A DNA stretch of 57,260 nucleotides, the filler included, from Bipalium vagum (taxonomy: Eukaryota): the NCBI GenBank assembly GCA_037834085.1. It is 3 parts of 3 records of this genome, joined end to end, with 100 filler letters (N's around TTAATTAATTAA, not from the genome) between each part and the next. Parts side by side here need not be neighbours in the genome. Positions count along the whole stretch, not along the records: positions 35,536 to 57,260 come from JBBMKC010233059.1; 2 more parts are not named here. One strand, written 5' to 3'. Of the stretch, positions 1 to 57,260 are shown one piece after another. How positions within the stretch are numbered: the stretch's first letter is position 1; every line of letters starts with the position of its first letter. The notes beneath the pieces are model-generated. The model saw only the letters and a list, made by a program, of their open reading frames with translations, did not search any database and was not told where the DNA came from. The translations under genes were made by a program, and so were the position numbers.

Positions 1-38
1 TATTATTACTATTATTATTATTATTATTATTATTATTC

Positions 39-77
<39 letters not shown>
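1..77. repeat. (TAT/AAT)n microsatellite
   Basis: Near-perfect tat trinucleotide run at the window start. Confidence 0.95.
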
Positions 78-82
<5 letters not shown>

Positions 83-2179
83 AAATAAATAAAAAATTGA
101 CCATAGAAAAAATATTTTTGATATTCTTTTTTGTGACATAATATATGTTAAATAAAAATTTTAATTATTCCATATATTTATTTTAATTATTTTAAATATA
201 TTTATTTATATTTAATTTCATAAAATTATTAATAAATATATTTATAACTTCCTTTCTATGTTTCAGTTTATTTATATGATTAAACATAATAATAAATTTA
301 ATAATATAAAATACGTATTAATATAAATAGTTTTAGTCGAATAATAATAATAATAATTTATTTTATTTTTTATTAAAATATTAAAAAAAAAGCAAAAAAA
401 TAAATAAATATTTGTGATTTCATCCCATGATTATTAAATATATGAAAATTTTATTTTATATTGCAAAAATAGGGAAAAATAGTTTTATCATTGAAACTAT
501 TTATAGAGATGGAGTACTATCAATAAATATTCAAATATTCCCGAGAACTAAGGAGTATTTGTCACTTGTTATAATCAAAATCTAATCAAAATATTACAAG
601 ACCAAAGCCACAATCAATTATAGTGATAATAAATTAATAAAGGACTGAGGATACCTCTGATTCGAAAGGGGTGCTGAAAAGACAGGGGACAGTTTACTGA
701 AAACAATTGACAAAAAACTATCATCTCTCCCTGGCCTTTTCGAGCCCGTTCAACTCGCTGAATACGAAATGATTTTCAGCGTCGACCAAGAAAGCTGAGT
801 ATTGGCAATTTCTGTACGATAATCCGGTTCACAATGCCATATAGGAGTCCGGAAAGTCTTTCCACAACATCAACAGAAACTAACACGTACGGGGATGAAT
901 TCAATCAAGCTCACTGTAAAAACGAGTTCATAAGACACTTCACATTTAACGAAACTCGTGCCCCGACTCCCCAAGTTAAAATAAAAACTGAATTTTCCTC
1001 CTTGGAGTAAATTGAATTTTCTGCAGTCAACGATTATCGTGGATTGCTCTTATAACAATATTAAGAAGCCATAACTGACGCGGTTTCCTTCAGAATCAAT
1101 TTACCATTATCGCTATCATCGCCATTGGTGCTGTCAGTTGATGGGTATTTGTCCGTCAGTATTTCTGATCATTGTATGTACTTGTTGATGGTTGGGGTTT
1201 CTTTCTTTGCTGAGAGAGATTTTCGGGGGGTCGACGTTAGAAAAACGTTAGAAAAATACGATAGAAGACACAAGCGACTTTGTCAGTAATACACTTTGGA
1301 AATTGCATGTTGAAATAAAACGTGAAAATATTCGGAATTATTTACTAAAATTTCGTGTAGGATAGTAAGAAATAATAATGGATATTCACTGTTTTATTAT
1401 TTTTATTAATATGAAATAATTTAATTTAAACAAAGCGTCTTAAAAATGCTATTGATTTCAATAAAAAAGTGACAATTTTAAAATTGTGTATAATTGATTA
1501 GTAGAATTATATTTTTATTAATTTTAAAAGAAAAAAAACCGAAATACGAGAGTTGTGCAAAGTATTTATAAATAAATAGAGTGTTTCATAATTAATATTC
1601 CATCTTTGTTTTTATTATTTTGTTTAAATGATCAAATTTAAAATAATTTACATTTATCTGAATAAATCAATATAGAGCATTTTGAAATAAATGCCATAAA
1701 TCAAAGAACTCATATTTCTCGTGAAGCTATACCACAAGAAATAATTACCTATCCTAGAATTTGGTACTGTACACAAAATCAAAAGAAAGCAGGAGTTACC
1801 TGATTTCATTTGTAAATATCAATTTTGAAGTTCTAGCACCTTCCATTTTGGATGTCATAAAGAGAATGATTTTTTGTGCTGATATAAACGGAAAAAACTT
1901 AGAGGATGTATTGTATATTTATTCCGAAACCGTTTTAATGTCAATAAAGTCAATTTGGAAGAGTTGTGTTCTCTAATTCTGTTGTAAATAAAAGAAAAAG
2001 ATGGTATGTTAATTATGAAGACCCTGTAAGCAGATGAATAATTTATTTATAAAGAAATAGCAGTCCCTGTCCGTATCCCGTGTCACCAAATCTTCATCCA
2101 AGTTATCCAATACTGCTTAAAGACGAAATTCAAATTGAGCTGCGTGCTGTGGACGAAACGGATCATCGAAAACTTATCT

Positions 2180-2640
2180 TTTGATCTCTGCATATGAAAA
2201 CTCAATATGACAGTACCGTGTAACTAAATAGGATTGTTGCTGCAGTAATGACCAACTTTGATAACGATGAAGAAAGAAAAATATGCGAATCATTAGTAAT
2301 TAAAAAACTAAAACCAGAAATTAATTCACAAAATGGCGAAAGCAGAAATCAATGGATGATTAATGTTTTCCTTAATTAATATTTTTAAAAAATATTTTTT
2401 TTAAAAAAAAGAATAATTTAAAATAAAAAGAATAATTAAAAAAAAATTTTAAATATTAAAAAAAAAGATATTTTCAAAGTTTGTAAAATTAAAAGTTTTT
2501 TTTACTTATATTCAATAATAATGCAGATAATATTTTAAAATCATGATAGTGATATCATTTGAAGAAAGTCATCCAAGAAGAAGAAAATTGACTGATCTGA
2601 AAGAAGAGATCGAAACATGTTTCAAGATAGCCGTATAAAT
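2180..2640 (+). mobile_element. Penelope-like element 3' remnant (C-terminus of a GIY-YIG endonuclease)
   Basis: Frame reads SLHMKTQYDSTV*LNRIVAAVMTNFDNDEERKICESLVIKKLKPEINSQNG. This matches the R-x-x-x-E...I...KP-x-IN end of GIY-YIG domains in Penelope elements; one stop codon. Confidence 0.55.
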
Positions 2641-4230
2641 AAAAATTTGCGTGTTCAAAAATGTTTTTTTAAAAAGCGTGTACTTAAAAAATAAAAAATT
2701 ATTGTTCACTAGATTAATATTAAAATATATTAACATCTATCGGATTATAATCCATATTTATAATAATAATGCTATAGATCAATAGCTTATCAATTTTTTC
2801 ACAAATCTGAAATATTTAAACAAGTTTAGTCAAAGCATTAGAATCCTGTAGTTATATAAAAAATACATCAACATCATATATAATTAAAGTAATTAGCTGA
2901 TTAAATGTTATTATTCATTTAAACAAAATATTATATTTTTAAATTATTAAAATGGCCAAAGTTAATATAATATATAATCGTAAATCTTAATTACAATAAT
3001 TATAATATATTAATAAAGCCACTGCCTTCAAATATAAAAATGATTTTAAAATTAAAAATTTCCGTGGTCTGATTAACCTGCTTTAAGATACTTATCTGCA
3101 ATTTGGAAAATTTTAACCATAGTAACAGGAGGGGAACAATCACGATAGAAATTTTGACCTATGAAAACCCTTTACTTTAATCATTTCCTTTCACAACTTT
3201 CATTGAATATTACATTTTATATTTGATTCCCATTTTAAAAGATCCGAATGAAAATATATTGATTCTCACTTTTCAAGCCTATGAGACTTGGGTTTTAATT
3301 GTCAGTTTCGGTTCCACTTAAACTTTATGTCTAATCTATTTTTACCTGTTTCATAACCCTGAGCTCTGCAACGGAATGGTTTGTTTCAGAAATTCCACAC
3401 ATGGCCCTTTGGCAGAGAGCTGTCTCGGACAAGCGACACTTCAAAAGCGGTAGCAGATCTGTCCAACACTTTCACAAAAAACATAACATAAAACCGTTCA
3501 CAATTATATTCCGTCCCACAAAACTATTACAATAATAATTTACATGAACATAAATAAATTTATCTTTCCCAATCACTTTTGCAGTTAATTACAGAATCCC
3601 ACCAGCACTTAAAGTGGAAGATTGTAAAAATATGTTTCCCACTACACAGATAAAACATCCATATCCGAACCATCTGTTTTTATTCCTTATGATAACCATT
3701 AAATAGTCTCGGATTCATTTCTCCCGGTTAATTATGAGAAATATTCCCCAACCTTATATCAATCATTTTATTATTATATTTTTTTGTTTGAATAATGGAA
3801 ATTAATTTCCTCTTTAAAGATTTCTTTTTGGAAAATCGAAAATGAACAAGTTTCCCAGAAAAACGAGAGCGAGAAAAAATTCGCTAAAGTAAATTCGCTG
3901 GTGAAGTGTCACAGTTAATTTATGTAATTAATTTAAATTTTAATTAGTTAATAAATGTGTAGATAAACAAAATAAATAATTAATTATTTGGGCAACTGAC
4001 AATAATGCTAAGTGGCACTGGGGGAAATTACCGATGAAAAATTTAATATAAAAATCAATTTATAAATGGGCAAATTGAGATTTTTATGCTTTTTTCAGAT
4101 GAATGAATGAAAATTAATTGAAAAATGATTTGAATTAATTGGTTATATTTAATTAAGTGGGGAAAAAGTGTTCCGGAAAATGTTGCTCGCTTATCACCGG
4201 GAGAGTTTCGTTGTTGGTGTTTTTGTACTT

Positions 4231-4555
4231 ATTTCCCCAGATTATGAAATATGATATCATTCGATCACACATTTAATATAACACAGTATTCCTATTGATT
4301 ATTTGAAGATCTGTTTGATTCTAATGACCCTCAACCGCAACCTAGAACCCCTCACTATGCACTCATTTTGTCAAGGATTTCATTTCCCAGATCACGAAAT
4401 ATGATAAATCCATTTTACATTTTATATATCAATATTTTCCTATTTCTTATTTGTAAAGAACAATTAATTTGATCTTCTCGAACCTCAACTCCAACCAAAA
4501 AATTCTCATTATGAACTCATTGTCCCAATGATTACATTTCCCAAATAAATGAAAT
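4231..4555. repeat. Diverged tandem repeat, about 150 bp unit, 2 copies plus a partial third
   Basis: atttccc-agat..gaaatatgata...cctcaac...ctca.tatg.actcatt recurs at about 4231, 4382 and 4536. Confidence 0.7.
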
Positions 4556-5279
4556 AATAATACTAGGATAATTTTCACTGGAGAATGAACCTCGATTTTC
4601 ACAAAATAAAAATATAAAACGACAACCAGTTCTTATCTTACCTTTTATTTATTGAATTTGGCGTCGAAAAGGGGAAGAGATTTTATGAAGACCATTAATG
4701 AAACACTTCCACTCGCTTGGCTGGCAACCCAAAGCATTTTGCATTTTGTGGCCATTTTATATGGTACAGTAAAACGTATTTGGATAGATTCAACCATTTA
4801 AAACAAGTTATTGCCATTAGGAAAAATATGTCTCTTGGGAAAAATAAATAAATCCTACTTTATAAATTTAATTATTTTTTACAATTTGGACTTGATATTA
4901 ATGGAAAACGAATTTCTGGGTTCAGCTGAAACAAGGTACTGGTTGAAGGAAGGATTTTCGGTGGAAAGAAATCCGGATGAAAGAATGATTGAAGGAAAAC
5001 AAGAAAAAAATTCTGCAAAAAAACTATTTATATTTTTATTAAAAGAAAATCCATAAAATCGATATTCGGAATTTTATAATAGATTAATTAAATAAAAATA
5101 AATAAAAGGAAATTTTTATTTATTATTTTAAAATTTTATATTATTTAATATTTTATAAATACCAAATATCGGAGATTTCAGTAGAAAAAAATAAATGAGA
5201 ATCCTCTGAAAATCATGTAATTTTAATTAAAATTATTAAAATTGTTTTATTAATTATTTTAATTAATTTTTTATTTCCT

Positions 5280-5740
5280 TTTAAATCGTGTCTTTTTTAC
5301 CAATATTTTTTTAATAGATAAAGGCATTTTACAATAAAAAATTTAAATCAATAAATAAATAAAAATAAATCATATTAAAAAGTATTGGAAAATATAATTT
5401 AAAAATAAACAAAATTAAAAGAAAAAAATCAATTTAAAATTAGAAAAAAAAATTTTTTTTAATTTAAATCGTGTCTATTTTTATCAATATTTTTTAATGA
5501 ATAAACGAATTTTAAAACAAAAAAAGTTAAATCAATAAAAATATATTTAAAAACCATAATAAAATATTTTGGAAAATATAATTTTAAAAAACAAATTTAA
5601 ACTTGTCATTGTTTTCTAAAATCAATTTAATGGATAAAGGAATTTAAAAATGAAAAATTACAATCAATATTTATTGATAAATATAAAAAAAAACCATAAT
5701 AAAAAGTATTAAAAAAAATTTTAAAAATAAATCAAATTAA
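5280..5740. repeat. AT-rich tandem repeat, about 185 bp unit
   Basis: ttaaatcgtgtct...caatatttttt occurs at about 5281 and 5464; partial third copy near 5630. Confidence 0.6.
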
Positions 5741-8700
5741 AACAAAAAATATCATACTTAATTAATTTATGAAAAGACATAAAATAAATTTTAAAATTCA
5801 ATTTGTAACTTAATTTCCACAAACATGGCTTCCAAAGTGATTTTTTTTATTTTCTTTCAAAATGTGTACATTTTTTTTGGTGAAAAATAATCGCATCAAA
5901 ATTTGCCCTTTAAAAACAGTCAAATATTATTTCAGTCTAAATGCCCATTTTATATTTTACGTTTAATTTTCCATAATTACATATTGAAAAAAAATAATTG
6001 AATTGATAAAAAATAATAAATTCATAATAAAAATATTGATAAATAATTGAAAAAAAAACTGTTCGATTATTTTCACAAAAAACAAGCTGGTTTTTTTATT
6101 AATAAAAAATCTCAAATGTTAGGGTTAATTTTTGTACGTAACGGCCTTGTATTATTTTCAAAGATTTTATTTTAAAAATATATTTAATTTTTTCTAACAA
6201 AAATTAATTATATTTTTACAATTTTTGCATGTAGTTTATGAAAAAAAATTAATAATATTTTTTCAATAATTTTTATTAATTTTATTTAATTTTTTTAAAA
6301 AATATTTTTTAAAAATTCGTTTAGAACTCTTAAATTAATCTAAAATATATATTATTTTAATAATATTTTTTTTAAAATCAATAAAAATCAATACAATTAA
6401 TTAATTAATTAATAATCACGATTGAATCATTTATGGAATTTATTAAATAATTAATTAAAAAAAATTAATCGGAAAATATTATTTATTTTTTAAAATCTTA
6501 ATTAAATATGAAAACTGTAAAAAATATATTTTAAATATATATAAGTAAAAAAATTGTTTTAATGAAGTGACGGAATTGTTTACTTTTATGGACTATAAAA
6601 TCAAATTATAATAAAATATAAATAAATTATTTAAATTCCTCTTAAGATAATTCTTTTTGGTCATAAATTTCAAAATGGTTTCTCCCACTGATGAGATAAT
6701 GTCGTAACAAGAATTAAATATCATGAAAAAAGAAAAAGAAAGTTTTCGTTAAAGTTTTCTTTAGATTATATATGAATGAATATTTCTTTCTTTTTCATGT
6801 AAATATTTACGTAATAAATTAGGTTTTGTTTGAAATGTTTCAGATAAAATCTTTGCCGTCACAGAATTAGAGCCAAATATAAATCAGTATAATATCGCAA
6901 AATTAATTTCTCGGATCAATCTTTATTTATCTGTGTATTTATTTTAATTTTATTTATCTATATTTAATTAAAATAATAAATATCCAATAATTGTTTTACC
7001 ATTGATAAAGATATCAGTACTGAAAAGATAAAAGTCAACTTCTTCCCATAATTTCCGATTATAAATTTAACTCTCAAATTTAAACAAATCACATTTGTCA
7101 AATTTTCTTTTAAATCCAATTGAAAATTAAATTTATTGTGAATATTTTTGTTTTTAAAAATTCAGAGTAAATTATTAATTATTTTTTTTATTATTTATAT
7201 TTTTAATTATTTTGAAATTTAAATTTTTTTTTCAATTGTAATTTTTTGTGAAAATTAAAAATAAATATAAAAAAATGTTAATTTATAAGTAAAAATTTTA
7301 ACAGTAAATTAATAATAATATTACTAATGGTAGTAATAATTATGATTAAAATAGTAATAATAATACAAAATGTTTAAAATTTTTTTTTGCAATTTGTGTG
7401 GTTATTTATAAATGAAATATTGTTTAAATGATGTCAATATTGTCGAAATGTTCAAATATGAGATCATTGCAAAAGTTTGGAACTGATTTGGGACAATTTA
7501 TGTTATGTGAGCACTCAAGCATTATAAGTATACTTTTGTATGTAACAAGTTTCAATATCAATATTATTATTTAACATCAATATATTGATTAATATTTCAA
7601 TACAACAGTTTGTTTACATAATCATTTAACATTTTAGCGATATTTCAAGAAATTAACAACGAAAAAACATGCATTTACAGCATCTCACACTTTATGAGTC
7701 CCGGAAAAGCATGACTGCTGGAGCCATGAATACAACCATCAAAAGCTGGTTTACAAGGTTTCATGATGGGTTCTTTCTGTTATCGATGAGAACGTGATTT
7801 GTGTCTTAATAAGAAATATTTCACGGATTTCAAAAAATGAGATGAAAAATCTGAATTGACATCTAGGATATATGTATCCAATCTCAGTACATGATCTTCA
7901 AATATGGATAGATTGAACTGCAAGAATCTCGCTATTTCCTTCAATAATTTCCATTATATATATGAACGATAATGTTATATTTCATATTAAAACATTTTTC
8001 AAAATAAATAAAAAAAATATTCGATTTAAAACGATAATTCATTAAATATTCAGTGTTGCGATTGTTTTTGTTTAAATTCATCGAAATTATTATCAGTAAA
8101 AATGATTACAGTCATAAAAAAATTCTAGCTGAGGTAATTTTAAAACAGTATCACATTTAAGGATTTTTTTAAAAAAAATATTTCATTTATTATTAAAATG
8201 GGAAATAAAATGAATTTTTAAGCCGTTCGTAAGCAATATTAAAACAACGAGAAAAGGCTACAGATTTTTTATCCATAGCAGAAAATAATAACGGAGAAAA
8301 AGTTGATGGAAAAAAGCTGAAGCAATTTCTTTTGCAATTTTTTTTATTAAAATTATGGAAAAAAAAGAAAAAGAGAAGTGAATTATTTCAATTGAACTGT
8401 TTTCCACCGTTCTCTCCTTACGCGTCCATTCCCACATCTTTTAATAATAAATTTATTACTGTAATTTAATTGCACGTCATTCTAAATCTCATGCTCAATA
8501 CCCAAGATCCATTTTTATCTTTATTGGATCTTCTTTTCTTATTTCCTCTCTCACTTTATATATTAAATTCAATTACGGGAAAGTGCCCATTTCTCCCCGA
8601 AGAAAAGTATTCTACGGGAAAATAATTTCATTTCTCGAATACGTGTATATATATATCATATAAAATAGAAACATAATTAAAGAGTACTATTTCATGTTCA

Positions 8701-9236
8701 TGACTATAATGATGATCGTAATATATATTTCCTTGTGAAAGAAAATAATATTATTTTATTATCATGTAATTTTAGAAGCATATATCTTATTCTTTTGAAA
8801 CGAGAGTCTCAGATTAAATGAGGCTGCTCTGCATAATCTTCAGTACTTTGATAATATGTCAGAAAACGTATCGCATTATTTCACAACTAATTAAAAACCT
8901 AATAAAGATATGATTTGTGAAGCTGAAATTAGCAGATTAATATTCTCTTCAACATGTACAAGGCAATCTGTTTCGTAAGGCGACAATTTTCTGTTTAAAG
9001 AGTATTCATCTTTTTATCTTTAATTGCAATTTTATATCTACGTAAGAGAGCATCTTGTTGAAAGTCATTTCCCGACGGGAAAAATTTTGTTACTTAAAAA
9101 ATGTAAATATTTATAATAACTTTAATAGTGTTAATAATGATAATAAATTCAAATTCTAATAATAATAATAATATTTATTATTATTATTATTATAAATATA
9201 ATTATTATTATAAATATAATTATTATTATTTTATTA

Positions 9237-9715
9237 TAGGGTCATTCATAAACGACTGGCATTTTAATTTATCAATAAAAAAATATTTTTTCAACATTTT
9301 GAAACAGATTTAACTTTATTCAAAAATACGAGCAATTAGGTTATTTGTGAAACAAGACATCTGACAAATGAGTGCCTTGTCCATACAAACACTCTTGTTA
9401 TGAAATTTTTTAGGACATTTTTGCATTGGCGCTTGGAAAATTCAGCCATTTTGTTTCGAATTTCTTTTTTTAGCTCATCAATGCTAGCGGCTTCAACTGA
9501 AACGATGACCAAAATCAGTCCTGCATTTTCGAATTGTTTCGGCATAACATGACTCATTCTGATTTTTGACAATTTGTATGCGTTGCTGGATTGTATAACT
9601 TTGCATTTTGAAAAATTTATAGATCTTATTAAAACAAATATATATATATACGATGGTATTTTTGCAATAAAAATTATAGCCAATATATACGGTCAGTCCT
9701 TTATGAACGTCCCTA
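9237..9715 (-). mobile_element. Internally deleted Tc1/mariner-superfamily element (about 480 bp)
   Basis: Imperfect TIRs tagggtcattcataaacgactggc / gtcagtcctttatgaacgtcccta; minus-strand ORF has a transposase C-terminal-like segment SIDELKKEIRNKMAEF...CKNVLKNFITRV. Confidence 0.75.
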
Positions 9716-10199
9716 TGGTAGTAGTATTAAGAAAATTATAATATAGCATCAATCGTTGGAATGATAAGGAGATCGAAATCAGACAACTCAGACTTACTGC
9801 AATATGCAAATTGTCTAAATATTAGAATAATCTTTGTTGCCATGGATATAATACAAAATAAGCTTTAGTACTATGACTAATCCTTGTCAAAATTTCTTTA
9901 ATACAATTTTAAGATATTAAGATAAATATTATGTGTGTGAATTAATTCGGTTCGTTTATCATTAATAATATATAAACAATGTACGGGTTTTGTAAAAGGT
10001 AAGTATCTGATTTTAAAATTTAATACCGAAAAAATATATTTAACAAAAGAGTTCAGTTTTTTGTATGTGAAGTATTTTCCTATTTTTTAAATATTTCAAA
10101 TGATAATAAATAAATTAATAGATTTGAATATATCGATTTAAAGGTTTTTGTTATTGCAGAATTTTATATAAATTAAGGTTTTATTTATTTTAAGTTAGT

Positions 10200-10560
10200 A
10201 TTTGTTCCTGTTTTATGAATTTAGAAAAAAAATAATTCGAATTTTTTTAAGATACCTATATGAAAAATACATCGGTGCCAAGGCTGCAGCTGAAGAAGGA
10301 AATGAGGTGATTGTTAGACACACAACATCTAATTGGTTTAAATGTCTCAACGAGGAAGATATTTCAGTATTAGATAGACCTCAATCGAGCCTACAATCCT
10401 TGATGGACGATTAGGCTTTACAGACAAGCAGTTAATGAACCACATAATAGCACGAGACGTTAGTCAACATCAATAGGATAAATCAAACATATCAATAGTT
10501 ACTATAACTATACGCTTAAACAAGAAAAGACCAAAAGAATATCCACATGAATCAACAATT
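10200..10560 (+). mobile_element. mariner transposase 5' fragment (pseudogene)
   Basis: IRIFLRYLYEK..AKAAA...VRHTTSNWFKCLNEEDISVLDRPQS resembles the mariner HTH region. Confidence 0.7.
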
Positions 10561-10699
10561 TCGCAGATAATACCATTTATTTATTAACATTTAATATTTT
10601 TCTACAATGACCATTAACTTTTAACACTTTTCAAAGCGAAAAGTCATTCAAAAGATTTTGACACACGTCGGGTGATGTTCATTCTACATGCATGTGAAC

Positions 10700-10980
10700 A
10701 ATATCTTTGAGGTCTTGAATATCTTTTGGTTTTCTTTTTAATAAATGTGACTTCAGTTGTTTCAAATATTCTTCATAAACCTGATTTATTTAGCATTCTT
10801 TCATTTTCAATTGATGGACTACCAGGCTTCCAAAGATCACAAACAGTCACAATTTCTTTGAATTTTGCAAACGTCTTCTCAATTGTCCTCGTTGTATGTA
10901 TCTTTTTCAATTTCAAAGTGTTTTAAATTCTGTTTCACTAATATTACTGCTTCCATCAGAGCACCTCTAAAAAATAGGCA
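10700..10980 (-). mobile_element. Tc1-like transposase N-terminal fragment
   Basis: Minus strand reads TIEKTFAKFKEIVTVCDLWKPGSPS, like the KFxETGxVxDxxRxGRP motif. Confidence 0.5.
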
Positions 10981-11356
10981 CTATTTCTTCAATGGAGATT
11001 ATTATTAAAAATAGAATTTACCGCAATGAAAATCGTTAACATCGGCTAATTAAAACAATTAAATATTTACATTAAATTTTTGGGAAATTCTAATTTTTGT
11101 AAGAAAAAAGTATATTGAAGATCGTTAACAATGATATATATTTTGCTGAGGTGAAGAAATTGGAAACTTATTTTATTCCCGAAAACCCTTAAAACGAACC
11201 CATTCTAAACCACAATATCACTGTAAAATATTTGTGGAAAATAATTTGATAAAATTATTATTACAACTGAAATGTTTAATTAAAATTCATTGTAAGCTTT
11301 TGTTAAATATGTTGATTAAAATTAGTGAAGGCTTATTAAACATATGGATTATTTTA

Positions 11357-13493
11357 TTAAAATTTCTTCTTTCCGTCTTGTGGGAGATCAGGACTAGGAA
11401 ATAAATAATTTTCGTTAATGCTAAATTCAGACTCGCGAATCTTGCAAAAGAGAAAGTATATATATATATATATATTATTTAATGAGGATCAGAAATGTAT
11501 CGATTATTGAAAATAAAGGCTATTATTTTTTTTAACATTTCTTAAAAAAATAAATGGAAAAAAAGAGAATATTTTTTTTGTTTTAATAAATGAAAAAATA
11601 TTTCGAAAAATTATAATTAAATTGCAATTTTTTTAATTAATTAAATCAAATTTAATAAATTTATTCAACTGTGAAATTAAAAGAAAATATTGAAAATATG
11701 ATAAATAATATTTTTTATTTTTTTTCTCGATTTTAATTATTTAAAAGTGTGTAACAAAAATGTAAACAATTGAAAAATTTAAATAATGAATAAATACATT
11801 TGTTTTATTTTGATGAGGAAATGAAACGGAAATTTATTTTTTAATGTGATATTAATTGATAAAATAATCGATAAAATTTTGCGCTTAATTAATAATTATT
11901 TTTAAATTAATTATCATAATTTATTTGTCAAATTAAAAACTAAAAATAAATTCTTCTCATAAATAATGATATTAAATTTCACTTTTCCATCCCACATTAA
12001 ACTTGATCTGATGAAGTCATTGTGTTGTTGCGAACGTGGGTCCTGGATGTTTAAACTAGTATATTTACATGATTGTATTATAATAATAATATTATTATAA
12101 TATTATTATTATCATTATTATTATATTATTATTATCATTATTATTGTTTAATTATTATATTTATTGTTTTACTACTACTTATTTAGATGATTGTGGAATA
12201 TTTAACGTCCAATGCTTATAAAAATAAATTAATTAAATTAAACAATTTATTTTTAATTTATTTTAATTTTTTGTTTTATCATTGGTCTTTCATTTCATTT
12301 TTATTTAATAAAATTTTTAAAAAAATAATTAAATTTAAATAAATTTAAAATGGTGTACAAAAAGTTCCGCTCGTTATGTAAAATTAATTACCTTCAAATT
12401 TGAGTGTCTCTTATGCTTTGTTAGATAGAATTTTTATTAAAAGCATTTCCTTCAAATTCCACAAATTAAAAAGGCTTGAAGTATTTCAAGACCTCAACTT
12501 TATAAAAAGTCCTTGCATTTTTAAATTAGAGGAGAAAATTTTTTTATTATTCATTCTATTAAGGCAAAACATAATATATAAATATACACAAATATAATTA
12601 TTTCAAATAACAAATCAAATCCATTTCTATTTTAAGGGGAATTCTCAAAATAAAAATGTTGTTAATTTTATTATTTTTATTATGAATATTATTATTTTTT
12701 ATATTTTATTATAATTATTATTTTATTATATTATTATTTTTTATATTATATTATATTATTTTATTATTAAATTATTATATTAAAATAATTGAATATATTT
12801 TTTAAATAATTAAATTGTTATTATAACTATTATTAAGAAAATAATAATAATAAAAATAAAATTAATATAATAATAATTATTATTATAATCTTTAAAATTA
12901 TCGTTATTAGATATTATCAATTTTGAAATAAATTTGCACTTGGAACAAGAAAATAATTCATTTAAAACAAATTCACATAAAATCATTTTATTTTTTTTCG
13001 AAATTTCTGAACAAACCAAAGACGCAAAAAAGCATACATTTTTATTCCAATTTTTTTTGGAACTAATTGGCAAATATATTTAATAAATAAAAAAATTGAA
13101 AAATTTATCTCATTTAATCTGACAAACAAAAAGAAATTTATAATTTTTATTTATTCCTTTGGCATTTTATAAAATTTTTGACCAACTATTTATTTGTTGT
13201 GTATTGTAAATATATTAAATAAATATTTATTGATTACCAAAGTCATTTGGAAACTTAATAAATCAATACAAGTCATTAAAACGCACTTACATTTCATTTT
13301 ATATTTGAGTCCTTGGAAAAAATTTACTTTTTGTAAACATTGTTTTAATCACAGAATAATTTATAAAATTTGCTTAATAATATTATTCCACTTAATAAAT
13401 TTCAAGAGAAAACTTAATAAATATAAAATTTTTAAACCTGATTTCATTGGCTGCTGATCTGACCAATAGGATCAATGTGTAACAAGTCCATGA
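11357..13493 (-). CDS. Putative 3' exons of an unknown gene (13438-13493, 11996-12055, 11357-11393)
   Basis: Three GC-richer islands bounded by AG/GT with matching phase-2 junctions give SWTCYTLILLVRSAANEISLNIQDPRSQQHNDFIRSSLIPDLPQDGKKKF*; an AATAAA overlaps the stop. No recognised homology. Confidence 0.3.
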
Positions 13494-15274
13494 CTTTGAC
13501 GGGAAATTATTAATTAATGTTTTCCAGGATACCCTCATGTAATAGATTAGGCCACGGTTTCAGAGGAGAAACAATTTCTGAAAAACATCAGAAAATTCAA
13601 CGACGTATGAAATTTAGTGGGGATAATTAGTAGGAGGAAAATCTCCTGAAGCAATTTTAATTATACATGTTCGAAGGAAAGGAATAATCAACTTTTATTA
13701 ATATATATTTACACTAATCAGAAATCAGTTATGGTTTCAGGTAGTCATACCCGGCTTTGTAACGCCTCTTTTGCAATTAATTAAGGAATTGTTCGATCTT
13801 TTCTTGAATGGTTCCAAGGTAGAAATATCAATAATATCTTAAATACTGAACATTGCATTGTTGATAGTACTGTAATCATGTCCTTTTTAATTCATTTTCC
13901 TTATTCTCGGACTAAAAGCTTTCTGTTTTGACAGTTCAGTCGGAATTTCCAGTGCAAGGCATTGGAACTATTTCATGGGTCTGATGAACAGTAACTGTGC
14001 TCAGCTTATAAGATGCAGTGCCTTGACAAAACGTATTGTATTGTAAACGAAGATGTAGGATATTTCATGGTCGACATTTAAAAGTTGATGTTGAGATTTT
14101 TGTCGATGACGAAAAGTGGATATTGCCTAGTGGATATTGCTTAAGGAACACACAAAAGACTTGTCATAATGTTAGACTTGCACGGAAATGAAAAGAAATG
14201 ATTCCTACATGTATATCAATTAACTAGGCCACCCTTAGCAACCCTTACTCGAAGAAGATTCAAGATTGATTAGGTATTAAAGAAATACTTATTATCCAAA
14301 GATATGCGAACCTATCAATCATCCCGAAAGTATGAAAAATTGAGTACTTTTGCAATTCTCTGTGCCAGGAAGTGTGAAGAGCAGAATAAAGATTGGCGTG
14401 AAAAAATTCGTCCAAGTCATGATCATTAAGAAAACATTAAGTGAAAGTTAAAAAGGAAAATCGAAGATAATGTGCCACTTGTCCTTTAAAAATGAGAAAA
14501 ATTAAATTTTTTTAAAAATGTTTTCACAATTTAACAAAACAAGGTTTTTATTCATTAAAATAATTTTCATGATGGTTTCCATGACAATTAAAAACCTCTG
14601 GTAGAAATTAAATTCGTCTTGAATAAAATCTTTCACATTTTGAAATCAATAATTACTGTTATTCATATTTTAACATTTTCCTCCTCCATGAATGATTTGT
14701 CATTTTAAATTCGTTGAACATCCAAAGGGACAAGGTCTCGAGTATACTGTAAATGTGACGGAACATGCTTTTCAATTGAAAATGTATTCATTAGGTCATT
14801 TTAACGTGAGATCTGGTATCATTATGTTCCGGAATAACATTCTCGCCTTTACCTAACTAGAATTGATGAGTGGTAATGATATTTTTTTTAAATAGGACAG
14901 CTGAGAGTGAGGTGTCATTTAATAATAATCTATTTATACAACTTAATTAATAAATTAATGTTTACAGATGCCGGTTCTTTGGGTAAAGTCCATTTTAAAG
15001 AGACGTGGTTATAATGTTAGTCTGGTCATAGTTAAAAAAAGGAATAAAGTGAAATTGACCTCTGCTCAAACATAGGAAATGTTTACATTTTCTATATTCC
15101 ACAATTGTTGACTTGTTTACTGAACAATGAGACCATGTCTGAATTCGTCAAATATTCTGTAAATCGATTTTCGAAACCTAAATTTAAGTTTTCATGAATT
15201 AATTTTGAATTACTATTTATTGGAACAATTCAAAACTATCCTTCTAAATGACATATAACCCAATAAATTTCATT

Positions 15275-15720
15275 TACAAGGTCTATAAATCAAGTATTGA
15301 GACTGATTTTTTTCCTGGCAAACGGGCAACACTGTAACTCTAAGAAGTAGAGATGTGTTTAGCCAAACATCGAATCTACAATGAGTATTAATTTCATCGA
15401 TCTATTATTGTCATGTGACTATTAGTCATCAGTTTTACTTTGAGAAGTTTTTAATTTGCGTTTCAAAAAATGAATGAGAACAATTTCGAACAGCGTTATC
15501 CAATAAAGTTTTGTGTTAAACTGGGTGAAACTACTACAGTAACGTTTGATAAATTAAAGAGAGCTTAAGGTGATGAATCTTTGTTAAGACCTGAAGTTTT
15601 AAACGGTATAAAGCACTGTCTTGCCACACTGCTCTCTCAATTACTGAGTTTCTGACTTTGTTGACATTTGCAGACACAGGTATATAGAAGAAGCATGTGT
15701 CAAAAGGGTATAATTGAATT
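15275..15720 (+). mobile_element. Deleted mariner remnant
   Basis: TIR-like tacaaggtctataaatcaagtattgagactgat followed by MNENNFEQRYPIKFCVKLGETTTVTFDKLKRA*GDESL. Confidence 0.75.
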
Positions 15721-16800
15721 TTAAAATGTATTAAGCTTAATTGTCATATATGGTATTATATTTTAAAATCGGATCCTTTCCTTATGCACAATTTTTTTTG
15801 AAATTTCACCATTGGGAACTTTAAAAGTTACTCTTTCTTTTGTAAGCGTTAAATGAAAGAAAAATGTGGTCAGAAAAGTTACAGAATATGACAAATATCA
15901 TTTGATCAACAAATTGATTTCATTAGAGCACAGAAAACATCAATAGTGCCATCTACACAGTTTTTGTGGGAGGCAAATTAGGAGGTTCCACTTTCAATAA
16001 ATAATCAAAAAAGATTTATTTAAAAAATATACAGATTTTTACATTTTAAAAAGTTGACCACATTCTGTACCACCTCAAAAACCATACGTAATTTTTTTAA
16101 TTACTCGATAAAACAAAAATAACTCATCTCAAACGAACCACGTTTCACATAAATAACAACATAAAAATAATATAAATAAATAAAAATAAATATTTGAAAG
16201 GAAAGCAAACCAAAGAGGTGGTTCTGAGAACTGATAGCAAAAAAACGAGCAAATCTCTCTCTTTGAAAGAAAAAAAAATTAATTGCACTGTAAAATCATT
16301 GTATAATTATCAAATATCAATTAAGGAATTAAGAAAAAAATAGTCTGGTTGCACTGTTAGATAAACTTGAAAAATTTAATTAATGAATAATCAAAGGGTA
16401 CCTAAGAAAGTATTTTCAACGTGGTTAACTGTGAGAAAATGAAGAATGTTATCAAAGTGTCCACAACTAATCTTATGGAAAACCGTCGAGATTTCGCTGG
16501 GTGAAGAACAGTGGAGATATTGCAGAGAGCATAAATTGGTAAAAACAAACAAATACTAATCTCTGTGGCAATTTTCGGTATGAGACTATTGCCCTATCCC
16601 AATGTACAAGTATTATTGTTATACTTGCAACGGTTTTGTTGGTTTTATTAAAACAATACATTTTCAACTATGCGAAACCTTTCAATTTAATGAAACTGAT
16701 TCAAATAATTTTTGAAAAACTTGTTCAAAAAATATAAATTATATTATATTATTTTATTTTCATTAATATATATTTAAAATATTAAGACACGTTTTATTTT

Positions 16801-16900
16801 NNNNNNNNNNNNNNNNNNNNNNNNNNNNNNNNNNNNNNNNNNNNTTAATTAATTAANNNNNNNNNNNNNNNNNNNNNNNNNNNNNNNNNNNNNNNNNNNN
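16801..16900. other. Assembly gap with artificial TTAATTAATTAA spacer
   Basis: 44 N + ttaattaattaa + 44 N; same structure at 35436-35535. Confidence 0.95.
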
Positions 16901-16932
<32 letters not shown>

Positions 16933-16965
16933 TAATAATAACAATAATAATAATAATAATAATAA
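16901..16965. repeat. (AAT)n microsatellite
   Basis: aat run with two aac interruptions, next to the gap. Confidence 0.95.
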
Positions 16966-17449
16966 TACACATATCATATAATATAGCTTATATAATATAT
17001 CATATAAATATTTATTTTCATTAGATTATCTTTTTAAATGAAGTTTTTGTTTAAAATAACTAAATAGTGTTTTATATTTGATTGTGGGGTTTTGTTGAAA
17101 AAACATAATTGTCAACAACCCTACATGGTTTTAGTTGTTTGAAACCCCATAATTAGCTAAAATGAAGATCAAAAAATTTGATAAATACGAATTGAAATGT
17201 CTAGGACATCATGGAAATGAGATTTTTATGATAAATTTATAAAATAGCTGATTAAAAAATATATTTTGAAATTATTTTATTTATATTATATTTGTTAACT
17301 ATAATTTTAAGATTATAAAAACTATAGAAGATATTTTATGCAGCAATACAACAATTTGTTTAATAACCAAAGAAAGGGTGTTCCTCACATTCCAGCTTAT
17401 ACCATAATATTTATTGTTTATCTCAGTGCAAATTTAGCCCAGTTTTATA

Positions 17450-18080
17450 CAGGTGTCTCACTAATCTATATACTATTTTTCAGCTTCTGTAAATTGTCAC
17501 TTTTGCCCAAATGCCAAAAATGTTACAGTAGGCAGAAGAAAGTAATATTGTTATATATAAATTTTAAACACAACATTAATATTTCATTAGCTAGAAACCT
17601 CCATCATTTTCAACAACGTGAAAGATGACTTTCCGATATTCCAACAAAGTTTTTGTTCACGTTTCTGTAATAATCTGATTAAATGCGTCAAACAATTCAT
17701 TCTTAAAACTTTCTATAACAGTTGGATCTGTGTTGTATACCTTAGATGTAAAGAAACTCAATAGAAAGAAATCACATGGCGTTAAATCCGGTGGTCGAGG
17801 TTGCCATGAAATGTTTGGAGAACCTCTGTTAATTTAACGATTTTGAAACTTCTGAGTTAACAATGCATCGTTTTCCCCCAATGGTGTGATGAAAAATCTT
17901 GCATAAATATAAAATTCCTTCTTCATGCCATAAGTTTTTAATACCGGATAAAATTTTGTTTTCAGCATTTCAAGATAGAAAACACTTCATGGTTTTATCA
18001 AACAAAATCGGACTAATAATACCAGACTTACCAAAGACAGTCCAGACAGTAATTTTATGAGAGTGCAAACTCTTCTTAGC
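17450..18080 (-). mobile_element. Tc1/mariner (rosa/DD41D-like) transposase remnant
   Basis: Terminus caggtgtctcact; minus strand reads SWQPRPPDLTPCDFFLLSFFTSKVY (WPPRSPDLTPCDFFLWG motif). Confidence 0.75.
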
Positions 18081-18999
18081 AGTTAAATACAAATATAACT
18101 TTGACAACAAAAAAAAATCATAGCTGAAGACATTTGACTACATCTCACAGACTGACAGCCATTTTAAACTTCAATATTTCACAAAAAATAGTAACACTGC
18201 TTATTTGTGTTTTTAAGTCAAATGGGTTCTTTCTTTCTCAACCTCTTTACTAAAGTGAAATTGATTTTGAATTCACTCCGCAAGCAGAATTAGTATCAAA
18301 AATAGCATTTAATGTGCTGTGACTAAGAATGTTTCTCAAAGGTAAAATATGAAAAAGCTGTGCCATATTTCTCTTTTTTTACCCGTTTCCTTTGATGAAA
18401 GTTAGTTAGCTCTCTCACTCATTCTTAATTATTGATAGATGTCGATCTCTAGAACTACCATTCAGCTGAATTTGACAACATAATTTTAGGTTTCGAGAAT
18501 ACTTAGTTCAGTCCTTGCTATTATCAACAGTTGTTATAAGTTAAAGCCCAACGCCAGGCAATATTCTTGTTTGAAACAATTAATAAAATTTCATAAAACT
18601 TTTTTCTGCAAAATTTCCGAAATCCAAGGATTTACATTATTTAAATAATATTAAATTTGACAAAAATTATCAATTATCATTAACGTGTAAAAAATGGATA
18701 AGTCGTACAAAGGTGAGGCTTAAAATTGTAATTCTGAAAGGCAGCAATAACATACATTGTCATTCACAAGAGAATATTATTAATATTATTCTGTATCATA
18801 TTAATAGTTGTCATCTTGATAGAGATGTACTATATATTATATGTGGATTTATTTCCGGGATACGACAAAGCTGTGACAATTTAAATGAGTGGTAGTACTT
18901 AAATATGATTAGTTTTCTATCAATTTAAGTGTTACAATTAAGTGTTTAAATAATCTACTATGCAAAATTTTGAAAATTCGAGAAAAGAGCAGCATCTAC

Positions 19000-19290
19000 A
19001 AAAGTATTGTTGGTTCCTATTTCTCAAAACCAGCTGCTGCTGACCGTCTCCGTTTGTTCGTCGATTTTGGGGACATTCTTACTCGAAAACATTTTTTTAT
19101 CGATTTTAAAATGATGATTTCGACACTAATGACAAAGAACGATCTGGACGGTAAAAAAGTTTAATGATGGAGACCTGAAGAATTTAATCAGTATTGATTC
19201 GCGTTTAACGCAAGAATAAAATGCAACATTATTCTAAGTAGATCGTTCTAATGTTAGCAAACATTTACAACCAATGGGAATGATTCAAAA
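19000..19290 (+). mobile_element. mariner 5' fragment
   Basis: AAADRLRLFVDFGD...FKxDDFDTNDKERSGR, then RSNVSKHLQPMGMIQ. Confidence 0.65.
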
Positions 19291-19989
19291 TATAATATGA
19301 AAATTTTATTTTATTAAATATTGATGCTAAACTTCGTGGACATAATGAATACATAATAAATCATGAAATATTAAGATCGCCATCAATGGAAACTTGGAAA
19401 CAATAAATGCAAAATAAATGTTGTATTAAATAAATAAATAAAATATATTTTGCAAATAAATGATTTCAAGAATACCACGAAAATATTTTTCCTGATTAAA
19501 TTGTTTCTAAGGAAATTAATCTAATTTTAATAATTATTAAAAATGGATTTTAGGTCCAAAATAATTTTCCAGACAATTTTCAATCTAATTTCAGTCGGTT
19601 GAAAAACGTTCATCTAAATCCGTTGTTCTATTTAAACAAATAAATCCATATTAAGATCAAATTACACAGTGACTTAAGATTTCATAAATGTCAAAAGGAA
19701 TGAAGAGAAAATGTTTTTATCTTTTCCATTTTCATTTCTGGATAATTTTTGATTTTATTTGTGATAAACATGGTGGTTCTCCCTTTTTGTTATAAAAGCT
19801 TTTTCGATTTAATTATTATCATTATTTAGAAAAATATAATTAAATAAAAATATTTTTTATATTTCTATTATATAATTAATTTAATTTAAATAGCTTAAAT
19901 TTTATTTAAAATAACTTACACAAATTATTTTTTAACTTTGTTTAAATTAACTGATATATTTTTTAAATTAATATTTTTACTACTACTAC

Positions 19990-20027
<38 letters not shown>

Positions 20028-20218
20028 TTTTTAATTGTTTAAAATCAGAAATTTAATTTTTTGCATAAAATTGAAATTTTAAATATTTTTACCTAAACTT
20101 AGAAAAAAAATTAATGGATTATTTTCAGAAATTCTTTGAAAAAATTATATTATTTTTTTATGAATTATTTCTGTTAATTTCATTTTGAGTTCTATTTTGA
20201 TATTGTCATCTTTATTTA

Positions 20219-20725
20219 TTAGGTGTACAACTATGACCCCGGCGTTTTCTAATAAGAAAACAAAGACATTTATTACAAACTTTATTTAAAAACATTTATT
20301 GAAAATATGTTCCATTGGAAGCTACAGAATTGCCCACCTTTCAGGTAACGAATGAATTCCATGAAAGAAAAACTCTGGCTCTTTTGATGAAATCCAGTTG
20401 TCATTCCAATTTTCTCCGGAAAGTGCTGATTGCAAAGAGCGGAGCAAATAGTATTTCGAAGGAGCGATGTTTGGGGAAAATGGCAGGTGAGGTAAGACTT
20501 CCCATTTTGTACCTTCTAAGTAATTATTTACAACTGAATTAACGTGTGGTCTTGCGTTATCATGTTGTAAAATTATCTTTTCGTATCTAGTCACCCATTC
20601 CGTTCGTTTTTCATTCAAAGCTTGCTTCAAACGAATTAATTGTGATCTATAAAGTTCACCAGTTAGTGTTTGACAAGATTTTAAAAATTAATAATAGATC
20701 ACTCCTGATCCCACCAGATACACAC
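20219..20725 (-). mobile_element. mariner (mauritiana-like) 3' half, pseudogene
   Basis: TIR ttaggtgtacaactatg; IILQHDNARPHV...WEVLPHLPFSPNIAPSKYYLLRSLQ...FFFHGIHSLPERW. Confidence 0.9.
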
Positions 20726-21263
20726 GGTCAAATGTCTCTACAAATATCATGACAATTCAAACTCAGTAGTACAGTGTCCATTTGTGTTAATACTCGAATG
20801 GTTTCCAGTAATGATAAATCAAGAATTAAAAATAGGAGTATAATAAATAGATAGTATAAAATTAATGAAAGGTAATGACAGAATACTGAAAAGGGCAAAT
20901 AAGAATTAAATGTGAAATTAGATTAAGAAAGTTAATATACAAAATCAATGACGGTCAATGATAAAAAATGTGACTGAGAATACAGGAAATTGTATGAATA
21001 TGAAATAATGACCATGGCTGAAATATCTAAGAGAAAAGTCGAGAGACATAGATAAAATACTAAAGAATAAAAGATTTCTCCATAAAATTACTTCATGTTA
21101 CACAGACTGTCCGGAAATCCATTTTTTCAAAAATATAATTATTTATATATATTTAATAAATAATAGAGTGGCGGGCAACGTACGTTTCATGATAAAATGT
21201 TACCAAAATATATTTTTTCTACATATTATTTTCTTTAATTTTTAGAGGACAAACTTTTTGCAG

Positions 21264-24200
21264 ATGGAAATTGAAAGAATCAAAAGAGAAATGAATTCCA
21301 CCATTTCTGACAGAGATACTCACGTAAGTTTATTTCTTTGCAAAGCTTTTTCATGGTACTTTCTGTGCAAAATAATGTGAAAGGTATTCTGTGATGTTAG
21401 TACAATTTAAACAAATAATTCTTTATAAAACCAAATCAGCAAGGTTCTTTATAAAATTAAGAATTATTTCCACAGATATTTCCAATATTTGGTCGGTTTA
21501 ATGACCGATAATATTTTGATATTGTCGCGGCTCCTAACTTCAACAGATTTTCATAAAAAATTTCAAAAATATTAAATAATAACAATTTTTTATTCATCAA
21601 AGATTAAATATTCGTAATTATACTTGTAATTTTTGTGATCTTGTCAGTTTGCAACAATAGTGCCATATTATTGATTTTCAATTACGTTGACATGTCATTA
21701 GGTTGTTAAGAAAAATTTGCAAGTTTTATGTACATTCATTTTAAAACAGCATAAGTACGCGAAGCAAAAGGTTTAGTAATTAAAATAAAACCATTAGCCT
21801 TTATACATTTTACCAACGAATTAGTAGACCTGGAAGCAATGAACTATTCAAATTCCTTTTTAGCACCTTTTTTTCCGAAGTATTTTTCCATTAAAATAAT
21901 TTTGTAAATCTTTGAATAAATGGAAATCAGTTAGCGAGAGATGAGGCCAGTATGGTGGGTTGGGTGGAATTTCTGAATTTAGGTTTTTTAGCTTAATCTT
22001 GGTTTGCTTTGCTATGTGCGGAAAGGCATTGTCATGCAATAGAATTGGGTATATTCTATTGATCAATACGAAGTATATTCTTTTCAGATTTTCTTGTATA
22101 ATAACAACTTCTAGTCAGTATTTCTCTTTTTTTATCATTTCACACTTTTCCAGGTAATCTTAATGAATCACCGCTTTTGATCTTTACCATACCGTAATCA
22201 TTATCTTTTTTCCGTGTTGATTCGGTTTTCAGAAGAACTTGGGACATTCACAGATGTATACCAACTGAGCTGAACGTTTATTATTGTTGTATAGCAAACA
22301 TTTTCATCACAAGTAATCAGACGATGAAGAAATGGCTCGTTTTTCATCCTTAAAATGAGTTTCTAGAAAATCTCACCTCAGTGCTCATATAATAATTTCA
22401 TTTAAATTTGATAACCTTTATTTATAATTAATGTTTGATTTAATAAAATTAAATTAAGAAATATTTACACGTGACAACGTTAATAATATTTTAATAATTG
22501 TAAGATACTTTCAAATAAGATCTCTCGACACAGTAGAAAAAACAGAATATCATTAATTAAAAATTTTCCATACAAAATAGAAAATTTAACCGACCACAGT
22601 CAGCTCATATCATTTGTACCTCCTTGCAATTAGATATGAACATATATTACGCTATCCTCGAACCTGTAAGCTGAGAAAAATATAGAGAATCAATATAACA
22701 GCCCAGACTTATTAGTGAATGTCGATATTTTACAAATCTAGACATTATCAATTTTCCCTTTATCGCCATATACTGAGATTATAGAGCCTTTCATCATCAA
22801 AAGAATATTACATTAAATCCCATACATCTTTATCACTAACCACCCATTATTAATTAATTATATATAACAGTGGAAATAATTCAAGAAATAGAAGATAATG
22901 CGTTTATATCTCTAACGCGAACCCTCCTGTTAGAAAATCTTTTCATGATCATCAAAAAAATTTATAATGCATTCTACAAAGCTTTTTCAGATAGGTTTAG
23001 AAGTTCTATAACCGTATTGATTAAAAACAATTAAAGTGGTTTCTACAATGAAGATTTGCGTAAAGGGAAAAGTATAAAAATGGAAAGTCATAATAACTCT
23101 TAATGAATATCCTACATTTTACATTTTAATAATGATAATGAGGAAAAATTATTATGGTTTTTCTATGAGATTTCGATTTATTATTTTGTAGATATTGATT
23201 TATGATATTATGATAGGTAAAGTTCTATTGAAGCAAAACTTAATTTTATTACTTTAGGTTTGTTTGAATAATATAAAACCCAATATAAGAGACGATGAAA
23301 ACGGTGCAAAGTTGAACATGTCAACCATATGAATTTTAATAAAGAGAAATGCACCAAAGGCTACACATAATATATACCAACGCGGGGCAACAAAATAATC
23401 ACAGTTCGTAAAGAAGATTTCGTTCTACAGACAAAATCAGATAAAAAAAGAATTATTATTTGTGACGAGAAGTTGGTATATTTTGACCATATCTGACCTT
23501 CCGGTGAATAGATAAACAATACATAAATAAAAAATATTTTGATATAAAATTTTATAAAATTTAATAAAAAATATTATTATTACAATATATTTTTTTTGTT
23601 ACGCTGCTTTCATATTTTATAAAAATAAAATAAAAATAATTTCAATTGTTGTTATTGATCTCCATAGTAGGATATTTATTGATGTTCTGCTAATATTTAC
23701 TAAGGAATAATTAGAAACAGCGGTTGCTTGGCAACCAAAATAATAATACTGCATCATGTTTCTTAGAAAATTCCTTTTCCCATTTATATTTCTTTCTTTC
23801 CACAGAATCTTAAATAGACGCCTCGTTCTCTTCCGAACATAAATGTGCATATTTGGTACAACCTTTCAGTAAATATTAAAACCATTACTTTAACTGTTAA
23901 GAAATATTACATATCATAATGTGATATATTAGAATTATATAATAATGAAACAAAATATTTAATTAATATATATTATGATGAAAAAACAGTGAAATAATGA
24001 TGATGAAATAATAATAATATTATTATTATATTATCATTATTATTTTTTATTTTAATTATATTTTAATATTATTATCATTATTTTTAATTTATTTTAGTAT
24101 TTCATTATTTTTTATTATTTTTCTATTCAAAAATGTGCAAGGAATAAAAACTTCATCTCAGCAAAAGGTTTTATTAAAAACCTTTCATATTACTTTTTTT

Positions 24201-27200
24201 AAAAATTACAGATATCAATTCTGGCTAGTGATTTGGAAAAGGTAACACAGGAAAAAACGGATATCAACAATAATCTCATATCCACACAATTGGAAATAAA
24301 AGGGAAGGACGATAAAATACGAATGCTGGAGTCTGAGCAGGTAAAGAATATCGATTAAATTTTGTTTGCCTTTTATATTTTCCTTTAATGCAGTCATTTT
24401 TATGAAATTTTATTGAAGTAAATAAATTTTTGTTGACAAACTTTCTCATTCTCAAATATTTTTGACATAAAATATTAAAAAAATCAATAAAATGACAAAA
24501 GATTTCTCATATTTTTCGATCAATACTTTTTGTTATTTTATTAATAAATTTGATTATTAGAAAGATTATTTGTATTTATTATAAAAAATGAGGAAAAAAC
24601 AAAATATTCTGAGAAATTAAGAAATTTTGGTAAAATATATTTTCTCTTACTTTTTTTTGCTCCCATTTTCATTTAAAAATGTGAGATAAATTGAAAGTTA
24701 GTCGGGGGATGTAGCTCAGCGGTCAGAGCATTGCATGCGCATGTGAAGGTCTCGGGTTCGAATCCCGGTATCTCCGAATAATTTTCACTAACATGGCGAC
24801 CACGCCAGGACACCAACCAGCGGACGAGGTCTCAGAAGTAAAAATGTAAAGTAAATTGTTACTTCTGGACCTATCCCCTGTCACTATACAGTTTTACTTC
24901 AGGTTATGGATAATTAAAATTTTAATCCTGCTTAATTTTTGATTCTTTATTTGTCTTAGGTGACTAGTTTGATTTTGGACACTAAGAAAAATGTTCATTA
25001 GAAATTCCGTCTGCATATTGTATGCATTCTTAAAATCAAACTTCATTTAATGAACATCAAAAAAGATTATTGGTTAAATTCTTTATGAAATCGTTATTGA
25101 AATAATATTAGGACAAACATTTAAATTTTTAGAAGTCACTTTTTGTATTTTTTACCAAATAATCACATTAGACTGATCTCATGTTTCTAGACAAGAATGA
25201 ATATGGAAAAGGAAGCATTTCAAAAGAAGTATCAAACAGCTTTGAATCATTTATCGGAGAAAACGGAAAAAATAGATAGTCTGGAGAGGGAAATTGTAAG
25301 CACTTAATAAATTCTGTAAAATAACCAAATAAAATAGATTCAATAAACTCATATTTTTTATATTTTTCAATAATAAAGAGTTATATTCATGAATAAATAG
25401 AGAAATAATCGATCAAGTGAATATACTTCCTAATTTCTGAATATATTTCATTTTATTATTATTATTAGTTTAGTTTAATGTTTAGTCTATATTAAGTAAG
25501 ATGAAATATATTTATTTAAATATGTAAAAATATATACGCATCTTAATCATTTTCGGCAATAATCATTTGTCAAATTTATTTTGTTACTAAAACTTTTTTT
25601 AGTTACTTTATGTTATAAAGATTATTTGAGTAATCACTATAATTACTTTTGTTTAAGTAAGCTAATTTATCAATAAAATAGATTAATCCAATTTAAATTG
25701 TTAAATGTTAGTCTCCATTTAAAAATATGACTGCTGATCATGAGTGTTGAAATCACTTTAATTATTTACCAACTTTTATTGTATTCAAATTATTATTTTT
25801 TTCTATTTACGTGTTATTAAGATTATTATTATTAATTTAATAAGTTATCCAGATTTATCTCGAGGACTCTATAAACCTTTGCCATAAAGTCAATATTACC
25901 ATTCCCTATTAAGGAAAATTATTAATATTAAACAAGAATGAAGTCTAACATTTACATAAGATTGGCTTTTTTAATCAAGTGGGTCTTTTTCATTAGCCCA
26001 TTTTTCACATTTTCAATTGGTGTATTAAATTTTACTTTACGTAATACAAGAATAAAATATCTCACCATATGTCGAACATTATATTGTGATCCAATAAATG
26101 TATTTAATATTTCAACTTGTTGAATAACTAATATATGGTCCTTTGGATCAATAAAATTAATTAATTTTTCATTGCTTGTAACGATTTTAAAAATCTCTTC
26201 ATTTCAACAGGCAGCAATGTATTTTCATTAAAATCTTTTCAAGAATTTTCCATTTTTTATGTTTCCAAGCTTGGTAATTGTTGATTTACTAATATTGAAG
26301 TCCTTAGCAAATTCACTCTTCATTCGACACATATTGCACATCTCTGTCTTCAAATCTTCTTTTGTCATTCAATTGATAATGGGCTGGTAATCATTCAAGC
26401 CTGGAGAGGAAAATATAATTGAATAATTTTAATACTTTTCTGACTTTTTAAATTTAATTTAATTTACAAAATAATATTGCAATTTGCGAATCGTAAAAAA
26501 TTGAAAAATTCTTTTAAAAATTTCATGACTCTCCTCTTTATTGATTGCGTTAAATGTATTATAAGGCCTTACAAAAGGTTTTTTTAAATAAAATTTTTCC
26601 ATGACAAAAGAAAAACAATTGTCTAAGTTAATATTTAAACTTACTCTAAACGTATTATCATTTTGTGCATAATAGTGTGGAAATTTTTCTAGTAACATTG
26701 GTTATGTGTTATTAAAAGTTTTCAATCACAATTAAGGGTAAAATGTAATTAGGTTGTTCAGAATGTTTTGAACTTTGTTTGTGCATTCATTTTAAAACAG
26801 CATAAGTCAGCAGAAACACAAGGTTTGTTGATTTAAATAAAAACCGTTAGCGTTTACACTTTTGATAACAAGTTGGTAGATTTTCCATTGAACCGAAGCA
26901 GATGTCCTACAGAAAAAGGGACTTCATTCTCGTAATTAGTTGCGAAAAATACATTATATTATCAAAATGCCGTCTCCGATATAAAGAAAGATTAAATTTG
27001 AAAAGTAGTGTAATCAGCCGCCTTGAATCGGAATGTTTAATTTCTACAAGCACTTTTTTAGCTCCAGCTGATGATTTCTCTGAATCAGTCAAAAATAGTA
27101 ATACATACATGAAACTTATTTTTGATTGGTTCGTTTTAGCTGCCTTTTGAAATTATTATTGTAAACAAATGGCACACAGGCAACACATAATGACATTAGA

Positions 27201-30200
27201 TATCCACATATGTTGAGTATTGGGAAAAATCTATTTTTGATCAACTTTACTAATTATTTTTTTTAAGAAAAATCAGAATTAACGTAATCTCCTAATTTTT
27301 GATAGACCCTTATCTCAAGTACTCAAGCGCAAATCATTAAAATATTCTCAAACAAATTATAAAATCGAAAAACCGAGGAGTGCTTACCAAGGGTATTAAA
27401 TGAGATATTCACTATTGATGAAGTGAACCAAATCAAATTTTTATAATCGATAAAAACAATACAATAACAGATGTGCAGATTTATTAATTAGTTTTTATAT
27501 ATTTTATTTTCTAAGAAAATTCTCTTTAAAATATATATAAAAAATAATTGATTATTAGAGATAAATGGTATACTTAAGATAACTTTGTTAATATTATATT
27601 ATTATTTTTTTAAAAATCAAATAATAATGTTTTTTTTAATTCAAAAACTGTTAAATATTATATTTTCATTAGAGAAAATATTAAATTAAATGAAAATTTC
27701 AAATATCACAAGACAAGATGACAAAAAATATTTTTAATTTATTAAAATGTTATTGTAAATATTTTTATTATTTATTTATTTATTCATTGAATTTTACTTC
27801 AATTATCGCTTACATTCAATAAATTACTTATAATAAGACATTAAAATTAAAAAAAACATTTTAGTATCAAAAACAAGCGGACGAAATTAAAAAGATGAAG
27901 TTAGAAAATGAGGAGCAGTCTCACAGATTATCCTTCATGCAAAAATCCCTTTCGGACAGAGAAACAAAGATTGATTATTTGGAAAAGGAGCATGTTAGAA
28001 CTTAAATTTTTATAATATATCCAATATTTTATGATAAAAATTATATCATTTTCGATATCGTTTTAAATAAAATTTTTAAACATTGAGACATCTCAAAGGT
28101 GACCATTTTTTCCAGAAATGGTCATTTTTTTGGAGGTGGTCACCCTTAATAATATTTGAGAAAAGCACTAAATTTATTGATAAATCAGAACACAAAATGA
28201 ATATTAAAATTCTTAGTTGAATAAATACCAAATAATATTTTCTTTGGGAAGAGCTTTTTTGACTTCATCAACTTATTTTCTAGAAAAAATATTTTTTAAG
28301 TGACCAGGCCAATTCTCTGCTGTGCATTTTTTTGAAGTGGACAGCATTTTAAAAATATGTTTTTTGTTGGTTTTGTATCATCAGCAGAATTGGATTATCT
28401 GCTTTTCCACCAATTTACATTTGAAGATAAAGATTAACATTATTTAGTTCGTTCTCCATTATCGCTTTTTCATCTTCGTCATTGTCACATCATGCAATCT
28501 TGTTCATGAATTTTTAAAATTGTGTCAAAATAATTGGTAATAGTAGTAATGTTTATTAGATCTAATGTAAGCTTTGACCACATTATAGCATCTAATATCG
28601 TTCAAGATCTTAATATCTCATCCATCTTGCTGTTCTCTGAAAACATGAACCTTTCCATCAATACATTTTTGTACCTGTATCTAAAGTTTGTAATAGTTCA
28701 TCATCTAAATGTTGAATAAGATTGGTTATTCTAAAGAGTAAAAATATCAATTTTATGTTAGATAAATTGACATCGATATTGGAGGTGCACTTAATGAGTA
28801 TCATTAACAAATTTTCTGTGAAGTTTTTTTAACTACAAAAAAATCAATGTCAATAATAGCAAGAAAGGTAAAATAACAAAAGATATAATTAACAACCAAC
28901 AATTATATTTTTATTAACAAATGAATACTTTTTTCAAAGCTATTGTGATATTATAAGCACATAAATTCTTGAAAAAAAATCAATTATTCAATATATTTAA
29001 CCAGTACGATGAAATAATAGCCGAACGACTGGAAATTCAATATCACGGGCTCGAGATCAGAGCTTATTATTGGCAACAATCAAATGTGAAGAATATAAAT
29101 AAGAATGTTTATTAAAGCCGACCAACAGAAATATCGTGTCATCTACTGAACTGTTTTATTTGGATCACCAAACAAGATAGAGTTTTATCAAAATATTTGT
29201 TTATATTCTCGATTGGTTTGGCTCGAAATTTAAAAAGAACTGACCTATAGATGTATATATGAATTAATATTTTATTTGAAAACATATTTTATAATATCGC
29301 ACTGTTGAGTACCATTATTGAATGCACCATATTGAGTCTCCAGTCGTTCGGTTTATAATTTCATCGTACAGGTTACACATTGAGTTATTGTATAAAATAA
29401 TCTTAATATAAGTTTAATTTATGCAATTTGTGAAAAATGACTGATTATTTTCCAATGTTTGAAAAATGACTTGCTAATCACTCAATCTTGCAATAGGTAA
29501 AAAACATTGTCTAAAACTCGTGGATTTTAAATTTACCAATAAACAAGCGTGATATTTTTTCTCAAATTTTTGAGTACTAGAATAAGATTATTATCCTATT
29601 AATAGGTCCCATAGTATTATTGTTTATATTGTTTTTAACTACTTTTATTTAATGGATACTATTTTTTTTAACTCTTTAATATTTTTTTTTAAAAAGAAAG
29701 GAACAATTATTTTAATTAATCGATATTTTAAGATTAGAATATTCTAAATATTCTAAACATTTGGACTTTATAAAAACCCAAGACTTGTAATTTTCCAAAT
29801 CATATAAAACTAAAATAGATCGACGACGGTGGACTTTAAGACGTTGGGTTTTTTGAGAATCATCAATTTGTTTTAATAAGTATAATTGATGAAATATAAT
29901 ATCTCTTGTCGAAATCGGAGAAGTAATCGCTATTGTTGATTTGTTTTAATTAAACAATAAAAACTCTTGACTGTAACAATTGGTCTTCAAGTATATTTTT
30001 TATTATTCCTTTTATATTATGGTTCTTAAACTTTTCCAACCAAAGATATTAATTAAAGAATCTTATTTCCAAGCTCAGTGTTTATTCTTTTTTCTAGGAA
30101 AAAGACTTGGGAATAAAAAAAATCTGTCATTGGTAGAGTTCATAAGAGTTTTTTTTTTCGTTCTATGCTTTTTTATACAGATTTCTTCTGAAATATTTGG

Positions 30201-32561
30201 ATTTCAATTATAAAAGTGTTCACTTCACGTTTTCTCTCTTTTCTTTTAAACCTTTTTCTGCATTGTAAGAAATCCAGAACTGAACGTTTCTTCATGGATT
30301 GGCTTAAGAGGAAAATTATATTGATTTTTATATTAAGCTTATTCTCATTTCATGAAATAGTATCGTGAAAAGATCATTAATCCGTCTTCTAATCTTGGAC
30401 AAACTCAAATGGATCTCCATAAAAATATTTATATATTTTTTCCATGATCCTGTGTCATTTAATATTATTAATTAGTCCAAATTATAACAATATAATGCAA
30501 TAATATTTTATAAATAATATAAATTCTTTAAAGTTTAAAATTATTAAATTCCAAAATAATTGCAACATGAACAGTGTAAATTAAAAATTGTTTAAATTGT
30601 TCATTAAGAAAATGAACGAAAATTTTACGAGATAAAACATAAGGACCAACTTCACACCAGTACTCGTCAAACAGTAATGAGAAAATATCAAAGTGGAATT
30701 TTATGAAACCTGTAGTACGCGAGTTCATTATGTAGAAGCCCTAAATTTAAAAATCTTATCTTGTTATTTTAAGTTAAAAATTCGCTACGTTACACTGTAA
30801 ACCTTGCATTAGGTTAGAACATCAGTTCGTATTGCTTGTACAGGGTGATATTTGAACATCGAAACAACATTAACCCGAATAATAAATAATTAAAACATTT
30901 ATTCATTTTCTGAAAGATGTTGTTTAAATGCATTGTTTAACACTATTTTTGATCTGGAAGAATGGCTTAATAAAGCGTCCTCAAAAATGGGTGTGGTGAT
31001 GCATACTTTACTGACTAAATGTAAATATATTTTTATATAAACATATTATGCTTTTTCATTTTTGTTTTAAATATCATTTAATTTTAATTATTTTTTTAAT
31101 TCCTGTATTGTTCCTTTGTACGAGTATGATATTTCCGTAAGTCACATAAAATAATGTTGTTGTTCTTAGAATATTAATTAAAATATTAAATGGGAATAAG
31201 TATCTTTTTGAAGCGATTATATTTCATTTAAAATGGAAGTGGCATATACAGATATGGTCTAGATGGTATACAGTACATCTGACACGGATTGATGAATTTA
31301 TCATTGGAAATTGAGATACGGAGGGCTTCTCCCATCTCGCGTTCCAATTTTGAGACATTAAAGAAAAATTGCAACTTTAATAATAACAATGTTCGTCCTT
31401 TACTTTTGGCAGAATTAAAAAATTTAGCAAATTGACAGTTTTCCGTTGAAGGGATTGGGGATTTAAATTCAGACCATGGGAATTTTTAATTTTATAATAA
31501 TATTATAATGTGGTGGCTTTATTAATATAATAATATTTAAATTTATTATTATAAATACTTTATTTAATACCCTTAATTTTAATATGTACCATGATAAATG
31601 CCTTAAAATATAATTTTTAATCTTTTAGTAGTATTTCTATTTAAACAAACAAACGGTGATCTGTAAATTATGATAAATGTTAATTATTAAGATTTAAATA
31701 TATATTCGTAACTATTAATATGTATTTTTATTTTTGTTACTATTAATATACATTTAAAAAAATTTTTAATCTGAATGGCAATTTATAGAGGTTACATTTT
31801 TTATATGTGCTTCACAAATCTGGCCAATGTGTAAAGAGTTTTGTTCTATAACAAAGATATTTTTCAGTGTTCTAAAATTTTTGATAATGTAAACTAGTGG
31901 TCAATATACAAGAATCAACTGTATTATCAAATTTAGTAATTTAAAATATCCCAATAAATGTGTTATATATCAATAAATAAATAAATCCAATTTTAATTAA
32001 TTATTTTTATATGCGATACCAATGAAATATAATAATACAAAGATAATTTATTATAAAATATTAAAACCCTCTTTATAATATGAACTAAAAACAATTCAAA
32101 TTCATACTGCACGAAAAAAAATTAATTAACTTTAATTAAATTAATTAATCATATATTTATTAGTTAACATAACTTTTTGCTTATAATTTTATTTAAATTA
32201 ATGTAGAAAATGATAATAATAATAATAATTTGATATAATAATTTAAAAAATAAAAATTGAAGAAGAAATTGAAATATATTTTTTATTAAAAATTCGAAAA
32301 AATAAAAAAAATCAATAAATATAATTAATTATTTTTATTAATTTTGGTAATTTCATTATTGATATTGGGATTTAACAATTTTTTCTTTAAAATATACATT
32401 TACCGAAATGGATTTTCATATTTTCTTACACTCAGTACAAATTGAGGGATGAAATGACGGCCATTCAGAAACAGAGTCACAATTCGGAAAATGAGATTAA
32501 AAGACTGCGAGAAGAACTTTCCTATCGCGAACAGAGACTGAAGCAGATTCAGAATGACCAT
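21264..32561 (+). CDS. Coiled-coil protein, internal exons 21264-21323, 24212-24340, 25191-25295, 27865-27993, 32436-32561 (start and end not found)
   Basis: Five AG/GT-bounded, stop-free, phase-0 exons encoding E/K/Q-rich heptad sequence, e.g. ISILASDLEKVTQEK...KDDKIRMLESEQ and YKLRDEMTAIQKQ...REQRLKQIQNDH. Confidence 0.8.
21698..22385 (-). mobile_element. mariner (cecropia-like) pseudogene
   Basis: TIR-like ttaggttgttaagaa; PILLHDNAFPH...PPYWPHLSLTDFHLFKDLQ; upstream FLHRLITCDE. Confidence 0.85.
23280..23510 (+). mobile_element. mariner fragment
   Basis: IICDEKLVYFD segment around the first catalytic Asp; heavily decayed. Confidence 0.5.
24680..24811 (+). mobile_element. Short LTR (TG...CA, 24680-24793) containing a tRNA-like sequence, followed by a primer-binding site (24794-24811); Helenus-like TRIM 5' end
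   Basis: ...taaCA|TGGCGACCACGCCAGGAC is complementary to a CCA-ended tRNA 3' end (Arg-TCG-like). The LTR start is inferred; no second LTR was seen. Confidence 0.65.
24705..24776 (+). tRNA. tRNA-Ala-like sequence with a defective anticodon arm (pseudo-tRNA / Pol III promoter)
   Basis: GGGGATGTAGCTCAGCGGTCAGAGC...GGTTCGAATCCCGGTATCTCC has intact A and B boxes and a G3:U70 pair. The anticodon region is one base short, with a non-canonical loop (TGCGCA). Confidence 0.8.
28981..29390. mobile_element. MITE, about 410 bp, with long imperfect inverted termini
   Basis: aaccagtacgatgaaataatagccgaacgactggaaattcaata vs tattgagtctccagtcgttcggtttataatttcatcgtacaggtt. Confidence 0.8.
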
Positions 32562-32704
32562 GTGAGATATTTATCACAATATAAATAAATAATAAATATA
32601 ACGCTTTAAACGAAAAGATGTCTAAAAATTAACCTATCATTTTACAAATTAAAAATATTTAATAAAAAATATTTTACAATATTATTTTTATTTAATATAT
32701 AATA

Positions 32705-33402
32705 TACGTGGGTGAATCAAAAAAGTAAAGATACAAGCTTTATATTATTTTATTTTCAAAGATTATAACATATACAGACAATTATTTTTCAACATAATCA
32801 CCATTTTTTTTCGATGTACTTCATCCATCTGTCAACTAACTTCTGCAGTCCTTTAGCAAAGAAGTTTTTGTCCTTTACTTTCAAGAAATCTTGCACCACT
32901 TTTTTCACTGCATCATCATTGTGGAAATGTTTTCCTCGTAATTTCTCTTTCATGGGTCCAAATAGGTAATATTCACATGGTGACTATGTCTGGGCTATGT
33001 GGAGGATGTTCCAAAAACTTAAATTTCTCAGGGTCAGCATTGTCACAATAATTACGCCTTCAGAGATCATTCTTCGCCATTTGAACATTATTGCTGGTTC
33101 AATTATTGCACCTAAGTTTATAAGGTTTTTAACTCCATATTTGGCAAGCATTCTTCGGTGAATATCAGCTGAAGAACCACCTTCTGCATGCAAAAAACGA
33201 ATAATAGCCCATTGTTCTTCTTTTTAAAACAGGCTCTATGTTTTTTATCTAAAATTGATATAAAAATATTTCTTTAATCAATATTTCTACGATCAATATT
33301 TCGTATTTTATTGTAGCAAAAGAGTTAAAACGTATTATGGTTTTACTGATTTTCTATGAAAAAATTAAACACTGTATCTTTACTTTTTGATTCACCCACG
33401 TA
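32705..33402 (-). mobile_element. Internally deleted mariner (irritans-like) with both TIRs and TA flanks
   Basis: TA|tacgtgggtgaatcaaaaaagtaaagataca ... tgtatctttactttttgattcacccacgta|TA; retains EQWAIIRFLHAEG and HSPDIVTM/PCEYYLFGPMKEKLRG fragments. Confidence 0.92.
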
Positions 33403-35435
33403 TAATATTATATTTGTTTAATTTTACACAAATTTGCAAAAATATTTTTTATTATTAATGTATCACGTGATCATGAATAATTTACTGGGAATTGTTATTA
33501 CTATAATATCCTAAGCATGTTTTAGTGTTTGAAATATGAATACATCGTATATTTTTGTCAAAAAACATGTTAAAAGTGAATAGAGAATGAGAAAATTAGA
33601 TTTTTATTTTCTTAATAAAATAAATTCACCTAGTGCAATAAAAATAATAATAATATTAACTTTTAGAAATGGAACAAAATTATTTAATCAATTTTAAGTA
33701 GGGAATTTAGAAAAGAAAATTAAAAATATCATCATTATAATGTTATTCGTGTTTTAAAATAACGTGGAATATAAAAATGTCAAATTAAATATAGGATACA
33801 CTTTTTATCCGATGAAGAATTCGATAAAAAAAAACAAAAATAATCAATGCCCTACTTACGTGTCAACGTATCGGTCATCGGAAAGGAAATGTCCGTTTTC
33901 ATTCAATCAATCTCGATACATTTTTAGAATTATCAATTATCCAATCACCGATGTATTTTCCACCTGTATTTTGTATATTTTTATCAAATACAACGTTCAC
34001 CTTATTTCAACTCCAGGCTTGTTATGGATGTTCCAGTTTCTTACTCGTCATTTAGATTCCAGAACCGTTATAAAGAACGCTTTTTCGAAAACTGTGCTGT
34101 GACAATAAAAGTGTCTTTGTGAGAATTGGGTCTACATCATGCAAAGGCATCTTCATATGTTGCATGTCAAATACTTTAATGAATACTTGTTACGATAGCC
34201 TTTTGGTAAGCATTATTACGAAGCCAACCACCTTTAAATAAACATCCAATGTTATTAAATAAACATTCAACAGTTTTTATTTATTTCATTCATAATATTA
34301 CCTTATGCACGTTTACCTAACCGAGAACATTTCAATATAACATTTATAAACCTCAAATTAGTTTATGGCTTTGATAGAACTACGCTGTTATTTATTTGGT
34401 ATTAATTGATCTTTATGTAATCCTGACAATGAGACTAAAGTACCTATTAATAAGTTAAGCTTCTGCTTTGAAGGATAGTTAACAATAATAATATTTTTTT
34501 ATCCTGAAAAGGAATTTTCTTTCAATCCTAAATGGGTTGGTAAACCGACTTTAACTCTGATCACGAAATTAATCCACTAAAGAATACATTCTTTTTATTC
34601 GTCATACTTCTAGACTAAAATGAAAAAATGAAGAAACCCGTCGATTTTCTTCCGTTATCGGCAAAAGAAAAAATTAATTGTTTTTTGTGTCGAGATCGAA
34701 TTAGGTCTTTGTGCACGAAGGAAAAAAGAGAATCAAAAACTAATTTAAAGAGTGACTTAAAATGATTTGTGCAGGATGTACCTTACTGTGTTGATGTAAA
34801 AATAAATTGATGTTTAACTGATTCGATTTGAAAGGGACAATGAAAAGTTACGTGCTTGGTTAACATTCAAAATAGGAGCAGATATCTGAACTACTGATAT
34901 TGATCGTTGGATTTATAAGTTCCCTATTCGGAGACTGAAAAGATAAAGAAAATACAAATAATATTTAAAGAGAAGAAAATTTCTGTCATTGTAATAAATC
35001 ATTACCGGTTTTAAGCATTGTTAATAACAATCGTTTGTAATCAGAATTAGAAGTCATTTTTTGAAAAGATTTACTAAGTGATATAACAAATAATATTTAA
35101 ACAAATTTTCTCAGACCTGGAAATTCCTTTTGTTAATAAAATTTAAAAATAAGATTATTTTTAAAATTTCATTTTAAATACTTTTTAAATATTTTAAATA
35201 ATTAAAATAAATAATTAAAAACTTCATCAGGTCTGATTAACCTTCTCATATGCATGATTGAGGAAGAGGAAAAATAATAAAGAGAATTATATAAATCATA
35301 AATCCTTAGTCTTAACTAACACATAACAGGAATCGTAAGCTAAGAATTCCGACTTGAAATATAGTCCTTTTCAAATTTATTGAACAGTTTACATTTTTGT
35401 TTTTTATTTGTAGAACTACCCAAATAAGGATAAAA

Positions 35436-35535
35436 NNNNNNNNNNNNNNNNNNNNNNNNNNNNNNNNNNNNNNNNNNNNTTAATTAATTAANNNNNNNNN
35501 NNNNNNNNNNNNNNNNNNNNNNNNNNNNNNNNNNN
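35436..35535. other. Assembly gap with artificial TTAATTAATTAA spacer
   Basis: 44 N + ttaattaattaa + 44 N. Confidence 0.95.
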
Positions 35536-37920
35536 GTGAAGAACGAACTAAAGTTCCAGTATTTAATGGAAATCCAGTAGATTTCCCAGAATTCACATCC
35601 GAGTACTATCTCTCAATGAAAGCATTGGGGAAGACGGATGAGCAGATGGTGACACGATTACCTCTGTCCCTTAGAGGACAAGTGTAGGCTTTCCACGGTG
35701 AAATCTTAGCTAAACATTTAGCTGATTACGAGGCTGCAATAGCCCTTCAACAGCTAAATGAAGGCCCGAATGCAGTGGTACAGCCATACAAACTAATTAC
35801 CTTTAAAGAGATAATAAAGTAATTAGAATTAAAAGTTCCCACAGGTGATGTGGGCAGATTATTAAGAAATAAATTCTATGAGCGCAAACAGCGTCATAAT
35901 GAACTTGTAGTAGAATACACCTTATCAATTAAATTTGTTGGCCAAGAGAGCCTTCGGACCAAAATCAAATTTGCCCGCAACTACGACAGTGATCGTAAAG
36001 AATCAATGGTAGACAGGATTAAACCCAGCCATTAGATTCCAATTAGTTTTATTTGGTACAGAACCAATGGATCAACTGGCACACGGCCACTATAGTTGAA
36101 GCAAGCCTAGAAACAAAACCAGTTTTAACTACCACGGTAACTCATAAAAAGACATGCAGTAATTGCAACCGAATGATAGAAATAATTATAATAATAGTAA
36201 ATATGAAAATAATCTTCAGAAAAGAAATTCTGCAAGAAACAATGAAAAATCAAATGCAGAGCTATGTCAGAAATGTGGTAAATCAAAGAATAATTCAAAA
36301 AATTGTTTTTTAACCAATCTTCATTGTCAGAATTGTGGTAGAGATAGGCATTTAAAAAAAGTTTGCTGGCGGACGCAGAGAAACACTAGAGAGGATGCAT
36401 CCAGACGGACCCTAATAAATTTAGAGGGTAAAATCCAATGTCACCTATGTGGGACATGTGGACATTTAGCCCGAAATTGCACAAAGACTAGAAAGTCGGA
36501 AAATGAATCAAAAACTTATCTCACCTCAAAAATGGATGAAGATTTTTGTTGAAGAAGACAATGGATATGAGTTATACTTAGAATCACTTTTGCAAGAGGA
36601 GCGTAGAAAAAACACCCGAAAATCAAATGATGATAAAATATCATCCATTATATCGAAATCGTCTAGTTCAAGAGAAGACTCAGAACGCATACCTGCACTT
36701 GTATTATCAGCAGAGGAAAAATTGAAAAAGTGGTTATCAGAACCAATTAATATTGAAAGTAGTAATGAAATTTTTACCACACTAAGAGACCCTTGCATTA
36801 GCAAAAAGAAATGCTGTCAGTTTTACGAAAATTGGGAACTGAGCAGCAAAAACAATATAAGGCGTTGCAATCAATTGCTCCTTATCGCGAATTAACTTGT
36901 TCTATTATGTTCGAAGTAAAATTAAAATGGCCCGAAGGTTGTATAACGACAACAGTAATGCATCCTTTAACGGATATTTGTGAGTTTGTACGAGATGTAC
37001 AAGTCATGTGCTCAGAGCAAAATAAAGAAGGAGTTGATATAACTTACTTTACCGAACCATTATTGGAAGATTAAAATCCAATAGAAAACGATCTATTAGA
37101 CGGATGGGATAATATCCTGATCATATCATATAAACCCAAAGAGGTAATAACATCCTTCTTCACTTGTGAAAGAGAGGAGAGAGACGAAGCAAAAAGGTCA
37201 TAAATGGAAAATATCGCGCAGTGGTTAGAAAATGAACTAACATGCGCAGTCCCCAACCAACAGAAATTAAAAAATTTATTGTCTGAGTTGGTGACACTCA
37301 CAATACCAGTGAAATTGCTGGACTTCTCGAAAACCAAGATGCATGATCATTGAAGATCAAATAAATGATAATAGACCCTATGTTCATATTAAAATCAATA
37401 ATCATGTTATACTTGCCTTAATAAACACCGGTTCAACAGCTTCTCTTATTCAAAAATCAATCCTCACACAAAATGAATTACAAATAATGGACACTACAAG
37501 ACATATGGTACTAGGCATAGGAAATATGCCTATTACCTAGGAGGAACGCTGAATTGTCAAATTGAGTTATTAAATCACCGATTAATGTGTAATATAAAGG
37601 CTGGAGAGGATAATGCACATGAATGTGTACTAGGAATGGATATTTTAAGACAAATTCCCGATTTAATGTTGATTTTTGAAACAGGAGAAATCTTTGATGC
37701 GAATAAAGCAAATACATCAAATAGCTCTCCAGGCGCTAGCCCAACCGCTAACAATGAAAACACAATTCATAACGACAATCCGGAAAATATACCAGACGAA
37801 GTCATCGAGCTTTCTCAAACGACAAATACAGAAATCATAATCGACATCTATACAAATCCGCCAGATCCCAATAGGTTAACATGGGATGATAAAATTGTTC
37901 AAAATATAATTAAATTTTGA
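35536..37920 (+). pseudogene. Ty3/Gypsy-like gag (capsid, 3 zinc knuckles), unknown segment and aspartic protease; disabled
   Basis: KVPVFNGNPVDFPEF; RKQRHNELVVEY; knuckles CQKC..SKNC, CQNCGRDRHLKKVC, CHLCGTCGHLARNC; protease RPYVHIKINNHVILALINTGSTASLI...CVLGMDIL (catalytic D reads N); several stops and frameshifts. Confidence 0.9.
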
Positions 37921-38096
37921 AAGCTATATTAATCTCTTTAAGCATAATTTCTATAATTATATCTCAAAAGAAATCGATGCGTAATTTATGACAATTACAG
38001 AAATCCTCATCGCAGTCATTGACTCGATGGGCGACTTTTGAATCAGTCAATAAATATGTATATATATTAATGTATTTTCTATTTTTAGAGATAAAA

Positions 38097-39247
38097 ATGA
38101 ACATTACAGAATTTGAGAAAATTCCAGTAAGCCAGTATTTGGGCAAAACAGATACGTCATTGCTCAATACCGAGAAGAAGCTAGCATGTCACGAACTATG
38201 AAGTCTAGTGTAAAGATCTCCAAAAACAATCCCAAACGCAACAAAATTCAAAGAGACATGCAAAAGGGAAAGATGGATGTTTCTAGAAAAAGAAAAACAA
38301 ACAGTTTTTCTAAAGGATCTCATCCCAGAATTATCAAATCCAAACTTTTTGGAGGATATTTACATTCACATAATAAATAATCCAGTCAGACTCCATATAG
38401 GAAGAGTTGACACTGCTTTAGAGATGGATAAAGAAGAATCTCTACAAGCATTTAATCTAACGGAAAATCCTTTGTTATAAACAAGGACTCCCATTTATCC
38501 GATCATGTCATAATGAGCACGTTGACATCTATAGATGGTCGAACGGGGATAACGCATTTAATAGGAATTACCTTGATGCGCTTATCTACAAAAATCATTA
38601 TGAACTCGTTGATAAAACCCCGAAAACGAGTATTAAATATCAATACTCCACATGTCGGGTTGACAGAAAAAGATTTATTAAATCAATACGATGAGCTACA
38701 ATGCAAACATGGTTTGCGAGATGCTCTAAAGGGTAAAGTATTGATCGGATTCAAAGTAAACGAAATGTTAAGATAGTGCTTCTTACCTTTTTTCATTTTA
38801 AAAGAGATAAGAGAAATTGGAGATTGTCCTTATCTCAATTCAATTGGCGCGTAAGGTCAAAAGCGACTGGGTTTTATAAGTAAAACAGTCAAAGCAAGAG
38901 AAGTACAAGACTACTTCCTCAAATGCGAAAAAGAAGCGCGCATTATTCGAGAGATATATAGAGTAGTTTCTACTAAATGGAACGAAGATGGTTCAAAACC
39001 ACCGATAACAATTCCTACTAAGCCAATAACGTAACCCACCAGAAATGAAACAGAAGAAGAAATACTGGAGATAGAAGATAAAATGGAAGATAAATATGTA
39101 TCTCAAACTCCATGCACAAGTACCAGCCCGAGTCGATTTAAAAAACTGGTTAGAACCATACGAAATGATCTGTATGATAAACTAGCCATTGAACAACCAG
39201 AAAAGAAAAAGCTCAATCAGGTACAAAAGCGACTACCTGCAAAATAA
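38097..39247 (+). pseudogene. Second ORF of the retroelement, with a DEDDh (REX4/ISG20-like) 3'-5' exonuclease-like domain; disabled
   Basis: IIMNSLIKPRKRVLNINTPHVGLTEKDL...LKGKVLIGFKVNEMLR...CEKEARIIREIY follows the REX4-type pattern (D.YVKP...VTDYRT..SGI...L; LKG.ILVGH...DL; S.EDA....LY); recognised by eye. Confidence 0.6.
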
Positions 39248-39558
39248 AATAAAATAATAATTTTTTAATGAGTTTTAAAGCTAACATAAACATATTTCTA
39301 AATTAACATAGTTCAAATCATAAAACTTTTAATATAATTCGTAATCTACAATTATTTATATATTTTAAGAGTGCCCCAAAACATATGGACGGCATTGTAT
39401 ATAAAAATATTTAAATGAAAATTTTAAGGGATTTTTACCGTTCTCGTACTCCCAAAGTGAGGTTTGTTTTAATTTTTCATTATAATCATTTATCACTAGA
39501 TTTTTTTAATTCTTAAATTTTAATATCCCTCTAATTTTTTAATTTAGTCACAATATTA

Positions 39559-40825
39559 TTAAGGTGTCTCATAAAAAATGAGCGTTTTTGTTATAATGAC
39601 ATAAATTAAAGAAAATATGTTCTTGAATTAATAAATATAAAATATTGATTATTTATTTTGAATATTTAAAATTTTCTGAATAAAATAGTAATTTATATTT
39701 TTATTACATCTTGTTTTAATATTGAAATTAATAGCGCGAAAGATGACAATAAAATATGAAATTTTGGTTATTTTACTGCACTATTGGAAAAGAAAAATGT
39801 GTGCAACGGAAGCCACTCAACTTATTTCTGAAATTGACGGCCCAGATCAGATTAAACATAGTACAGCAAGACGGTGGTTTGCCAAGTTTAATTTTGATGA
39901 TACCAGCCTCAAACGCTAAACAGGTTCAGGAAGGTCCGCAACATTAGAAGATGACACTTTACAAAGTTATGTCCTTCTCAACCCGTCAATTGGCAGATAG
40001 TCTTTAATCTTCAAAATCAACCATCCATCGCCATCTTCGTGCAATGGTTAAAAAATATAGAGCTCCTCAAATACATCCTTATGAGTTGACAAAAGCTCAG
40101 ACAAGCAAGCGAGTTCAAGTCTGTCAACAGCTCTTAAATAACCCATTAGACGATAGGTTTTTAAAAACTATTGTTGCTATGGACGAAAAATGGATATTAT
40201 TAAACAATCCCAACAAAATAGGGCAATGGCTATCTCCAAATGAATCAGTTCTTTCGTATCCTAAACTCCGAAGATTTGACAAAAAAGTTATGATTTCCGT
40301 TTTTTGGAACTGTAACGGTATGTTGTTTTTTGAACTTCTCCGAGATGGTCAAAGTATAACCTCGGACACTTACTCATCACAACTGGAAAATCTTCATGAT
40401 GTTAAGAAAGTAAAGTATCCTTATTTAATCAACCGGAAAAGAGTTTTGCTACAAGCGGATAATGCTAAACCGCATACCTTGCGGAAATCAATAGAAACCA
40501 TAAAAAATATTGACGGAATCGAACTCTTACCGCATCCGCCTTACTCGCCAGACATTGCAGCCTCTGACTTTCATCTGTTTCGTTCCATGGCACATTTCAG
40601 TCGGGGGTTTGAAAATAATGAAGACCTTCAGAAGAACCTCCAACTTTTCTTCGACTCCAAACCATCAAATTGGTACAAAAGTGGGATCCAAAAAATTGCA
40701 GAACATTGGGCCCTTGTTTGTGCAAATGATGGATATTATTTTAGTAACTGATATTTGTTTTGTAAAATAAAATTTTTAAAAAGAATTTTTTATTCAAAAC
40801 GCTCATTTTTTATGGGACACCCTAA
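39559..40825 (+). mobile_element. Full-length mariner (1267 bp) with TA target duplication and disrupted transposase
   Basis: TIRs ttaaggtgtctcataaaaaatgagcgtttt / aaaacgctcattttttatgggacaccctaa; motifs IVAMDEKW, QADNAKPH, YSPDIAASDFHLF; stop at 39917-39919 in the N-terminal part. Confidence 0.97.
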
Positions 40826-43186
40826 TATAATGAAAATTTTCCTAGATGAAGTTCAAATTATAGCTTCATCAAATAAAAATATCTGCAATATATGCTCATT
40901 AGATATTCCAAGTATTATTATGGTTCAGAATTCAATAAATCATTCCGACAGTAATGAAGAAAATTTACCATTGTGGCAATCCTATTTTGGCAACATCTTT
41001 TTAGAATGAGCTATAAAAAGATTTAATTTCATGGAAACAATTTTTGATTGTCATTATGGGGAAAAACCAAGCAATACAAACATTTAAAAGTATAAAATAA
41101 TAAATATTATTGTTCTGTAAAAATTAATTGGTAAAAATTATAAGTGTTCTTATAAGAGTAGAAATAATAAGTAATAAAGTGAAAGAATTAAAAATTATTA
41201 AGCAGTATGAATTAGTAAAAGTTAGACAGAAAACTTTTTTCATTTCGCTGAAGCCGATCAGATAAAATGTTCAAAATCAGACTGAAAATTTTATTTCATA
41301 ATTGAAATATTCTAAATACTCTTAAAAAAGTTTTTCAACTTTTACATTTGAACGGCAGAACTTTTTAAAGATAAATTACCATATTTCAATAATTTGTTTG
41401 AATCGTTCTCCGAAATCAACTTCAAGTTTTATTTGATTCAAAAGGAGATGATAAATTATCAATTATAAAATGGATGTAACGGTAAGCTGGTTTTTATGTT
41501 ATGTTTTATTCATGTGAAAAGTTAAATACGAATTGGAAATTTTGCGATTTGAAAATCAAATTGGCTCTGAAAAAAATCGAATTGCTTTCCATTTAAATGA
41601 AACTATGTTCTCGATTCTCTCTCAAACCTTAGCGGCATCTTTTTGACGTTGACAAACAGCACGGCGTGGAAAGACTGTCCTGAAAAGGGTTTATAGTCGA
41701 CTTTGATCGTAAAATTTATCCTGACCTCTTTGTCAATTAGAGGGTCTTGGCAACGTTTACAGATGATTAAATCATAATCCTTTCAATTCATGATATTGAT
41801 GAGAGCTGTGCAACTATAAAGCAATGATGATGTTATGAAATAGGATATGAGAAGGGCCACTCGAAATTCTAGAGGTGTTAGTGGAAAATCGACTCCGTCT
41901 TGAAATATTCCATAGTGGTTTCCAAGGCTAACGTTAGAAACGTCACTAATTAGAATAATATAAGATTCCTTAAGCCTCTCAATATGGTCATACTGATATT
42001 GATTATGTCAGGTTATTGATTGAGAATGACTGTGATGTCGAGGATAGTGACGAGATTTTCGAATTAGTGGGTTGTTGAATTGGAAAAATCGCGAACATTA
42101 ATTCTGTTGTTTTCGTTTATAAATTGTGAATATTAAAACAAAAGCAAGATATTATTAGAAAATATGAAGGGAAATATCTCTGGTAAATCTTTTTTTTTGT
42201 TATAGTATATCAATATCTAACTCAGTTTAAAAGTGTACCAAACATTTTGGATATGATTGAGCAAAAATATCATATAGAGACATGTCTCCTACGATTGGAC
42301 GAATGCAAAAGAAATTCATGGCATCCTATGTCAAGTATTCAGTTTGCTTATTCCAATCTTACGTCAGCTCAGCGATGCAAACAAAGTTGCAAAATATTAT
42401 CTATTAAATCAATAAAATTAAATAAAAAAAAATTAATCTATCCAGAAATTTTTACACAAAATTCATTTCAAATTTTTTTTCTTAATTAACAAAAAGATTT
42501 TGAAAAAAAATCAATAATTTTCACATGAGATATTAAATAAAGGATAATTATATTGAACAAATCAAATAGTTATTAAAATTATGTACAGAAAGGTGCTTTA
42601 TAAACAATCGGGGTTGATAAATCAATTTACTTAGGTATCAATTTTACTTCGGTTATGCAACACCAAATACTTCTGAAATGACTGCGCAGGATTAAAGGGT
42701 GAGGATTTACCTCATACCTTATTCCTCGGACATTTCGCAAACATATCATCTAATCAAGAACATGAATAATAAAAATTTCCTCGACCTAGGTCACAATCAA
42801 AAGTGCCATTGATCCGTTCTTTGAATCCAGAAATTTGAATTTTTTCAAATTGGAATCAATAAAATATCGAGGACTTGGGCGGAGAAGTTCTATCTCACCC
42901 ACCATATAGGATTATCATTTGTTCTGGTTGATGGAGAGAAAATGCTCCAAGACTGAGACGTAATCAAAAATTGAGTTTCCAACTTCTTCAAGACACAACT
43001 AGCAGAATTTTTCTCCAAAGGTTTCCATTCATTACGTGGACGTTGCGACAGATAATTGATAGTGGTGGATAATACCTGCTCGAATATTATGTAATCTTGT
43101 TTTAATGTTTTTTTAGTAAAGAAAAACGAAATTTCCAATTCAACAACCTGGTGTTTTAAACAAAAAAGATTTAAAGCGATTTTAGG

Positions 43187-43593
43187 ATAAAAGGATAAAA
43201 ATTCATATTGGTTTCCAAAATGGTCATTTTGATATTCTCAATTTCTCCTTGAAAAGATTTGTAACCTTGAAGCTTGTGTGAACATTTATTCTGAATGATG
43301 CATAAAATAAAAAAATAATAATCTAAGATAATTGTAGACTTCTTCACGTTGCTTACGAAAAAGAGATATTAATGATGCCAAGTGTTTGATTTAGAATGGT
43401 GATTCTCACATGGTGATTTTCGTATTGTCAAATTATTGATTGAAAATGGTTGTGATATTGAAGCACTTGTCAATGTAAATGGTTTGATTAAAGCAAATTA
43501 AAAAAATAATTTCAGGACAATGTGAGACCCATTCATATTGAGTTGGAGAAAATATTGATTGAGTTTGGTTACGATATTGAAGCCTTGGCGAAA
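43187..43593 (+). pseudogene. About 4 decayed ankyrin-repeat exons at the 5' edge of the array
   Basis: Same unit as downstream, but with frameshifts, a TAG, a lost GT donor, a fused unit and an in-frame 7-aa deletion (43516-43593). Confidence 0.85.
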
Positions 43594-43635
43594 GTTAATA
43601 AGTTGTCATTAAACCGTTTTTGATAATAAATTCAG

Positions 43636-46600
43636 GATAACTTTCAACCCATCCACTTGGCCTCAGAAAATGGTCACACTGATATTGTCAAACTATTGAT
43701 TGAGAACGGTTGGGACATTGAAGCCTTGACAAACGTTACTGATTTTATATAAATAATATGTTAAAATAAATTCAGAATAAATCGCGACCGATCCACTTGG
43801 CTTCACAGAATGGTCATACTGATATTGTGAAATTGTTGATAGAGAATGGTTGCAACTTTGAGACTTGTAACGGGGTTATTAATTTAACCTTAATATACGA
43901 TTTTTAGATGAATTTAGGATGGGTTCAGACCTATTCACTTGGCTTACTCGAATAATCACATCAACATTATTAGATTATTAATTGAAAATGGATCTCAAAT
44001 TGGCGGTTGTTTCAAGGTAATTTTATCTTGTATCAATAGTTTTAAAGATACTCTTAGAATAATTCAACAGCCATTCACATTGCCACTCAGAAAGGTCATT
44101 TTGACATTGTCAAATTAATGATTGAGTATGGTTGTGATATTGAGACTTTAATTGAAGTTAATGATCTGTGTTCAGTAAAATGTTACTTAAAACCATTTTA
44201 GGGAGAAATGAGACCAATTCATATTGCCACACAATATGGTCACATTGATATTGTGAAATTATTGATTGACTTTGGTTGCGATATTGAAGTCTCGGCGAGC
44301 GTTAATAAAATATCCGTAAAATGTATTTTATAATAAATTCAGGATAACTCGCGACCCATCCATATGGCCTCTGAGCATGGTCATACTGATATTGTCAAAC
44401 TATTGATTGAAAACGGTTGTGACTTGGAAGCTTATGTCAATGTTATTATTTTTAAGTTCTTACAAGATATTATTATTATTATTAATTTAGGATAGTTGGA
44501 GGCCGATTCATGTTGCATCACAAAAGGGGTATATTGACATAGTGAAACTATTAATTGACGGTGGGTGTGATATTGAAGCTCGGAAAAATGTTTACAGTAT
44601 AACATCAGTTAGATAGAATTTTAAAAATGAATTCAGGAATGCTGGAGACCAATTCATTTTGCTTCAAAATATGGACATTATGAAATTGTGAAATTATTGA
44701 TTGAGAAGGGATGTGTCATTGAATGCCGTGTTGATGTTATTGAATGAATTTTGAAGTGTTTTCATTGAAATTGTTTCAGGATAATTCGAGACCCATTCAC
44801 CTGGCTTCTTTTAATGGTCATTTTGATATTGTGAAATTATTGATTGAGAACGGCTGTAATATTGAAGCTCGTGATGATGTTATAAATTTAATTTTAATAT
44901 TTATGTTGAAAATTTTTAAAAAATGAATTCAGGTTCAATTGAGACCTATTCACTTTGCTTGCTTTAACTGTCACACAGATATTATCAGATTACTAATTGA
45001 AAATAGATGCAACATTGAAGCCTCTGTCCAGGTTTTGTTACTATAAATAAATACTTTTAAAGTTGCTTTTAGAAATCGAAACCAATTCACATTGCTGTAC
45101 AGTATGGTCATATTGATATCGTCAAACTGCTGATTGAAAAAGGCTGTGACTTTGAATCAATGGCCCATGTAAGTGACTTGATATCAGCACAACTTTTTAA
45201 AAAAATGATTTCAGGATAATTTGCGTCCTGTCCATGTAGCTTCACAGAATGGTCATACTGATATTGTAAAACTGCTGGTTGAGAATGGTTGTAATGTTGA
45301 ATCTTTTGACATTGTTATTATTTTTGTATCAAAATTTTTTTTATTTTTAATTTAGTACAATTGGAGACCGATTCATGTTGCATCACAAAAGGGGTATATT
45401 GACATAGTGAAACTATTAATTGACGGTGGATGTGATATTGAAGCTCGGAAAAATGTTCACAGTATAACATCAGTTAGATAGAATTTTAAAAATGAATTCA
45501 GGATTGCTGGAGACCAATTCATTTTGCTTCAAAATATGGACATTATGAAATTGTGAAATTATTGATTGAAAACGGATGTGTCATTGAATGCTGTGTTGAG
45601 GTTATTAAATGAATCTTAACAAGTTTTTCATTGAAATTGTGTCAGAATAATTTGAGACCCATTCACCTGGCTTCTGATACTGGTCATTTTGATATTGCGA
45701 AATTATTGATTGAGAATGGTTGTAATATTGAAGCTTGTGATGATGTTATTAATCTAATCTCAATAAAATATTTTTATAATGAATTCAGGTCAACTCGAGA
45801 CCTATTCATTTGGCTGCTCAGAATGGCCATTTTGATATTGTCAAACTGCTGATTGAAAAAGGCTGTGACTTTGAAACTTTTGTCAATGTTATTATTTGTA
45901 TTTTCCGAGGTTATTTGTTCAGTAAATTTAGGATAATTGGAGACCGATTCACGTTGCTTCTCAAAACGGGTTTACAGATATGATAAAGTTTTTAATTGAT
46001 AATGGGTGTAATATTGAAGCTCTTAAAGACGTTATTTATTTAATCTTAATAAATATCATTTTTCGATGAATTTAGAATTATTGGAGAGCCATTCATTTTG
46101 CTTCCCAAAATGGAAATTTTAATGCTGCCAAATTACTGATTGAGAATGGTTGCGTCATTGAAAGTTGTCTGGAGGTTATTAACTCTGTCTTATAAAATGA
46201 ATTTTTCAGATGAATTTAGGACGATAGAAAGCCTATCCACTTGGCTTCCGGCAATGGTCATTTTGATATTGTGAAACTATTGATTGAGAATGGTTGTGAA
46301 ATTGAATCCAAAGATAAAGTAATTGATTTCATTTCATTCACTTTTGAAAACACTAAATTCAGCATAATCAAAGAGCAATTCATTTCGCTACTCGAAAAGG
46401 TTTCACTGAAATTGTCAAGTTATTGATTGAGTATGATTGTGATATTGAAGCTTGTGAAAAGGTTATTGATTTAATCTCAATATATTTTGTAAAATGAATT
46501 CAGGACAATTCAAGGCCAATTCATTTAGCTTGTTTGAATAAACACGTTGGTATTGTCAAGTTATTAATTGAAAATGGTTGTAACATTAACGCATGTGTTG

Positions 46601-47605
46601 AAGTTTTTCTTTTTCTATTTTAAACCAATATTTTGAGAAATAAACATAGAAAGATCTAAGACCCATTCATATTGCTATACGAAACGGTGACATGGATATC
46701 GTCAATTTGTTAATTGAGGGTGGCTGCGATATTGAAGCTTTAGCAGATGTAAAGAATTTGATATGAGTAAACATGTTTTTACCGATGATTCAGGACAACT
46801 CACGTCCCATTCATGTTGCTTCACAGCTAGGTCATATCGATATTGTCAAACTTTTGATTGAGAACGGTTGTGACTTGGAAGCTTTTGTCAATGTTATTAA
46901 TTTTATGTTCTTAAAATATATTATTATTAATTTAGGATAGTTGGAGACCAATTCACGTGGCATCACAAAACGGGTATATTGACATAGTGAAACTATTAAT
47001 TGACGGTGGATGTGATATTGAAGCTCGGAAAAATGTTTACAGTATAACATCAGTTAGATAGAATTTTAAAAATGAATTCAGGAATGCTGGAGACCAATCC
47101 ATTTTGCTTCCCAATTTGGACATTTAAATGTTGTGAAATTATTGATTGAGAACGGATGTATCATTGAATGCTGTGTTGAGGTTATTGAATAATCTTAAGA
47201 AAATGTATTTAAACGAATTTAGTACAATCGAACGCCCATTCATTTAGCTTCATGGTCTGGTCACCTGGAGATTGCGGCCTTGCTAGTGAAATACAATTGC
47301 AATTATGATGCTTGCACCATAGTAACAAATGATACGGTTGTTTTATTTCAGATGATAATCTACGTAGGATAATTGGAGACCCATTCATTTTGCGTCAATC
47401 AGAGGTTTCATTGAGATTGTCAAGTTGCTGTTTGAGACTCACTGTGATTTTAATTCCGTTTTAAAAGTATTATAAGCTGTAATTCAATGTAATTAAATAA
47501 TATTAGGGTAACTGGAGAGCCGTTAACCTGGCGGGGCTCCATGGTCAAATTGGCGTAGTAAAATTCTTACTGGAGAATCATTGCGAGTGTTACAATTTGG
47601 ACGAC
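43636..47605 (+). CDS. Ankyrin-repeat array: 28 consecutive phase-0 exons (27 x 99 nt, 1 x 96 nt) with 40-54 nt GT-AG introns
   Basis: Exon starts 43636, 43776, 43918, 44058, 44202, 44343, 44491, 44637, 44780, 44933, 45073, 45215, 45356, 45502, 45646, 45789, 45932, 46076, 46220, 46363, 46504, 46650, 46794, 46936, 47082, 47223, 47368, 47507. Consensus DNxRPIHxASxxGHxDIVKLLIENGCDIEAxxx; no stops in any exon. Confidence 0.97.
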
Positions 47606-47721
47606 GTAATGGATAGTCCTTTTATATTAGATTTCATTGATAATAATAATGATAGCATTAATGAAGCAGTAACTTATTATTATAATAAATAATATAATTT
47701 TTTCTTAATGATAATTTAAAG

Positions 47722-49470
47722 GGAGATACTTTTTTGTTTTCTTTCCGAAAATGGGTAATCTATCTTTTCCTCTGATGAGCTCTTACTGATTGAACCACTG
47801 ATCTGAACGAGGCGGCAAGGAAAGTCACCTGAATAATCTCATTGATTGGCAGTTAATACTGTCTACATCAGTTATTTCTTTTTTTCTCATAGCAAAGGCT
47901 GCCTCAGGTTTCTTTGATGACCTGTTGCCAGTCAGGGAAAGCTTCAATTGGCTCTCGTATGCTTTAAATCAGAGTTGAGATTGACAGCTGGACTGAGACA
48001 GGAATCACTTATTGAATTGCTAAAGTGAAAAAAACGATTATTATGTTGGCAAGGTGAAGTCAAATATTGATGCTAAAGTGAAATGAGTATTTTGGTTATT
48101 ATTCATATTACTTTTGTTTATTGTCATTTCTGAGTTCCGCAGATGCTAACCGAAGGACTTGGAGTATCTGCAATCTGTGGGAGTATTCTGCTTTCCTTTG
48201 ATTTTTCGCGTGTTTAACCTATAATCTGTGGAGGTTTCCTTAAGACTTAAATAATATTTTACTTTCAGTACTTGATCTGTCAAACGCTCAATTTTAACTG
48301 TCACACAAACGGTATGAAATATTTAGTTACTACATCTTAATTTACTTAGGTCCATAAATACTAATCGATTGTAAGTCAAACTAGAGTCTGACTCTAGATT
48401 ATGAATTGCATAATGTTGCATAATTTTGCTCATCTCACCTACATCTTAACGACAGTTGTTGATTTACTTACGATATACGGCTCAGTGCTCATTTCTTCAC
48501 GAGTTACTTAATTAAATTGATTAATAATTAATTATAATTAATCTATTAATTTCTTTTATTGTGATTCCATGAAACCCTTATTTAACCTATTATTTCGTTT
48601 TTCGTATTCTACATTTTGTCATATTTATTTAGAATCATTTTACCTTTTTCTTATTATTTTTGTTTATTATAGATATCCTTAATTTATATCGCTCGTTCTA
48701 TATATCAGTAGTGGCATGTATTTTTTACTATTTTCCTTAATGAAATACGTAAATTCCAGCTCATTTTCCAACTCCTCACTTCGTTACTATCGTGTTCATT
48801 TTATAAAAACGATTACAAAAATGTATACTCTGCTGAATCAAGACAATCACAATAAAATCTTATCACAGTTCTCATCCCTAAGTAAATCAAAACAATCTCA
48901 GAAAACCACAGTAAATGATTGGAATTCACTAAAATAATAACGAATCAGTCAATTGTCAATTTTACGTGCAACTTTTATTGAACCAGCTTCGATTTTTATC
49001 TGGTAGGGTTAAGTACTCTTTGTCTTTCCACGTGTCTTTCAGAAGTTTTCGATCAAAATAATCCTGGAGAACAGCCGCAGAGAAATATAAATGATATCTG
49101 GAAATTGTGTATCATTCTTAATTTACTTGTACTTTATTCGTAGGATGATAGAAAGGCTTTGTTGAATGCCGAGGACGAGGGTTCCATACAAGAGATGATT
49201 TTTAAGATGAACTGTAAGTCATTTTTATTTATTTACTTTTGACAGACAATCGGCCGATTTCTCATGAACCTCGAAAGGTTTTGATTTAAAACGAGAAAAC
49301 AGGTAATGTCTTGCTGAGACATTACCGTAGAGGATTGGATGATTCCTTGAAGTGTTGTGTCTGTCGGAAACAGAAAAATGAATTGGGACAGCTTCATAAC
49401 ATCTTCACTAACGTCTTGGATCCTAAATTTATCTCTGCCCATTTCTTTTTTTCTTTGTCAGCGATTATAA
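47722..49470 (+). pseudogene. Exon-like linker segments between the ankyrin array and the kinase, with stops and frameshifts
   Basis: GC-richer blocks separated by about 35-40 nt GT-AG introns (e.g. 49144-49213 DDRKALLNAEDEGSIQEMIFKMN); in-frame TAA at 49287-49289 and several TGA codons in 47780-48030. Confidence 0.5.
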
Positions 49471-49513
49471 ATATTTTGAAGATTGTTTTTCCATTTTTTT
49501 TCCAATCAAACAG

Positions 49514-52500
49514 CTCCGTGTTTTACAACGTCCAAAGAGCTTCCGGGTATTGGAAGAGGAAGTTACGGAGAAGTGTTTAGAATCGACGACTTGAAGCAAA
49601 GTTTCGCAGTGAAGATAATTTGTAAAACAAAAGAATGGAAACCGAACGAGAAAAGAATTGAAGAAAATCTATGCCGATTTCGGAAGGTTCTCAGCCATAA
49701 GAATATTGTGGAATACATTGGAGAAGGATCGGACAAGGAAAACTGGTTTGTATACATGAAGTTTGCTGAAGGGGTACGTGGATTTATTATTATTATTTTT
49801 TATCGATTATTATTACTGTCTGACCATAAACAAATAGAGAAGGTATGTAATATTTATAAGATTTGGAATTTTTTGTGATAGATATCAAATGATGATCAAA
49901 GGTCAAAATGATACACTCTCAAAATCATTTTATTAAACGAACAAAGCTGTTCATTAAAACCATTTTTTTTAATTAAAATTATTCTTGTCCCTTTGATTCG
50001 TTCAGAAAGCTTCTTATTCTTTTATTCTCCCTCTTCTATTTGCCAATATCTCTTTCAAGATTCTTCATTTAAATGAAAGAGGGTCGAGTGTTAAGGCTTA
50101 TCATGATTTGAAGATTCTTGAAGATTCTTGATAAGACAAAAACTTTGATTCTCTCTATCAAGAATTTTCTAAGGTAAGAGTTATAATAAAAAATGTAGGA
50201 GGATGAAATATTTTATAAATGATTAGAAAATATAATTGAAAATGTCATTCAGGGCACTCTGAGTCGAAGAATTCAAGATGGACCTCTGTCTCACGAGAAG
50301 ATAATTTATTACGACAAGCAAATCCTGGAGGGTCTGCAATACATTCATTCCCACAGAATCATTCATCGGGACATCAAACGTAAAATTCTATTTAAATCTA
50401 TGCCAAATGAGTGAACACTTTTGAAGGAGGACATTCTTATATTTTATTCGATTATTTTATTTTGGAACACTAAGGATTCCAAAGGTGCTTCAGTTAAAGT
50501 ATCACTCTTGATATCTTTGGTCAGAGCGGATGCTTTTAGGTTGATAGGTAATAATGTCCACTTTTAACCTCCAACTTAAAACTCTCAGACAAATCAGGTT
50601 CAAATAGACTTTATTAAATGGGTTGAACTAGTAGTAATAATTTAAGTACTGAGTCGTTATCTTCCCCATCACTTAATGTTGGTGTTAATGACGAAAAAAA
50701 ATCAGTTCAACAATAAATCGTTATTGACAATAAAACAATGGTTAACAATAATATAAAATACTCCACAACCACCAATTCCTGTTATTTGAAATCAATTAGA
50801 TCACTATCACTCTTAACCAATGTCAAACAGTAAAATATACACAAAACAAATATAAATCAATAACAGTGAATCGATAGTGCAATAAATGAATTTAATCAAG
50901 CAATGAAATCAAAATGAAAAATAGTTTTAAATAATTAAAATATGAAAATTAAAAGTAAGTAGATAAAAAGCAAATAATCAATTGAACTAATCCTTTGATC
51001 GTCCGTTAGACGCATCTAAAGACGAACTCTGTAATGTTCTTTAAAAAATATTGAAGCAAAGAAACGTACTTAGGATCTTGTTCAAAATATAATTTTCTTC
51101 AGAATAATAATAGTGTTCCTCTTTAAAATCTTCATCGAATTGAATCGCAATAAACGTACTGATTTTGTTGGTAAATTTACCTGATTTGCCACTTTGAATA
51201 CAAGATCACCAAGAGTTCATTATCCGAGTAATGACATCTTGAATGGAAAAATTTTCATAAAAAACAATCCTAAATTTCCCTGAGTGGCAAAACCTTTCCA
51301 AATATAGCCACAACTCAAGTAATTCAATTACAATTTTACAATTTAAAAATATTTATTTATTATAAGTAGTATTTAAATATTATTATTATCCTTCCGGAGT
51401 CCACTTGTGCGTTCTTCCAAAATTCCCTTCGAAAACGCTGCTGGGCAAAACCCAAAAATGAAATAAAAAGTATTTTACATAATATTACATAACAAATAAT
51501 TAATAATCAATAAAAGTATAACATTTGTTTAAATATTACAACTTTTTAGTGAAAGATTCAAATATGGTAAAAATACAGCTATGAACGATTTATCTTTATC
51601 AATTCGAAAAAATCAAATTGATAAAAATGGCTTATCACGCCGAAACATCAATGATGCATTCGGCCAGGAACCAGTTAACCAGGGTACCGTACGTGGATAA
51701 ATTCAATATATTATTAGATCCGATCTAGTTTCTTCTAGATATTATTGATCAATTTTAATTTAAGACTTATGTTGCCCTTAAGTGATCAAAATTATTTGAT
51801 TATGAAACTATTCATCATCTAACTGATGATTATTTCTAATCTCCAAGTGTTTTTTTCCATATCGAAGAAATATATTTTACCATGTTATCACTTTATCATA
51901 TTTATGACATTTTATTCTGATACTGTTACGAGACACCACATCTTTTGACATTTTACTATTTGGTGACTCCAGAGGTAAACCATAAACCATCTCTCTTCTG
52001 TTGACGATATATAACCATGGTCCACATATTTCTCTTGTCGTCCCATATTGTATCTCAATCTCTTCCTTCGTCGCTCGTCATTCCTCCATCCTTACGAGCA
52101 TTTCAATCTTCTTCCTATTGTACCAACTACTGTTACTCCTCTCTGAGAGCATTTAATCACTTTCTAAATCTTCATTTATTCGATCACGCACATTCTATTT
52201 ATTTATTTGAACTCCACCCGGGGTCATTCAGGTGTTCTTGTCTAAATAAAATATTAAAAAAGAAAAAGCAGTTATGTTGGGGGAGATCAGAAAGGGTTTA
52301 TCCATTTCAAAGTGCCACTCTTCTCAAATTATTATAATTATTTGTTTTTCAAAAGCTATTATTTGTTTTAATTACCAAAGCGGAAAATATCTTGATCGAT
52401 GCCAAGGATACACTGAAGATATGCGACTTTGGACTGAGTCGATTTCTTAGGAGGCCTGGTTCGAGTCCCACAAGAGAAGTTGCTGGGTTGAATTCCTTCA

Positions 52501-55500
52501 ATCTTTTTGATACCTATGAATCTGAAAATGATGGGACGCCTGCATATCAGGCTCCCGAGATCGGTACTGAGGGGCTCTATTACTTTTCCTCGGATATTTG
52601 GTCATTTGGAGCAACAAAAGTAGCTATGTTGTCAGGTAGGTTCAATATCACTGATATATCAATAAATGCTTGGCTGAGATTACGACAAATCATCCCTGTG
52701 TTTTTAAATATTTTTTCTGTTTATATCAGGTTGTCCCACACGAAATGGTGGTTTTCAAAACACAACCGAACCACAAATTTTATTCACTGCTCTCAATAAA
52801 CCTCTGCCACTGAGACAATCAGTCATAAATTCCGTTTTCACAAAAATCAGAATTTCTGAATTCAAAGAATTGAAGAATGACATTTTAATTTTCACCTTTG
52901 TTACGAATGATCTCATTGGTCAGAAATATGTTCATAATTTGTACATTTCATAATCTGTTGGTGACAGTTCCGGATAAGTTAAAAGAAGTAACATGTCATA
53001 ATCCAACTCATGTAACTTTTGTGCTGTTATTCTCGAAACATGTGGTCTTGCACTATCATGGACTAAGATTGGTCCCTTTATATTTACAACAGGTCCTTCA
53101 TTTTCGTTGCCATTTCACTGAGCTGTCATGGATTCACCAGGTGTTAAAAAGTTATGTTGATCTAATCCAGCTGCAGAACATCAAAATGTGATCATAGTCT
53201 TATTGGTTTGAAGGCTTTACTTAGATACGTTTTGATATTTCTCTAAATCCAACCATTGTAATGATTTTAGTGATTGTCACGTAAGGCCTCCTCTCTCTAC
53301 AGGTTATAGTTCGAGATAAAATGGGTCAAATGGAAAACAATTTAATTCTTCTATCTTGTTTATCATTTAATTGGTGTGTTATTCATTTATCGAGTTTTTA
53401 ATTTACCATGCTTTTGAAGATGCCGAGAAATTTTTTCCTTGATAATACTGGATGCTTCATCTAGCTCTCAAACCATTTCCCACGTATCCCCTTCAGCTAT
53501 TACTTTTAAATAATCAAATTACGACAGTAGTCGGTCTTTGACGGTCATCACTTTCAACACTGACGTTCCCACCTTAAATTTCGGAATATATCTTTGTGTT
53601 GATCTTATGCTTACAGAAATCATTGTCCCATGCGAAACTTATTTTTTGTGTTGCTTCTGGTGCAATATGACAAAGCTTAATTTTATAAAAATGCAAAGTC
53701 CATTATGTTATTTAATCATGTCCCAGAAATTCCAGAAATAACGTTTAATTTTAAGCTGAACTGTTTACTTTTAGCATTATATATGAAAAAGCGAAACTGG
53801 CGCTTCAGTTTGATATATTAAAACGATAATTAATTATAAAAATTGATTGATTAACGAATCCTTAAAATAATAAAACTAAAGTTCACATTTCCAAGTGGGA
53901 CAACCAGGTAAAATATTTAAAAGTTAAAAACTCTTGAAATAAAAATTTTAAAGTGTAATTAAAATAAAAAATTATAAAAGGAAAAAGAAAATGTGTTAAA
54001 TTTAAAATATCTTCTCAATTTTTTTGACTTTTTTCAATAAAAAGTTCGAAAGGTCATTGATATTTTTAAAACTAATTAGGCGACCCTCACCTCTCCCTTG
54101 AAATTAATTAATAAAAATGGTAATATTATGAGGAGAGACTAATCAGACTAAAAATAAACTTATTTTTAAAATTTAATAAAAAAAGGAATTTCTAGATCTC
54201 AGAAAATTTTTTTAAATATTATTTTGTCTCCAACCAAAAACGTTCTATAAGGGTGACGATGTTGAAAAATACATCGCGCAGTGCTTAAGATATTAACGGT
54301 GAAAGAGATATCAGTGAAAATAAGGAAAACATTGATCTATTGTTGATCTATCTATTGAAAAAGCGCTGATTAGATGCATAAACGACCCAGAAAGTGAGAA
54401 GGAGATCGAAATGAGAAAGTTAGGAAGTATTGAAGAAATTGAATATTTAATTAGATTAATAGATTGAATCCGACAGAAACAATTGTGAGGATCGGTAGAT
54501 TCCAAAATGTATGGATACAGGAAGCAGGATATAAGATTCGACCTGTTATAGAGCAAGGCAGACCAGAATCTTGTATTACTAGACCTTTTGCAAGAAGGGC
54601 AAACGATGTCCTGAAAAATCAATGCTGGAGCTGAAAAAGTTGCTTATTATATGAAAGACAGTTACTCAACTCCAAATTTGAAGGAAAAAGTTCAGGAGAT
54701 AATTAAAACGTGTGGAGTTTGTCAGAAATATAGAATATAAAAAAATATATCCTTGGTATTATAAATAAATATAGCAAATATATTTCGTTGACCGCTATGG
54801 TAAGACAAGATGAAAACTCTGAAAAATATAATTATGAATCATTGGATACTGGAGTTCGGAAACCCAAAAACAATAAATGTAGATTATGGTAAAGTTTTTG
54901 AATCTAAAGCCATGAAGGATTTTGCAAAGAGAGTTAATGTCAATCTCTGTTTTTCGAAACCATACCATCACAACAAAAATGGAAAAATAGAAAGACAATT
55001 CAGAACCGTGTGGGATTTGTTGAACGCAACTTTAAGCGAAAGAGGGACAAACGACTGGGCCGAGATTCCACCGGACGTAGAATTTGCTGTCAATTCTACG
55101 CTACAGAAAACAATCGGAATAAGTCCGGCTGAAATGATGTTTGGTAGAAAGATCTACAAAGATAGAATATATAAGGCAGTTGAGAAACAGATTTCAAAAA
55201 TAAAAGATAATACATTTGCTGTAGGAGAAAAAGTGCTAGTGAAAGCCGACGCTCGAGGAAAACAAAATGAAAGATATTAAGGACTATATGAGATCATTCT
55301 AAAAGTCAAATTTGTAACGTATTACCAAAGGCAAATGAAAAACAAATTTATAGGAATGTCGAGAAAATTAAAAATATTTTGAGAACTGGGTTATGAGAAG
55401 GTTATTCAGACCTGGAGAATTTTTAATTATTTATTTTAATTATTATAAAACTGTAACCATTATAACCTAACAAGTAACCTTCGCTCGTCTATCGACAGCT

Positions 55501-56095
55501 CCTCACTTTAATGTGTTGTGTTCGTTTTTTCGAATTTTAAACCAAAATGAATCAAAACACCAACTGTAATACTTTATCCGCATCCTAAAAGCTGAATCAA
55601 AACACTCACAATAAAACTTTATTCACTCTATCACAACAATTAAAAATTAAAATCAATTCATAAATCAAATCAAAATCGTAAATCTATCAATGTCTGAAAT
55701 AAAATAAAATCAAGTCCAATCGCAATGTTAATAATAAAGAAAACTATAATCAAATCAATAATCAATAATAATAATTAAGTAACGAAAATGGAAACAAAAT
55801 AAGGCTTTTTAAAGATAAAAATTTTTTGTTGTTATTATTATTATTAATAATATCAACATTAATTAATACTGTTATTATTCTTTTTTGTATTTTAGGAAAG
55901 CCCCCTTTCGATTCAGAATCCGATCCCACCATCAAGATAGAGAATGAGCAGACAATCCACTTTGTCCCTCTGGAGCCGATTTCAAAGGAAATGAAATATG
56001 TTTTGGTTCGAGCTCTTCATCCTAACCCAAGACTTCGACCCACAGCCCATGTGCTTCTTCAAAGCAGACTTTTTTCAAGTGTTTCTCAAAACTAG
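49514..56095 (+). CDS. Ser/Thr protein kinase, MAP3K/STE11-like; exons 49514-49773, 50253-50379, 52381-52635, 55896-56095
   Basis: Spliced in frame: IGRGSYGEV, FAVK, HKNIVEY, KQILEGLQYIH, IIHRDIKPENIL, KICDFG, GTPAYQAPE, SDIWSFG, GKPPF, RPTAHVLL; all junction phases agree. Confidence 0.93.
54560..55400 (+). mobile_element. Ty3/Gypsy integrase remnant inside the last kinase intron
   Basis: VQEIIKTCGVCQK zinc finger; PKTINVDYGKVF; SKPYHHNKNGKIERQFRT; GISPAEMMFGR; FAVGEKVLVK..Y*GLYEI (GPY/F module). Confidence 0.9.
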
Positions 56096-57260
56096 ATTTC
56101 CCTCGACGAAAACTATATTTTTATAATAAACGAGTTATCAAAAACTGGTAGTAAAACATACGACTGAGAAAAGTGGTGAACAACGAATGATTTGGATTAA
56201 GAGCTTTGAGGCGACAGCCATCGTAATATATTTCATCTGATATTTCCATCTTGAAAACAATTGGCTTGGACCTGATTGTAACCATGGATTATCTTTAATT
56301 CAGAATTGTACTTTTAACTCAACATTTAATATTAATAGAAATAAATCTAAAGCACCGACGTTGGCACTGGTAGCGGTAAACCATAAAAAAAATGTTATAA
56401 TGGGTAATAACTTTATCTAAAATGACATAAATTGTAGGTCGGAAACTTTATTTCTGCCATCACCATATTTACACAATAAATGTCAGTAATGCTCTCAACG
56501 CTCACAGCACAAATTTCCAATTTAGTATCAACTCTCGTCCATATCAACATTATATATATATGATCAATTACTTTCTACCCGTGACTCCATAATACTCTTT
56601 AAAAATATTTTCCTCCAGGTTCACTGGACACAAAAAAAATATCAATACTGTACTCAAAATGATCAATATTTATAATGTCAATAATAATAATCGATAAATA
56701 AAAAACTCACAATAATTAAAATCGATAAAGTCGAAGCAGTAAAACAGAAAAATCTCACCGATTCATATATCTGATCTGGTTCGTGGATTGACAAAAATCC
56801 CTTAACGGACTCGTCGACAAAACGCCTTCTTTATTGGAAATACTTTTCCCACAAAAATATCAAAACATTTTTTCTGAAATTTTTTAGAAACAAAATTGTT
56901 GATTTTTTAAAAATTTTTATAGTTGACCTTGTTTCAAAAAAAAAGTTTTTTTAGTTTTGAAAAAACTGGATTTTTCGTTTTTGAAAAATTTTAATTATAT
57001 ATTTCGATAATTTTTTAAAGAAGACATTTGGAACGTTTCTTCTTTTTTGTCATGTGTCGCGGCTTAAATAATTTTGTTTATTCCCACACAAAATTGAATT
57101 TATCTGACTTTATTTTAGATTTACTCCTTTGAACTATAATAACATATTGTCCAGTAAATTGTAAATTGTATTGTCCAGTAAATTACGATTGATAAATCGT
57201 CAGACCAGAATAGTATATAAACAGATGGAATCCGCAGTGGATTGCCACAGAATTGAGATC

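What the first reader, a model, noticed from the sequence alone, without database searches (positions are those of the whole stretch)
43636..47605. Natural DARPin-like array: one ankyrin repeat per mini-exon, variable at the binding surface
Seen: 28 stop-free phase-0 exons with a near-fixed scaffold (PIH-A, G, DIVKLLIE, GC-IE). Residue diversity is high at exon positions 1, 3, 11-12 and 31-33; positions 11-12 read EN, QN, SN, QK, QY, EH, KY, FN, DT, GN, RK, LN, RN, QL, QF, WS, IR, LH. Known: these map to the beta-turn and first-helix positions that form the ankyrin binding surface and are randomised in DARPin libraries. One repeat per 99-nt exon is also seen in vertebrate ankyrins, so the architecture alone is not new. 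Inference: a modular recognition repertoire, analogous to exon-shuffled LRR/TPR candidate receptors of brown algae but built on ankyrin repeats.
Basis: partly seen in the sequence, partly recalled or inferred. Interest (0 to 1): 0.88.

Follow-up and report, generated by a model that had tools for sequence, protein, structure and literature searches.

The report
Ankyrin exon array before a kinase
The 28 small exons, each coding one ankyrin repeat, are real and most likely form the protein-binding arm of a kinase gene, but their variable positions are the ones that vary in every ankyrin protein, so this is a long ordinary repeat domain, not a shown receptor repertoire.

Summary
43636-47605 (+) carries 28 stop-free phase-0 exons (27 of 99 nt, one of 96 nt) with AG/GT borders and 40-54 nt AT-rich introns. 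27 of 28 match Pfam Ank in exact register. The most variable codons (32, 33, 11, 31, 12, 15, 1, 3, 2) include the six DARPin-randomised positions.

The same variability pattern appears in all 15 unrelated long ankyrin proteins I measured, and it is published as a general property of ankyrin repeats. Surface codons evolve at or below the neutral rate: omega is about 1.0 in recent duplicates and 0.4-0.5 by maximum likelihood over all repeats. Scaffold codons are under purifying selection (0.16-0.23). Mean repeat identity is 52%, not the >85% of known diversifying ankyrin receptors.

- Five decayed repeat relics lie upstream (41973-43593).
- Blocks of 2-3 exons were recently duplicated, with mosaic similarity that suggests gene conversion.
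- An all-in-frame AG/GT model joins exon 28, through a 70-nt exon, to four exons of a complete Ser/Thr kinase ending at 56095.

No RNA data were available, and no paralogues could be counted. Verdict: a new member of a known kind, of low to moderate interest.

The parts
43636..47605 (+). Array of 28 ankyrin-repeat exons (27 x 99 nt, one 96 nt at 45073-45168), all phase 0, separated by 27 introns of 40-54 nt
   Evidence: coordinates, AG/GT, translations; 27 of 28 hit Pfam Ank; 3e-31 chance of no stop; GC 37% against 20.7%
44343..44878 (+). Duplicated block, copy A (exons 6-9)
   Evidence: Exons 7, 8 and 9 are 95, 95 and 91% identical in DNA to exons 13, 14 and 15. Exons 6, 7 and 8 are 84, 94 and 87% identical to exons 23, 24 and 25.
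45215..45744 (+). Duplicated block, copy B (exons 12-15)
46794..47180 (+). Duplicated block, copy C (exons 23-25). Similarity ends in the intron after exon 25.
   Evidence: the intron after exon 7/13/24 is 0-2% divergent, while the flanking exons are 5-7% divergent.
41973..42053 (+). Decayed repeat relic: lacks the first 23 nt of the unit and has a 6-nt insertion
   Evidence: nhmmer E = 1e-11
43201..43281 (+). Decayed repeat relic with a 1-nt deletion and an in-frame stop
   Evidence: nhmmer E = 6e-10; sequence read
43327..43473 (+). Two fused partial relics (unit positions 1-74, then 32-98) with a frameshift and a stop
   Evidence: nhmmer E = 4e-4 and 2e-12
43516..43593 (+). 78-nt stop-free phase-0 exon-like unit with AG/GT borders and a 21-nt (7-codon) internal deletion. 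Either a shortened 'exon 0' or a relic.
   Evidence: It matches the repeat profile in two pieces. It has no Pfam hit on its own.
47606..49143 (+). Inferred 1538-nt intron after exon 28
   Evidence: Exon 28 ends at a GT donor. No RNA family was found and only one 14-nt inverted repeat.
49144..49213 (+). Inferred 70-nt linker exon: phase 0 in, phase 1 out, GTAAGT donor
   Evidence: Its start resembles the start of a repeat, but it hits neither the repeat profile nor Pfam.
49514..49773 (+). Kinase exon 1 (glycine loop, catalytic lysine, helix C)
   Evidence: Pkinase E = 1e-7; in-frame model
50253..50379 (+). Kinase exon 2, ending in HRDIK
   Evidence: Pkinase E = 2e-10
52381..52635 (+). Kinase exon 3 (PENIL, DFG, APE, DIWSFG)
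   Evidence: Pkinase E = 2e-15; nearest solved chains are OSR1, SPAK and MEK1
55896..56095 (+). Kinase exon 4 (subdomains X-XI), ending at the TAG stop at 56093-56095
   Evidence: Pkinase E = 1e-3

Best explanation
This is the ankyrin-repeat domain of a large cytoplasmic protein in an AT-rich eukaryote with small introns. Each 33-residue repeat is one symmetric phase-0 exon. The array grew by tandem duplication of whole exon-plus-intron units of about 143 bp. It is still being remodelled by block duplication and short gene-conversion tracts, and it is decaying at its 5' edge. The repeats stack into a solenoid. The scaffold residues (PIH, A, G, IVKLLIE, GC) are held by purifying selection. The hairpin tip and the end of helix 1 are free to vary from repeat to repeat, as in all ankyrin proteins, and together they form one long, heterogeneous binding groove. 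The array most likely splices through a 70-nt linker exon to a catalytically complete Ser/Thr kinase at the C-terminus. The groove would then dock partners, substrates or an anchoring site for that kinase. Shown: the exons, the ankyrin identity, the selection pattern, the duplications and relics, and the kinase exons with their frame compatibility. Inferred: that the introns are spliced, that the array and the kinase are one transcript, and the docking role.
For: - Exon structure and coding signal.
- Pfam Ank in register. The nearest solved chains are ankyrin-1/2, consensus ankyrin designs and DARPins.
- The scaffold is under purifying selection even among the youngest duplicates (12.5 non-synonymous against 22.5 synonymous changes, ratio 0.16, binomial p = 5e-8), while the surface ratio is 1.0-1.2. 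ML omegas are 0.17-0.21 for the scaffold, 0.40-0.50 for the surface and 0.26 overall.
- Block duplicates and the mosaic of similarity.
- Conserved intron ends (donor GTTATT, acceptor AATTYAG) show that exon and intron were duplicated together.
- Upstream relics.
- One reading frame runs from exon 28 through 49144-49213 and four kinase exons to a stop at 56095. It has AG/GT at every junction, no internal stop and every catalytic motif present.
- An environmental contig (L004) has the same RPIH-type repeats as 96-99 nt mini-exons with 45-61 nt introns.
- Long ankyrin arrays followed by a C-terminal kinase exist elsewhere (P0032, P0101).
Against: - There is no RNA evidence. The single public run that holds the locus is not RNA, and read laying laid nothing.
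- No start codon exon was identified. Upstream lie only relics and two transposable elements.
- 21 of 28 donors have T at +3, while the five non-repeat junctions of the model use GTA. Splicing efficiency is therefore uncertain.
- The two junctions that link the array to the kinase rest on frame compatibility alone, roughly a one-in-three coincidence each.
- The linker exon has no detectable domain.
Confidence: 0.6

Rival explanations
1. One reading: the array is a diversifying recognition module, a natural DARPin-like library. Its surface codons are driven to change by positive selection, and its exons are reshuffled within and between many paralogous loci to make a receptor repertoire.
For: - Non-synonymous changes in recent duplicates fall mostly on surface codons (Fisher p = 0.004 for the six a-priori sites, p = 1.5e-5 for the top nine).
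- In exons 8/14/25, 9/15 and 11/16, surface codons show 5-7 non-synonymous changes and no synonymous ones.
- All exons are symmetric, so duplication, loss or skipping keeps the frame.
- Block duplications and relics show turnover.
- Weak GTT donors would be compatible with exon skipping.
Against: - Surface omega is not above 1 (1.03 and 1.17, binomial p = 0.71 and 0.40; ML 0.40-0.50).
- The same variability pattern occurs in 15 of 15 unrelated ankyrin arrays and is a published general property (PMC1261162).
- Repeats are old and diverged: pS is 0.69, mean identity 52%, and 4 of 378 pairs reach 85%. This differs from the concerted, >85% identical repeats of fungal NLR ankyrin domains (PMC4986451).
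- There is no NACHT/NB-ARC or other receptor-type domain; a kinase follows instead.
- No close paralogue was found in three database searches.
Confidence: 0.1
2. Two separate genes: an ankyrin-only protein that ends in exons not recognised here, and an independent kinase gene starting between 47606 and 49513.
For: - 1.5 kb separates exon 28 from the next candidate exon.
- The linker exon has no domain match.
- The kinase's nearest solved relatives are STE-group kinases, which do not carry ankyrin repeats.
- There is no RNA support for the two joining junctions.
Against: - Exon 28 ends at a GT donor in an open frame with no stop, so it needs a downstream exon.
- The first kinase exon starts in phase 1 only about 10 residues before the glycine loop and has no in-frame ATG, so it needs an upstream exon.
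- The 70-nt exon satisfies both phases with strong AG and GTAAGT sites.
- Nothing else coding was seen in between, on either strand.
Confidence: 0.2
3. A 5'-truncated array that is no longer expressed, on its way to becoming a pseudogene. It would have been cut off from its promoter and first exons by transposon insertions.
For: - Five decayed relics lie directly upstream.
- A mariner copy (39692-40748) and an LTR-retroelement fragment (35536 to about 39300) sit upstream.
- No start exon was found.
- Donors are weak.
- No RNA run holds the locus.
Against: - 923 codons plus the 336-residue downstream model have no stop.
- Scaffold codons show strong purifying selection even on the youngest duplicate branches.
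- All 56 splice dinucleotides are intact.
- The kinase motifs are complete.
- Any loss of function would have to be very recent.
Confidence: 0.1

Closest known systems
Membrane-binding domain of canonical ankyrins (ANK1/2/3; PDB 4rlv, 5y4d, 7tw3)
   Same: They are the best solved-structure matches to the repeat profile (E = 1.7e-83 to 1.3e-76). Both have a long solenoid of more than 20 diverged repeats. From my own knowledge, not checked here, most repeats in vertebrate ankyrins are also encoded by single 99-bp exons.
   Different: There are 28 or more repeats rather than 24. RPIH replaces TPLH, and GC.IE replaces GA.VN. The array is followed by a kinase, not by ZU5-UPA-death domains.
DARPins and consensus-designed ankyrin proteins (PDB 6mol, 5le2, 1n0r, 4gpm)
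   Same: They share the 33-residue register, and the six library positions coincide with high-entropy codons 33, 1, 3, 11, 12 and 31.
   Different: DARPin scaffolds are identical between repeats and carry dedicated caps. Here the non-surface positions also vary (mean 1.2 bits; 52% mean identity). The resemblance is what any natural ankyrin array shows.
Ankyrin domains of fungal NOD-like receptors (Dyrka et al. 2014, PMC4986451; examples P0011 and P0036, HeLo-NACHT-ANK)
   Same: They are natural ankyrin arrays whose variable sites lie on the concave binding face. There are signs of recombination between repeats.
   Different: The fungal arrays have over 85% internal identity, repeat-number polymorphism and demonstrated positive selection, and they sit behind a NACHT/NB-ARC domain. 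None of these is met or shown here.
Ankyrin-plus-kinase proteins (ILK and TNNI3K from my own knowledge; P0032 and P0101 found here)
   Same: N-terminal ankyrin repeats with a C-terminal kinase domain. P0032 and P0101 carry ankyrin repeats over most of the 1,280-1,440 residues that precede their kinase.
   Different: P0032 lies among bacterial genes and has no introns. Its kinase is of the Tyr/Ser-Thr (TKL-like) type and is barely alignable to this one (27% over 81 residues, E = 0.026). This kinase is nearest to STE-group chains.
Exon-per-repeat LRR and TPR candidate receptors of brown algae
   Same: One repeat per symmetric exon, which allows frame-preserving duplication and loss.
   Different: Those are large multigene families with documented exon exchange between loci. 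Only one locus is visible here, and no family could be found.
Environmental contig L004 (Ga0307474_10379078) and P0016 (Glandiceps talaboti XP_077996865.1)
   Same: L004 has RPIH-type repeats with a Cys at the same scaffold position, as 96-99 nt mini-exons with 45-61 nt introns, in 32% GC DNA. P0016's repeat consensus has QPIH and ENGC motifs.
   Different: In L004 the intron lies one codon further 3', and the donors are GTAAAT. P0016 continues into COR-A/COR-B (ROCO-type) domains, not directly into a kinase.

Membership tests
Ankyrin repeat (Pfam PF00023, clan Ank) | 33-residue unit matching the family profile | tested here: met
   27 of 28 exons match Ank, Ank_2, Ank_3, Ank_4 and Ank_5 (best E = 5.4e-9). 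Exon 1 scores 32.4 bits against a cut-off of 21.1, with positions 5-33 on model positions 5-33.
Ankyrin repeat (Pfam PF00023, clan Ank) | T-P-L-H motif at the start of helix 1 | tested here: inconclusive
   P, (I/V) and H are kept in 24, 28 and 27 of 28 repeats. The Thr is Arg in 23 of 28, so the motif is RPIH rather than TPLH. The top 150 database hits hold few RPIH-type motifs (at most 6 per protein), and none pairs them with the LLIE.GC motif.
DARPin-like library architecture | Variability confined to the six randomised surface positions on an otherwise fixed scaffold | tested here: not met
   Surface positions are the most variable (2.57 bits). However, positions 2, 15, 32, 30, 8, 27, 24 and 10 also carry 1.9-2.9 bits, and mean identity is 52%.
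Diversifying ankyrin receptor domains (fungal NLR type) | High internal repeat conservation (over 85%) from concerted evolution | tested here: not met
   4 of 378 repeat pairs reach 85%. Synonymous sites are saturated between most repeats (pS 0.69).
Diversifying ankyrin receptor domains (fungal NLR type) | Positive selection (omega above 1) at binding-face codons | tested here: not met
   pN/pS is 1.03 (six sites) and 1.17 (nine sites) in recent duplicates, not significantly above 1. ML omega is 0.40 and 0.50. The sample is small and the deep branches are saturated, so weak selection is not excluded.
Diversifying ankyrin receptor domains (fungal NLR type) | Repeat-number polymorphism between individuals | not testable with these tools
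   Only one run holds the locus, and read laying laid nothing.
Diversifying ankyrin receptor domains (fungal NLR type) | Association with a NACHT or NB-ARC domain | tested here: not met
   The only non-TE domains found in the stop-free stretches scanned between 35536 and 57260 are Ank and Pkinase. The 5' end of the gene is unknown.
Exon-shuffled repeat receptor families (brown-alga type) | One repeat per symmetric exon | tested here: met
   All 28 exons are phase 0-0 and 96 or 99 nt long.
Exon-shuffled repeat receptor families (brown-alga type) | Many paralogous loci exchanging exons | not testable with these tools
   Only this piece of the genome is available. Searches found no close relative except one 1.1-kb environmental contig.
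Ankyrin-repeat protein kinases | Ankyrin array and kinase domain in one reading frame | tested here: inconclusive
   An all-AG/GT, stop-free, phase-consistent model exists from exon 28 to the stop at 56095. There is no transcript evidence.
Ankyrin-repeat protein kinases | Catalytically complete kinase domain | tested here: met
   The glycine loop, VAIK lysine, HRD, the catalytic-loop Asn, DFG, APE and the subdomain XI Arg are all present in the exon translations. Four pieces hit Pkinase.
Canonical ankyrins (ANK1-3 / UNC-44) | ZU5-UPA-death domain module after the repeats | tested here: not met
   Downstream exons encode a kinase and the frame stops at 56095.

The most novel reading that the evidence does not exclude
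The array is one member of a lineage-specific family of RPIH-type ankyrin-kinase sensors. In this reading, symmetric mini-exons with weak GTT donors are duplicated, converted and perhaps alternatively skipped, so that a single locus yields many binding grooves coupled directly to a kinase output. That would be an ankyrin-based counterpart of exon-per-repeat LRR/TPR receptors.
Probability: 0.08. Interest if true: 0.7.

Novelty: new member of a known kind. Interest (0 to 1): 0.25.

Why it matters
As it stands, this is a clean example of how a long repeat domain is built and maintained at the DNA level. Exon-plus-intron units are duplicated in tandem, short conversion tracts ignore exon borders, one edge is decaying, and selection holds the fold while the binding face drifts. 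The finding would become important only under two conditions. Transcripts would have to show combinatorial exon use, or population and genome-wide data would have to show many such arrays under diversifying selection. That would add ankyrin repeats, coupled to a kinase, to the short list of natural repeat-based recognition repertoires. The RPIH variant of the TPLH motif and the run of GTT donors are small oddities worth recording for anyone annotating this genome.

Tried and rejected
- The look-up of sequencing runs gave one non-RNA run, probably the source sample.
After that, no letters of 45320-45355 went to any database, pattern, paper or RNA-family search. The Rfam scans were split around them. 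Local scripts that read the whole piece did include them.
- The search for homologous proteins with a 52-residue read-through ORF around exon 6 found one unrelated fragment. Its length window cannot reach full-length relatives.
- The profile search of 1.84 billion representatives returned 183,098 ankyrin proteins. The listed top 150 are giant TPLH-type proteins, not this subfamily.
The second gave 80 loci, of which only L004 is of the same kind.
- The look-up of encoding contigs had no record for P0016.
- A mariner search, meant to hint at the organism, gave an 89% Logan hit without a name. The organism stays unidentified.
- A codon-model tree search timed out. I used a FastTree nucleotide topology instead.
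- No site-model test (M7/M8, MEME) was run, because neither codeml nor HyPhy is installed.
- Literature searches for the 99-bp exon structure of vertebrate ankyrin genes found nothing citable, so that point rests on my own knowledge.
- The spliced protein was joined only inside local scripts, to check frames. Surface mapping rests on profile register.
- A ciliate origin with DNA-eliminated spacers was considered and rejected: there is no in-frame TAA or TAG in about 1,260 codons, and the borders are GT-AG.
- No Rfam family was found anywhere in the piece.
Full report
**What is there**

The piece 35536-57260 is AT-rich (27-37% GC). On the + strand between 43636 and 47605 lie 28 open segments, each bounded by AG and GT. 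Twenty-seven are exactly 99 nt. The one at 45073-45168 is 96 nt. The spacers are 40-54 nt long. Their lengths fall in all three residue classes modulo 3, and 19 of 27 contain a stop when read through. Exon GC is 37% against 20.7% in the spacers. The exons hold no stop in 923 codons, which has a chance of 3e-31 given their composition. Their other two frames hold 184 stops. These are therefore real coding mini-exons of a eukaryote with short introns.

27 of 28 exons match the Pfam ankyrin models. For the exon whose match was shown, exon positions 5-33 align with Pfam Ank positions 5-33. A profile of the 28 repeats finds ankyrin-1/2, consensus-designed ankyrin proteins and DARPins as the best solved structures.

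**The variability claim**

Column entropies rank positions 32, 33, 11, 31, 12, 15, 1, 3 and 2 highest. A9 is invariant, and I6, H7, L20, L21 and C26 are at least 90% conserved. The register of the PDB matches is query 3-32 on DARPin residues 48-77 and query 2-32 on 1n0r residues 2-32. This puts DARPin module position p at exon position p-2. The six randomised DARPin positions (2, 3, 5, 13, 14, 33, from my own knowledge of Binz et al. 2003) therefore correspond to exon positions 33, 1, 3, 11, 12 and 31.

Two family-specific features stand out. Arg replaces the Thr of TPLH in 23 of 28 repeats, giving RPIH. Cys occupies position 26 in 26 of 28 repeats.

**Is the pattern special?**

No. I extracted the repeats of 15 unrelated long ankyrin proteins from the representative search and computed the same entropies. 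In all 15 the six DARPin-equivalent positions are more variable than the rest. The rank correlation with this array is 0.43-0.72. The ratio here (2.57 against 1.20 bits) lies within their range. Magliery and Regan showed in 2005 that hypervariation alone identifies the binding positions of ankyrin repeats in general, and that these are the positions randomised in the DARPin libraries (PMC1261162). The pattern is a property of the fold.

**Selection**

- Most repeats are old. Pooled pS between repeats is 0.69, which is saturated. Mean amino-acid identity is 52%, and only 4 of 378 pairs reach 85%.
- On a fixed nucleotide tree, a GY94 model gives these omegas: 0.40 for the six a-priori surface codons, 0.50 for the nine most variable, 0.21 and 0.17 for the remainder, and 0.26 overall.
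- I then restricted the count to the five youngest duplicate groups (7/13/24, 8/14/25, 9/15, 6/23, 11/16). There, surface codons show pN/pS of 1.03 (six sites) or 1.17 (nine sites), and neither is significantly above 1.
- In the same groups, scaffold codons show 0.23 or 0.16, significantly below 1 (p = 5e-8).
- The non-synonymous to synonymous ratio differs between the two classes (Fisher p = 0.004 and 1.5e-5).

The scaffold is under clear purifying selection, so the array is, or very recently was, functional. The binding face evolves at about the neutral rate. That pattern fits relaxed constraint. It does not demonstrate diversifying selection, although the sample is too small to exclude a weak effect.

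**How the array evolves**

Exons 7-8-9 and 13-14-15 are 95, 95 and 91% identical in DNA. Exons 6-7-8 and 23-24-25 are 84, 94 and 87% identical. Similarity is mosaic. A tract of about 130 nt, from mid exon 7 through the 47-nt intron into exon 8, is almost identical in all three copies. The intron there is 0-2% divergent, while the flanking exon parts are 5-16% divergent. That is what short gene-conversion tracts superimposed on older block duplications would give.

The cluster of differences in exon 25 (codons 10-17) is not a burst of change. Exon 25 there resembles exon 18 (my reading of the sequences), and exon 18 is the sister of the 8/14/25 group in the tree.

Intron ends are conserved across all units: donor GTTATT, acceptor AATTYAG. 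The duplicated unit has therefore always been exon plus intron.

Upstream, nhmmer finds five further copies on the same strand at 41973-42053, 43201-43281, 43327-43399, 43407-43473 and 43517-43590. They carry truncations, 1-nt deletions and stops. One of them, 43516-43593, is a stop-free 78-nt unit with intact AG/GT and a 7-codon deletion. The array thus decays at its 5' edge.

**What gene it belongs to**

Exon 28 ends in an open frame at a GT donor, so a downstream exon is required. On the same strand, four segments match the protein kinase domain. A model with AG/GT at every junction joins these exons:
- exon 28 (47507-47605)
- a 70-nt exon (49144-49213, GTAAGT donor)
- kinase exons 49514-49773, 50253-50379, 52381-52635 and 55896-56095

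All phases are consistent, there is no internal stop, and a TAG lies at 56093-56095. The translation contains the glycine loop, the VAIK lysine, HRDIKPENIL, DFG, APE, DIWSFG and the subdomain XI arginine. The first kinase exon starts in phase 1 about ten residues before the glycine loop and has no in-frame ATG. It too needs an upstream partner. The kinase is nearest to STE-group chains (OSR1, SPAK, MEK1), but only weakly.

The kinase introns hold transposon debris, namely an integrase fragment at 54804-55277. Upstream of the array lie a degenerate mariner (39692-40748) and an LTR-retroelement fragment with an aspartyl protease match (37313-37537). No first exon with a start codon was identified. 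A 12-nt ATG...GTAAGC segment at 41470-41481 is only a guess.

The joined translation was made only inside a local script, to check frames. No joined sequence was given to any search or folding tool.

**Relatives**

- The profile search of 1.84 billion representatives found 183,098 ankyrin proteins. The 150 best by summed score are giant TPLH-type proteins. None has the combination of RPIH and the GC scaffold motif.
- The nearest-looking one, P0016, is an uncharacterised protein of the hemichordate Glandiceps talaboti, with ankyrin repeats followed by COR-A and COR-B domains.
- P0011 and P0036 are fungal HeLo-NACHT-ankyrin proteins.
- P0032 and P0101 carry long ankyrin arrays followed by a C-terminal kinase. 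P0032 sits among bacterial genes, and its kinase is unrelated to this one.
- A metagenome scan returned 80 generic ankyrin loci. Only one, L004 (1,098 nt, 32% GC), shows the same design: four RPIH-type repeats as 96-99 nt exons with 45-61 nt introns, and then what looks like a capping repeat. Its intron is shifted by one codon and its donors are GTAAAT.

The subfamily therefore exists outside this genome, but its size is unknown.

**Comparison with known systems**

Natural ankyrin arrays that do act as diversifying recognition modules are already described in fungal NOD-like receptors. They show over 85% internal identity, repeat-number polymorphism between isolates, and positively selected sites on the concave face (PMC4986451). 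This array meets none of the features I could test.

One repeat per 99-bp exon is also known from vertebrate ankyrin genes. That point comes from my own knowledge, and the searches found no citable text. Ankyrin repeats in front of a kinase are known from ILK and TNNI3K (my own knowledge) and were seen here in P0032 and P0101.

**What could not be done**

- No RNA run holds the locus.
Those letters were kept out of all later external searches.
- The organism was not identified. Mos1-type mariner copies, an LTR element, GT-AG introns of about 45 nt and the standard genetic code suggest a small-intron invertebrate animal, but that is inference.

**Verdict**

The most likely reading is a long, ordinary ankyrin scaffold of an ankyrin-kinase gene that evolves by tandem duplication and conversion. 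It is a new member of a known kind.

Noticed in passing
window 43735-47506 (the 27 introns of the array, plus the donor after exon 28): 21 of 28 donor sites have T at +3 (consensus GTTATT). The five non-repeat junctions of the same gene model use GTA (GTAATG, GTAAGT, GTACGT, GTAAAA, GTAGGT), and the relative L004 uses GTAAAT. Weak donors confined to the repeat exons are unexplained.
   Followed up: partly
window 39692-40748 (+): Degenerate Mos1-type mariner copy, with the HTH_48 and Transposase_1 domains in different frames. It is 89% identical over 247 residues to a 342-residue transposase known only from Logan/JGI/ENA contigs (P0156).
   Followed up: partly
window 35536 to about 39300 (+): Fragment of an LTR-type retroelement running in from the left edge of the piece. 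It has Cys/His-rich gag-like ORFs (36163-36549, no Pfam hit) and a retroviral aspartyl protease match at 37313-37537.
   Followed up: partly
window 54804-55277 (+) and 52935-53114 (-): Transposon debris inside the long kinase introns. The first is an integrase-core (rve) fragment. The second is a minus-strand ORF that looks to me like a mariner C-terminus but gave no Pfam hit.
   Followed up: partly
L004:71-780 (metagenome contig Ga0307474_10379078): An environmental relative with RPIH-type ankyrin mini-exons (96-99 nt), 45-61 nt introns and what looks like a terminal capping repeat. Its intron position is shifted by exactly one codon relative to the window.
   Followed up: partly
Nothing else about the stretch looks unusual. 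It was kept out of all later external searches.
   Followed up: no
window 41470-41483 (+): A 12-nt ATG-initiated segment followed by a strong GTAAGC donor, in phase 0. It could be a first coding exon spliced over the relics to 43516 or 43636. This is pure conjecture.
   Followed up: no
P0016 (XP_077996865.1, Glandiceps talaboti): A hemichordate protein with 15 QPIH/ENGC-type ankyrin repeats followed by COR-A and COR-B domains, a ROCO-like architecture. Its repeats are among the highest-scoring per repeat against this array's profile among the database hits examined.
   Followed up: partly
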